A DNA stretch of 44,812 nt from Myxococcota bacterium (GCA_036338695.1 JAYZBQ010000072.1:1-44812); one strand, 5' to 3'. Counted from the stretch's first letter, positions 1 to 44,812 are shown. Notes: generated by a model not told the origin, from the sequence alone. Numbers and translations: made by a program.

Positions 1-802
1 GCCCATCATCATGAAAGAAGTAGATCGGCCACTCCTTGGCAAGGACCGCCTCCGTCACCTCGCAGGTTGGATCTTTGGCGTGATCCTCAAACAGCAGCAG
101 GCAGTCGTGGTCATCGATCCAGCGCGACGCCTCGATCACAGCCCGCTCGACCCCCTCGAGGTCGAGCTTGATCACCACCGGGGCGCCGCTCGTGAGCTCA
201 CCCAGCACGTCGTCGATGCCATCGGCTGCCACGGTGATCACCTCGCCGCGCCCGGACAGGTCCGCAGCGATCGATGCTCCGACCGCCGACGCTTCGGCGT
301 CGGCGCTCGCGGTCATAGGGATCGCGTCGATCGCCTCGCCGGCGATAGCCCGCTGCACCACGCGAAAGCGCTCGCCATTGTGCTCAGCGTTGCGCCGCAA
401 GAACTCGAACGTGGCTGGCATGGGCTCGTAGGCTACCGTCTCGACGGCGCCATATTGCTGCGAGGTCGCAAGCACGCTCCAAAACCCCCAGTTCGCGCCG
501 CCATCGACAAACGCAAAGGGCTCATCTTTGATGAGGTCAAAACAATGAAAGATCTCCGGCTCGTAACGAAACGGTTCGTGCATGAGCCGGTTCCAGTACG
601 GGTCGCGCAGCAACAACTCGAACACGGAGTCGTCGTTGAGGCGAACCAGCGCCCGCTCATCCGCGCCGCAGAGCTTACCGAGCTGCTTGGTGACGTTGTA
701 AAAGCCGCGATGGTTCAGCGGCGCCGTCAAGTAACCGCTCAGATCCATGAGGCTGACCGCAAGGCGGCTCGACCAACCGACCGGTGACTCGATGCGTCGC
801 AT
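1..802 (-). CDS. FkbM family SAM-dependent methyltransferase (3' end runs off the window)
   Basis: Manual minus-strand translation from ATG at 802 (MRRIESPVGWSS...) stays open to the window edge. It contains FVDGGANWGFWS, AYEPMPATFEFL and VIKLDLEGVE, the usual FkbM motifs. Not in the ORF track because there is no stop codon. Confidence 0.85.
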   Translation of the reverse strand, partial: MRRIESPVGWSSRLAVSLMDLSGYLTAPLNHRGFYNVTKQLGKLCGADERALVRLNDDSVFELLLRDPYWNRLMHEPFRYEPEIFHCFDLIKDEPFAFVDGGANWGFWSVLATSQQYGAVETVAYEPMPATFEFLRRNAEHNGERFRVVQRAIAGEAIDAIPMTASADAEASAVGASIAADLSGRGEVITVAADGIDDVLGELTSGAPVVIKLDLEGVERAVIEASRWIDDHDCLLLFEDHAKDPTCEVTEAVLAKEWPIYFFHDDG

Positions 803-938
803 AGGCACGTATCCCCGTTTTCTTACTGATTTTAGTGGAACAGGCCCCGCAAGAGCACAACCACCTTTCGCGCAAGACTTGAAGATGCGGACGCAACCCC
901 CCAAGGTGAACCACCACCTGCCCGAAAACCCATCGATC

Positions 939-1295
939 ATGAACACCTCCCAGAACCTATCGCCCCAGGAGCTTTTGCTTGCGCTCGAGGCGCAACTGCT
1001 CGGGGTGATAGAGGACTCGAGCGGCTCAACCCAGACCGTCGAGCTCGATCAAGCGATGGTGGGTCGGCTGTCACGTATGGACGCCATGCAGCACCAAGAG
1101 ATGGCGAAGGCGCAGCGGCGCCGAGCCGAGACGCGGCTGATCCGCGTGCGCCAGTGCTTGGAGTGGATCGCCCACAACGACGATCGCTATGGTCTGTGTG
1201 AGGACTGCATGGAGCCGATCCCCGTGGCGCGCCTGTGCGCGCTCCCAGACGCCGACTGTTGCGTGCCCTGCCTGAATGAGCGAGCGGCAGGATGA
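939..1295 (+). CDS. TraR/DksA family C4-type zinc finger protein
   Basis: VGRLSRMDAMQ coiled-coil tip, then YGLCEDC...ARL...CCVPC zinc finger. Start moved to in-frame ATG 939. Confidence 0.85.
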   Translation: MNTSQNLSPQELLLALEAQLLGVIEDSSGSTQTVELDQAMVGRLSRMDAMQHQEMAKAQRRRAETRLIRVRQCLEWIAHNDDRYGLCEDCMEPIPVARLCALPDADCCVPCLNERAAG

Positions 1296-3433
1296 GAGCG
1301 CTGCTCGTGATATCCCTGCTGCTCAAGGTCGCCTGCGCAGCGAGCGATGCGCCCGTCATCGACGCAAGCTCCCCGCCCCTTGCCCTGGACGCCGGGCAGC
1401 CGGACACCAACTCACCCGATGCAGCGGATGAGCCGGACGCGGGCAGCGCGCCATGCGCCGAGACGGCGACGCTCACGGTCACGACGACACAGCTCGCCTG
1501 GGATTGGTGGAGCGGAGACCCCCTGCCGCAACGCGCCATCGAGCTCGACCTCAGCGACGAGCGGTGCGCGCTCGCCGCCGTGTCCTCAGCGCCCTGGTTG
1601 GTCGCCCGCATCGACGACGACCAAGACACGCTGTGGATGAAGCTCGAGCCGACGCACGTCGCAAGCGGCTTGTCCTCAGCGGAGGTGATCATTCGCTCGC
1701 CCGCCCTTGATAGGACGCTGGCGACGATCACGGTCGGGCTGCGCGCGCTCACACGCCCCGAGGCACCGTCGGCGCCGCATGTACTGATCATCGGCATGGA
1801 CGGCGTGCGCGCCGACGCGCTGGCGCTGGCGACAACCCTCAACATCGATCGGCTCGCCGAACGAGGCACCGCCAGCTACTCGGCGATGACGCAGCTCAGC
1901 GCAGCGACGAAGTCGGCGCCGGGATGGCACTCCATCTTTACGGGCGTTGAACCGACCAAACACCGCGTCACCATGAACGGGTTCTACGGCCACCTGGACC
2001 GGCGCTTCCCGACCGTTTTTGAGCGCGCCAAACAAGAGCTCGACCTCCGCTCGGCGGTTGCGGCGCATTGGCGCCCCATCCTCGAAGAGCACATCGAGCC
2101 GGATGCGCTGCATTTTCAAGCGCGAGGGACCGACACCGAAGTGACCGAGGCGATGGTCGAGCAGCTTATCTCGGGCGAGAGCCAGGTGCATTTCGTTCAT
2201 CTCGATGACGTGGATCGCAGCGGGCATGAGAGCGGCTTTGACCCTTACAACCCCGACTATATCCGCGCGATCGAAGGCAACGACGTCATGGTCGGCGCGC
2301 TGATCGACGCCCTCTACCTGCGACCGAACATCGAGCGAGAAGATTGGCTCGTCCTCTGGGTCACCGATCACGGCGGGTCGGGCAGGAACCACGGCGAACA
2401 GATCGTGTCCCATCAGCGCATCCCGCAGTTTGTGGCCGGACCCAGCGCCCTGCGGCGCTCGGTCGAGGGGGGAAGTCACCTCGATATTCACCCGACCGCT
2501 CTGCTGCATCTTGGCTTAGAGCCCCAAGACGACTGGGCGCTCGACGGCTCCATCTTTGGGCTCCCCCTCCTCAACGAGGTGCACTGCAGCGACGGCAGAG
2601 ACGACGACGCAGACGGGTCAATCGACTGCGCCGATGAAGACTGCCAGGACGCCGACGCCTGCGTGCCGATCGAGGAGGTGTGCCCCGGTGACGACGCAGG
2701 ACAGCGCATCGAATGGGCCATCTATACCGCCAGTATGCAAGGTGCCGTGGCTCGGCTCTCGAGCTCCTGCGGCGGGCTCTTGGGGCGAGAGCGCACGGTG
2801 CGCTGGCGAGCGCCGCGCAGCGGGCGTTATACCTTCAACACGATCAGCTCGCGCGGCGACACGGTCCTGTGGGCGCGCTCGACCTGCGACGGCGCTGAGC
2901 TGGCGTGCAATGATCACCTCTACGGCGACGCCCGCATGGACGTCCCCTACAACACACAGAGCTTGATTCAGCTCGATGCTCGCCAAGGCGAGACCTTCAT
3001 CATCGGGCTCGATGAGGCGGCGCTCGGAGGCGTCGACCAGGTCACGCTCAACGTCTTTGAGCTCGCCCTTGCGTGCCAGGAAGCCGAGACCTCAAGCGGG
3101 ACCGGTCAACGGATCGCCTCGGGGAACAACGACGCGCAAGCGACGCGCCTGGCGCCGAGCTGCGCAGGCATGGGGCGAGATCACGTCATCCTGTGGACCG
3201 CTCCCGCAGCGGGGACCTACCGTTTTGACACCGTCGGCAGCGGTCTGGATACCGTCCTTGCGCTCTACGGCCCGCAATGCCTTGAAGAACTGGCATGCGA
3301 TGATGACAGCGGCGAGGGCTTCACCTCAGTTGTTGAGCGGCGTCTCGACCAAGGTGAGCAGGTAGCGGTCGTGGTCGGCGGCTTTCGTGGTCGCAACGGC
3401 TTATGGCAACTCAACGTCACGCCGCTGCCCTAA
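1292..3433 (+). CDS. Exported alkaline-phosphatase-superfamily (phosphodiesterase/nucleotide pyrophosphatase-like) protein with Cys-rich C-terminal repeat domains
   Basis: Signal/lipobox-like N-terminus; IIGMDGVR, TKSAPGWHSIFTG, HLDDVDRSGH and VTDHGG motifs; DGRDDDADGSIDCADEDC motif; two repeats of W-x-AP-x(2)-G-x-Y-x-F-x-T...DTVL...ELAC-N/D-D. ATGA overlap with the upstream gene. Confidence 0.8.
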   Translation: MRALLVISLLLKVACAASDAPVIDASSPPLALDAGQPDTNSPDAADEPDAGSAPCAETATLTVTTTQLAWDWWSGDPLPQRAIELDLSDERCALAAVSSAPWLVARIDDDQDTLWMKLEPTHVASGLSSAEVIIRSPALDRTLATITVGLRALTRPEAPSAPHVLIIGMDGVRADALALATTLNIDRLAERGTASYSAMTQLSAATKSAPGWHSIFTGVEPTKHRVTMNGFYGHLDRRFPTVFERAKQELDLRSAVAAHWRPILEEHIEPDALHFQARGTDTEVTEAMVEQLISGESQVHFVHLDDVDRSGHESGFDPYNPDYIRAIEGNDVMVGALIDALYLRPNIEREDWLVLWVTDHGGSGRNHGEQIVSHQRIPQFVAGPSALRRSVEGGSHLDIHPTALLHLGLEPQDDWALDGSIFGLPLLNEVHCSDGRDDDADGSIDCADEDCQDADACVPIEEVCPGDDAGQRIEWAIYTASMQGAVARLSSSCGGLLGRERTVRWRAPRSGRYTFNTISSRGDTVLWARSTCDGAELACNDHLYGDARMDVPYNTQSLIQLDARQGETFIIGLDEAALGGVDQVTLNVFELALACQEAETSSGTGQRIASGNNDAQATRLAPSCAGMGRDHVILWTAPAAGTYRFDTVGSGLDTVLALYGPQCLEELACDDDSGEGFTSVVERRLDQGEQVAVVVGGFRGRNGLWQLNVTPLP

Positions 3434-3449
3434 GCTTGTCAGGAGCACC

Positions 3450-4646
3450 ATGACCAAAACCATCCTTCTTTGGGGCGCAACCGGCTTTACCGGGCGGCTT
3501 GTCGCCCAAGAGCTGTTGACGGCATGTCAACCGAACGAGCGCCTGATCTTTGGAGGGCGGAGCGACGAGCGCCTCCGCCAACTCGCCAATGAACTCGGTG
3601 CCGACGCACGCGCCGAGCTGCGCTGCGCCGATGCGCTCGATGAAGCCAGCATGAGCCGCTTGCTCGACGATGTCGGCGTGGTCGCCACAACCGTCGGACC
3701 CTACCGGCGCTACGGCTGGCTCCTCGCACAGCTCTGCGCCGAGCGGGGTATCGATTATGTCGACCTGTGCGGCGAGACCCCGTTTATTCGGCGATCCGTC
3801 GACGAGCTCAATGAGGCAGCCCAGCGCTCCGGCGCTCGCCTCGTGCACGCCTGCGGCTTTGACTCGATCCCCAGCGACCTCGGCACCTTGCTGCTCGCCC
3901 ACCATTGCGCTGCGGCGGATCGGCCGCTCGAGCAAGCGATGACGACAGTTCGGCGCCTGCGTGGCGGCTTGAGCGGGGGCACCCTGGCGAGCATGTTTGG
4001 GCTGATCGAAGACGCCGTAAACGATAAATCAGTGCGCCGAGTGCTCGGTCACCCCTACAGCCTCAACCCAGCCGACCAACGCCACGGCGCCGACGGCTCG
4101 GATCGGAGCGATGCGCGCTACGATGAAGACCATGAACGCTGGACAGCGCCCTTTATCATGGCGGGGATCAACACGCGCATCGTCAGGCGCTCGGCTGCCT
4201 TGCTCGGCTACGCGGCGCCAGGCTTCCGCTATGATGAGGCCATGGCGTGCAAGAGCAAACGGCAAGCTAAGACGATGGCGCTCGGGACCAAGTTGCTCAC
4301 CGTCGGTGCTGCGCTCGCGCCCACCCGCTGGCTGATGCGCCGCTATCTGCCGAGCCCCGGTCAGGGACCCAGTCCAGAGCAGCGTGCGAGCGGGTGCTTC
4401 GAGTTGCACATCGTGGGGCGGACGCAGGAGCGAACCGATGAGTATGGCCGGGTGATCGTCGGCGCGCAGGGCGACCCGGGCTACAGCCAAACAGCGGTGA
4501 TGTTAGCGCAGTCAGCGCGCCTGCTCGCCGAAGGCTCTATCTCAGCTGATGGGGGGGTACACACGCCTGCGTCGGCGCTGGGTATGGCGGCGATTGAACG
4601 GCTGCGGTCGCAGGGCTTTCGCTTCGAATTCCAGCGCCGGACGTAA
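3450..4646 (+). CDS. Saccharopine dehydrogenase-like / trans-acting enoyl reductase family oxidoreductase
   Basis: GATGFTG Rossmann motif, TTVGPY, YVDLCGE, CGFDSIPSDLG, SGGTLAS and GDPGYSQT. AGGAG RBS before ATG 3450. Confidence 0.85.
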   Translation: MTKTILLWGATGFTGRLVAQELLTACQPNERLIFGGRSDERLRQLANELGADARAELRCADALDEASMSRLLDDVGVVATTVGPYRRYGWLLAQLCAERGIDYVDLCGETPFIRRSVDELNEAAQRSGARLVHACGFDSIPSDLGTLLLAHHCAAADRPLEQAMTTVRRLRGGLSGGTLASMFGLIEDAVNDKSVRRVLGHPYSLNPADQRHGADGSDRSDARYDEDHERWTAPFIMAGINTRIVRRSAALLGYAAPGFRYDEAMACKSKRQAKTMALGTKLLTVGAALAPTRWLMRRYLPSPGQGPSPEQRASGCFELHIVGRTQERTDEYGRVIVGAQGDPGYSQTAVMLAQSARLLAEGSISADGGVHTPASALGMAAIERLRSQGFRFEFQRRT

Positions 4647-4651
4647 GCCGT

Positions 4652-5539
4652 CTACTGCGACCACTCGCTCTGGTAGACCTCCTTCGTCACTTGATCCTGA
4701 ACCCAGACGACCACCTCGAGGTCATCGAACTCCTCGACCGTGTGGGCGCGCCGGTGGTCGACGTAATGTTTCGGGTTCTCGCCGCCGCGCGGGAGCCCGG
4801 TGTCCGGGTCATACTCGCCCTGGAACGTGTACACGTAGGTATCCGAGATCACATCACCGGCGAGGACCTCGCCGAGCGCGCTGCCGAGTCGATTGGGCAG
4901 CATCTTCTTCATCACGTGATGGAACTCAGTGAGGCCGTTGGTGCCCACGTTCTGCGTCGTCACCTTTTCGTTCACGGCAACGTGGATCACGAGGTCTTCG
5001 CTCTCGAAGTCCCTCCCAGCCGTTAGGGTCCAATCCACGGTGATCGTCTGACCCTCCACCTCATGGTCAACCTCGAGGATCAAGTAGGAAGGGACCGAGG
5101 CAAAGGCGGCAAAATCCTGTTCGTTGTAATGGTCAGCGTCCTCACCGTCTTCGGCGTGCCACAAGTTCGGATGAAAGCTGTTCAAACCGTCTGTCACCAC
5201 CCAGGGGATCGAGTAACTGCTCGCGCCCTCAGGGAGGTAATAATAGCGCCGGGCGATCGCCTCTTGAGTGATGTAACGATCGCTCCCGACCAGATAATCG
5301 ACCACGGTGAACTGGTCGGGAAAGGCAGTCCAAAGCGCGCTGAGGCGCTCCTCCGTCTCAAAGCAAGGGCCGCAGTTGGAAGCCGAGAAGACCTCATGCA
5401 GCACCTTACGTTGCACCGGAAACGAGGGACCTGCATCGGCGGCGGCTAAGCCCGTATCCGAAGCCGTCGTCCCCTCCCCTGGGCAGGCTGTGAGGGTCCA
5501 AAGGAGTGCCGAAACGATCACGAAGCGAAGACCGAACAT
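4652..5539 (-). CDS. Lipoprotein with thioredoxin-like CxxC and Omp28-like C-terminal domain
   Basis: Lipobox LTAC; RKVLHEVFSASNCGPC; IPWVVTDG; HHVMKKML and C-terminal LEVVVWVQDQVTKEVYQS resemble Omp28-related proteins. Start moved to ATG 5539. Confidence 0.7.
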   Translation of the reverse strand: MFGLRFVIVSALLWTLTACPGEGTTASDTGLAAADAGPSFPVQRKVLHEVFSASNCGPCFETEERLSALWTAFPDQFTVVDYLVGSDRYITQEAIARRYYYLPEGASSYSIPWVVTDGLNSFHPNLWHAEDGEDADHYNEQDFAAFASVPSYLILEVDHEVEGQTITVDWTLTAGRDFESEDLVIHVAVNEKVTTQNVGTNGLTEFHHVMKKMLPNRLGSALGEVLAGDVISDTYVYTFQGEYDPDTGLPRGGENPKHYVDHRRAHTVEEFDDLEVVVWVQDQVTKEVYQSEWSQ

Positions 5540-5618
5540 CTGCGCCCTTTCCGCTGATAAAGAGCCACACCGTATCAGAATTCGGAGCACTCGCTAAGGG
5601 GCGCTCAGCGCCGCGACC

Positions 5619-6905
5619 TTACTGACAAAGCGCCACGCAGCGGTCAGGGTTCTCACTGCGCACACAGGCCTCACCGACGGTCGACGGCTGGCGCTTGAGC
5701 CAGGCATCGCGCGCCAGATCATACACCCAGATGTCGTTGATGATGCCGCAGTCCGTTTTTCCTGCGAAGATGAACCACTCGCCGCGCTGTTTATCGAGCG
5801 CTGCGAGGTGCGCGCTTCGACGGTCCGGCGCCTCCAAGTTCGGCTCCGTAAAATTCGGCGGGAAGTTGCAAAAGCCCAGGGCAGGCTCGGACACGGTCTC
5901 CGGCGCCACCACAGCGCTCCACGAGCGCTCGCTAAGCTCGAACGACCACGTGTCGTTGTTGTTGCCCACCTCGCCATCATCGTGCCCACCAAACAAAACG
6001 ACCCGGTCGCTCGCAACGTCGTAGGTGATCGATGACCAGATGCGCGCCGCCGGGCCGTCTTCAGCGCTAAAGGAAGCGAGGCGTTCCCATGCACCGCTCT
6101 CTAAGTCCATCATCCACAAGTCGCCCAAGAAGGGACCCTGCCAAGCGCCTGCGTCGCCCCCACCGTAGACGAACAAACGGTTGTTGGTGTCATCCACTGC
6201 GGCGGCATGGAACAACCGCGCCGTGGGCTTCGTCCCGTCCGCTTCGATCTGCCGCCACGTCAGGTTGACGGTGTCGAGCGCCCAGACGTCATTGCGCGGG
6301 CTAAACGCAAGCCCATTGCGCGAGGTGTTGCCACCAAAGACGATCAGCTCGCGCGTGGCACGATTGAAGCCCCCTGCCGGGTTGGAGCGAGCCATCGGAC
6401 CGCGATTAGTCGGGACCAACTCAGTCCACTCCATCGTCTCAAGGTTGAGCGCCCACACGTCGTTGTAGTTCTTGTAATCACCGGTCTCACGCGCCCGAGA
6501 GCGGCCGCCAAAGAGGATCATCCGATCACCCTGAGGATCGTACACCGCCATACCGCGTGCGCGCCCCCTCGGGCCGCTGCTGCCCGTCTCCTCGCGAAAC
6601 GCGCCGCAGGCGGTGTCGTACGTGTAGAGCTCAAACCGCCCGACCGCGTGCGGCGCAGAGCTGCAGTTGACCGGCAGGACGTCATCGCCACCAAAGAACA
6701 CGATCCGCTGACGCCGCTCGTCGTAGACACCCATCATCTCTGCGAGCGCAGGCATCTCGGTAAAGTCAAAGCCGTCGCAGCGGTCGGAGCCTGCGTCAGG
6801 AGTTGCTCCTCCTGCATCGGTAGAGGTCGTCGGCTCATCAGCGCTGACGCAACCCAGCGCCAGCGAGATCAAGAGGGCGAAGCCATGTCGTCGAGATGCG
6901 TTCAC
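5619..6905 (-). CDS. Kelch-repeat (beta-propeller) lipoprotein
   Basis: Lipobox ALGC; repeated xxFGG...NDxWxxDL...W units. Confidence 0.85.
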   Translation of the reverse strand: MNASRRHGFALLISLALGCVSADEPTTSTDAGGATPDAGSDRCDGFDFTEMPALAEMMGVYDERRQRIVFFGGDDVLPVNCSSAPHAVGRFELYTYDTACGAFREETGSSGPRGRARGMAVYDPQGDRMILFGGRSRARETGDYKNYNDVWALNLETMEWTELVPTNRGPMARSNPAGGFNRATRELIVFGGNTSRNGLAFSPRNDVWALDTVNLTWRQIEADGTKPTARLFHAAAVDDTNNRLFVYGGGDAGAWQGPFLGDLWMMDLESGAWERLASFSAEDGPAARIWSSITYDVASDRVVLFGGHDDGEVGNNNDTWSFELSERSWSAVVAPETVSEPALGFCNFPPNFTEPNLEAPDRRSAHLAALDKQRGEWFIFAGKTDCGIINDIWVYDLARDAWLKRQPSTVGEACVRSENPDRCVALCQ

Positions 6906-7008
6906 AGGAGCTCCCCCAAGTCATCGAGGGCGCTCCTTAGCCGCTAATCACAGGGCAACGAAAGGCTTGAATTCCAGCCTGAGCGCCTACCCATGGTGGC
7001 AAGCCCTG

Positions 7009-7698
7009 CTATTTTGATCGCTTCTTACGCTTCTTACGCTTAGCGGGCTGAGCGGACTGAGCCGGCTCGGCGGGGTTTGCCCCTTCGTCCGCAGCGCCGT
7101 CTACGGGCTCGCTGGCGGGCTCCTCGGCGGCGGACGCCACCGGCGCACCGCTGAGCGCCCAGGTCAGCTTAATCCCAGCGACCACGGCGGGCGTGACGTA
7201 CGGGACCAAGTCCACTTGGGGGGAAAGATGGGCGGTGACCGCCAGCGGCGACTCAGGCCGACGCAGTCGAACCCCAACCGACGATGATAAAGCCAACAGC
7301 GGCTGGGTCCGGTGCACGCTCCCGCGCAGCCACAAAACCCCACCGGCTCCAACGGTCAGATTCGCATGCCAGCCCGGGACCGGCAGCCGCATGAGGTCAT
7401 GCTCGTACCCTGCACTCACCATCGGTGCCTCGGCGCCAAACTGAAAGGGCTTGAGCCGGTGGAGCACGCCCAGACCGGCGGTCAACCGCCCCGCCGGATT
7501 AAGCTTGTACGCAAAGGCGATGCCGGTCGGCTCACCGACCTCAAGCCCGACCTCCATATCAGGCGACGGGCCTGCATCGACGGGCGCAGGCTCCGGCGCC
7601 GGGAGCTCACGATCCACGGCGGTTTCAGAGTCGAGCTCCGGCGCCTCGTCGGGCGCCGCCAAAAGCAACCCCAGGGCGGTCAGTGCGATCATGCTCAC
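7009..7698 (-). CDS. Exported protein, probably a small outer-membrane beta-barrel with acidic linkers and a basic C-terminal tail
   Basis: Signal peptide; GLEVGEPTG followed by alternating-polarity strands; C-terminus KRKKRKKRSK. Confidence 0.55.
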   Translation of the reverse strand: MSMIALTALGLLLAAPDEAPELDSETAVDRELPAPEPAPVDAGPSPDMEVGLEVGEPTGIAFAYKLNPAGRLTAGLGVLHRLKPFQFGAEAPMVSAGYEHDLMRLPVPGWHANLTVGAGGVLWLRGSVHRTQPLLALSSSVGVRLRRPESPLAVTAHLSPQVDLVPYVTPAVVAGIKLTWALSGAPVASAAEEPASEPVDGAADEGANPAEPAQSAQPAKRKKRKKRSK

Positions 7699-8093
7699 TA
7701 CGGACCTGTCACGCTGGCGACGCAGTCGGAGAGCCGCAGGCAGCTCGATCCGGTCTGGCTCACGCAGACATCCGAGGCGTCCTCAACCTCTTTTGCGCAG
7801 GCGACAAAGTCAGCCGTCGGGCAGTCGACCCAGCGCGTCCCCGAGTTGTCCGCCACGCAGTTGGCGACCGCCTCGCTGCGCTCGCCTTGTCCAACGAGGA
7901 TGGGGACCAAGCGGCCATCGTCCTCGGGCGTACAAAACGAGGTCACCGGCGCGCCGCCCCACGAATCGTAGACATAGTTACACAGCGCATCTTTCTCATC
8001 AGCGGTCAACGCACTCAACTGCTTGCTCTCATCCCAGCCAGCGCAGGCAGAGACAGCGACGAGGGCGAAGCCCAGAACCCAGCGATTCAGCAC
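7698..8093 (-). CDS. Small Cys-rich lipoprotein, unknown function
   Basis: Lipobox VSAC; 8 further Cys in about 110 aa; abuts both neighbouring genes. Confidence 0.65.
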   Translation of the reverse strand: MLNRWVLGFALVAVSACAGWDESKQLSALTADEKDALCNYVYDSWGGAPVTSFCTPEDDGRLVPILVGQGERSEAVANCVADNSGTRWVDCPTADFVACAKEVEDASDVCVSQTGSSCLRLSDCVASVTGP

Positions 8094-9083
8094 TTAGTTA
8101 CACGCTCCGAGGTAATCGATGTTCTCTTCATCCAGCTCGGCGTCGCAGCGGCTCGCATACTCGGCGCCCGAGCAGGTGCAGACGCGCACGCGCCCCTCCG
8201 ACGGACAGACCTGGTCCACCACCCCCATGGACTGGTTGGCTGTCTGCGCTAAGCCGCTGGTCACGCAGCGGCCTTGCCCGCCACAGCGACCGTCCTCGTA
8301 CTGACACCACTGCCCTTCATGGGTGCATGGGTAGTCTGCGCTGCACGGCTGCACGCCGTCCATCGTCACCATCGCCGCCGCCTTCATCTTGTTCTTGAGC
8401 ATCTGCCAGTTGGGCTGATCACCCAAGAAGCCACGGCGCGTCTCGAGCGCCTCGGAATCGATGAACTCAAAGAGCTTACCGTCAGCACGGTAAATGTACC
8501 AGTTCCCTCGACCCTCGACCCCGTTGGCGGTCGCCACTGACCCCCCGTTCACGACGACCGGCATGTCGAGCGTGATCTGTCCGGGGTTTGCCGTGCAGCT
8601 CGGGTAGTTCGCACGCGAGCCGTTGCACGCTCCCTGGTGATCCCGTGGCGTGGCGCCAAAGCGCCCGACGTCGCCGCCCTGGTACATGACCCCAACAAAC
8701 TCCACGTCGTACCCTTCGGTCGCCAGCTCATCCTTCATCGTCTGCATGAACGCAAACTGCTGCTCGCAGGTCCCGCAATTCGCCCAGTAGTACCCCCAAA
8801 GGCTCACCTTACCGATCGAGGAGGGGCTGATCTCTTGCTCGAAGGTCGCGCTGTTCGTCTGTCGGTCTTGCAACGCCCAGTCATCGCTGCCGGAGCACTG
8901 GCAGTGCATCGGGTGCGTCTGACAAGCCTCGGCGTCGAAGTCTGAGCACGGGTCTTTCTCCCACGCGGCGTTGCGTGCGCCGAAGTCGGCGTTATCCGGT
9001 ATGGCGGTGTAATCGCCCCCACTCGGCGGCGCACACGAGAAACCACACAGGGCGACAAAGGCTGGAAACCAGAGCTTTTTCAT
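8094..9083 (-). CDS. Lipoprotein with redoxin/thioredoxin-like CxxC domain and C-terminal Kazal-like module
   Basis: MKKLWF...GFSC lipobox; GKVSLWGYYWANCGTC; C-terminal VCTCSGAEYASRCDA...YLGAC Kazal pattern. GGAG RBS before ATG 9083. Confidence 0.7.
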   Translation of the reverse strand: MKKLWFPAFVALCGFSCAPPSGGDYTAIPDNADFGARNAAWEKDPCSDFDAEACQTHPMHCQCSGSDDWALQDRQTNSATFEQEISPSSIGKVSLWGYYWANCGTCEQQFAFMQTMKDELATEGYDVEFVGVMYQGGDVGRFGATPRDHQGACNGSRANYPSCTANPGQITLDMPVVVNGGSVATANGVEGRGNWYIYRADGKLFEFIDSEALETRRGFLGDQPNWQMLKNKMKAAAMVTMDGVQPCSADYPCTHEGQWCQYEDGRCGGQGRCVTSGLAQTANQSMGVVDQVCPSEGRVRVCTCSGAEYASRCDAELDEENIDYLGACN

Positions 9084-9302
9084 CGGGCTACTCCATTTGA
9101 TGGCGCAGCTTAGCCGGTTTTTGGGGGTGAGCAAAGATGGCCACCACGAAACGCAGACACCTGAGCGCCATGCGTCGACAGGCACCATCTCATCGATGAG
9201 TAGAAGCGACCGACGGCTCAAGCGAGTTGTGACCCGAAACGGTGCTTGACGCCTGCACGCCGGCGGGGTTGTTGATCAGCAGCAAACCGGAGTTCACACA
9301 CC

Positions 9303-9650
9303 ATGAAGATTTACGGCATCCCCAACTGTGGAACGGTCAAAAAGGCGAAGGCGTGGCTGGAGCAGCGCGGCGTCGCCTTTGAGACAATCGATTTTCGCAA
9401 TGACCCGCCGACGCGTGCGCTGGTCGAAGCCTGGGTCGGCGCGCTCGGCAGCAAAGCCATGCGCAACACGAGCGGCGGGTCGTATCGCGCCCTGCCAGAA
9501 GAGAAGAAAACCTGGGATGACGCACGCTGGATCGATGAATTTACGAGCGACCCGATGCTCATCAAACGACCGATCATCGAGGTCGACGACCAGGCGGTCA
9601 AAGTCGGCTTTCGCGGCAGCGACGAACAGCTCGAAGCGGAGCTCCTTTAG
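9303..9650 (+). CDS. ArsC/Spx family protein (YffB-like)
   Basis: IYGIPNCGTVKKA and PMLIKRPII motifs; GGAG RBS. Confidence 0.9.
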   Translation: MKIYGIPNCGTVKKAKAWLEQRGVAFETIDFRNDPPTRALVEAWVGALGSKAMRNTSGGSYRALPEEKKTWDDARWIDEFTSDPMLIKRPIIEVDDQAVKVGFRGSDEQLEAELL

Positions 9651-10117
9651 AGCTCGATGACGACCAGCTGGTTCAGCGTCTCTGCCTTGCGACCGCGTAT
9701 GTAGCGCCCGCGGTAGTCGAGCCGGCGCGGCTTGCGCTGAAAAGTGCGAAACACCTCACCCGTCTGTCGGTGCGCCAGCGCAAAGCGCCCCGGCGGCAGG
9801 CGGCCTGTCTGCGTTCGAGCGTTGGTCGATGCGCCCAAAGCCTCGGCGATAGCACGCCACTCTTTCCCGTGACTCCGCACCCGCCCATGCCGCTCAAAGG
9901 TGAGGGCGTGCGCCAGCTCATGCAGGATCGTGTCCAGAACGTGCGCCTCTTCATTGAGCTCGGTCAGCAAGCGGCTCAAGGTGATGCGTTTACGCTGCGG
10001 CCAGCACGCACCAAACCGCTGCCGTGCGCGGTCCCAACCCGCTGTCCATCCCAGCGCCTTGAGCCCCGTGCGCTCCAGCCGCTCCTCCAGCAGTTCCATG
10101 GCGACCTGAAGATCCAT
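9647..10117 (-). CDS. SprT-like zinc metalloprotease domain protein
   Basis: RFGAC...ITLS, TILHELAHAL (HExxH) and HGKEW motifs. Confidence 0.85.
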   Translation of the reverse strand: MDLQVAMELLEERLERTGLKALGWTAGWDRARQRFGACWPQRKRITLSRLLTELNEEAHVLDTILHELAHALTFERHGRVRSHGKEWRAIAEALGASTNARTQTGRLPPGRFALAHRQTGEVFRTFQRKPRRLDYRGRYIRGRKAETLNQLVVIEL

Positions 10118-10141
10118 CTCGAGCCTCTCGCGCTTAGGAGC

Positions 10142-11560
10142 CTAAGCCTTGGCAGCGTCCTCGCAGGCGCTGACGATCTCTTCAAAGGCTTGATCGACCA
10201 GGTCCTGGGTCAGGTCAAAGTTGGTCAGGACGACGCGCCAGCATGGCTGCCCACCCAAGCGGGCAAAGTTGACCAACAAGCGACCGCTGCGCACCAGCTC
10301 CTGGCGAGCTGCGAGCAGGATGCGGTCGAGTTGCTCGCGCTCCGTCACACCTGGCGGCTGATAGCGAAAACAGATGTTGAGGCTGGCGACCGGTGCCACC
10401 ATCGCAAAGTCTGGATGCTGCGCCACGCGCGCCGCCAGGTGCTGCGCCATCTCGAAGAGATGCTCGATACGCTGCGCAAACCCCTCGCGACCGTACACTT
10501 TCCACGCCAGCCACAGCTTAAGCGCATCGACGCGCCGCCCGCACTGCAGCGACATGGGGCCGAGGTCTCCATCCTCCGAGCCGTGAAAGATGTAATCCTC
10601 ACCCCCGACACCGTTCATCTTCAGCAGCAGGTTCGGGTCGCGCATCAAGATGGTGCTGCAGACCAGCGGCAAACCCATCATCTTGTGTTGATCCCACGTG
10701 ATCGAGTCGGCTCGCTCGCAGCCAGCCATCAGCCCGCGCAGACGCTCGGACATGAGCACCGAGCCCCCCCAGGCACCATCCACATGGAACCAGAGCCCCT
10801 CGTCCTCGCAGACGTCAGCGATCGCCTCGAGCGGGTCAAAGGCGCCGAGCACCGTCGTCCCTGCCGTGGCGCCCACACAGAACGGTCGGGCACCCGCGGC
10901 GCGCTCCTGCGCGACCAAGCGCCGCAGCGCGTCCACGTCCATGCGCCCCTCAGCGTCGCTCGGGACGGCGACGACGTTGCGCGTGCCCAACCCCAGTACA
11001 TGGGCGGCCTTCGTAAAGCTGTAGTGGCATTGATCCGACACAAACAAACGCAAGGTTCGCCCATCGATGCCCTGAGTTTGTGACGCGGGTTCCAGGCGAT
11101 AACGCGCCGCCATCAGCGCCACCAAGTTGGCGTTGCTCCCGCCCGTCACGAACAACCCGCCACCGTTCGGGAACCCTGCCAGCTCACACAAGCGCTTGAT
11201 CAACGCCTTCTCAACGAGGGTCGCCACTGGCGCGACCTCGTAGGTGAACATGGACGTGTTGCTCGCCGCCGTCGCCATCTCACCGATCAAGCCGGGCAAC
11301 GAGAACCCGCTCCAGAGCTGGTTCATGTAGCGCCAGTGGCCGGTCCGCACGCTGTGATCCAGGTAGGTCTGCGCGTGTCCCACCAGCGCCGACTCGCCCT
11401 CACCGTGTTCGGGCAGCGAGACATCGACCGCCTCGCGCAGCTCGGCGGGCGGTCGATAAGCTTGAAGCTCCGTCGAGGGATCCAGCGAAGCGGCCAAGTA
11501 CGTTTTGAGCACCTCGTTGAAGTTGTTGAGCGTCGCTTCGGTCCGGCTGGTCATCATCAC
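10142..11560 (-). CDS. Group II PLP-dependent amino-acid decarboxylase (GAD/CSAD-like)
   Basis: TYEVAPV, GGSNAN, HYSFTKAA, ATAGTTVLGAFDPL, HVDGAWGG, DQHKMMG (PLP lysine) and LQCGRRVDALKLW. Confidence 0.9.
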   Translation of the reverse strand: MMMTSRTEATLNNFNEVLKTYLAASLDPSTELQAYRPPAELREAVDVSLPEHGEGESALVGHAQTYLDHSVRTGHWRYMNQLWSGFSLPGLIGEMATAASNTSMFTYEVAPVATLVEKALIKRLCELAGFPNGGGLFVTGGSNANLVALMAARYRLEPASQTQGIDGRTLRLFVSDQCHYSFTKAAHVLGLGTRNVVAVPSDAEGRMDVDALRRLVAQERAAGARPFCVGATAGTTVLGAFDPLEAIADVCEDEGLWFHVDGAWGGSVLMSERLRGLMAGCERADSITWDQHKMMGLPLVCSTILMRDPNLLLKMNGVGGEDYIFHGSEDGDLGPMSLQCGRRVDALKLWLAWKVYGREGFAQRIEHLFEMAQHLAARVAQHPDFAMVAPVASLNICFRYQPPGVTEREQLDRILLAARQELVRSGRLLVNFARLGGQPCWRVVLTNFDLTQDLVDQAFEEIVSACEDAAKA

Positions 11561-11687
11561 CTCTCACACCGCCCCTTTGGCATAGATGAGCACCGAGGTG
11601 TTGCCCTATTTTAAGATCGAGCGATCGAGAACTCTGGGCAAAGCGGCGCGCGTTGCATAGCAGAGATCCAACAGCGGTGAGTGACCC

Positions 11688-12479
11688 ATGAGCCGAGACA
11701 GCCTCCAACACGCCAAAACCATCGTGATCAAAGTGGGAACGGCCGTGGTGACACGCACCGACGGGCGGCTTGCCCTGTTGCGCCTCGGCGCCCTCGTCGA
11801 GGCGATTCATGCGCTGCGCAGCACTCACCGGCGTGTGGTCTTGGTGAGCTCGGGCTCGATCGGGCTCGGCGCCAGCTACCTGGGGCTAGATCGACCCGTT
11901 CCAGCAGCAGATTGCCCGGCGGCGGCGGCGGCTGGACAGAGCCTGCTGATGGAGAAGTACCGCCAGCTCTTCGGGCACCTCGACATGAGCTGCGCGCAGG
12001 TCCTTCTCACCGAGGAGGACTTCGCCAACACGGACCGCCAACGCAACCTAGCTGCCACCCTTGACCGGCTGCTTGAGCTCGAGACCGTGCCCATCGTCAA
12101 CGAAAACGACGCCGTCACCTCGGCGATCAAGACCGAGGACAAGATGGGTGTCTTTTACGACAACGACCGGCTCGCAGGGCTCACCGCCTCGGCCGTCGGC
12201 GCCGACGCGCTGGTTATCTTGTCCAACGTGGACGCCCTCTACACAGGACCGCCGAGCGACCCGAACAGCGAGCGGCTGGCGGTTGATGACCCGGAGCGGG
12301 TCATCCGCTTCGGCGACCACAGCGCGCTCGGTCGCGGCGGGATGCAATCCAAACTGCTCGCGGCGCGGCGGGCGGCACAGAGCGGCATCGCCGTCGTGAT
12401 CGCCTCAGGGAGTGACCCCAGCGCCCTCGAGCGCGTCTTGCAAGGCGCTGATGTCGGCACCTACTTTCCGCCCAGCTAG
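11688..12479 (+). CDS. proB: Glutamate 5-kinase (short form, no PUA domain)
   Basis: IVIKVGT, LVSSGSI, AAAGQS, PIVNENDAV, DNDRLA and GRGGMQSKL motifs; 263 aa. Confidence 0.9.
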   Translation: MSRDSLQHAKTIVIKVGTAVVTRTDGRLALLRLGALVEAIHALRSTHRRVVLVSSGSIGLGASYLGLDRPVPAADCPAAAAAGQSLLMEKYRQLFGHLDMSCAQVLLTEEDFANTDRQRNLAATLDRLLELETVPIVNENDAVTSAIKTEDKMGVFYDNDRLAGLTASAVGADALVILSNVDALYTGPPSDPNSERLAVDDPERVIRFGDHSALGRGGMQSKLLAARRAAQSGIAVVIASGSDPSALERVLQGADVGTYFPPS

Positions 12480-14494
12480 AGACGATAAGTGCGGCTGAGC
12501 CAGCGCGAACCGAGCTTGAGCATCATCCGCTGTGCGCCCTCGGGAACTCGGAGATACCAGCCGTCGTCTCGGCGCTCAGGCTCCAGCAGCTCATTGAGTG
12601 GCTCCACCCAGACACGCACCTCTTGCGCAGGCGCCTGCTCGGTTAACCGGATACGCAACATCGACCCTTGACGGGCGAGGCGTAACCACTCGGGCTCTTC
12701 GACCACCACAGCGCCTGTGGACTCACCACAATCAAACGGTACGATGGCGCCGGAGGGGAAGCGCAGCTGCCCCGAGCGCCAAGGGCTCACGACAAAGGGT
12801 GATGCCCCTGCGCGAAGCTGCCCCTGCACGTCCCAGCTGCGCGGGATCCCGTCATCACCGATCAGGTCATGCCCCATGCCAAAGGCGCTGACGTAGCGAT
12901 CCTTTGGAACCAACGTGCAGCGCGGCGCAGCGCCACCGAGGACCGGCACCTCACGATGGATACGCAGGCGGCCGTCCACCCCGAACTGGATCAGCTCGAG
13001 CATCCCGTCCGAGTCGAGGTCCGCCTTAAGGAGCCCCCGCCCTGCGTATGGGTTAGCCCAATGGCTGCTGTCCTCGCGGCTAAAGGTCTCGATCCCGACG
13101 TCCTCGCTGTGGAGGCTGAAGCGAGCCCCGTCCCGCTGGATCAACACGGCGTCAAAATGCGCCTCGTAGATCGACGGGTCGTCGCTCAAGAGCGACCCTT
13201 GGCTCACCACGAGATCGTCCCGCCCATCTCGGTTGAAGTCGTCCACCACGACACCCCATGCGATCCAAGGCAGCTGATCGCTCAAACCGGCGAGGTCCGC
13301 GTTGGCTTCTTGGGCGCGATCGTTCGGCGGCGACGAGCCGAGCTCGACCAAGCGATTGGCGCCGATATCCGTGACATAGAGGTGGGGACCAAGCCCCTCA
13401 AGCACGGCGATGCCGGCACCCATATAGTTCCCAGCAGCCTTCTCGTAGCGTCCCAGGCGATAGGGGCGGTAGCGGCACGACTCATCCGGCGCGCAGGCGA
13501 TGTAGACACCGCCCGGGTCATCGGGCGGGAGGTTCCCTTGAAGCTGATCCTCACAGACCAAGAGGTCGAGCAAGCCGTCATCGTTGACGTCAGCGCCTCC
13601 AAGCCCCAGCGTGACGGCGTGGGCGTGCAAAAGAAGAGGCCGAGCCCGGTCCCACTCTGAGCGCTCGAGCAGGTCGAAGCCCCCATCCGATCTCTGCAAA
13701 AACACAAGGTGATAGACGGCGTTGGGAGGCTCGTTAATCGGACCGTGCTGGCAGCCGAGGACCAGATCGACCAACCCGTCACGGTTGATGTCGGCGCTCA
13801 GCCCAGCCCCGGCGTTGCAGTTGGCGCGCCCGTCCTCTTCAGGGACCAGCGCCCGCAGATCGATCACGCGCCGCTCCGGATGAAAGCGGTGAAGCTCCAT
13901 CAAGCGCACCCCGGTGACCAGCAGCTCATGGTAGCCGTCCCCCTCGAGGTCCAGCCCGAAACCCGAATGGGGCATCTCGTCACGGGGCTCGCACAAGCCG
14001 TCGACCGGGACGAACTCATAATGTGTAGGCCGCGAGCGGTTCTCGAAGACACACGCAGGGGTGACCTCAAAGTCACCATAGCCCTGCGTCCCCAAGAAGA
14101 GGTCGAGATCATGGTCGCCGTCCATGTCGAAGAGCGCGCCGCCAAACCCAAGGTTACCGATGACGGACGAGAACTCCATACCGGTCCCACCGACGACCGG
14201 CATCCCAGACCAGTGATCGTGCAAGCCGGCGATCCGGACGCGCTCGAACAAGAAGCCTTGCTCGGCCTCGGGGCGTGGCAGACATGCGCCCTCCACACAG
14301 CGACCCTGCGCGCTGCAGTCGGCATGTGCTGAGCACTCGAACACCTCGCCTGCGTCCTCGAGCGACCCGGTGTCCCATGTGCCGGCATCGGGGAGCACGA
14401 CCCCTGCGTCGTGCGGCTCAGGTTGCGGCTCACTCGCCGCCGTGCACGCGACACAAAGCGCCCACCAAGCCATCAGACACGTCGACCTCAGCAT
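12476..14494 (-). CDS. FG-GAP/VCBS repeat lipoprotein (CRTAC1/ASPIC-UnbV-like)
   Basis: Lipobox CVAC; repeated DxxxDGxxD motifs (DMDGDHDLDL, DINRDGLVDL, DVNDDGLLDL, DFNRDGRDDL, DLDSDGMLEL). Confidence 0.8.
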   Translation of the reverse strand: MLRSTCLMAWWALCVACTAASEPQPEPHDAGVVLPDAGTWDTGSLEDAGEVFECSAHADCSAQGRCVEGACLPRPEAEQGFLFERVRIAGLHDHWSGMPVVGGTGMEFSSVIGNLGFGGALFDMDGDHDLDLFLGTQGYGDFEVTPACVFENRSRPTHYEFVPVDGLCEPRDEMPHSGFGLDLEGDGYHELLVTGVRLMELHRFHPERRVIDLRALVPEEDGRANCNAGAGLSADINRDGLVDLVLGCQHGPINEPPNAVYHLVFLQRSDGGFDLLERSEWDRARPLLLHAHAVTLGLGGADVNDDGLLDLLVCEDQLQGNLPPDDPGGVYIACAPDESCRYRPYRLGRYEKAAGNYMGAGIAVLEGLGPHLYVTDIGANRLVELGSSPPNDRAQEANADLAGLSDQLPWIAWGVVVDDFNRDGRDDLVVSQGSLLSDDPSIYEAHFDAVLIQRDGARFSLHSEDVGIETFSREDSSHWANPYAGRGLLKADLDSDGMLELIQFGVDGRLRIHREVPVLGGAAPRCTLVPKDRYVSAFGMGHDLIGDDGIPRSWDVQGQLRAGASPFVVSPWRSGQLRFPSGAIVPFDCGESTGAVVVEEPEWLRLARQGSMLRIRLTEQAPAQEVRVWVEPLNELLEPERRDDGWYLRVPEGAQRMMLKLGSRWLSRTYRL

Positions 14495-14569
14495 CCGCCA
14501 GCTCCTCGATCGTAAACTAGACGAAACGCTGCGCGCTGACCACTTCCGCTCACCGGACGCCCCGCGCGC

Positions 14570-16456
14570 CTATTTGGTGGTCATGGTCCACACGCCATCC
14601 CAATCGGGCGCTGGAGGCGATGCGATGAAGGCAGCGCAGCGGTCGACATAGAGCTGCGTCACTTTGTCGCCCGGGTGAAGCTGCAGCGCCTTTTGAAAAC
14701 TCTGCTGCGCTTGATCAAACGAGCGCCCTTTGTAGTATTCGGTGCCGATATGAAAGTGGTGCAACACCGCATCGCGGTTGGGAAAGGCCTGCTCGGGGTA
14801 AGCCGCGGTCCAGTCGAGCGCTTCGTACACGGCGACCGGTTCGGTCTTGCCCTTGACCCGCAGCAGATCGACCTCCCTGAGCACATACCCCTTCTGGAGC
14901 GCCGCCACCGTGCTCTCGCTGATCAAAATCTTGGCGCCGTAGGTCTTGGTGGCGCCTTCGAGGCGTGCGGCAAGGTTCACCCCATCGCCGATGACGGTGT
15001 AATCCATCCGACGAGAACTTCCGATGTTTCCACAGACAACCTCACCGGTGTTCAGGCCGATCCCGATCTCCACGGGCGCTTTACCATCCATCAAGCGCAG
15101 CTGGTTGAAGTGCCCGAGCGCCATGTGCATGTTCAGCGCCGCAGTCAGCGCGTTGTCGGCGTCCCTGCCGGTGGCGAAGGGCGCACCGAAAACCGCCATG
15201 ATGGCGTCGCCGATGTATTTGTCGAGGATGCCGTCGTTGCTCATGATCTGATCGACCATAATACCAAAGTACTCGTTGAGCATCTGCACCGTTTCAACAG
15301 GACCCACCTGCTCTGAGAGCGAGGTGAACGAGCGGATATCCGAGAACAGCACGGTGGTCTCTTGGAGCGTCCCACCGAGCGCTGACTCACCGTCTTCGAG
15401 CAGGCGGTCAGCGACCTCCTTGGGCATGTAGCGCGCCATCGTTGACTTCAGACGCTTTTCGCCGGTGATGTCCTCGATCACCACCAACGCACCGATGCCC
15501 TCACCCTTGGCGCTCATGAGCGGCTGGACGGTGAAATTACAGTTGAGCTCCTCGGGGTCCTCGGCGGTCCCGCCCAGATGCAAACGGGTGTCGAGGTTGG
15601 AGTCTTCCCCGCCCTCTTGGATGACCTTACGCACCATCTCGGCAGCCCATGCGTTTTGGTCGACAAAGAGCGCCTCGACGCTCCTGCCCAGCGCAGCGTC
15701 CAGCGTACCCAGGCGCAGCACCGACAAGGCAGCGCGGTTGGCTTTGGTGACCCGCCCTTGTGCGTCGATCGTCACCAGCCCGTTTGCCATCGACTGCAAC
15801 ACCGCCTCGTTGAAGTTCTTGACGTTCATGACCTCTTCAAAGAGCTGCGCATTCTCAAGCGCCACAGCCGCTTGGGCGGTAAAGGCGCGCAGATTGCGCT
15901 CGTCGGCGTGATCAAAGACGACCTCTTCGACCGCCTCGCCCTCCCCGGCTTGCTTGTTCAAAACTTGGATGACGCCGATAGCTTTACCCGCCTTGGTCCG
16001 CACCTGTTGGCACAAGATGGTGCGCGTGCGGTAACCGGTCTTTTTATCGACGGCTTGATTAAAGCGGCGGTCTGCGTAGGCGTCCGTGATGTTGATGGTC
16101 TTTCCGTTTGAGAAGACGCTCCCTGCGATCCCGGCTGACGATGGAAAGCGGATGATCTGCGACTCCTCGAGCCCGAGCGCCACGTCGCTCCAGAGCTCGT
16201 CATGCGCCTCGTCGTAGAGAAACAGCGTGGCGCGATCTGCGCTCAGGATCTCGCAGACCGCCTCGATGATCTTAAGCAGCAAAGGGCGGAGCTGCAGCTC
16301 TTCGGAGATCGCCGTGGTCACCTCGAGCAAGCGCCCTTCACGCTTGTGCACAAAGGTCATACGCTCGTTCACTCGTGCGCGCAGCTGCTGCTTGAAGACG
16401 AAGAAACTAACCACCGCCGTGACCAAGACGCCGATTCCTACACCGATTCCAGTCAT
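14570..16456 (-). CDS. Class III adenylate cyclase, TM-GAF-PAS-cyclase-TPR
   Basis: N-terminal hydrophobic helix; GAF with FNQAVDKKTGYRT and NK...FDHADE; PAS; FSDIRSF, DKYIGDA, MDYTVIGDGVNLAARLE; TPR-like tail. Confidence 0.9.
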   Translation of the reverse strand: MTGIGVGIGVLVTAVVSFFVFKQQLRARVNERMTFVHKREGRLLEVTTAISEELQLRPLLLKIIEAVCEILSADRATLFLYDEAHDELWSDVALGLEESQIIRFPSSAGIAGSVFSNGKTINITDAYADRRFNQAVDKKTGYRTRTILCQQVRTKAGKAIGVIQVLNKQAGEGEAVEEVVFDHADERNLRAFTAQAAVALENAQLFEEVMNVKNFNEAVLQSMANGLVTIDAQGRVTKANRAALSVLRLGTLDAALGRSVEALFVDQNAWAAEMVRKVIQEGGEDSNLDTRLHLGGTAEDPEELNCNFTVQPLMSAKGEGIGALVVIEDITGEKRLKSTMARYMPKEVADRLLEDGESALGGTLQETTVLFSDIRSFTSLSEQVGPVETVQMLNEYFGIMVDQIMSNDGILDKYIGDAIMAVFGAPFATGRDADNALTAALNMHMALGHFNQLRLMDGKAPVEIGIGLNTGEVVCGNIGSSRRMDYTVIGDGVNLAARLEGATKTYGAKILISESTVAALQKGYVLREVDLLRVKGKTEPVAVYEALDWTAAYPEQAFPNRDAVLHHFHIGTEYYKGRSFDQAQQSFQKALQLHPGDKVTQLYVDRCAAFIASPPAPDWDGVWTMTTK

Positions 16457-16649
16457 TGCGCGCTCCCTATGTCGCCGGCTTAGCTACCACGACCTAACGC
16501 GCCTACTCCGACACGGAAACCCCCCATGTCCAGAGAGTCCGCTGCGTAGGGGGCAAGACAGGCATGGAGCAGCTTGCGCACGCAAGAACCATGCGGACAT
16601 ACCACCGGCCGCCCAACCCTCAAGACCGGCGGCGGCGCGTCGAGGCGCT

Positions 16650-17438
16650 CTAGAACTTGAGCGTCACCCCGACAAACCCGGAGACGCCGAAGGTGCCGCC
16701 TTCAGGGGTCATGTTGGCTTGCTCAAGGCTCCCCATCTCAGGTTTCTTGATGGCGGGGTCATCGCCGTCGATCCGGACGCGCTCGTCGACATCTTGGGTG
16801 TCGACGTCATCACGCCCTGCGACGATCGAAAAGCCACTAAACTGACCCTGTTGAACGCTCGCCTCACCGCGGATCGCCAGCTTCTTGCTGATCCAAAGCT
16901 CGCCGAGGACCCCGGCGCTCGCCATCACGCCGTTGATCGATGCGTTGAGCGGGTCCCCCTCGTTAATGGTCCGCTCGGCGTCCAGGATCACCGGGCCGGT
17001 CGCGCCGGGTAGAAGCGTGGCTTCGCCAAGGTCTGCGCCGCCTGTGATCACGCCGACGCGCAGCGGCACCCCGATCGTGAAGTTGCGTTGCTTGACGCGA
17101 ATGTCGGCTCCGACCAGCACAGCGCCGCCCGTCACGCCATTGACCGCCCCGGCGTAGACATCAAAGGCGCCCAGGACGATACCACGGCCGAAGGTTGCGC
17201 CGAGCTTGAGGGCCGGCAGCAAGCCCGCGCCGTCCGTGTTGTGCGAGCCCAGCGCCAAGTTCAAGCGCCCCTCAGCCGTCTGCGTATCCCCGTCGCTCAG
17301 GTGCACATCGCTCAGCCCAGAGATCTGCAACGGGAAGACACCCAGCCCGATCGAGAAGGAGTTCACCGGCGCGCGCCGGCGAGCCTCAGCTGCTTGAGGG
17401 GCTGCGAGCAGCACACCGAGGAGAGCAAATCGGATCAT
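16650..17438 (-). CDS. Exported protein, probable outer-membrane beta-barrel
   Basis: Signal peptide MIRFALLGVLLAAPQAAEA; Gly-rich amphipathic strands; C-terminal GFVGVTLKF ending in Phe. Start moved to ATG 17438. Confidence 0.65.
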   Translation of the reverse strand: MIRFALLGVLLAAPQAAEARRRAPVNSFSIGLGVFPLQISGLSDVHLSDGDTQTAEGRLNLALGSHNTDGAGLLPALKLGATFGRGIVLGAFDVYAGAVNGVTGGAVLVGADIRVKQRNFTIGVPLRVGVITGGADLGEATLLPGATGPVILDAERTINEGDPLNASINGVMASAGVLGELWISKKLAIRGEASVQQGQFSGFSIVAGRDDVDTQDVDERVRIDGDDPAIKKPEMGSLEQANMTPEGGTFGVSGFVGVTLKF

Positions 17439-17583
17439 GAGGGTTCCCTTTCGGCGCAAGGCGCTGCGCGTCGTTCCGCGAACTAGCCGATGAAGACCGC
17501 GCCTGTAAAGCGACCGCGCAACCGCCAGCGATTGACGCCCGCCTCGGCCGCTTGCCACAGTGCGCCGGCTAAAGGAGCACCAC

Positions 17584-19695
17584 ATGCGCAGCGTCCTCAT
17601 GTTCGTTGGGTCCATCACAGCAGTCGGCTGTGCCCACGTCACCCCCCACGCAGCGGACCCTCTCCCGGTCCAGCGGGTCGTCCTCTACCAGAACGGTATC
17701 GCCTACTTCGAGCGCAGCGGGACCGTGCACGGGGACACCTTGCGACTGGCGGTACGCCCCGAGCAGATCAACGACCTGCTGACCTCCCTCACCGTGATCG
17801 ATCGAGCGGGTGGACAGAGCCAGTCGATCAGCCTGCCGATCGACAAGACCGCGGCGCAGCGCCTCGACGAGCTGCCGCCACAAGTTCGCCAAAGCGGCGG
17901 ATTGCTCAGCCTCTTGCAAGCCTTTCGAGGGGCGCGGCTCGCCGTGACGACCCGAGACCGACTCGGCGAGCTCAGCGGGCGCGTCGTCGGCATCGAGGAG
18001 GGCGCCTCGGAGAACCACCTGGCGCTCGCAAGCGATGGCGTCATCGCCAACATCAAGCTCAGCGCCATCACGCGGGTCAAGGTCCTCGACCGCCCCCTCC
18101 AAGTCGGCTTGCAGAAGGTCCTCGATCACAGCCTCAACCAAGGCCAGTGGAAGCCTGTCGAGCTAGCGGTCCGCTTTGATCACGCCGGCCGGCACGACCT
18201 CTTGGTGAGCTACGTCGCCGAGATGCCGACCTGGAAACCAGCGTATCGGCTGGTGCTCGGTGACGCCCAAGAAGGCGCCCTGCTCCAAGGGTGGGCGGTC
18301 GTGGACAACACGAGCGGTGAAGACTGGAATCAGGTCGAACTCTCGCTCTCAAGCGGCTCGCCGATCAGCTTCCGCTACGACCTCCACAAGCCGCATTTCG
18401 TCCAGCGCCCATCGATCGGCGTGCAACATGGGCAAGCCAATGCGCCCGTCGCTGCAGCCGCCGTCGGTTCAGCGGACAAAGTCAAAGAGCGGATGATGCT
18501 CGGTGGTGCGCCGAGCCCCCGCGCTTCCTCCATGGGCCTCAGTGGAGAGGCTCTCATCGGTGGCATGGGTCGCGCCAAGGCTGCTAAGAGCGCACGCCGA
18601 GCGCTCCGTAGGGGCGCCTCGGGCAGCGCAAGCGGCGCCTACAAGGCACGGGGGAAGGTCAGCATCGCGGACTATGCGGGCGCCGTAGGCAGCGGCGCCA
18701 AGGGTGAGGCGATGCGTGGGCTCTTTCGCTATGATGTCCCGGGACGAGTGACCGTCCCTGACCGCTCGAGCACGCTCGTCAGCCTGGTCAACCGCACGAT
18801 CGACGGCGAGGACCTCTTGATCTACCGCCCTGACGCCGGGGGCGCTGCGCGCCACTACCCCTACCGCGCCGTACGCTTCAAGAATGACACCGGATACATG
18901 CTGCAAGGCGGCCCCGTCAGCGTCCTCTCAAAGGGCATGTTTGTGGGCTCAGGGGTCTTTGACCGGATCGAGGCGGACGCCGAGACCTTTCTGCCCTTCT
19001 CGCTCGAGCGCGGGATCTCGGTGAAGCGGGAGCAAAGGAGCGACGTGCGAGGCACCCGTTTGCTGGCGATCGTCGACGGGCGCGTCCGCTGTGAGACGCG
19101 CCAGCGTCGGACCCAGGTCTACGAGGTCCGTCGGCTCACCAAGGACGCACCCTCCAAGCTCTACGTGCGCGTGCTTCGGCGCTCGGGCTGGTCGCTCGTC
19201 GACCCACCCAAAGGAACCCGTACCCACGACGACGCATGGTACGTCCCCGCAACCATCCAAGCGGACACCAACAGCATCGAGATCACCGATGAGCAGACCA
19301 CGCCGCAAAACTACAATTGGGACCATCCTCTCGCGGCGGAGTCCCTCAAGCTGTTCCTAGCCGGTGACGCCGCGCCCGAGCTCAAAGCTGCGATCGAGAA
19401 GGTGCGCGCAGTCAACCAAGAGCTCGACGCGCTGAAGCGGCAGGCGAAGAGCTTGTCGGATCGCAGCAGCCGAATGCAAAAGGAGCAACAGCGCCTGCGG
19501 CGAAACATCGCAACGCTTGGCGAGGCGAAGATCAACCGACCTCTTGCGAAGAAGTTTGCGAAGCGGCTGGGCGACAACGAGGCGGCGATCGCCAAACTCT
19601 CTGCGCAGCTCGTCGAGGTCCAAGAGGCTATGGTCGCCAAACGGCAGGCGCTCAAGGTCCTGATCCGCGCCGTCCGGCTCGAGCCATCAAAGTGA
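17584..19695 (+). CDS. DUF4139-family lipoprotein with C-terminal coiled coil
   Basis: AAGGAG RBS; lipobox AVGC; RVVLYQNGIAYFER, PTWKPAYRL and LQGWAVVDNTSGEDW motifs; long heptad-rich C-terminus. Confidence 0.8.
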   Translation: MRSVLMFVGSITAVGCAHVTPHAADPLPVQRVVLYQNGIAYFERSGTVHGDTLRLAVRPEQINDLLTSLTVIDRAGGQSQSISLPIDKTAAQRLDELPPQVRQSGGLLSLLQAFRGARLAVTTRDRLGELSGRVVGIEEGASENHLALASDGVIANIKLSAITRVKVLDRPLQVGLQKVLDHSLNQGQWKPVELAVRFDHAGRHDLLVSYVAEMPTWKPAYRLVLGDAQEGALLQGWAVVDNTSGEDWNQVELSLSSGSPISFRYDLHKPHFVQRPSIGVQHGQANAPVAAAAVGSADKVKERMMLGGAPSPRASSMGLSGEALIGGMGRAKAAKSARRALRRGASGSASGAYKARGKVSIADYAGAVGSGAKGEAMRGLFRYDVPGRVTVPDRSSTLVSLVNRTIDGEDLLIYRPDAGGAARHYPYRAVRFKNDTGYMLQGGPVSVLSKGMFVGSGVFDRIEADAETFLPFSLERGISVKREQRSDVRGTRLLAIVDGRVRCETRQRRTQVYEVRRLTKDAPSKLYVRVLRRSGWSLVDPPKGTRTHDDAWYVPATIQADTNSIEITDEQTTPQNYNWDHPLAAESLKLFLAGDAAPELKAAIEKVRAVNQELDALKRQAKSLSDRSSRMQKEQQRLRRNIATLGEAKINRPLAKKFAKRLGDNEAAIAKLSAQLVEVQEAMVAKRQALKVLIRAVRLEPSK

Positions 19696-19729
19696 GCTCG
19701 CCCCAGCCGCTGAGCCAGACTCGGCCCTC

Positions 19730-20896
19730 GTGACCTTGCTGATCATCGCCGCGCTGTGTGGCGCGCTCGAGGTGTGGATCCTCCTGATGGCGGGGCGGCG
19801 CGTGGTTCAGGTCCAGGACTTTCATGCGCTGCCGCCCCAGCAGCTCGAGCGCTACCCGTCGGCGTCGATCGTGATCCCTGCGTGCAATGAAGAGGCGACG
19901 ATCGCGCCCGCGCTCGAGCAGCTCGGCGCGCAGGACTACCCAGACCTTGAGCTGATCGTGGTTAATGACCGCTCAAGCGATGAAACCGGCGCGCTGATCG
20001 ACCAGGCGGCGGCTCGTGACCCGCGGATCAAAGCGGTGCACAACGACACGCTGCCAAGCGGATGGCTGGGCAAAGTCCACGCGCTCAAGCTCGGTCAGGA
20101 CGCAAGCGCCAGCGAGTGGATTTTGTTTACCGATGCGGACGTCCACCTCGCCCCGCAGGCGCTCAAATCGGCGATCGCTTACGCAGAGCATCGAGGGCTT
20201 GACCACCTGGCTGTCTGCCCGGACCTGGCCGGCAGAAGCGCGCTCGCCAACGCCTGCGTCGCCAACTTTCACCTGATCATGATGGTCTTGGTCTCCCCTG
20301 CGAAGGTCCGTGACCCCAACCGACCAGACGGTGTCGGCGTCGGCGCCTTCAACCTGGTGCGGCGCAGCTGCCTCGAGGCGAGCGAAGGGTTCGACTGGCT
20401 GCGCCTCGAGGTCGCAGACGATTTTGCGCTCGGTGCCGTCCTCAAGGCAGCCGGCGGCCGCTGTGAACTGGTCTTTGGCACCCAATTGGCTGAGGTGGAG
20501 TGGTACCCTTCCGTTGCGGCGATGATCGCAGGTTTTGAGAAGAACGCGTACGGTGCTCTTGGTCACTATCGACCTTGGCTTGCCCTGCTCAAGCTGATGG
20601 CGAGCGTCATCCCGATCGCCCTGCCCCTTGTGGCGCTCCCATGGACGAGCTCCAGCCCGTGGGGCTGGACCGCTGCCCTGGCGCCTCTGCTTGCGAGCTG
20701 GCTGGTGGGCGCGCTGCTGGCGCGACGTATGCGCTGGCCGTACACCCGCTATCTGGTGGCGCCCTTCACCCTGCCGATCTTATGGTTCGCCCTGGTCAAT
20801 GGCTTGATCAAAAGCTGGCAGCGAGGGGGTATCGCCTGGCGAGGGACGCTCTACGCCACCGCCGACCTACGGGCTGCGCAGCGCATCAAGCTCTGA
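19730..20896 (+). CDS. Membrane glycosyltransferase family 2 (HpnB/CrtQ-like)
   Basis: IVIPACNEE, VVNDRSSD, GWLGK, FTDADV and VADDF motifs; C-terminal TM helices; IAWRG. Confidence 0.85.
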   Translation: MTLLIIAALCGALEVWILLMAGRRVVQVQDFHALPPQQLERYPSASIVIPACNEEATIAPALEQLGAQDYPDLELIVVNDRSSDETGALIDQAAARDPRIKAVHNDTLPSGWLGKVHALKLGQDASASEWILFTDADVHLAPQALKSAIAYAEHRGLDHLAVCPDLAGRSALANACVANFHLIMMVLVSPAKVRDPNRPDGVGVGAFNLVRRSCLEASEGFDWLRLEVADDFALGAVLKAAGGRCELVFGTQLAEVEWYPSVAAMIAGFEKNAYGALGHYRPWLALLKLMASVIPIALPLVALPWTSSSPWGWTAALAPLLASWLVGALLARRMRWPYTRYLVAPFTLPILWFALVNGLIKSWQRGGIAWRGTLYATADLRAAQRIKL

Positions 20897-22055
20897 CGCC
20901 AGACGCCAAGGTCTTCAAGCGCTCGGCGGCTGCCTGGATCGTGCGCAACTCTTTGCAGAAGGCAAAACGCGCCAGCTCACCGTCTTCTCGCCGACCGCTC
21001 GGGTAAAAGGGAGAGACCGGGATGCAGGCGACTCCAATCTCCTGCGTCAGATAGCGGGCGAAGGCGCGGTCGGACGCAAACCCAAGGTGACCGATGTGAC
21101 TGAGCACAAAGTAGGTTCCTTGCGGCGACCAAGTGGGTAGACCCGCCTGCTCGAGCGCCCTCAGCAAGGCGGTCCGGCGGTCTGCATACTCGGCGCGAAA
21201 AGTATCGTAAAACGACGCTGGCAACTCCAGCGCGCTCGCCATCGCATGCTGCAAGGGTGTGGCGGTCGCAAAGGTGAGAAATTGATGAGCCGACTGCGCC
21301 GCGGCGATCAGCTTGGCGGAGCCATGGGCATAGCCGATCTTCCATCCCGTCATCGAGAAGGTCTTACCCGTCGAGCTGATCGTCAGCACACGGTCCTCAA
21401 AGCCCGGCAAGGTGGCCATCGGGACGTGCTCACAGCCAAACGTCAGGTGCTCATAGACCTCATCGCAGACCACGTAGACGCCGTGGCGTTCGCACAAGTC
21501 GGCGAGGAACAACAGATCCTCGCGGCTAAAGACCTTCCCCGTCGGATTGTGCGGTGTGTTGAGCAGCAGCAGCTTCGTCTTGTCGCTAAACAGCGCCGCA
21601 ACTGCCTCGCGATCCATAGCGAAGTCGGGCCACCTCAAGCTAGCGACTTTCGGCGCAGCGCCGACCAAGCTCAAAAGCGGGAGATAGCTGTCGTAGACCG
21701 GCTCGAACACCACGACCTCGTCGCCGCGCTCCACCAAGCCGAACACCGCCGCGGCGAGCGCCTCCGTTGCGCCAGAGTAGACGCCGACCTCGGTGTAGGG
21801 GTCGCGCCGAATCCCGTAGTGCCGCTCGACCTTTCGGCTCACCGCCTCGACCAGGGGACCGTGCCCTTGGCTGCGAGCATACTGGTTCGAGCCATGACGC
21901 AGCGCCTCGATAGCGGCTTCCTTGATCGACTCAGGTCCCTCGAAATCGGGGAACCCTTGCCCCAGATTGATCGCCTGGTGCGCCGTCGCTAAGGCGCTCA
22001 TCTCGGCGAAGATGGTCGTGCCGAAAGGTTGGAGAGCCGACGAGGTCAGGGTCAT
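20886..22055 (-). CDS. Class I/II PLP-dependent aminotransferase (YbdL/methionine aminotransferase-like)
   Basis: TIFAEMS, INLGQGFPD, NTPHNPTGKV, DEVYEH and STGKTFSMTGWKIG motifs. Confidence 0.9.
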   Translation of the reverse strand: MTLTSSALQPFGTTIFAEMSALATAHQAINLGQGFPDFEGPESIKEAAIEALRHGSNQYARSQGHGPLVEAVSRKVERHYGIRRDPYTEVGVYSGATEALAAAVFGLVERGDEVVVFEPVYDSYLPLLSLVGAAPKVASLRWPDFAMDREAVAALFSDKTKLLLLNTPHNPTGKVFSREDLLFLADLCERHGVYVVCDEVYEHLTFGCEHVPMATLPGFEDRVLTISSTGKTFSMTGWKIGYAHGSAKLIAAAQSAHQFLTFATATPLQHAMASALELPASFYDTFRAEYADRRTALLRALEQAGLPTWSPQGTYFVLSHIGHLGFASDRAFARYLTQEIGVACIPVSPFYPSGRREDGELARFAFCKELRTIQAAAERLKTLASGVRA

Positions 22056-22057
22056 GG

Positions 22058-23863
22058 TCACCCCAGCTCCTGAGCATGCGCCTGGCACATGACCCGCCAA
22101 AGCACCCGAAACGTGACCGTTGCGGGCACCTCGGAGGCTGCGATGAGCTCCTCAGCAGCCTTGGGTTGATCACGGAGCAACGACGTCATCAGCTCGATCA
22201 GCTGAAGCGCCATCGGTCCGAGCAAGCTCTCGTCGAGCTCAGCAGCTCGTCGCAACGCGCCGAGACCCTGGCGGACCTGCTCGATCTCACCGCGCTGAAC
22301 CAGCAGCCAAGCGTGCAGCAAGGCGGCTTCGAGATCGAGCCCGTCCTCAAGCTCGATCGGGAACGACTCGGAGGCCAGCTCAAGCCGCTCCCATGCTCGC
22401 TCAAGCTCACCCGACTGGAGCGCAAAATAGGCCTCGTTCAATGCGATTGCGGCGAGGTTCTCGCGGTGCTCTGCGGCGTCAAACGAGGCTCGAGCCTGGG
22501 CGTTGAGACGCTCAAAGGCGCTGCGATCGTTGCGGTCGAGGTAGTAGAGTGACCAGTTCACCTTAGCCGCCGCAGCAGCCATCACCCGGTGCAACGCCTC
22601 GTATTCCTCGACGAGCTGGCTGAGCAACTCTTCGGCTTCGGGGTCGCCTCGCTCGACGAGCAGCATCCCGAGATGCAGCGCCCTCCAACGCGCCGTCCCA
22701 CGATCTCCATGCTCCCTGAGGACCTCAAGCGACGCGCGTAAGCCCGCCTCAGCTTGTTCGAGCTTACCTTCCATCCTGTCGAGCTCAGCCAGACAGCCGC
22801 GCGCGTTGGCGGTCAAGCGAACATCATCGGTCTTCCATGACAGAACGAGGGCTTCATCAGCGGCGTTGCGCGCCTGCGCGAAGCGCTGCAGCAGCCGTAA
22901 AGTCGAACTCATTTCGATCAACCCGCGACACGTCAGCCGAGCGTCTTCGAGCTCCCTGCTGATCGAGAGCATTCGGTCGAGGTAGGGCAGCGCATCGACG
23001 GGCTGCGCGGTGTTGTACTCGACCGCCGCCTGCTCGAGCAGACACTCGGCGCTGAGCGCTGCGTCCCCAAGCCAGTCGACCACGGCGCTCATCGCACGCA
23101 GCTCAAAGCGCGCCGTGTCAAACCGTCCGCTCAATCGTCCGAGCTGGGCGCGCGCCAACAGCTGATAGGCGACCCCCTCCATCTCGCTGGTGAGGTCTGC
23201 GCGTGGGAGCGGTTTGCCGTGTTCATCGTGGGTCGCCACCTTACCGAGCCGCAGTGAAGGAAACTCGATCGGCCACCACGCCGCAGCCACCATTTGATGC
23301 ACGACCACCTTCTGCTGCATCCCACGCACCGGCGTTGGTCCGAGACAGGTCACGATCGCCCGCTCAGGCGCCCCAGCGCGCTTGAGCGTCTCCTCTGAGA
23401 CGAGCGTCTGCGCACCGTGCGCCATGTCACTGAGTCGCGCCGCAACGTTCACCGCTGCCCCAAAATAATCTGCGCGCTGGCTCAACTCGTTGATCCGCAG
23501 CTCGGCTTCACCTGCGTGAATTCCCATCCGGACCCGCAAGCCCAAGCAGCCTTTCACACCCCGCGCACGCTGCGCCTCCTCGAGGGCTTCCGGCCAGGTC
23601 AGCTTGGCGAGCGTCTGTTGGACAACATGCGCAAACCCCATCGCATCGCTTGGCTGCTCGAAGGCGAGCATAAAAGCGTCGCCTTCGGATTTGACCGCAT
23701 ACCCGTTCTGCGAGGCGCATGCTGCCTGCATCAGCGCATCGTGCATGCGCAGCGAGCGCCGCATCGCCTCAGGGACCGCCTCCCAGAGCGCCGACGAGCC
23801 CTCGATGTCGGTAAAGACAAAGGTAGGCGCACCTTGCGGCGGCTCGACCTGTCGTGAGCTCAT
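22058..23863 (-). CDS. Class III adenylate cyclase domain fused to TPR repeats
   Basis: FVFTDIEGSSALWE, VKSEGDAFM, LRVRMGIHAG and DYFGAAVNVAARL; helical TPR-like C-terminal two thirds. Confidence 0.85.
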   Translation of the reverse strand: MSSRQVEPPQGAPTFVFTDIEGSSALWEAVPEAMRRSLRMHDALMQAACASQNGYAVKSEGDAFMLAFEQPSDAMGFAHVVQQTLAKLTWPEALEEAQRARGVKGCLGLRVRMGIHAGEAELRINELSQRADYFGAAVNVAARLSDMAHGAQTLVSEETLKRAGAPERAIVTCLGPTPVRGMQQKVVVHQMVAAAWWPIEFPSLRLGKVATHDEHGKPLPRADLTSEMEGVAYQLLARAQLGRLSGRFDTARFELRAMSAVVDWLGDAALSAECLLEQAAVEYNTAQPVDALPYLDRMLSISRELEDARLTCRGLIEMSSTLRLLQRFAQARNAADEALVLSWKTDDVRLTANARGCLAELDRMEGKLEQAEAGLRASLEVLREHGDRGTARWRALHLGMLLVERGDPEAEELLSQLVEEYEALHRVMAAAAAKVNWSLYYLDRNDRSAFERLNAQARASFDAAEHRENLAAIALNEAYFALQSGELERAWERLELASESFPIELEDGLDLEAALLHAWLLVQRGEIEQVRQGLGALRRAAELDESLLGPMALQLIELMTSLLRDQPKAAEELIAASEVPATVTFRVLWRVMCQAHAQELG

Positions 23864-23979
23864 CGTCCCCCCTTTTGCGACGCGACCGCTTGCGCCGAAA
23901 CACCCAGACAGCAGGTGCGCAACGCCGACGGCGTGTCAAGCCGTGACGACGTGAAACCATGAACTTGCGCAGCGCGCCG

Positions 23980-24008
23980 TTGACCGATCCGAACACGGAC
24001 TCCATAGT
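23980..24008 (+). promoter_or_regulatory. Putative sigma70-type promoter of the cyclase pair
   Basis: TTGACC (23980-23985), 17-bp spacer, CATAGT (24003-24008); GAGGAG RBS and ATG 24054 downstream. Confidence 0.55.
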
Positions 24009-24013
24009 CCGAA

Positions 24014-24029
24014 TGTGACCTATGTCACA
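24014..24029. promoter_or_regulatory. CRP/FNR-family binding site (CRP consensus)
   Basis: TGTGA-CCTATG-TCACA, a perfect TGTGA-N6-TCACA core preceded by AA, in the intergenic region between divergent cyclase genes. Confidence 0.75.
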
Positions 24030-24053
24030 CGCTAGGATGAGGAGCGCCAGCCG

Positions 24054-25289
24054 ATGACGCAACGGGACCTCGGGGCGCTCGAGTCCAAGCTGACCGAATG
24101 GCTCCTTGATGTGAGCCGGCTCGGCGAGGCGCCGACGCAGCAGATCGCTGGCTTCATTCAGCATTTTCAGGACGCTGAGATCGACCTCATCCTGTGCTCC
24201 TCGTTGATTCGCACGCTCCATCCGCAGATTGAGCTCTTCGCTCAGCGGTGGCACCCGAGCGCCTCGTCTCGAATCGAACTCGCCCAAACAGAGCATGTCC
24301 TTGACCATCACTCGCTCCAAGTAAGCGAAGGACAGGTCGAGCTCTACACGGTGGCGCATGGTCACAGCGACGAGTCCATGTACCGCCAGAGCCCGTTTGC
24401 GCTGGCTCAAGAGACAGGGGAGCCGGTCCGTTGGCGTCGCGGGCAAGATTCAGACACCCTCAAGTTTTCCATCATCGACGACCTCGCTGCACGGGGAGCC
24501 ACCGAGTACCTCGCAATGGCGCTGCCGATCGCTGAACCCTTCGAGGCAGGGCTCAGCCTGGCGTGCAAACATCCCGGCGGCTTCCCGGTGGGCTTTGACG
24601 AGTTAATGCTCAAACTCCGCCCGCTGATTGGTCTCATTTTTGGGTTTAATGTCGAGCGCCTGTCCCTCGATGAGATCCTCAAGGCTTATCTCGGGCGAGA
24701 GCCCGCGAAACGCGTCCTCGGTGGTCAAATGCGGCGCGGCCAAATCAACAGCGTCTCGTCCGTCATCGGCTTCGTCAATCTCAAGGGTTATAAAGAGGCG
24801 ATCGGCTCCCTTGATGACGCCACGCAAAATTCGGTCTTGGACACCTTCTATCGCTCGATCTACGACGCGATCACACCGCACCATGGTGAGATCCTGAAGT
24901 TCATCGGCGAGACCGTTTTGTTCGTCTTCCCGCTCGATGAACACCGGCACCAAGCGACGTGCCAGGCTGCCCTCTCGGCAGCTCGGCATCTCCTGAATGC
25001 AGACGCTGGACTGAGCGGTCATGCGGGCTCATTTCCGGTTCAGATCGCGCTGCACTACGGTGAGGTCTTGTCCGGCAATATCGGCTCCGAGCTGCGCCTG
25101 GACTTCACCATCATGGGGCACGCCGTCAACCTCACGGCGCGCCTTCATCAGCTGCTCCCCAAGCTCAGCGAGCGCTTGATCCTCTCCAAGGAGTTCGCGT
25201 CGGCGATCCCAACCCCCACACGGACGCTCGGTTCGTTTCACCTCAAAGGAGTCAATGGCATTCAGGAGGCTTGTTCCCTTGAGCGCTAA
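24054..25289 (+). CDS. Class III cyclase-like protein with GAF-like sensor; metal-binding aspartates substituted
   Basis: RTLHPQ/SPF sensor region; GFVNLKGY (D to N) and LKFIGETV (D to E); retains RLDFT and VNLTARL. Confidence 0.85.
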   Translation: MTQRDLGALESKLTEWLLDVSRLGEAPTQQIAGFIQHFQDAEIDLILCSSLIRTLHPQIELFAQRWHPSASSRIELAQTEHVLDHHSLQVSEGQVELYTVAHGHSDESMYRQSPFALAQETGEPVRWRRGQDSDTLKFSIIDDLAARGATEYLAMALPIAEPFEAGLSLACKHPGGFPVGFDELMLKLRPLIGLIFGFNVERLSLDEILKAYLGREPAKRVLGGQMRRGQINSVSSVIGFVNLKGYKEAIGSLDDATQNSVLDTFYRSIYDAITPHHGEILKFIGETVLFVFPLDEHRHQATCQAALSAARHLLNADAGLSGHAGSFPVQIALHYGEVLSGNIGSELRLDFTIMGHAVNLTARLHQLLPKLSERLILSKEFASAIPTPTRTLGSFHLKGVNGIQEACSLER

Positions 25290-26523
25290 ACATCCCACCC
25301 AAAACGACGAGCTGTTCAGCGCCTTGCGCGATGCGCTGCTCTCGACGAGCCGTCTCTACGAGGACTCCGACGCCTACCTCCCACCGCTCGTTCAGTGCCT
25401 GCAAGCGCACGGCGTCGCCGTCAGCGGCATGAGCGTGGTCGTTCGGACCGCTCATCCCCAGCTCGAGATGTTGGTTCAGCGCTGGCACCCGAGCGCAACC
25501 GAAGAGATCTCAGTGGATGAGGTCGACACGATCGCTCAGCACTACGCTAACCAACATGCCGATGGCACCACAGAGGTCTATCTCCTCAAGCACGGTCACT
25601 CCGACCAGGCGCTCTATCAGAACAGTCCGTTTGCCGCAGTCGAGTTATCCGGTTCGGCGCAGAGCTGGCGCCTGGCTGAGCACCTCAACCCCCCACGCTT
25701 CCCGATCTTTGCGAACCTCGCCCAGCGCAGCGTGACCGAGTACTGCGTCGTCCCGGTTCGCATGCCCGAACCGTATCAGCTGATGCTCAGCATCTCGACG
25801 ACGAATTCGGGCGGCTTCCCTCCCAATTTCCTGAGCACCATGACGCAGCTCGCGCCCTACCTTCGGCTCTCGGTAGCGCACAAGCTTGAGCGGATCATGA
25901 TGACCGAGTTGCTGTCGGCTTACCTCGGCCGAGGCACGGCGCAACAGGTCGCCGCCGGGCGCATCCGGCACGGTGATCTCCAGAGCCTGGAGGCGGTGAT
26001 CGGTTTTATCGACCTGCGCGGGTTCACAGCGCTCACGCAGCAGCTTGAGAGCGCTGATCTGCTCGCGCTCATGAGCTCGTTTTACGGGGCGATTGACAAG
26101 ACGCTCACCCGCTACGGGGGTGAGATCCTCAAGTTTATCGGCGATGGTCTCCTCTTTGTCTTTCCGCAGGTCGATGAGGGCGCGGCGGTGGCGCCCAGCG
26201 CGCTTGATGCGCTCAAAGAGCTGCGTCGACGCATCGACCGAGCCAACACGAGATACCCCGAGACGCCGATTCGCTACGCCGCAGCGCTGCATAAAGGTCA
26301 AGTGCGCTATGGGAACATCGGCGCGCCTGCTCGGCTCGATTTCACGGTCATCGGCGCAACGGTCAACCGAACGGTCCGACTTCAAGAGCTTGCGTCCGAC
26401 CATGACCTCGACCTCGTCATCTCAGGATCCTTGACCGAGTCTATCGACCAGCCCAACCGCCTCCTCGGTCGCTTCACCCTCACCGGGTTCGACTCGCCGC
26501 TCGCCGTCTACACGCTCGATTAA
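25279..26523 (+). CDS. Class III adenylate cyclase with GAF-like sensor (paralog of the upstream gene)
   Basis: AGGAGG RBS before TTG 25279; GFIDLRGFT, LKFIGDG, RLDFTVIG and VNRTVRL motifs. Confidence 0.88.
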   Translation: MSAKHPTQNDELFSALRDALLSTSRLYEDSDAYLPPLVQCLQAHGVAVSGMSVVVRTAHPQLEMLVQRWHPSATEEISVDEVDTIAQHYANQHADGTTEVYLLKHGHSDQALYQNSPFAAVELSGSAQSWRLAEHLNPPRFPIFANLAQRSVTEYCVVPVRMPEPYQLMLSISTTNSGGFPPNFLSTMTQLAPYLRLSVAHKLERIMMTELLSAYLGRGTAQQVAAGRIRHGDLQSLEAVIGFIDLRGFTALTQQLESADLLALMSSFYGAIDKTLTRYGGEILKFIGDGLLFVFPQVDEGAAVAPSALDALKELRRRIDRANTRYPETPIRYAAALHKGQVRYGNIGAPARLDFTVIGATVNRTVRLQELASDHDLDLVISGSLTESIDQPNRLLGRFTLTGFDSPLAVYTLD

Positions 26524-26631
26524 CGTCGGACCGTTTTGCGGTAGCGATCGACGCAGCGTCGCGCTAGGGCGCCAGCGCATCACCGAGACACGCTACGCTG
26601 GCGCCTGTCGGTCGTGCCCATGGAGTCCACT

Positions 26632-27552
26632 GTGAGAGCGTATACGCTGCTGATCCTTGCGAGCCTCAACCTGGCGTGCGCAACAGCTCAGCGACCACCG
26701 GGCGCAGAGCTCGCCTTTGACGTGGAGCGCGTCGTCAAGGCGCAAGAACAGCTCGGCTGGAGCATCGACCGGATCGAACGCGACGCCGCGAGCGAAGACC
26801 TCTTAGCCAGCCTGTGCCGAGCCACGCCCAAAGAACGCGCAGCGGCTCATGCGCTGATCAAGCGCAACGTCAGCCAATTTGGCGCCTCGGCGAGTGAGCG
26901 CTGGCGACGCGGCGAGCGACCGCTGGCTCTGTTGCGCCCCCAGCTGACGACGGAGCGCACCCTCAGTTTGCTCGATCACGGCCTCAAGTTGATCGAGACC
27001 GGCGCCTGCCCCTTCTGGTGGGAGACCACGGACCCCTTTGTGGCGCGCCAGCAGCCGCTACCGGGTGCGTTCGTCTCGCTTGAGACCTCGGGGCGAGGCT
27101 ACGCTCAGCTCGAGGGGGACAAGTTTGGAGCAGGCGGCGGCGGCGCCTCACGGCTCGTGCTCGGGGGGCGTGTTGCGCCTGACTGGGGTCTCTTCACCAC
27201 GCTCGAGTTCGGCGGCGGCGGTCGCTTTGACTCGATCGGGCTGAATCAACCCATCGACGTGCCGGACCTCCTGATCATGCCTGCCGTGCTGATCCAGCTG
27301 CGTCGCCAGATCGGGACCTGGTACGTCTTCGCTGAATCCGGACCCATGACCTTCTTTACCAAAGAGGAGAGCGAGCTGCGCTGGGGCGCTCGAACGATCA
27401 TTGGCGGCGGCGCAGTCCGGCTACGCATCGGTCCTGGGATGCCCTTCCTCGGCGCACAATTGGGCGTGGACTGGATCGAGCCCGGCGCCTCGGGCGAGCC
27501 CATCTGGCAGGTCTTCGCCGGCGGCAACGCCGGCTACATCATCGCCTTCTAA
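26632..27552 (+). CDS. Hypothetical lipoprotein with beta-strand-rich C-terminal half
   Basis: GGAG RBS before GTG 26632; lipobox NLAC; helical N-half; Gly/aromatic strands ending GYIIAF. Confidence 0.65.
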   Translation: MRAYTLLILASLNLACATAQRPPGAELAFDVERVVKAQEQLGWSIDRIERDAASEDLLASLCRATPKERAAAHALIKRNVSQFGASASERWRRGERPLALLRPQLTTERTLSLLDHGLKLIETGACPFWWETTDPFVARQQPLPGAFVSLETSGRGYAQLEGDKFGAGGGGASRLVLGGRVAPDWGLFTTLEFGGGGRFDSIGLNQPIDVPDLLIMPAVLIQLRRQIGTWYVFAESGPMTFFTKEESELRWGARTIIGGGAVRLRIGPGMPFLGAQLGVDWIEPGASGEPIWQVFAGGNAGYIIAF

Positions 27553-28442
27553 GGGGCTTCGATGACGTCCTCGGTGCGCAGGCGCAGGGTGCTCCAAGCC
27601 ACCCGCCCCTTCTCGTCGCGCATCACCGCCCAGTAGCTGTAGTCTGCAGCGCGCTCTGCTTCGACCAGCGCCGTGTTGGCGCCCTTCTCGGCGGCCGTCA
27701 CCCGCATCACGACCCCACGCGGCGAGGTCGAGAACCAAAACCATCGGGGTTCGTCAGGGCTCGGCACACCGATCATCGGCGCCTCCACTGCGGTACGAAT
27801 CAAGCCCGGATCAAGCTCGGCTTGATCCACGGTGCGCGTCATCAACGGTGGGTGAAGGTGCGCTTGATGCACGATCGGACCCGGCCCGAGCTTGGGCGTG
27901 ATCAGGTGACGAGCGAGCCACACGGACCGGCTCAAGCGCAGCGGATCCTCGGCGCAGACCCACCCTTCCGGCGCTGGGACCTCACCGGTCTCAGTCAGGA
28001 CCTCAAGGTCCTCAGCGAGCTTGGTGGTGTCGACCTGATCGGGGAGCGCGCAGTTGACCGCTACAAAGTTGATGAGCCCGATCCCGACCGCACCCTCCGG
28101 CCAGAGGAACTGCCAGCGGTCCTCGCGTGCTCCCGTCGGTTGGTCACCGTCGAGCTCCACCTCGCTGACAGGGAGCGCAGCGAAAGCCAACTCGGGATCA
28201 TCCGGACCGCAGGCGAGGCCACCGGTCTGCGAGACACAGCCGCTCCCAAGCACCGTCAACGGGGTGTCGTCACCCGGCGCTCTCAGGGTCAGCATCGTCG
28301 CCTCAAAGATCTGCCCAGGAGCGGGCTGAACCGGCGTGTTGGCGACCGCGGCGATGCGCAGCCGGTCCACCACAGTGAAGGGCTTGAGCTCCTCACCGCA
28401 GCCGGCAAGAAGCGCGAAGCAAGCGATCCCTAAACGCTTCAT
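27549..28442 (-). CDS. Lipoprotein partner of the TonB-dependent receptor
   Basis: Lipobox LAGC; LRIAAV and WAVMRDEKGRVAW segments; start codon directly abuts the receptor stop codon. Confidence 0.7.
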   Translation of the reverse strand: MKRLGIACFALLAGCGEELKPFTVVDRLRIAAVANTPVQPAPGQIFEATMLTLRAPGDDTPLTVLGSGCVSQTGGLACGPDDPELAFAALPVSEVELDGDQPTGAREDRWQFLWPEGAVGIGLINFVAVNCALPDQVDTTKLAEDLEVLTETGEVPAPEGWVCAEDPLRLSRSVWLARHLITPKLGPGPIVHQAHLHPPLMTRTVDQAELDPGLIRTAVEAPMIGVPSPDEPRWFWFSTSPRGVVMRVTAAEKGANTALVEAERAADYSYWAVMRDEKGRVAWSTLRLRTEDVIEAP

Positions 28443-31163
28443 CTAAAACACTCCCTTGATCCCAAAGCTCGGGATCAGCGGTAACCCGAAGGTATACTCT
28501 TGCTCGGTGAAGTCCGTGTTGTAGCTCACCCCTTCGATGTTTTGACGGTTGGTGGCGTTCTGCAGATCCAGATAGAGCTCAAGCCGCCAGCCTGGGCGCA
28601 GAATTTTGTAATCAGCCCGGACGTCAAGCTGCCAGAACGCGGGGGGGCGGTTGGAGAAAGGCTCCCCTGCGATCGGGATGTACGTTCCGGTGCGGGTGTC
28701 AAAGACGCTCCCTAGGTTGGGTGTCTCGGGGTTCGCCGAGGCGTAGCGGTAGCGGAAGCCTGTCGAGAAACGGGTCGTCCATTTATAGCTCGCCACTGCG
28801 GTAAAAACATGGGTCTGATCAAAGCTAAACAGGCGCCAGTCGGCGTCCTCTCGCTCCTGACGTTCGGAGCGCGACAGAGTGTACGCCAAAAATCCGCTGA
28901 CGGGGTAATCCGCCTTACGCTGACGGATCAGGAGCTCGAGCCCATAGCCCCTCATCAACCCAACGTTCGCCAGGCCACCAACACCCTGCGTGCCCGCTGC
29001 CTCGTCTTGCTCGACGGCGTTCCCCACGGCGTCGAGCACTCGCTTGCCGAACACCGAGCTCTCCACCGAGAACCCATTGGGGTTGGTGAACCCACCGCCG
29101 ACCTGCACGTGACCTGCGTGCTCCCAAAATAGCTGGGGGTTACCAAAAGGCGCAACGGTCTCGTCAGGGCGAGGCGGCTGGCTGTACACACCCAAGCCGA
29201 AGCGTAGGTCAAACCGCTTATCCTTGAGGAAGCGCTTGGTCAGGAAACGCGGCTGGGGATAGACCGCCCAGTTGGCGCCGTCGGTGTCGACCCGAAACCC
29301 GAGCAGGCTCTCCCACAACCCCTGCTTGAGCCGAAGCTCACTGTAAGCCCCCGGTCGAAAGAACACTCCAGGCGAGTCGAACTCGGTGGTCTCGGTGCGC
29401 GCAAAACTGCCAGGTCCCGAACCCTCCTGAGGTCGTCCGCTCGCCTTTCCAAAGACGTTGTACGTGGTTTGTTGATGGTCCACGCCGACGACCCAATCCA
29501 TCGACTCGGAGAGCTTGCGCTGCGCCTCGTGACGCCAACTCTTACGATAGGTCTCGACGGTGAGCTTGAAGGCTTGCGCCAGGTTCACGTCAAAGGACTC
29601 CAGCTGGATGTTGATGGAGCTCTTGTGCCGCCAATCCCCCACCCGAAAAGAGGCGTACGGGCGGATCCGGTGGAACATCGTCAGCGTCGAGATGTCGCCG
29701 CGCACCGACGGGTCAAAGTCAGGCGGCTGCTCGATCGCGAACTTCACCTTGTCCAGCGCCCCTTGGTACACGAAGCCCAGGCGCCCCGTCCCGGTCAGCT
29801 TTCGGTCCCACTTCAAGAAGTAGTCATAGAACCGCGGCGCCACCGTGAAGTCGAGCGGGAGCACATCGGAGACTAAGGGCAGGACCGCGTCGATCCAGCT
29901 GCGCCGAAAGCTCATCCACAGCATATCATTCTTGCCCACAGGGCCTGCCGCAAATACGCTGCCGGCGTACACGTCGGTCTGGATCCGCCTCGTCCACTCT
30001 TCGGCGTGCTTGTCGCGTGTGGTCACCTCGACCACCCCGCCGTGGGACCGACCGAAGCGTGCGCTAAAGTTGCTCGGGACAAAGTCGAGGAGCTCGACGG
30101 TCTCGTTCTCGACGACCCCCTGACCGGTCAGGTGATACAAGAGCGAGGACCGAAACCCGTCGATCATGAACAAGCTGTCGTCAGGCTCCGAGCCGCGGAT
30201 GATGATGAGCGGCGATAACCCTGGGGGGCGCGCCACGCCGGGGAGGGACTGCACGGCTCGAACCACGTCACCGCCGGTACCCGGGATGTCTTCGAGCTCT
30301 TCGCGCGTCAGCCGGACGCGCGTCACCTCACGGCTCGGGCCGCGTCCACGGATGGTCGTCGAGAACCGGTTCACCCGTGTGGGTTCAAGATCAACAGGAA
30401 GCGACTGCGCCTCCTTCGCCGCCAGGGTGACCTGACCCGTCTTCGCTTTGTAGCCGGAAAAGGACGCCGCCCACGCGTAGTCACCCGCCGTCAGATCGGG
30501 GCATCGGGCGCGCCCACGCGCTTGGCTGAGCACCTCGCAGACCACGTCCTCGCCTTGCGTGACTTGGAGGCTCACCCCGACGAGCTTGAGCCCAGAGCCG
30601 AGCTCGCGGAACTGAAACGCCAAGGAGGCGTCCCCCTTCGCCTTCTCAGGCTCAGCCTGCGGCTCCTCTTTGGGCGCCTCAACCGCCAGGATCGGCGCAA
30701 GGGCATCCACCAAGGCAGCCATCCCCTCACCCAGGCGGACCTCCCACCCGCTGACGTCGCATCCCGGGCATTGCAGATCGAGACTCGCCAAGCCTGCGAG
30801 CTCTTGTTCATCTAGGACTTGAATCGAGAGCACGTCAGCGACCGCCCGGTCGATAAACAACGCATAGCGTTTCTTGGACGTACGCGCGGCGCGCCGAAAC
30901 TCGGCTCGGGTCAGCGCCGGGCGCGTGTCGAGGGTTGCTCCGGGCAGCTTCTTGAGCCAGCGAGCGAGCTTCGCCTCGATCTGCTGCCGACTCAGCGGGT
31001 GATCACCCGCCTCGGCGACGCCCACGTTCCAGTCCGGTGACCAGACGACCTCGTCCTGAACGGCAGCAGGCTCGGCGACCTGAGCGGGTGCTGCGGTGCC
31101 TGTACCTTGAGGAGCCGCTTGCCCAAGCACCAACGTGACCATGACTGCGAAGATGGGGGTCAT
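28443..31163 (-). CDS. TonB-dependent receptor with N-terminal extension and carboxypeptidase-regulatory-like domain
   Basis: Plug IPGTGGDVVRAVQSLPGV...IRGS...FSARFGR; barrel AYTLSRSER, FDQTH, QLDVRAD, YLDLQNATN; C-terminal PSFGIKGVF. Confidence 0.92.
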   Translation of the reverse strand: MTPIFAVMVTLVLGQAAPQGTGTAAPAQVAEPAAVQDEVVWSPDWNVGVAEAGDHPLSRQQIEAKLARWLKKLPGATLDTRPALTRAEFRRAARTSKKRYALFIDRAVADVLSIQVLDEQELAGLASLDLQCPGCDVSGWEVRLGEGMAALVDALAPILAVEAPKEEPQAEPEKAKGDASLAFQFRELGSGLKLVGVSLQVTQGEDVVCEVLSQARGRARCPDLTAGDYAWAASFSGYKAKTGQVTLAAKEAQSLPVDLEPTRVNRFSTTIRGRGPSREVTRVRLTREELEDIPGTGGDVVRAVQSLPGVARPPGLSPLIIIRGSEPDDSLFMIDGFRSSLLYHLTGQGVVENETVELLDFVPSNFSARFGRSHGGVVEVTTRDKHAEEWTRRIQTDVYAGSVFAAGPVGKNDMLWMSFRRSWIDAVLPLVSDVLPLDFTVAPRFYDYFLKWDRKLTGTGRLGFVYQGALDKVKFAIEQPPDFDPSVRGDISTLTMFHRIRPYASFRVGDWRHKSSINIQLESFDVNLAQAFKLTVETYRKSWRHEAQRKLSESMDWVVGVDHQQTTYNVFGKASGRPQEGSGPGSFARTETTEFDSPGVFFRPGAYSELRLKQGLWESLLGFRVDTDGANWAVYPQPRFLTKRFLKDKRFDLRFGLGVYSQPPRPDETVAPFGNPQLFWEHAGHVQVGGGFTNPNGFSVESSVFGKRVLDAVGNAVEQDEAAGTQGVGGLANVGLMRGYGLELLIRQRKADYPVSGFLAYTLSRSERQEREDADWRLFSFDQTHVFTAVASYKWTTRFSTGFRYRYASANPETPNLGSVFDTRTGTYIPIAGEPFSNRPPAFWQLDVRADYKILRPGWRLELYLDLQNATNRQNIEGVSYNTDFTEQEYTFGLPLIPSFGIKGVF

Positions 31164-31324
31164 TCATTTCACCGAACAAAAAGGGCGTTGCGACCGAAAA
31201 TCGACCACCGACGACAAAACTGTGACCCATACAAACGACCATTTCAAGCAATTTGGCATGTTCAGTGCACCGAGCAAGCGGCTAAACGACCAATCCGGCC
31301 ACGCAAACCAACTAAATCGACTAT

Positions 31325-31340
31325 TGAAAAATATTTTTCA
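31325..31340. promoter_or_regulatory. Perfect 16-bp palindrome, candidate operator
   Basis: TGAAAAATATTTTTCA equals its own reverse complement; lies in the AT-rich receptor/alkB divergent intergenic region. Confidence 0.55.
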
Positions 31341-31365
31341 CGATCGTGGTTGCGCCGAACGCTCA

Positions 31366-31388
31366 ACCGTTTTATATAACGGTCGTTA
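31366..31388. promoter_or_regulatory. Overlapping inverted repeats, candidate TetR operator
   Basis: ACCGTT-N6-AACGGT (31366-31383) and TAACG-GT-CGTTA (31377-31388), just upstream of the alkB RBS. Confidence 0.5.
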
Positions 31389-31403
31389 CAGAAAGGCACT
31401 CCA

Positions 31404-32477
31404 GTGAATCCAGCGCTCTATTTGACCGTCCTCGTGATCCCTGTCGCTACGCTCATCGGCTTCGCTGAAGGTGGCTTGATGACCTGGGCGTCGCCGCTCC
31501 TGATCTTCGGCCTGCTCCCGTTCGCAGAGTGGGTGTTGCCCGAACCCAAGACCAACGCCACCGCGGCGCTGCCGGTCGCAGAACTCAAAGGCTGGCGCTT
31601 TGACGTCCCCATCTACGTCGCCTCCCTTCTCCACCTGGCGACGCTGGGTGTCTTCTTTCGCACCATCACGACGTTCAGCGGCTGGGAGCTCGTGGGGTTG
31701 ATCGTGTCGATGGGGATCAGCTGCGGCGCCCTAGCGATTAACATCGGTCACGAGCTCGGGCATCGCAAAGGAGACTGGGAGCAGGGGTTTGCGAAGATTC
31801 TGCTCTCCACCTCGCTCTATGCCCACTTCTTCATCGAGCACAACCGAGGACACCACATCCGCGCCGCAACGCACGACGATCCGGCGACGGCGCGCCGGGG
31901 CGAGTGGGTGTTCACCTTCTGGTTCCGGAGCGGCTTGGGCGGCTGGCTCAACGCCTGGCGCCTTGAGCACACCCGCCTGTCGCGTCGCAAGCAACGGGTG
32001 ATCTCGTGGAAAAACGAGATGGTGCGCTGGCAGGCCGGTCAGGTCGCTGGGCTTGCGCTTATCGGCGCAGCGGGCGGTCTGACCGTCCTAGGCTACTTCG
32101 TCATCGCCGCATTCGGCGGCGCCATGTTGCTCGAAACCGTCAACTACCTTGAGCACTATGGTCTCAGCCGAACGTTACGCGCCAACGGGCGCCCGGAGCC
32201 GGTCACCCCGGCTCATTCGTGGAACTCGAACGCGATCCTCGGCCGGCTGCTCCTCTTTGAACTCAGCCGTCACAGCGACCACCACGCCAACCCCCGGCGG
32301 GCTTACGCGGCGCTGCGTCACTTTGACGAGTCACCGCAGCTTCCAACCGGTTACCCCGGGATGATCCTCATGGCGCTGGTCCCGCCGCTGTTCATTGCGG
32401 TCATGGATTCGCGCCTGGACGGGATGACCACCGCCGCCCCTTCCCTCGAGACCGCAAGCGCAACCGCCCATGCCTAA
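31404..32477 (+). CDS. alkB: Alkane 1-monooxygenase (membrane non-heme di-iron)
   Basis: All four AlkB histidine motifs: HELGH, EHNRGHH, NYLEHYGL and LSRHSDHHA; also HSWN and PQLPTGY; multiple TM helices. Confidence 0.92.
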   Translation: MNPALYLTVLVIPVATLIGFAEGGLMTWASPLLIFGLLPFAEWVLPEPKTNATAALPVAELKGWRFDVPIYVASLLHLATLGVFFRTITTFSGWELVGLIVSMGISCGALAINIGHELGHRKGDWEQGFAKILLSTSLYAHFFIEHNRGHHIRAATHDDPATARRGEWVFTFWFRSGLGGWLNAWRLEHTRLSRRKQRVISWKNEMVRWQAGQVAGLALIGAAGGLTVLGYFVIAAFGGAMLLETVNYLEHYGLSRTLRANGRPEPVTPAHSWNSNAILGRLLLFELSRHSDHHANPRRAYAALRHFDESPQLPTGYPGMILMALVPPLFIAVMDSRLDGMTTAAPSLETASATAHA

Positions 32478-33009
32478 AATTGTCGATCACGATCTCCAGC
32501 GTGCCCAGCTGCTCGACGGCGCCTTCGAGTTCTTCGCCGACTGCGGCTACGCCGCGCTCTCCATGCGCAGCCTAGCGAGCCGTCTGCAGACCACAACCGG
32601 TGTGCTGTACCACTACTTTGACAACAAAAACGAGATCTTTGAGCAGGCGCTCATGCGCAGCACCGAGCGCCACATCCGCGACGCGCTGATGACCATCAAC
32701 CTTGAGCAGTCACTCGAGCACCGGCTTCATACGCTGGTCGAGTGGCTGGTCGGGCGCCAAGATGCGCTCAAGCGCACGCTCTTGCTGGCGCTCGACGCTC
32801 AGCGCCAGGCGCCGGACGCTCAGGTCACGATCGCCCAAGCGGCTCAGCGCTTTGGCGAAGTGCTCGAGCAACAGATCGGCGCGGGCAGCGACCTCTGGCC
32901 CCGGATCCTCGGCGCGCTGGTCGCCAGCCAACTCTCGGGTACGCCGCTCACACACGTCGGTCTCAACGCGCTCATTCTTCAGCCGGGCACCCTCATCGAG
33001 GTCGCCTAG
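32470..33009 (+). CDS. TetR/AcrR family transcriptional regulator
   Basis: MPKIVDH...FADCGYAALSMRSLA...TGVLYHYFDNKNEI helix-turn-helix; overlaps the alkB stop. Confidence 0.92.
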   Translation: MPKIVDHDLQRAQLLDGAFEFFADCGYAALSMRSLASRLQTTTGVLYHYFDNKNEIFEQALMRSTERHIRDALMTINLEQSLEHRLHTLVEWLVGRQDALKRTLLLALDAQRQAPDAQVTIAQAAQRFGEVLEQQIGAGSDLWPRILGALVASQLSGTPLTHVGLNALILQPGTLIEVA

Positions 33010-33025
33010 CGCACAGGGCGTGGCG

Positions 33026-34051
33026 CTACGAGCCGCTAAAGAGCACAGCGATAAGGACCATTCCGCCGAGGTTCGCTCCGGCGCAGGTCGCGGCGATCAG
33101 CACGCTGCGCGCGGGCTCTGACGCCGAGACGTTCGCCTGAGCGCGCAAGCCTCGAAGCGACGGCGCCACGAGCAGCTCGCCGACGATGAGCCCATACAAA
33201 GAAGCCAGCAGCGCCAGCGCCATCGCCGGACCGACCGCTGAAGGGTCATCGAGCGCGAACAGCATCTGGGCATAGCCCAGGGTCGTTCCAACCAGCGTGT
33301 AGGTGAGCACGCTCGACCTCAGGTTCTGGACCACAGCGGCGTGTTCGCCCGCCTCCTCTGCGCTCAGCGAGGATCCGCTCAGCGCCGCCTTCAGCGCCGC
33401 TGTGACGCGCCCGCCCCCGTGCACAGCGCAGGTGATGAGGAAGGCTCCGAGCGAGACGAGCCCGAGCGCCGTCAGATCGATAAACGCCAGGAGGTTGTTG
33501 CGTGAGGTCATCGCAGCCACGAGGACGGTCAGCCCAAGCGCTGTACCGAGCGCCCGCTCGATGACGGACGCGTGCGGTGCGTAAGGGCTCCCCTCTAAAG
33601 TGACGGCTGAGGGCTCGAGCCCGACCATGGAGCGCACCATCGGTGCGACCAGGGCTTCGCCAAGGACCACCCCGTAGAGCAGCGGCAAACAGGCGGCCGC
33701 CACAGCGGGACGAAGCGACGACGGGTCAGACATGTCGGCGAGGAGATGAACGAAACCGATCAAGAGCCCGATGGCGCCGCCGATCGACAAGCTGCTGCGC
33801 AAGGTCTGGAGCGTGACGGCGGCCCCTTGCGCCTCCTCAGCGGACCTTGGTTCAGTCATCAGCGCGGCGCGGAGCGCTCGGGACAACGCGCCCAGCCCGT
33901 GCGCCGCCACGGTAAAGCTGACGCTCACCAACAGGACAAAACCGAGGGCGAACGGATCGAGCCCCTCATCGACTCGTTGGGGACTTAATGGGCTAACCCA
34001 CGCCGCCACGACAACACCAGCGGACACCAACAGAAAGGACGCTCGAGCCAT
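33026..34051 (-). CDS. MotA/TolQ/ExbB proton-channel-family protein with two tandem repeats
   Basis: Two homologous halves: IGLLIGFVHLLADMSDPSSLRPAVAAACLPLLYG and VGTTLGYAQMLFALDDPSAVGPAMALALLASLYG, both like MotA/PomA TM3-TM4. Confidence 0.75.
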   Translation of the reverse strand: MARASFLLVSAGVVVAAWVSPLSPQRVDEGLDPFALGFVLLVSVSFTVAAHGLGALSRALRAALMTEPRSAEEAQGAAVTLQTLRSSLSIGGAIGLLIGFVHLLADMSDPSSLRPAVAAACLPLLYGVVLGEALVAPMVRSMVGLEPSAVTLEGSPYAPHASVIERALGTALGLTVLVAAMTSRNNLLAFIDLTALGLVSLGAFLITCAVHGGGRVTAALKAALSGSSLSAEEAGEHAAVVQNLRSSVLTYTLVGTTLGYAQMLFALDDPSAVGPAMALALLASLYGLIVGELLVAPSLRGLRAQANVSASEPARSVLIAATCAGANLGGMVLIAVLFSGS

Positions 34052-34117
34052 CGGCCACCCCCTATCGCAGGCTTTAGACGCACGCCCTCTCGCCGCTATT
34101 CAATCTCGTCCTGAACT

Positions 34118-34876
34118 TTACCAGGGGATCCGGTCGCCATCCCACGCAAAGTGGTACCCCGAATCCTTGGCGCTCAAACCGGAGAGCACACGCAATAGAT
34201 GACCAGTCGACTCCTCGGGCGTCAGCAGCTGGTCTGGCGCTTTGCGTTTGGTGAAGGGATCCGACAGCGCCGTCTTGACCGTCCCGGGGTGCAGCGTGAC
34301 GCAGACCAGATGCGGGCGCGTCCGTTTCGCCTCGATCGCTCCCGTGCGGATGACCATGTTCTGAGCTGCCTTCGAGGCTCGATAACTGTACCAACCCCCG
34401 AGCTGATTGTCGCCGATGCTGCCGACCCGCGCCGAGATGCTCGCAAAGATGGAGCGGCGAGCTCGGGGTAACAGCGGCAGGAGGTAACGCACTGCGAGCG
34501 CCACGCCGAAGGTGTTCACCGCAAACACCTGCTGCATCGCGTCCATGCTCAAGTGTCGCCAGGTCCGCTCCGGTCCAAACTCGGGTGTGTGCAGCAGCCC
34601 CGAGCAGTTGAGGATGACGTTCAGTTCGGTGTCCTGGAGCTCGTCCGCAAGCTCCTGCATCTGGTCCGCCCGCGTGATGTCCAGGCATCGCCTATGGCAG
34701 CGCGCATCCCCTGACGGCTCGGCGACCCACCCTTGATCACGGCTCGTGACGAACACCGCCTGAGTCGTGGTATGGCTTAAGAGCGCCTGAACCATCGCGC
34801 CGCCGACGCCGTCACGCCCGCCGATGACCAGCGCGGTGATCGGCTCATCGAGCCCGAGTAAAGGTTGCGTCGTCAT
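34118..34876 (-). CDS. SDR family NAD(P)-dependent oxidoreductase (C-factor-like subfamily)
   Basis: GGRDGVG, SARVGSIGDNQLGGWYSYRASKAA (YxxxK), LHPGTVKT and WDGDRIPW motifs. Confidence 0.9.
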   Translation of the reverse strand: MTTQPLLGLDEPITALVIGGRDGVGGAMVQALLSHTTTQAVFVTSRDQGWVAEPSGDARCHRRCLDITRADQMQELADELQDTELNVILNCSGLLHTPEFGPERTWRHLSMDAMQQVFAVNTFGVALAVRYLLPLLPRARRSIFASISARVGSIGDNQLGGWYSYRASKAAQNMVIRTGAIEAKRTRPHLVCVTLHPGTVKTALSDPFTKRKAPDQLLTPEESTGHLLRVLSGLSAKDSGYHFAWDGDRIPW

Positions 34877-35568
34877 GGGTTGATCTCCTCTAAAGAGGCT
34901 CGCTCCTCACGCTGGAGCGCGCCGGATCGCTGACATCGCTCGACCCACTCAGACGTTGCGATGTCCCATACTCTATGACCGTCAAAGACCGCTGTGACCG
35001 CGCCGCGCCCGCGACCGAGCTCCAAGAGGTGGCTTCCGAGCTGCTCGAGATCGAACCCCGGGCTCCGCTGAGCACGGCGGGTTGGTTCCCACAGCCCGCC
35101 CTTTCGAGCGCGCACGACGTGACTGAGCACGAGGGTCGTGCGGCGTACGCTCCGGTGCACCAGCGCCACACCTTGCCCTGCGCTCCCGTGCAGCGCTTGG
35201 ACCCCGACCCGATAGCCAGCAGGGAAGCGCCCGAGCGACGCGCAGTCGCTGTGCGCAGCGCTCAGCGCGCCCGGGCCTAGGATCTGGCTGATCGGGAGAT
35301 ACCGCGCCAGGTGGCGAGCCGCTGCGAGTTGCTGCTCATCATAGACGACCACGTACCCCTTACTCCCGAGCTGCTTGAGCTCCTCGAGCACCTCATTTTT
35401 TGGCAAAAAAGGCGCCATAATCACGTACTCGTGCTGCCGCAGGGGAACGCTGACCATACGACTCGGGCAGGCGTCGCCGCCGCGTGGCAACCAGCTCCGC
35501 AGCGCTCCCCCAAGCGCTTGCTCTTTCGCAGACCAGCCTGCGTCGACCATGTTTCTAAGCCACATCAT
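34873..35568 (-). CDS. Hypothetical protein, weak DUF4336-like resemblance
   Basis: Fills the operon gap with an ATGA overlap; SRMVSVPL...LEELKQLG...VALVHRSVRRTTLVL pattern. Confidence 0.5.
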   Translation of the reverse strand: MMWLRNMVDAGWSAKEQALGGALRSWLPRGGDACPSRMVSVPLRQHEYVIMAPFLPKNEVLEELKQLGSKGYVVVYDEQQLAAARHLARYLPISQILGPGALSAAHSDCASLGRFPAGYRVGVQALHGSAGQGVALVHRSVRRTTLVLSHVVRARKGGLWEPTRRAQRSPGFDLEQLGSHLLELGRGRGAVTAVFDGHRVWDIATSEWVERCQRSGALQREERASLEEINP

Positions 35569-35580
35569 AAGACGCTCTCC

Positions 35581-36042
35581 TCATCGACCAACGACCAACG
35601 CCACCGCGACGACGGCTCGCCCTGACCAGAGCACCGTACGCAGCCAGTTGGTGTTCACCAGGCGGCGGTGCGCCCGCCCGTCAAAGCCCTTGGACAGCCG
35701 CGCATGCTGAGGCACCTGAAGCGCTGCGGTCGAGACCCAGATCCCCAACAAAAGCCCCATCCCAGCCCAGGCGAGCCCGGGCTGCCCGTGGATGCTCGGG
35801 TCCATAATCAACAAGGTCGCCAGCCCCGCCTCAGCCAGCATCGGCGGGCCCACGACATGTCCGGTGCGGTCGATGTGCTTGTGCTCGTACTCAACGAAGT
35901 CGGGTACCCGAACGTAGTTCTTGAGCGGGTAGTGGACGTGCTGCACGAACCAGATCACGCCCAACATGACGCTCGTGACCGCTAGGTGGGCAGCGAGTAC
36001 GGGGCCGTGCCAGTTCGTCGGCAGCGAGAGTTCGAGCGCCAT
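35581..36042 (-). CDS. Small integral membrane protein
   Basis: Four hydrophobic segments; MLGVIWFVQHVHYP, QVPQHARL and LVNTNWLRT. Start moved to ATG 36042. Confidence 0.75.
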   Translation of the reverse strand: MALELSLPTNWHGPVLAAHLAVTSVMLGVIWFVQHVHYPLKNYVRVPDFVEYEHKHIDRTGHVVGPPMLAEAGLATLLIMDPSIHGQPGLAWAGMGLLLGIWVSTAALQVPQHARLSKGFDGRAHRRLVNTNWLRTVLWSGRAVVAVALVVGR

Positions 36043-36044
36043 GG

Positions 36045-37496
36045 TTATGCCGCCCGGTCTGACGCCGCAAGCATCGCAGCGGTGTCGGCGCCGCTGGGGT
36101 GTGCGGCGAGCTTTTGGACATGGCGCCGGAAGCGCCACATCACAAACAGGTGAGCCTGCGCTTGGCTCACACGGTAGAGCCACCACGGCAGGCTTGGCGC
36201 AAAATCATGGATGGCGACCAGCAGCGTCTGACGCTCCAAGGTCGAGCGAAACTCAAGATACCCCCGCCCCACGTCGCGCACCAGCACGCCCCCGACAATC
36301 CGGAGTACCAGCCGGCGCTCGTGGCTTGAGTCATGGTCGATCCGTAGCGCCAGGAGCCGCTGACGCCAGCCCGCCAGACGAAACTCATAGCAAGACCGCT
36401 CCTCTGAATAGGTGACGCGGATCACGCCAAAAAACGCTGTGGGGAGCCACTTGAGATAGCAATAGGCAGCCCACGCTGCCGACCGCCCTGACGGCATCCG
36501 GAAGCGCTGCACCGAGTGGACAATATCACCCGCCTTCGCCGGCTGCGGCGCCCGAAACGCCCGCGGCGCGCCTCTTGAATCGTCACGGGCTGCTTGCTCG
36601 AGGTGGCGCCAGATCGACTGCGGCTCAAAGCCCGGGAGTTGGCGCTCGCGGGAAGGGTCGACGAGCATGTCGTGCCGCAGACTCTCGACCAACGGCGCCA
36701 CCAGCGCCTTGGGGGCACCTGTCGTCAGGCTCACCCAAAGGCGCGACAGGCGGGGCGAGAAAAAGGGAACCCGCACGAACCAACGCTTAAGCCCGAGCGT
36801 CCGAGCGGTCGCCTTGAGCAGCTGTACGTAGCTCATCGTCTCGCCCGATGCCACGTCGTAGGTGTGACTCTGCGAGCTTGCGTCTTCGGCGCTGCGTCCA
36901 ATCGCCTGGACAAGGTCCGGTAAGCCGATCGGCTGCATTCTGGACTGGGTCCAGGTAGGGCACACCATCACCGGCAGGCGCCGAACCAGCCGCGCCACGA
37001 GCTGATACGACGACCCCTGCACGCCCACGACCATCCCTGCGCGCAAGGTGGTCACCGGCACGCCCGTACCGCCCAGCGCCCGCTCCACCTCAAGGCGGCT
37101 CGCCAGGTGCGGTGACAGCGCATCATCGCCCTGCGCAGGCAGGAGTCCCCCCACGTAAACAATACGCTTGACCCCGCAGTCCTTCGCCGCCTTCGCAAAG
37201 TTGTCTGCGCACATCAGATCGAGGTCACGGAAGTGTCCTTGCACCAAGCGCGCCGAGGGCATCATACTGTGCACTAGGTAGACCGCCACGTCCACGCCTT
37301 GGAGCGCTGCACGCGTCTGCGACAACGAGAACAGATCTGCACGGCGGAGCTCATGGTAGCCGGTCGGCGTCTCACTCGCCGAGCGCGACAAGGCGAGCAG
37401 CCGGAAGCGGTGCCGCAGCTTCGCGGCGAGCGCTTGCCCAACAAAGCCGGTCGCGCCCGCCACCGCCAGGCGCGGGCGGGCTTGCAGCTCAGCCAC
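36045..37496 (-). CDS. NAD(P)-binding atypical SDR/epimerase (YbjT-like) with C-terminal domain
   Basis: AGATGFVG, AVYLVHSM, SPHLASRLEVE, LRAGMVVG and SRLWVSL motifs. Confidence 0.85.
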   Translation of the reverse strand: MAELQARPRLAVAGATGFVGQALAAKLRHRFRLLALSRSASETPTGYHELRRADLFSLSQTRAALQGVDVAVYLVHSMMPSARLVQGHFRDLDLMCADNFAKAAKDCGVKRIVYVGGLLPAQGDDALSPHLASRLEVERALGGTGVPVTTLRAGMVVGVQGSSYQLVARLVRRLPVMVCPTWTQSRMQPIGLPDLVQAIGRSAEDASSQSHTYDVASGETMSYVQLLKATARTLGLKRWFVRVPFFSPRLSRLWVSLTTGAPKALVAPLVESLRHDMLVDPSRERQLPGFEPQSIWRHLEQAARDDSRGAPRAFRAPQPAKAGDIVHSVQRFRMPSGRSAAWAAYCYLKWLPTAFFGVIRVTYSEERSCYEFRLAGWRQRLLALRIDHDSSHERRLVLRIVGGVLVRDVGRGYLEFRSTLERQTLLVAIHDFAPSLPWWLYRVSQAQAHLFVMWRFRRHVQKLAAHPSGADTAAMLAASDRAA

Positions 37497-39111
37497 CGCT
37501 ACCGCTCAGCACTTGCGCGTCTACGCGGCCCTCGGGCACCAGACGCTTCCCTTGAACCAGCGCATCTTGAACCATCGACGTGATCTCGGCTTCATACCGT
37601 TTTTGGTCGTCGGTGCGGCGCGACGCCGAGGTCAGCGCCAGCTTCATCCGCGGGTTGGAGCCGAGCTCGTCGTGGTGCTGGTTGAGGAAATTCCAATACA
37701 TCGCCGTCATCGGGCAATCTTTACCCGGCGTGAAGCTGCAGCCGTCGCAGTAGTCGCTCATCCGCTTCACGTAGGCGCTCCCGCTCACATAGGGCTTGGT
37801 GCTCATCAGATCAGCGGCGGCGAAGGTGCTCATCCCGAGGACGTTGGGCTCAACGACCCAGTCATACGCGTCGGTGAACATCACCCAGAACCAGTCGGTC
37901 AGCTGCCGCGGAGAGGCCCCGATCAAGACCGCCCAGTTCGACAGGATCATCAGGCGGTTAATGTGGTGCGTGTAGCCGGTCGCTAGGACCTCACCGACGG
38001 CATGATCCAGGCAGTTGAAACCCGACTCCACGCCCCAAAAGACCGGCGGTAAGTCCAGCTCGGCGCCCAAATGGTTCACGGCGCCATCGGCGCTGCGCTG
38101 AACACGCGCCTCCACCCCTTCCGGCAGCTGCCGAAAGCCGTCGCTCTGCTCGTGAACGTGCCGGACAAACTCACGCCAACCGAGCACCTGCCGCACAAAC
38201 CCCTCTTTGCTGTTGAGCGGGATCTCCATCGGCAACACCTCGTTGATCAGCCGCACCGGCGTGAGCCGACCGTTGTTCACCAGGCTCGACACCAGGGTGT
38301 GAAACAGCGTGCGCGAGTGCACGGACATGGCGTCTTCAAACGGGCCAAAGTAGGTCATGCAGTTCGCCTTGGACCACGCCCAGAGCTTCTGCGCGTCCGC
38401 CGCCGTCGTCGGCAGCCGGTCGGTGTTGACCGTACCGGGATGATCGCCGAAATTTTGCTCGATATCCTGCACGACCTCCTTGACGATCGCATCCGCCTCG
38501 AAGGTGGGGGGTGTCGGCGCCTCAGGGTAACCACTCCAGCGCTGCCGGTTGTCGCCATCCAGGCTCCAGCGCCCTCCGGTCGGTTTGCCGGTCGAGTCGA
38601 TCAGCACACCAAACTTTTTACGAACGTGGCGATAGAACCGATCCATGCGCCACTGCCCGCTGCCGCAGGCCGCCTCAAAGTCATGCGCCGTCGTCAGCCA
38701 CAGCCGGTTCGGGTGCATCACCAGCTCGCCACGCTCGACGAAGGGTGCCAGTTCGTGGCGCAGCTCGCGCTCCGCAGGCTCCATGCAATGAATCACGCCC
38801 ACATCCTTGACCACCTGCCCGAGCGCCTCGTCGTAGTTGGCTGCGAGGATGTAGCGCACTGCCACGCCGCGCCGCGCCTGCTCGAGCGCAAACTGACGCT
38901 GGTTCGCTAAAACAAGCGCCAGCTTCTGCTTGTGATACGGTCGCCGCTTCCCCTTGCCGAGGGACTCGACCATCACGATCCCAAGCTCACTCGGGTCGCC
39001 CCCGATCAAGCTAAAGGCGCCGTCGTTGAGTTGGTCATACGGCACGTACACCCAGCGGCGGTTCTCGCTCGGTGAGTTGAGCTCCCAAAGACGTGCTAGA
39101 AAGTGGCGCAT
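37489..39111 (-). CDS. Cryptochrome/photolyase family protein, FeS-BCP (CryB/PhrB-like) class
   Basis: PYDQL, YHKQKL, WRMDRFYR, GGRWSLDGDNR, FGPFEDAM, EGFVRQVLGWREF, HHINRLM, DAYDWVVEPNV and TKPYVSG motifs. Four Cys for a 4Fe-4S cluster (FNCL, DYCDGC, DCP). GGAGG RBS. Confidence 0.92.
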   Translation of the reverse strand: MRHFLARLWELNSPSENRRWVYVPYDQLNDGAFSLIGGDPSELGIVMVESLGKGKRRPYHKQKLALVLANQRQFALEQARRGVAVRYILAANYDEALGQVVKDVGVIHCMEPAERELRHELAPFVERGELVMHPNRLWLTTAHDFEAACGSGQWRMDRFYRHVRKKFGVLIDSTGKPTGGRWSLDGDNRQRWSGYPEAPTPPTFEADAIVKEVVQDIEQNFGDHPGTVNTDRLPTTAADAQKLWAWSKANCMTYFGPFEDAMSVHSRTLFHTLVSSLVNNGRLTPVRLINEVLPMEIPLNSKEGFVRQVLGWREFVRHVHEQSDGFRQLPEGVEARVQRSADGAVNHLGAELDLPPVFWGVESGFNCLDHAVGEVLATGYTHHINRLMILSNWAVLIGASPRQLTDWFWVMFTDAYDWVVEPNVLGMSTFAAADLMSTKPYVSGSAYVKRMSDYCDGCSFTPGKDCPMTAMYWNFLNQHHDELGSNPRMKLALTSASRRTDDQKRYEAEITSMVQDALVQGKRLVPEGRVDAQVLSGSGG

Positions 39112-39131
39112 ACGACCTCCTGAACCTGGCC

Positions 39132-39152
39132 ATGAACGTTTTAGTCGTTTCT
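39132..39152 (-). promoter_or_regulatory. Shared 21-bp motif, copy 1 (upstream of the photolyase operon)
   Basis: Minus strand AGAAACGACTAAAACGTTCAT, 18/21 identical to 40345-40365. Confidence 0.55.
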
Positions 39153-39300
39153 AAGCCAAAATCAACCAAAAAACGTTCAATTCATTCATAAATTAGGAAG
39201 AGGTATCGACCTGCCCGCGGGGAACCACGAGCTAAGCGCCTATTATTGCTTGGTTATCCCTGAAAGCACACCGGAGGCCAGGGATGGTCGATTTGGTCGT

Positions 39301-40233
39301 TTAGCGCCTGCGGACGAACAGCTCGACTGCTTGGAACTGCGCCCCGCGGTTGCCCGCACCGTAGGCGTTGAGCCCCCAGAGGCTGTAGGCGCCTTCGGGG
39401 TCGCGGCGCGTCCCGTAGATCACAAAGCCACCACCGCCAGCCCAGCCCGCGCAGCCGTCCTCGCCGCGTGAGATCGCCCAGGACCACAGCCGGTTGCGCC
39501 GCCAGATCTCGGCGTCGCAGCGCTCAAACTCCTCACCCTCGGTGCGGGAGTCAAAGCCGTCGCCGATCACCTCTTCGACGTCGACGCCCGGCTGCCACGC
39601 AGAGCTCGGCACGTCCGAGTAGCTCGGTCCTAGGTAGTAGCCGCCTTGTCGCGTGCCGACAGCGCCGATCAAGATCTCAAGATCACGCCCGTCCTCGTCA
39701 TCGGAGAACCAGTTCAGCGCAGCGCCCCAGCTCCCACGACCGCCCGGGCTGCCCTCGCTGTTGGACCAGGCATCCCAGACCTGGTCGCCGTAGTTCAGTC
39801 GCGCCACCTGCGTCCAACCGCCGTTGTCGTACTCCATACCGCAGAAGAGCTGCATGGGCTCAACAGGCCCTTGCGCGCCGTCAGGATCAATCCAGAACAC
39901 GTCGCTCTCGGTGTCGGGGTAATCGACGAGCAGCTGCTGGCACGACACCGCCGCCGTCTCAGCGCCCTGGCCGTCGCCGCTTGGGATGGTGATCCCGGCG
40001 TCAGCAGGCGGCCCCGCGTCGGCTACCGGCGTCACCCCTGCGTCCGAGCCAACCGGCACGCCCGCATCCGCTGCGCCCTCGACGCAGACACCTGCGACGC
40101 AGGTTTCACCGGCTCGACAAGCCGCCTGACACTCCGGAGTGGTCGGCGCCGACACCACCACAACGCCGCAAGCCGCCAACACGATCAGGCTCACGCCCCA
40201 CACCACTACATGCTTCATCGTCATCCGCTTCAC
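39301..40233 (-). CDS. Exported/lipoprotein with fibrinogen-like C-terminal domain
   Basis: LAAC lipobox-like segment; Cys-rich CQAACRAGETCVAGVC; DAG linker; SCQQLL...FWIDPDG...FCGMEYDNGGWTQV, matching the YCDxxxxGGGW-type motif. Confidence 0.8.
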   Translation of the reverse strand: MKRMTMKHVVVWGVSLIVLAACGVVVVSAPTTPECQAACRAGETCVAGVCVEGAADAGVPVGSDAGVTPVADAGPPADAGITIPSGDGQGAETAAVSCQQLLVDYPDTESDVFWIDPDGAQGPVEPMQLFCGMEYDNGGWTQVARLNYGDQVWDAWSNSEGSPGGRGSWGAALNWFSDDEDGRDLEILIGAVGTRQGGYYLGPSYSDVPSSAWQPGVDVEEVIGDGFDSRTEGEEFERCDAEIWRRNRLWSWAISRGEDGCAGWAGGGGFVIYGTRRDPEGAYSLWGLNAYGAGNRGAQFQAVELFVRRR

Positions 40234-40344
40234 TCCCCGTCAACCTATCTCCGGTTTACCCCGATACAGGCAAACCGCCACCCCCTGTTATGCCGAAACC
40301 GAAAAAACGTCCACAAACCGTTCATCAGATATTGAAATAAATTA

Positions 40345-40365
40345 AGAATCGTCTAAAACGATCAT
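40345..40365 (+). promoter_or_regulatory. Shared 21-bp motif, copy 2 (upstream of the fatty-acid modification operon)
   Basis: AGAATCGTCTAAAACGATCAT, 18/21 identical to the minus strand of 39132-39152. Confidence 0.55.
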
Positions 40366-40466
40366 CAAGAACAACAAGCAGCTCATCAGCCGAATAAACA
40401 TAAACAACTAACAATACAATATTAATAGATATTCAAGCTCAACATAACGACCACAAGAATTCACTA

Positions 40467-41795
40467 ATGAACGATTTTATTCGCACCACAAACCGAACGG
40501 AAAAGTCGATTCGAGTCGCCGTGGTCGGCGCAGGGGTCGCTGGCCTCACCGCAGCACACTACCTCGCCCGCCTGACCGATTGGGAGATCACCGTGTTCGA
40601 GGGGCGCGACCGCATCGGCGGCCACGCACACACCCACAACCTGACCGACAGCGACGGCAAGCGCTTTGCGGTCGATACCGGGTTTATCGTCTTCAACGAC
40701 CGCAACTACCCCAATTTTCGCCATCTCCTGGCGTCGCTCGAGGTGGACGCCCACGACACCGAGATGTCGTTTAGCGTCTCGCTGCCGGCACGCGGCCGGC
40801 GGGGCGGGTTCGAGTACAACGGCGGCAGCCTCCCTGGGCTGTTTGCCCAGCGACGCAATCTGTTGAGCCCAAGGTTCTGGAAGCTCCTGCGAGAGATCGT
40901 CCGGTTCAACAAGCGGGCGCTCAAAAGCCGCTATCAACCGAGCGACCGGACCGTCGGCGAATGGCTCGAGCGTTACGGATTTGATGGACCGATGGTCGCT
41001 CGTTATCTGCTGCCGATGGCGGGCGCCATCTGGTCGGCGTCGCCCAAGCGCATCCTCGACTTTCCGGTGCAGTCTCTGTTTCACTTCATGGACAACCACG
41101 GCTTATTGAGCCTCGGTAATCGGCCGCAGTGGTGCTCTCTGCGCGGCGGGAGTCAGACCTACGTCAAATCGCTCGTCGCCTCCTGCACGGCGCAGTTCCT
41201 CACCGACGCGCCCGTCGCTCAAGTTACCAAGACACCGGGCGGCCCCAAGGTGACGCTCGGCAACGGCGAAGAGCATGCGTTCGACGCCGTGGTCATGGCG
41301 TGCCACGCAGACGATGCGCTGCGTATGATCCAAGCCCCTGATGACGTCGAGCGGTCGATCCTCGGCGCGTTTGACTACAGCGAGAACAAGGTCTTCTTGC
41401 ACTCGGATCCGCAGTGGATGCCCAAGCGGCGTGCCGCCTGGGCGTCGTGGAACTACATCGGCTCGGGCGAAGGCGAGGACGACCCGATCGCCGTCAGTTA
41501 TTGGATGAACGGGCTCCAGGAGCTGAGCACCGATCAGCTGATGGTGGTCACGCTCAACCCGTCGGAGCGCCCAGCGCATATTCACCGAGAGCTGACCTAC
41601 CGCCACCCGCAGTTCGACCTCAAGGCGATCAAGGCGCAGTACCGACGAGACGAGCTCCAAGGCCGCAATGGGCTCTATTACGCAGGCGCCCACTGGCGCT
41701 GGGGCTTTCACGAAGACGGCGTGGTCTCGGCGCTCTGGGCGCTCCAAAAGATGGGCGTCAAGGTCCCCTTCCAGGGTGAAATGGAGCGCCGATGA
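40467..41795 (+). CDS. FAD-dependent oxidoreductase (COG2907 / UfaD-like fatty-acid desaturase)
   Basis: VVGAGVAGL, RIGGHAHT, VDTGFIVFNDRNYPNF, AAWASWNY, YWMNGLQ and WGFHEDG motifs. Confidence 0.9.
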   Translation: MNDFIRTTNRTEKSIRVAVVGAGVAGLTAAHYLARLTDWEITVFEGRDRIGGHAHTHNLTDSDGKRFAVDTGFIVFNDRNYPNFRHLLASLEVDAHDTEMSFSVSLPARGRRGGFEYNGGSLPGLFAQRRNLLSPRFWKLLREIVRFNKRALKSRYQPSDRTVGEWLERYGFDGPMVARYLLPMAGAIWSASPKRILDFPVQSLFHFMDNHGLLSLGNRPQWCSLRGGSQTYVKSLVASCTAQFLTDAPVAQVTKTPGGPKVTLGNGEEHAFDAVVMACHADDALRMIQAPDDVERSILGAFDYSENKVFLHSDPQWMPKRRAAWASWNYIGSGEGEDDPIAVSYWMNGLQELSTDQLMVVTLNPSERPAHIHRELTYRHPQFDLKAIKAQYRRDELQGRNGLYYAGAHWRWGFHEDGVVSALWALQKMGVKVPFQGEMERR

Positions 41796-42577
41796 GCGAT
41801 CTCGTGATCGGCCGGATGGAGCACGCCCGCCCCAAGCGTGCGCAGCGAGCGCACCGGTTCAGCTACCGATGGTTCGGTGTCGTCGCCCGCTTCCCCATCC
41901 AGCAGAAGGGCCGCTGGTTTACCCACAACCGCTTTGGGTTCTTGAGCTTTGACGACCGCGATCACGGCTGGCGCGACGGCTCCGACCCGCTGACTTGGCT
42001 CGCCGCCGAGCTGGAGCAAGCCGGAGTCAGCGAGCCGCTCGCGTCCTTTGACGTCGAGGTCCTGACGATGCCGCGGGTCCTTGGTTTTGTCTTCAACCCC
42101 GTCAGCTTTTGGTACCTGCGCAACGCCCTGGGTGAGCTCAAGGTGATCGTCGCCGAGGTGAACAACACCTTTGGCGGGACGCACAGCTACGTCTTGCACC
42201 AACAGGGCGCAACGATCACGGGCGACGAGTGGCTGGTGACCCCCAAAGAGCTCTACGTCTCACCGTTCTTTAAGGTCGAGGGCTCGTACCGTTTTTGTTT
42301 CCGGCACGGCGCCGACGCGACCGACGTACGCCTCAACCACGTCGACGCCGACGACAAGCTGCTGATCGCCACACGCGTCGGTGGGCAGCGCCTGCCGATC
42401 AGCGGCTGGCGCGTGGCGCGGCACGGGCTCGGCGCCTTGGCGCGCGTCTGGCTGGCGCTCGCGCGGATTCACATCCAAGCAGGCTTTCTTTTCCTCAAAG
42501 GCGTCCGTCTGGTCCCACGGGATCGTGGTCACGGGCGCCCCGTCAAATCCTCCACCCACACCGTGAGAACACCGTGA
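41792..42577 (+). CDS. DUF1365 family protein (UfaO-like)
   Basis: HRFSY, PRVLGFVFNPVSFWY, AEVNNTFGGTHSY and KELYVSPF motifs. Confidence 0.92.
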   Translation: MSDLVIGRMEHARPKRAQRAHRFSYRWFGVVARFPIQQKGRWFTHNRFGFLSFDDRDHGWRDGSDPLTWLAAELEQAGVSEPLASFDVEVLTMPRVLGFVFNPVSFWYLRNALGELKVIVAEVNNTFGGTHSYVLHQQGATITGDEWLVTPKELYVSPFFKVEGSYRFCFRHGADATDVRLNHVDADDKLLIATRVGGQRLPISGWRVARHGLGALARVWLALARIHIQAGFLFLKGVRLVPRDRGHGRPVKSSTHTVRTP

Positions 42578-43767
42578 GTCTACGCAATATCCTCCTCTCC
42601 GCAGGCGCCAAGCGCTTTGTTGACCAGTCGATGGGCGCCCTGAAAACTGGCCGCCTCGAGATCATCCTCCCCGGGGGCGAACGCCTTGTCCGTGAAGGCG
42701 AGCGCGAGGGCCCCCATGGGACCTTGGATGTCAAACGCTGGCGGACCTTCGCGAAGATCCTGCGCCGCGGCGACATCGGTTTTGCGGAGGCCTACATCAA
42801 GGGCGACTGGGAGACCCCCGACCTGTCAGCCTTGATGACCGTCCTTGCCAGCAACGTCGACACCTTTAACGACGACTTCGGGGCGCGCGGCATCGACCGC
42901 ATCGTCACGACGGTCAAGCACGCGCTCAACGCCAACAGCAAAAAGCAGAGCCGCAAGAACATCGAAGCCCACTACGACTTGGGCAACACCTTCTATCAGC
43001 TCTGGCTCGACGACACGATGACCTACTCGAGCGCGCTCTTTGGCGCCGCGAACGATGACCTCTCAGCGGCGCAGCGCGCCAAATACCAGCGCATGCTCGA
43101 GCAAGCCGACCTGTCGCCCGAGAGCCACATCCTCGAGGTCGGCTGCGGCTGGGGCGGCTTCGCTGAGGTCGCCGCCGAGGCGGGGCACCGGGTCACAGGC
43201 GTCACCATCTCGCCCGCCCAGCTCGAATTCGCTCGCAACCGGCTCAAAGGGGCGATCGCAGAGGGTGCGGTGGACCTCACGCTGACCGACTACCGCGACC
43301 TTAACGGACAGTACGACGCCGTGGTCTCGATCGAGATGTTCGAGGCGGTCGGCACCGAGTATTGGGCCACCTACATGCAGACGCTCAAGCGCAACCTCAA
43401 GCCGGGCGGCAAGGCGGTCGTCCAGACCATCGACATCCGCGACGACCTCTTCGAGGGCTACATGAGCCAGGCGGACTTTATCCAAACCTACATCTTCCCA
43501 GGTGGGCTGATCCCCTCGCCCGAGCGCTTCAAGGAGACGGCGGCGAGCGAGGGGCTCGAGACAATCGACAGCCACCACTTTGGCAAGTCCTACGCCGAGA
43601 CGCTCCGGCGCTGGCAAGACAACTTCAAGCAGGTGGAGGATAACGTCCGGCATCTCGGCTTTGACACCGAGTTCATCCGCCTGTGGAACTTCTACTACAG
43701 CTACTGCATCGGCGGCTTCGAGTCGGGTCGAACCGGGGTCGGTCAGCACACACTGAAGGTGGCATAA
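42574..43767 (+). CDS. cfa: Cyclopropane-fatty-acyl-phospholipid synthase family methyltransferase (Cfa/UfaM-like)
   Basis: GFAEAYIKGDW, NIEAHYDLGNTFY, MTYSSA, LEVGCGWGG, SIEMFEAVG and YIFPGG motifs. GTG start at 42574 overlaps the upstream stop. Confidence 0.88.
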   Translation: MSLRNILLSAGAKRFVDQSMGALKTGRLEIILPGGERLVREGEREGPHGTLDVKRWRTFAKILRRGDIGFAEAYIKGDWETPDLSALMTVLASNVDTFNDDFGARGIDRIVTTVKHALNANSKKQSRKNIEAHYDLGNTFYQLWLDDTMTYSSALFGAANDDLSAAQRAKYQRMLEQADLSPESHILEVGCGWGGFAEVAAEAGHRVTGVTISPAQLEFARNRLKGAIAEGAVDLTLTDYRDLNGQYDAVVSIEMFEAVGTEYWATYMQTLKRNLKPGGKAVVQTIDIRDDLFEGYMSQADFIQTYIFPGGLIPSPERFKETAASEGLETIDSHHFGKSYAETLRRWQDNFKQVEDNVRHLGFDTEFIRLWNFYYSYCIGGFESGRTGVGQHTLKVA

Positions 43768-43769
43768 CC

Positions 43770-44812
43770 ATGAGCATCGCATCCTCCGTTTACGGCCTCG
43801 CTGAGCGCGGCTATCTGCCTGACTTCTTGGTCCGCTCAGGGATCCGTCGCCTGTGCGCCGAGACCAGCCGGGGCGCGCGTTGCGGCAGCGAGCAAGAACG
43901 TGAAGCGCGCATGACCGAGTGGGTGAGCGAGATGGACGCCAGCCCAATCGCGCTGGCGCCCGCCGAGTCCAACGAACAACACTATGAGGTCCCCTCAGCC
44001 TTCTTCGCAGAGGTGCTCGGGCCGCACCGAAAATACTCCTGCGCCTATTGGGGCGAAGACACCGCCACCTTAGCGGACGCCGAATCCGAAGGGCTCGAAC
44101 AGACCTGCCTGCACGCCGATCTCCACGACGGTCACAAGATCCTTGAGCTCGGCTGCGGCTGGGGCTCGCTCAGCCTTTTTATGGCGGCGCGCTACCCAAA
44201 CGCCGAGATCACCGCCGTCTCGCACTCGAGCACGCAGCGGCAGACCATCCTCGAGCTCGCCGAGGCGCGGGGGCTGACGAACCTAGAGGTCATCACCTGC
44301 GACATGAACGACTTTGAGCCGCCGGAGCCGGGCAGCTACGACCGGGTGGTCTCCGTTGAGATGTTCGAGCACATGCGCAACTACCGGCTCTTGCTCAAGC
44401 GCATCAGCGGCTGGCTCAAGCCGGGGGGCAAGCTCTTCGTCCACGTGTTTTGCCACAAAGAGACCGCCTACCCCTACGTCGACTCGGGCGATCCCAACGA
44501 CTGGATGACGCGGCACTTCTTTGCGGGCGGGATGATGCCCAGCGATGACCTGCTGACGCGCTTTCAAGATGACCTTGAGCTCGAGCAGCAGTGGCGCTGG
44601 AACGGCAACCATTACGCCAAGACCAGCGAGGCTTGGCTCGAGCTCATGGACCGGCGCCGAGCGACCGCGTACCCTGTCCTTGCGAAAACCTACGGCGACG
44701 ACGTCAAGGTCTGGTGGGGTCGCTGGCGCATCTTCTTCATGGCCTGCGCCGAGTTCTTCGCCCTCAACAACGGCGAGGAGTGGTACGTGAGCCATTACCG
44801 CTTTGTGCGGCC
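43770..44812 (+). CDS. Second Cfa/CMAS-family SAM-dependent methyltransferase (3' end just beyond the window)
   Basis: Manual translation from ATG 43770: MSIASSVYGLAERGYLPD...NEQHYEVP...KYSC...ILELGCGWGS...VSVEMFEHMRNY...HFFAGGMMPS...WRIFFMACAEFF...YVSHYRFVR. Open to the window edge and absent from the ORF track. Confidence 0.9.
   Translation, partial: MSIASSVYGLAERGYLPDFLVRSGIRRLCAETSRGARCGSEQEREARMTEWVSEMDASPIALAPAESNEQHYEVPSAFFAEVLGPHRKYSCAYWGEDTATLADAESEGLEQTCLHADLHDGHKILELGCGWGSLSLFMAARYPNAEITAVSHSSTQRQTILELAEARGLTNLEVITCDMNDFEPPEPGSYDRVVSVEMFEHMRNYRLLLKRISGWLKPGGKLFVHVFCHKETAYPYVDSGDPNDWMTRHFFAGGMMPSDDLLTRFQDDLELEQQWRWNGNHYAKTSEAWLELMDRRRATAYPVLAKTYGDDVKVWWGRWRIFFMACAEFFALNNGEEWYVSHYRFVR

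Follow-up and report, generated by a model that had tools for sequence, protein, structure and literature searches.

Reciprocal active-site loss in tandem class III cyclase paralogues suggests a two-gene heterodimeric cyclase in one family of Myxococcota

Two overlapping genes of a Myxococcota bacterium encode paralogous class III cyclases in which opposite halves of the active site have been altered, the metal- and phosphate-binding half heavily in copy 1 and the adenine- and transition-state-binding half only in part in copy 2. On this pattern we consider it probable that the two products assemble into a mixed dimer in which one main site makes cAMP, and we infer both the choice of dimer partner and the activity of the pair from sequence. 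The window, i.e. the whole stretch of 44,812 nucleotides analysed here (GCA_036338695.1, JAYZBQ010000072.1:1-44812), is contig C72 of the host genome G000 (3.36 Mb, 93.6% complete), and DNA near-identical to it is carried by marine and seawater metagenome runs, no RNA run being among those listed. PF00211 has 16 matches in this genome, 4 of them within the window, and scores above the Pfam cut-off in both copies (30.5 and 36.8 bits versus 21.9). A preliminary description of the locus as two co-oriented, overlapping paralogues with a common sensor and class III layout proved correct: the open reading frames (24054-25289 and 25255-26523) lie on the same strand, their products are 36% identical across the 403 columns of a pairwise alignment, and both contain QRWHPSA and GEILKFIG and join a GAF-like domain to a class IIIb cyclase domain. 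The genes and their junction are as follows:

24054..25289, + strand: copy 1, 411 aa, with a GAF-like domain at about residues 6-180, a linker helix at 181-213, and a class IIIb cyclase domain.
25279..26523, + strand: copy 2, 414 aa from a probable TTG start, or 422 aa from the ATG at 25255, on which the residue numbering used here is based.
25264..25289, + strand: junction, with AGGAGG within the Q-E-A codons of copy 1, the TTG start at 25279, and the copy 1 stop codon ending at 25289.

The tandem pair is found in five of the six genomes of one family, namely G000, G001, and G003 (genus g1) and G004 and G005 (genus g2), which answers the search for orthologous pairs proposed earlier. In the sixth genome, G002 (85% complete, 690 contigs), a single long-branched gene with all sites intact was seen. 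Scoring four candidates per genome across 401 genomes of the phylum detected no pair outside the family; close single-copy relatives, all intact, occur in G045, G050, and G121. Scanning metagenomes (80 loci) yielded one further pair, L089, which is the same as that of G005, and a scan of genome contigs (4 loci) gave no new pair. A scan of viral sequences returned one distant single gene, and a third protein search found no new copy-2 lineage; pairs more distant than these searches reach may be missed. In a quick, non-bootstrapped tree of 60 sequences, including 20 of the 215 background family proteins, the copy 1 and copy 2 clades each received an SH-aLRT support of 99, showed mirrored branching, and were nested in a clade holding the single genes.

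The probable start codon of copy 2 is the TTG at 25279, giving an overlap of 11 nt with copy 1, because AGGAGG lies 9 nt upstream and 9 of 15 copy 2 cluster members are called at 414 aa. The junction is conserved in all five paired genomes, with an overlap of 8 or 11 nt and AGGAGG or AAGAGG 9-12 nt before the copy 2 start, this Shine-Dalgarno sequence being located in the conserved Q-E-A codons of copy 1. As the overlapped junction and its Shine-Dalgarno sequence recur in 5/5 paired genomes, we infer that translation of copy 1 and copy 2 is coupled.

The catalytic residues of class III enzymes fall into two halves, contributed by two subunits. Passages of two papers place the Asp pair on C1 or alpha and K938, D1018, N1025, R1029, and K1065 on C2 or beta (PMC3591389; PMC7289801), and part of a third locates the phosphate loop between strand beta1b and helix alpha1 (PMC2576301). 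The corresponding positions in the two copies are:

24777..24779, + strand: copy 1 Asn242 (codon AAT, motif FVNLKG), at the position of the first metal-binding Asp.
24909..24911, + strand: copy 1 Glu286 (codon GAG, motif IGETV), at the position of the second metal-binding Asp.
24789..24794, + strand: copy 1 Tyr246-Lys247, replacing Phe-Thr of the GFT phosphate loop.
25245..25247, + strand: copy 1 Lys398 of the LKG motif, the phosphate-binding Lys, kept in 11/11 copy-1 orthologues.
26482..26484, + strand: copy 2 Thr410, at the phosphate-binding Lys position of the LKG motif, a Lys absent from 9/11 copy-2 orthologues.

Both metal-binding Asp residues are gone from copy 1, just as first described, and its GFT loop reads GYK. 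What a self-sufficient homodimer requires, two metal-binding Asp and a GFT loop, is thus replaced in copy 1 by N242, E286, and Y246-K247; both Asp are present in 215/215 background family members. The adenine and transition-state half of copy 1 is kept (K282, T352, N359, R363, and K398). The Lys, Asn, and Arg of this half had been named correctly, but the second adenine-specifying residue is Thr and not Asp. The Asp of RLDFT was rejected for this role, as the Thr (T352 in copy 1, T364 in copy 2) aligns with the Thr of CyaB and bPAC; in the FDVWG-type cyclase of this genome, an Asp occupies the same column. The adenine-specifying pair of Lys and Thr is found in 11/11 sequences of each copy, and we take this pair as the label of class IIIb.

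Copy 2 of the window keeps the metal/phosphate half (D253, F257-T258, and D297) and all six core residues (D253, D297, K293, T364, N371, and R375). It departs from the family on the opposite half, with V374 in place of the small residue that precedes the catalytic Arg and T410 in place of the phosphate Lys, so the claim of an intact copy 2 holds for the six core residues but not for these two positions. By alignment to CyaB and bPAC only, we presume three further assignments: the LKG Lys corresponds to K1065, Phe-Thr of the GFT loop goes with the Asp side, and the ribose site is lined by the small residue preceding the Arg. The phosphate-binding Lys column is variable among the 215 background members (K/R 187, His 16, other 12); Pro is found there in a further cyclase of G000.

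The substitutions in copy 1 are present in independent sequences. The N242 and E286 codons are unchanged in contigs of runs X1 and X3 (one of which may be the source sample), the identical N/E pair is found in copy 1 of G001 and G003, and in the 90% cluster of copy 1 N242 occurs in 14/14 other members and E286 in the 13/13 reaching that position. These contigs, genomes, and cluster members reject a sequencing or assembly error as the source of the two substitutions. The complete K/T/N/A/R/K set is present in 10 of the 14 other cluster members; one is a fragment, and three have frame-shifted tails that are probably assembly indels.

To describe the distribution of lesions, we scored 11 copy-1 and 11 copy-2 sequences, 215 background family proteins, and 4 single-copy relatives, excluding from the counts L089 (the duplicate of G005), P0012 (garbled and frame-shifted), and P0123 (a copy 2 allele). 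Metal/phosphate-side lesions occur in 11/11 copy-1 and 0/11 copy-2 sequences (background 5/215, single-copy relatives 0/4), and adenine/transition-state-side lesions in 0/11 copy-1 and 10/11 copy-2 sequences (background 22/215, single-copy relatives 0/4). Because the scored positions and allowed residues were picked after the alignment had been seen and the rows are kin, some of them near-identical, these counts represent a pattern and carry no p-value.

Within copy 1, the loop Phe and Thr of GFT are kept in 0/11 orthologues, and K, T, N, R, and the phosphate Lys in 11/11. The metal-binding Asp residues, whose loss had been expected throughout the copy-1 orthologues, show a graded picture: the first is kept in 3 and the second in 4 of the 11, both in two (G004 and G005, genus g2), exactly one in three, and neither in six, with P0009 having Lys at the first position. 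The expectation thus fails for the g2 forms and in part for three others, and the loop Thr is absent from all of them. In copy 2, D-L-R-G-F-T and G-D are intact in 11/11 orthologues; K, T, and R are also kept in 11/11, Asn in 9/11, and the phosphate Lys in 2/11, the complete D, K, D, T, N, R set being retained in 9/11. Val replaces the small residue (Ala) before the Arg in 8/11. The copy-2 lesions vary by lineage, comprising Lys to Thr, Ser, or Pro together with Ala to Val, Asn to His together with Lys to Glu in P0130, and Asn to Ser in G005, the latter fixed in 9/9 cluster members; copy 2 of G004 has zero lesions at the scored sites. Mapping onto the tree gave about four separate changes per copy, each on the expected side. 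The original view that only the Asp pair had been lost is therefore incorrect, and since both copies have lost residues, on opposite halves, with the GFT loop of copy 1 among them, the picture of a pseudo-cyclase next to an intact cyclase is wrong in detail.

In the proposed mixed dimer, the C1- or alpha-like half, with the metal-binding Asp pair and the GFT phosphate loop, would come from copy 2. The C2- or beta-like half would come from copy 1 and comprise Lys/Thr for reading the adenine, Asn/Arg for the transition state, and the phosphate Lys. The mirror site, in which Asn/Glu of copy 1 face the eroded half of copy 2, would either be dead or have a regulatory role. Coupled translation would yield the subunits in a 1:1 ratio, and the paired linker helices would transmit signals from the two GAF-like domains, which have diverged. 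Copy 1 homodimers would be inactive; as copy 2 homodimers may retain some activity, hetero-pairing is probably preferred and not strictly obligate. An asymmetric heterodimer with one site had already been suggested, and this idea is supported by the kept half of copy 1, the erosion of copy 2, the conserved junction, the low dN/dS, and the complex score, although the split of residues on which it was built was wrong in detail.

Several observations speak against this reading, and above all against obligacy. The copy 2 of the window keeps the six core residues, that of G004 is without lesion, copy 1 of G004 and G005 keeps both Asp, the phosphate Lys varies in 28/215 family members, and Rv1900c tolerates loss of the Asn (PMC4886424). 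Isolated sGC catalytic domains have also been described, in part of one report, as pairing promiscuously (PMC3591389).

In the copy 1 model (pLDDT 93.3), a helix of 33 residues (181-213) lies between the N-terminal domain and the cyclase domain, and the model matches CyaB, CyaC, and bPAC with TM scores of 0.77-0.80 by target. No Pfam GAF match was obtained in either copy. The N-terminal sensor is GAF-like as judged from its model, because residues 1-214 (pLDDT 90.6) best match the PDE5A GAF domain (E 5.8e-5, TM 0.56), followed by other GAF and LuxR-type ligand domains. An Atlas search of the sensor, which we treat as a lead only, ranked unnamed clusters highest, with GAF clusters following at 0.88. 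The sensor of the subfamily carries an added beta-hairpin at about residues 68-101.

The full-length heterodimer modelled with ATP and Mg by ESMFold2 scored 0.75, compared to 0.00 for the best of three controls; because like class III dimers have been solved many times, this score shows likeness and not partner preference. Of solved pairs, 116/157 reach the 0.75 mark, compared to 2/215 mismatched pairs. At least 77% of contacts are shared between runs, the partner pLDDT is at least 81, and the modelled interface spans the linker helices and the cyclase domains. It includes linker-helix residues that are fixed and copy-specific (G193/R204, L191/Y202, and F198/H209). Such residues are enriched at the interface when compared to all columns (7/82 versus 8/319, p 0.018), but the enrichment fails against conserved columns (7/40 versus 8/71, p 0.39).

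The strongest competing explanation, which we regard as unlikely, is that copy 2 is an active homodimer and copy 1 a regulatory pseudo-cyclase that damps or gates it via its own GAF ligand, by halving or poisoning the sites, the heterodimer being a regulated state and not the principal enzyme. The retention of D, K, D, T, N, and R by most copy-2 orthologues (9/11), and of all scored sites in G004, would fit such an arrangement, as would the tolerance of Asn loss by Rv1900c, which works with His for Asn according to passages of one study (PMC4886424). Gene linkage and predicted binding are equally compatible with it. However, it gives no reason for the Asn/Arg and the otherwise variable phosphate Lys being kept in 11/11 copy-1 orthologues, or for the lesions of copy 2 being confined to the half that copy 1 has kept.

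We consider it decidedly improbable that copy 1 acts apart from copy 2, forming a homodimer without catalytic activity that uses its kept adenine half to bind ATP or cAMP and passes a signal to some other partner, with copy 2 as an ordinary cyclase whose peripheral residues have drifted. The kept adenine-binding residues and the purifying selection on copy 1 would be expected of a binding protein, and a Lys position that is variable across the family may drift, but copy 1 adjoins copy 2 in 5/5 genomes with readable DNA, the overlapped junction is conserved, and the erosion of copy 2 is one-sided. Even less credit can be given to two independent cyclases, weakly or differently active, of which copy 1 would turn over with Asn/Glu, e.g. 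using Mn2+, as the g2 forms might. The two Asp of copy 1 in G004 and G005, and the single Asp in three others, could be read in this way; against it stand the presence of both Asp in 215/215 background members, the absence of the loop Thr and Phe from 11/11 copy-1 sequences, and the Lys at the first Asp position in P0009.

Purifying selection acts on both copies, as indicated by sequence divergence. Within genera, copy 1 pairs have a dN of 0.12-0.44 and a dS of about 2-2.8 or saturated (G004-G005, 0.117 and 2.0; G000-G001, 0.438 and 2.8), and the dN of copy 2 (0.16-0.39) and of two neighbouring genes (0.18-0.30) is similar. The dN/dS check advocated for copy 1 thus gave a low value like those of copy 2 and the neighbours. 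The cyclase domain of copy 1 is conserved as much as or more than its sensor within genera. Contig-level variants alter the residue in 4/5 cases for copy 1 and 3/4 for copy 2 and do not discriminate between the copies. Neutral decay of copy 1 was rejected, given frames that are full-length across two genera, saturated dS, and conservation like that of copy 2. A decaying duplicate, to which the residue-changing variants in 4/5 cases and the frame-shifted tails of three cluster members might point, is hardly credible and largely refuted by copy 1 frames that are full-length in two genera, with identities of 40-82% and saturated dS, the lack of any copy 1 lesion in the C2-side set, and the like share of residue-changing variants in copy 2.

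If the two copies do pair as we favour, they may represent a bacterial two-gene cyclase midway from a homodimer to an obligate heterodimer, with the mirror site becoming an allosteric pocket and two GAF-like sensors gating one site. We put this forward tentatively, as a possibility somewhat short of likely. Living relatives display forms that could be steps of such a series: intact single genes, the g2 pair whose copy 1 lacks only the phosphate loop, and copies with first one Asp and then both lost. The opposite half of copy 2 has been eroded by three separate routes.

Upstream of copy 1, two sequence elements may bear on the expression of the pair:

23980..24008, + strand: TTGACC-17-CATAGT, matching a sigma70-like promoter by consensus only and lying shortly before the CRP-type box; 1 found versus 0.5 expected by chance.
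24014..24029, no strand assigned: palindrome TGTGA-N6-TCACA, a perfect CRP-type box whose end lies 25 nt upstream of the start codon of copy 1.

A perfect CRP-type box is expected 0.01 times in the window (0.80 times with one mismatch allowed), and the genome contains three, all intergenic, versus about 0.7 expected. A single CRP-like protein is encoded in the genome, and it has both a cAMP-pocket motif and an SRETISR helix. In the relatives, the best matches within 400 nt upstream have 3, 2, 4, and 2 mismatches in G001, G003, G004, and G005, respectively, and these imperfect matches do not support the box as a conserved feature. Feedback repression of the pair by cAMP is plausible from the sequence of this species only, and the box could serve the divergent cyclase-TPR gene too.

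Bacterial class III adenylyl cyclases are described as homodimers, and complementary half-sites are said to have arisen with the eukaryotic enzymes, in passages of two sources (PMC4821796; PMC9552081). Our literature search, covering titles and abstract openings and with subscription reviews outside its scope, returned no natural two-gene heterodimeric cyclase from bacteria. Should the proposed pairing be true, the route from a homodimer to the asymmetry of the C1/C2 or sGC type would become testable in a soluble, easily expressed pair with natural intermediates, including the nature of the first lesion, the onset of obligate pairing, and the use of the dead site. The pair would also caution that annotation of one gene at a time takes such genes for broken or independent cyclases. 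Its restriction to one uncultured family limits the impact.

Among the nearest solved structures by sequence and fold are the homodimeric class IIIb cyclases CyaB (3R5G), bPAC, OaPAC, and CyaC, to which the Lys/Thr pair is common. The combination of a GAF-like and a cyclase domain is shared by the 215 full-length members of a widespread family of Proteobacteria and Myxococcota. These homodimeric relatives keep both halves of the site (Asp pair in 215/215), whereas the pair described here has lost opposite halves, and its subfamily has the extra beta-hairpin. In the mammalian membrane adenylyl cyclases, the C1/C2 arrangement (1CJK/1CJU) is similar in that the Asp pair and phosphate loop are on one domain and K/D(T)/N/R/K on the other. 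There, the domains are fused in one class IIIa membrane protein, in contrast to the two soluble class IIIb chains here, of which copy 2 mostly keeps Asn/Arg. A parallel in organisation is animal sGC alpha/beta, where, according to passages of one report, two duplicated genes each encode a sensor, a helical linker, and a class III domain, the catalytic residues are split, and one active site accompanies one pseudosymmetric site (PMC3591389). The bacterial pair differs from sGC in its Lys/Thr (ATP-type, class IIIb) instead of Glu/Cys, in GAF-like instead of H-NOX/PAS sensors, in its adjacent and overlapping genes, and in the incomplete copy 2 side of the split, and it arose independently from a single-copy bacterial subfamily. 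Rescue in trans has a precedent in Rv1625c, where part of one paper reports that engineered Asp (D300A) and Arg (R376A) mutants complement each other, i.e. an Asp-less bacterial class III cyclase is rescued by an Arg-less one (PMC4821796); those were point mutants of one gene, and the present copies are natural paralogues. Fungal RGC1/2 with NeoR, as far as sections of the source describe them, likewise combine the products of separate genes and two different sensors on one cyclase dimer, but they are eukaryotic, have membrane rhodopsin sensors, and retain all catalytic residues in RGC1/2 (PMC8815786). The pair has a separate origin, and its novelty lies in the graded series of intermediates.

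The tandem pair of overlapping cyclase genes lies in the window among the following features:

14570-16456, minus strand: GAF-PAS-cyclase, the fourth cyclase of the window, with every scored residue intact
22058-23863, minus strand: class III cyclase whose C-terminus is TPR-like, transcribed divergently from the pair and retaining both Asp as well as K, N and R
24014-24029: perfect CRP-type palindrome, directly 3' of a sigma70-like match
26614-32477: downstream block of a lipoprotein-like gene of unknown kind, an unknown gene, a TonB-dependent receptor and a fatty acid desaturase

The downstream block is syntenic with the pair in the family relatives G001 and G003; it is absent from the stretches covered in G004 and G005. 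The cyclase-TPR gene adjoins the pair in G001 as well (62% identity).

The palindrome is flanked by the pair and the cyclase-TPR gene, and is one of three perfect CRP-type sites in the source genome (the others at C92:23833 and C98:913). Its conservation was looked for in the relatives and not found. The genome encodes a single CRP-like regulator, with orthologues in G001, G004 and G005:

Contig C15 (L170:946-1740): CRP-like regulator carrying a cAMP-pocket motif and an SRETISR recognition helix

Two further long cyclase-domain proteins of this genome (C48:419810-420346 and C98:41005-41538) align with degenerate sites: second Asp changed to Gly; Lys changed to Arg, along with replacement of the catalytic Arg. 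The database protein P0012 resembles a copy 1-copy 2 fusion but is garbled along its whole length, probably through indel errors, and was excluded from counts.

The tandem pair was not found in the same-genus genome G002, where the hairpin-insert subfamily is represented by one intact, single-copy gene (C665, L086:3023-4309; P0268, P0269) on a long branch. A second tandem in G004 (C209, L053:3-2537) combines two GAF-like cyclases that belong to separate subfamilies and show no change at any scored residue. It offers a natural control for the effect of tandem position, neither gene having lost a half-site.
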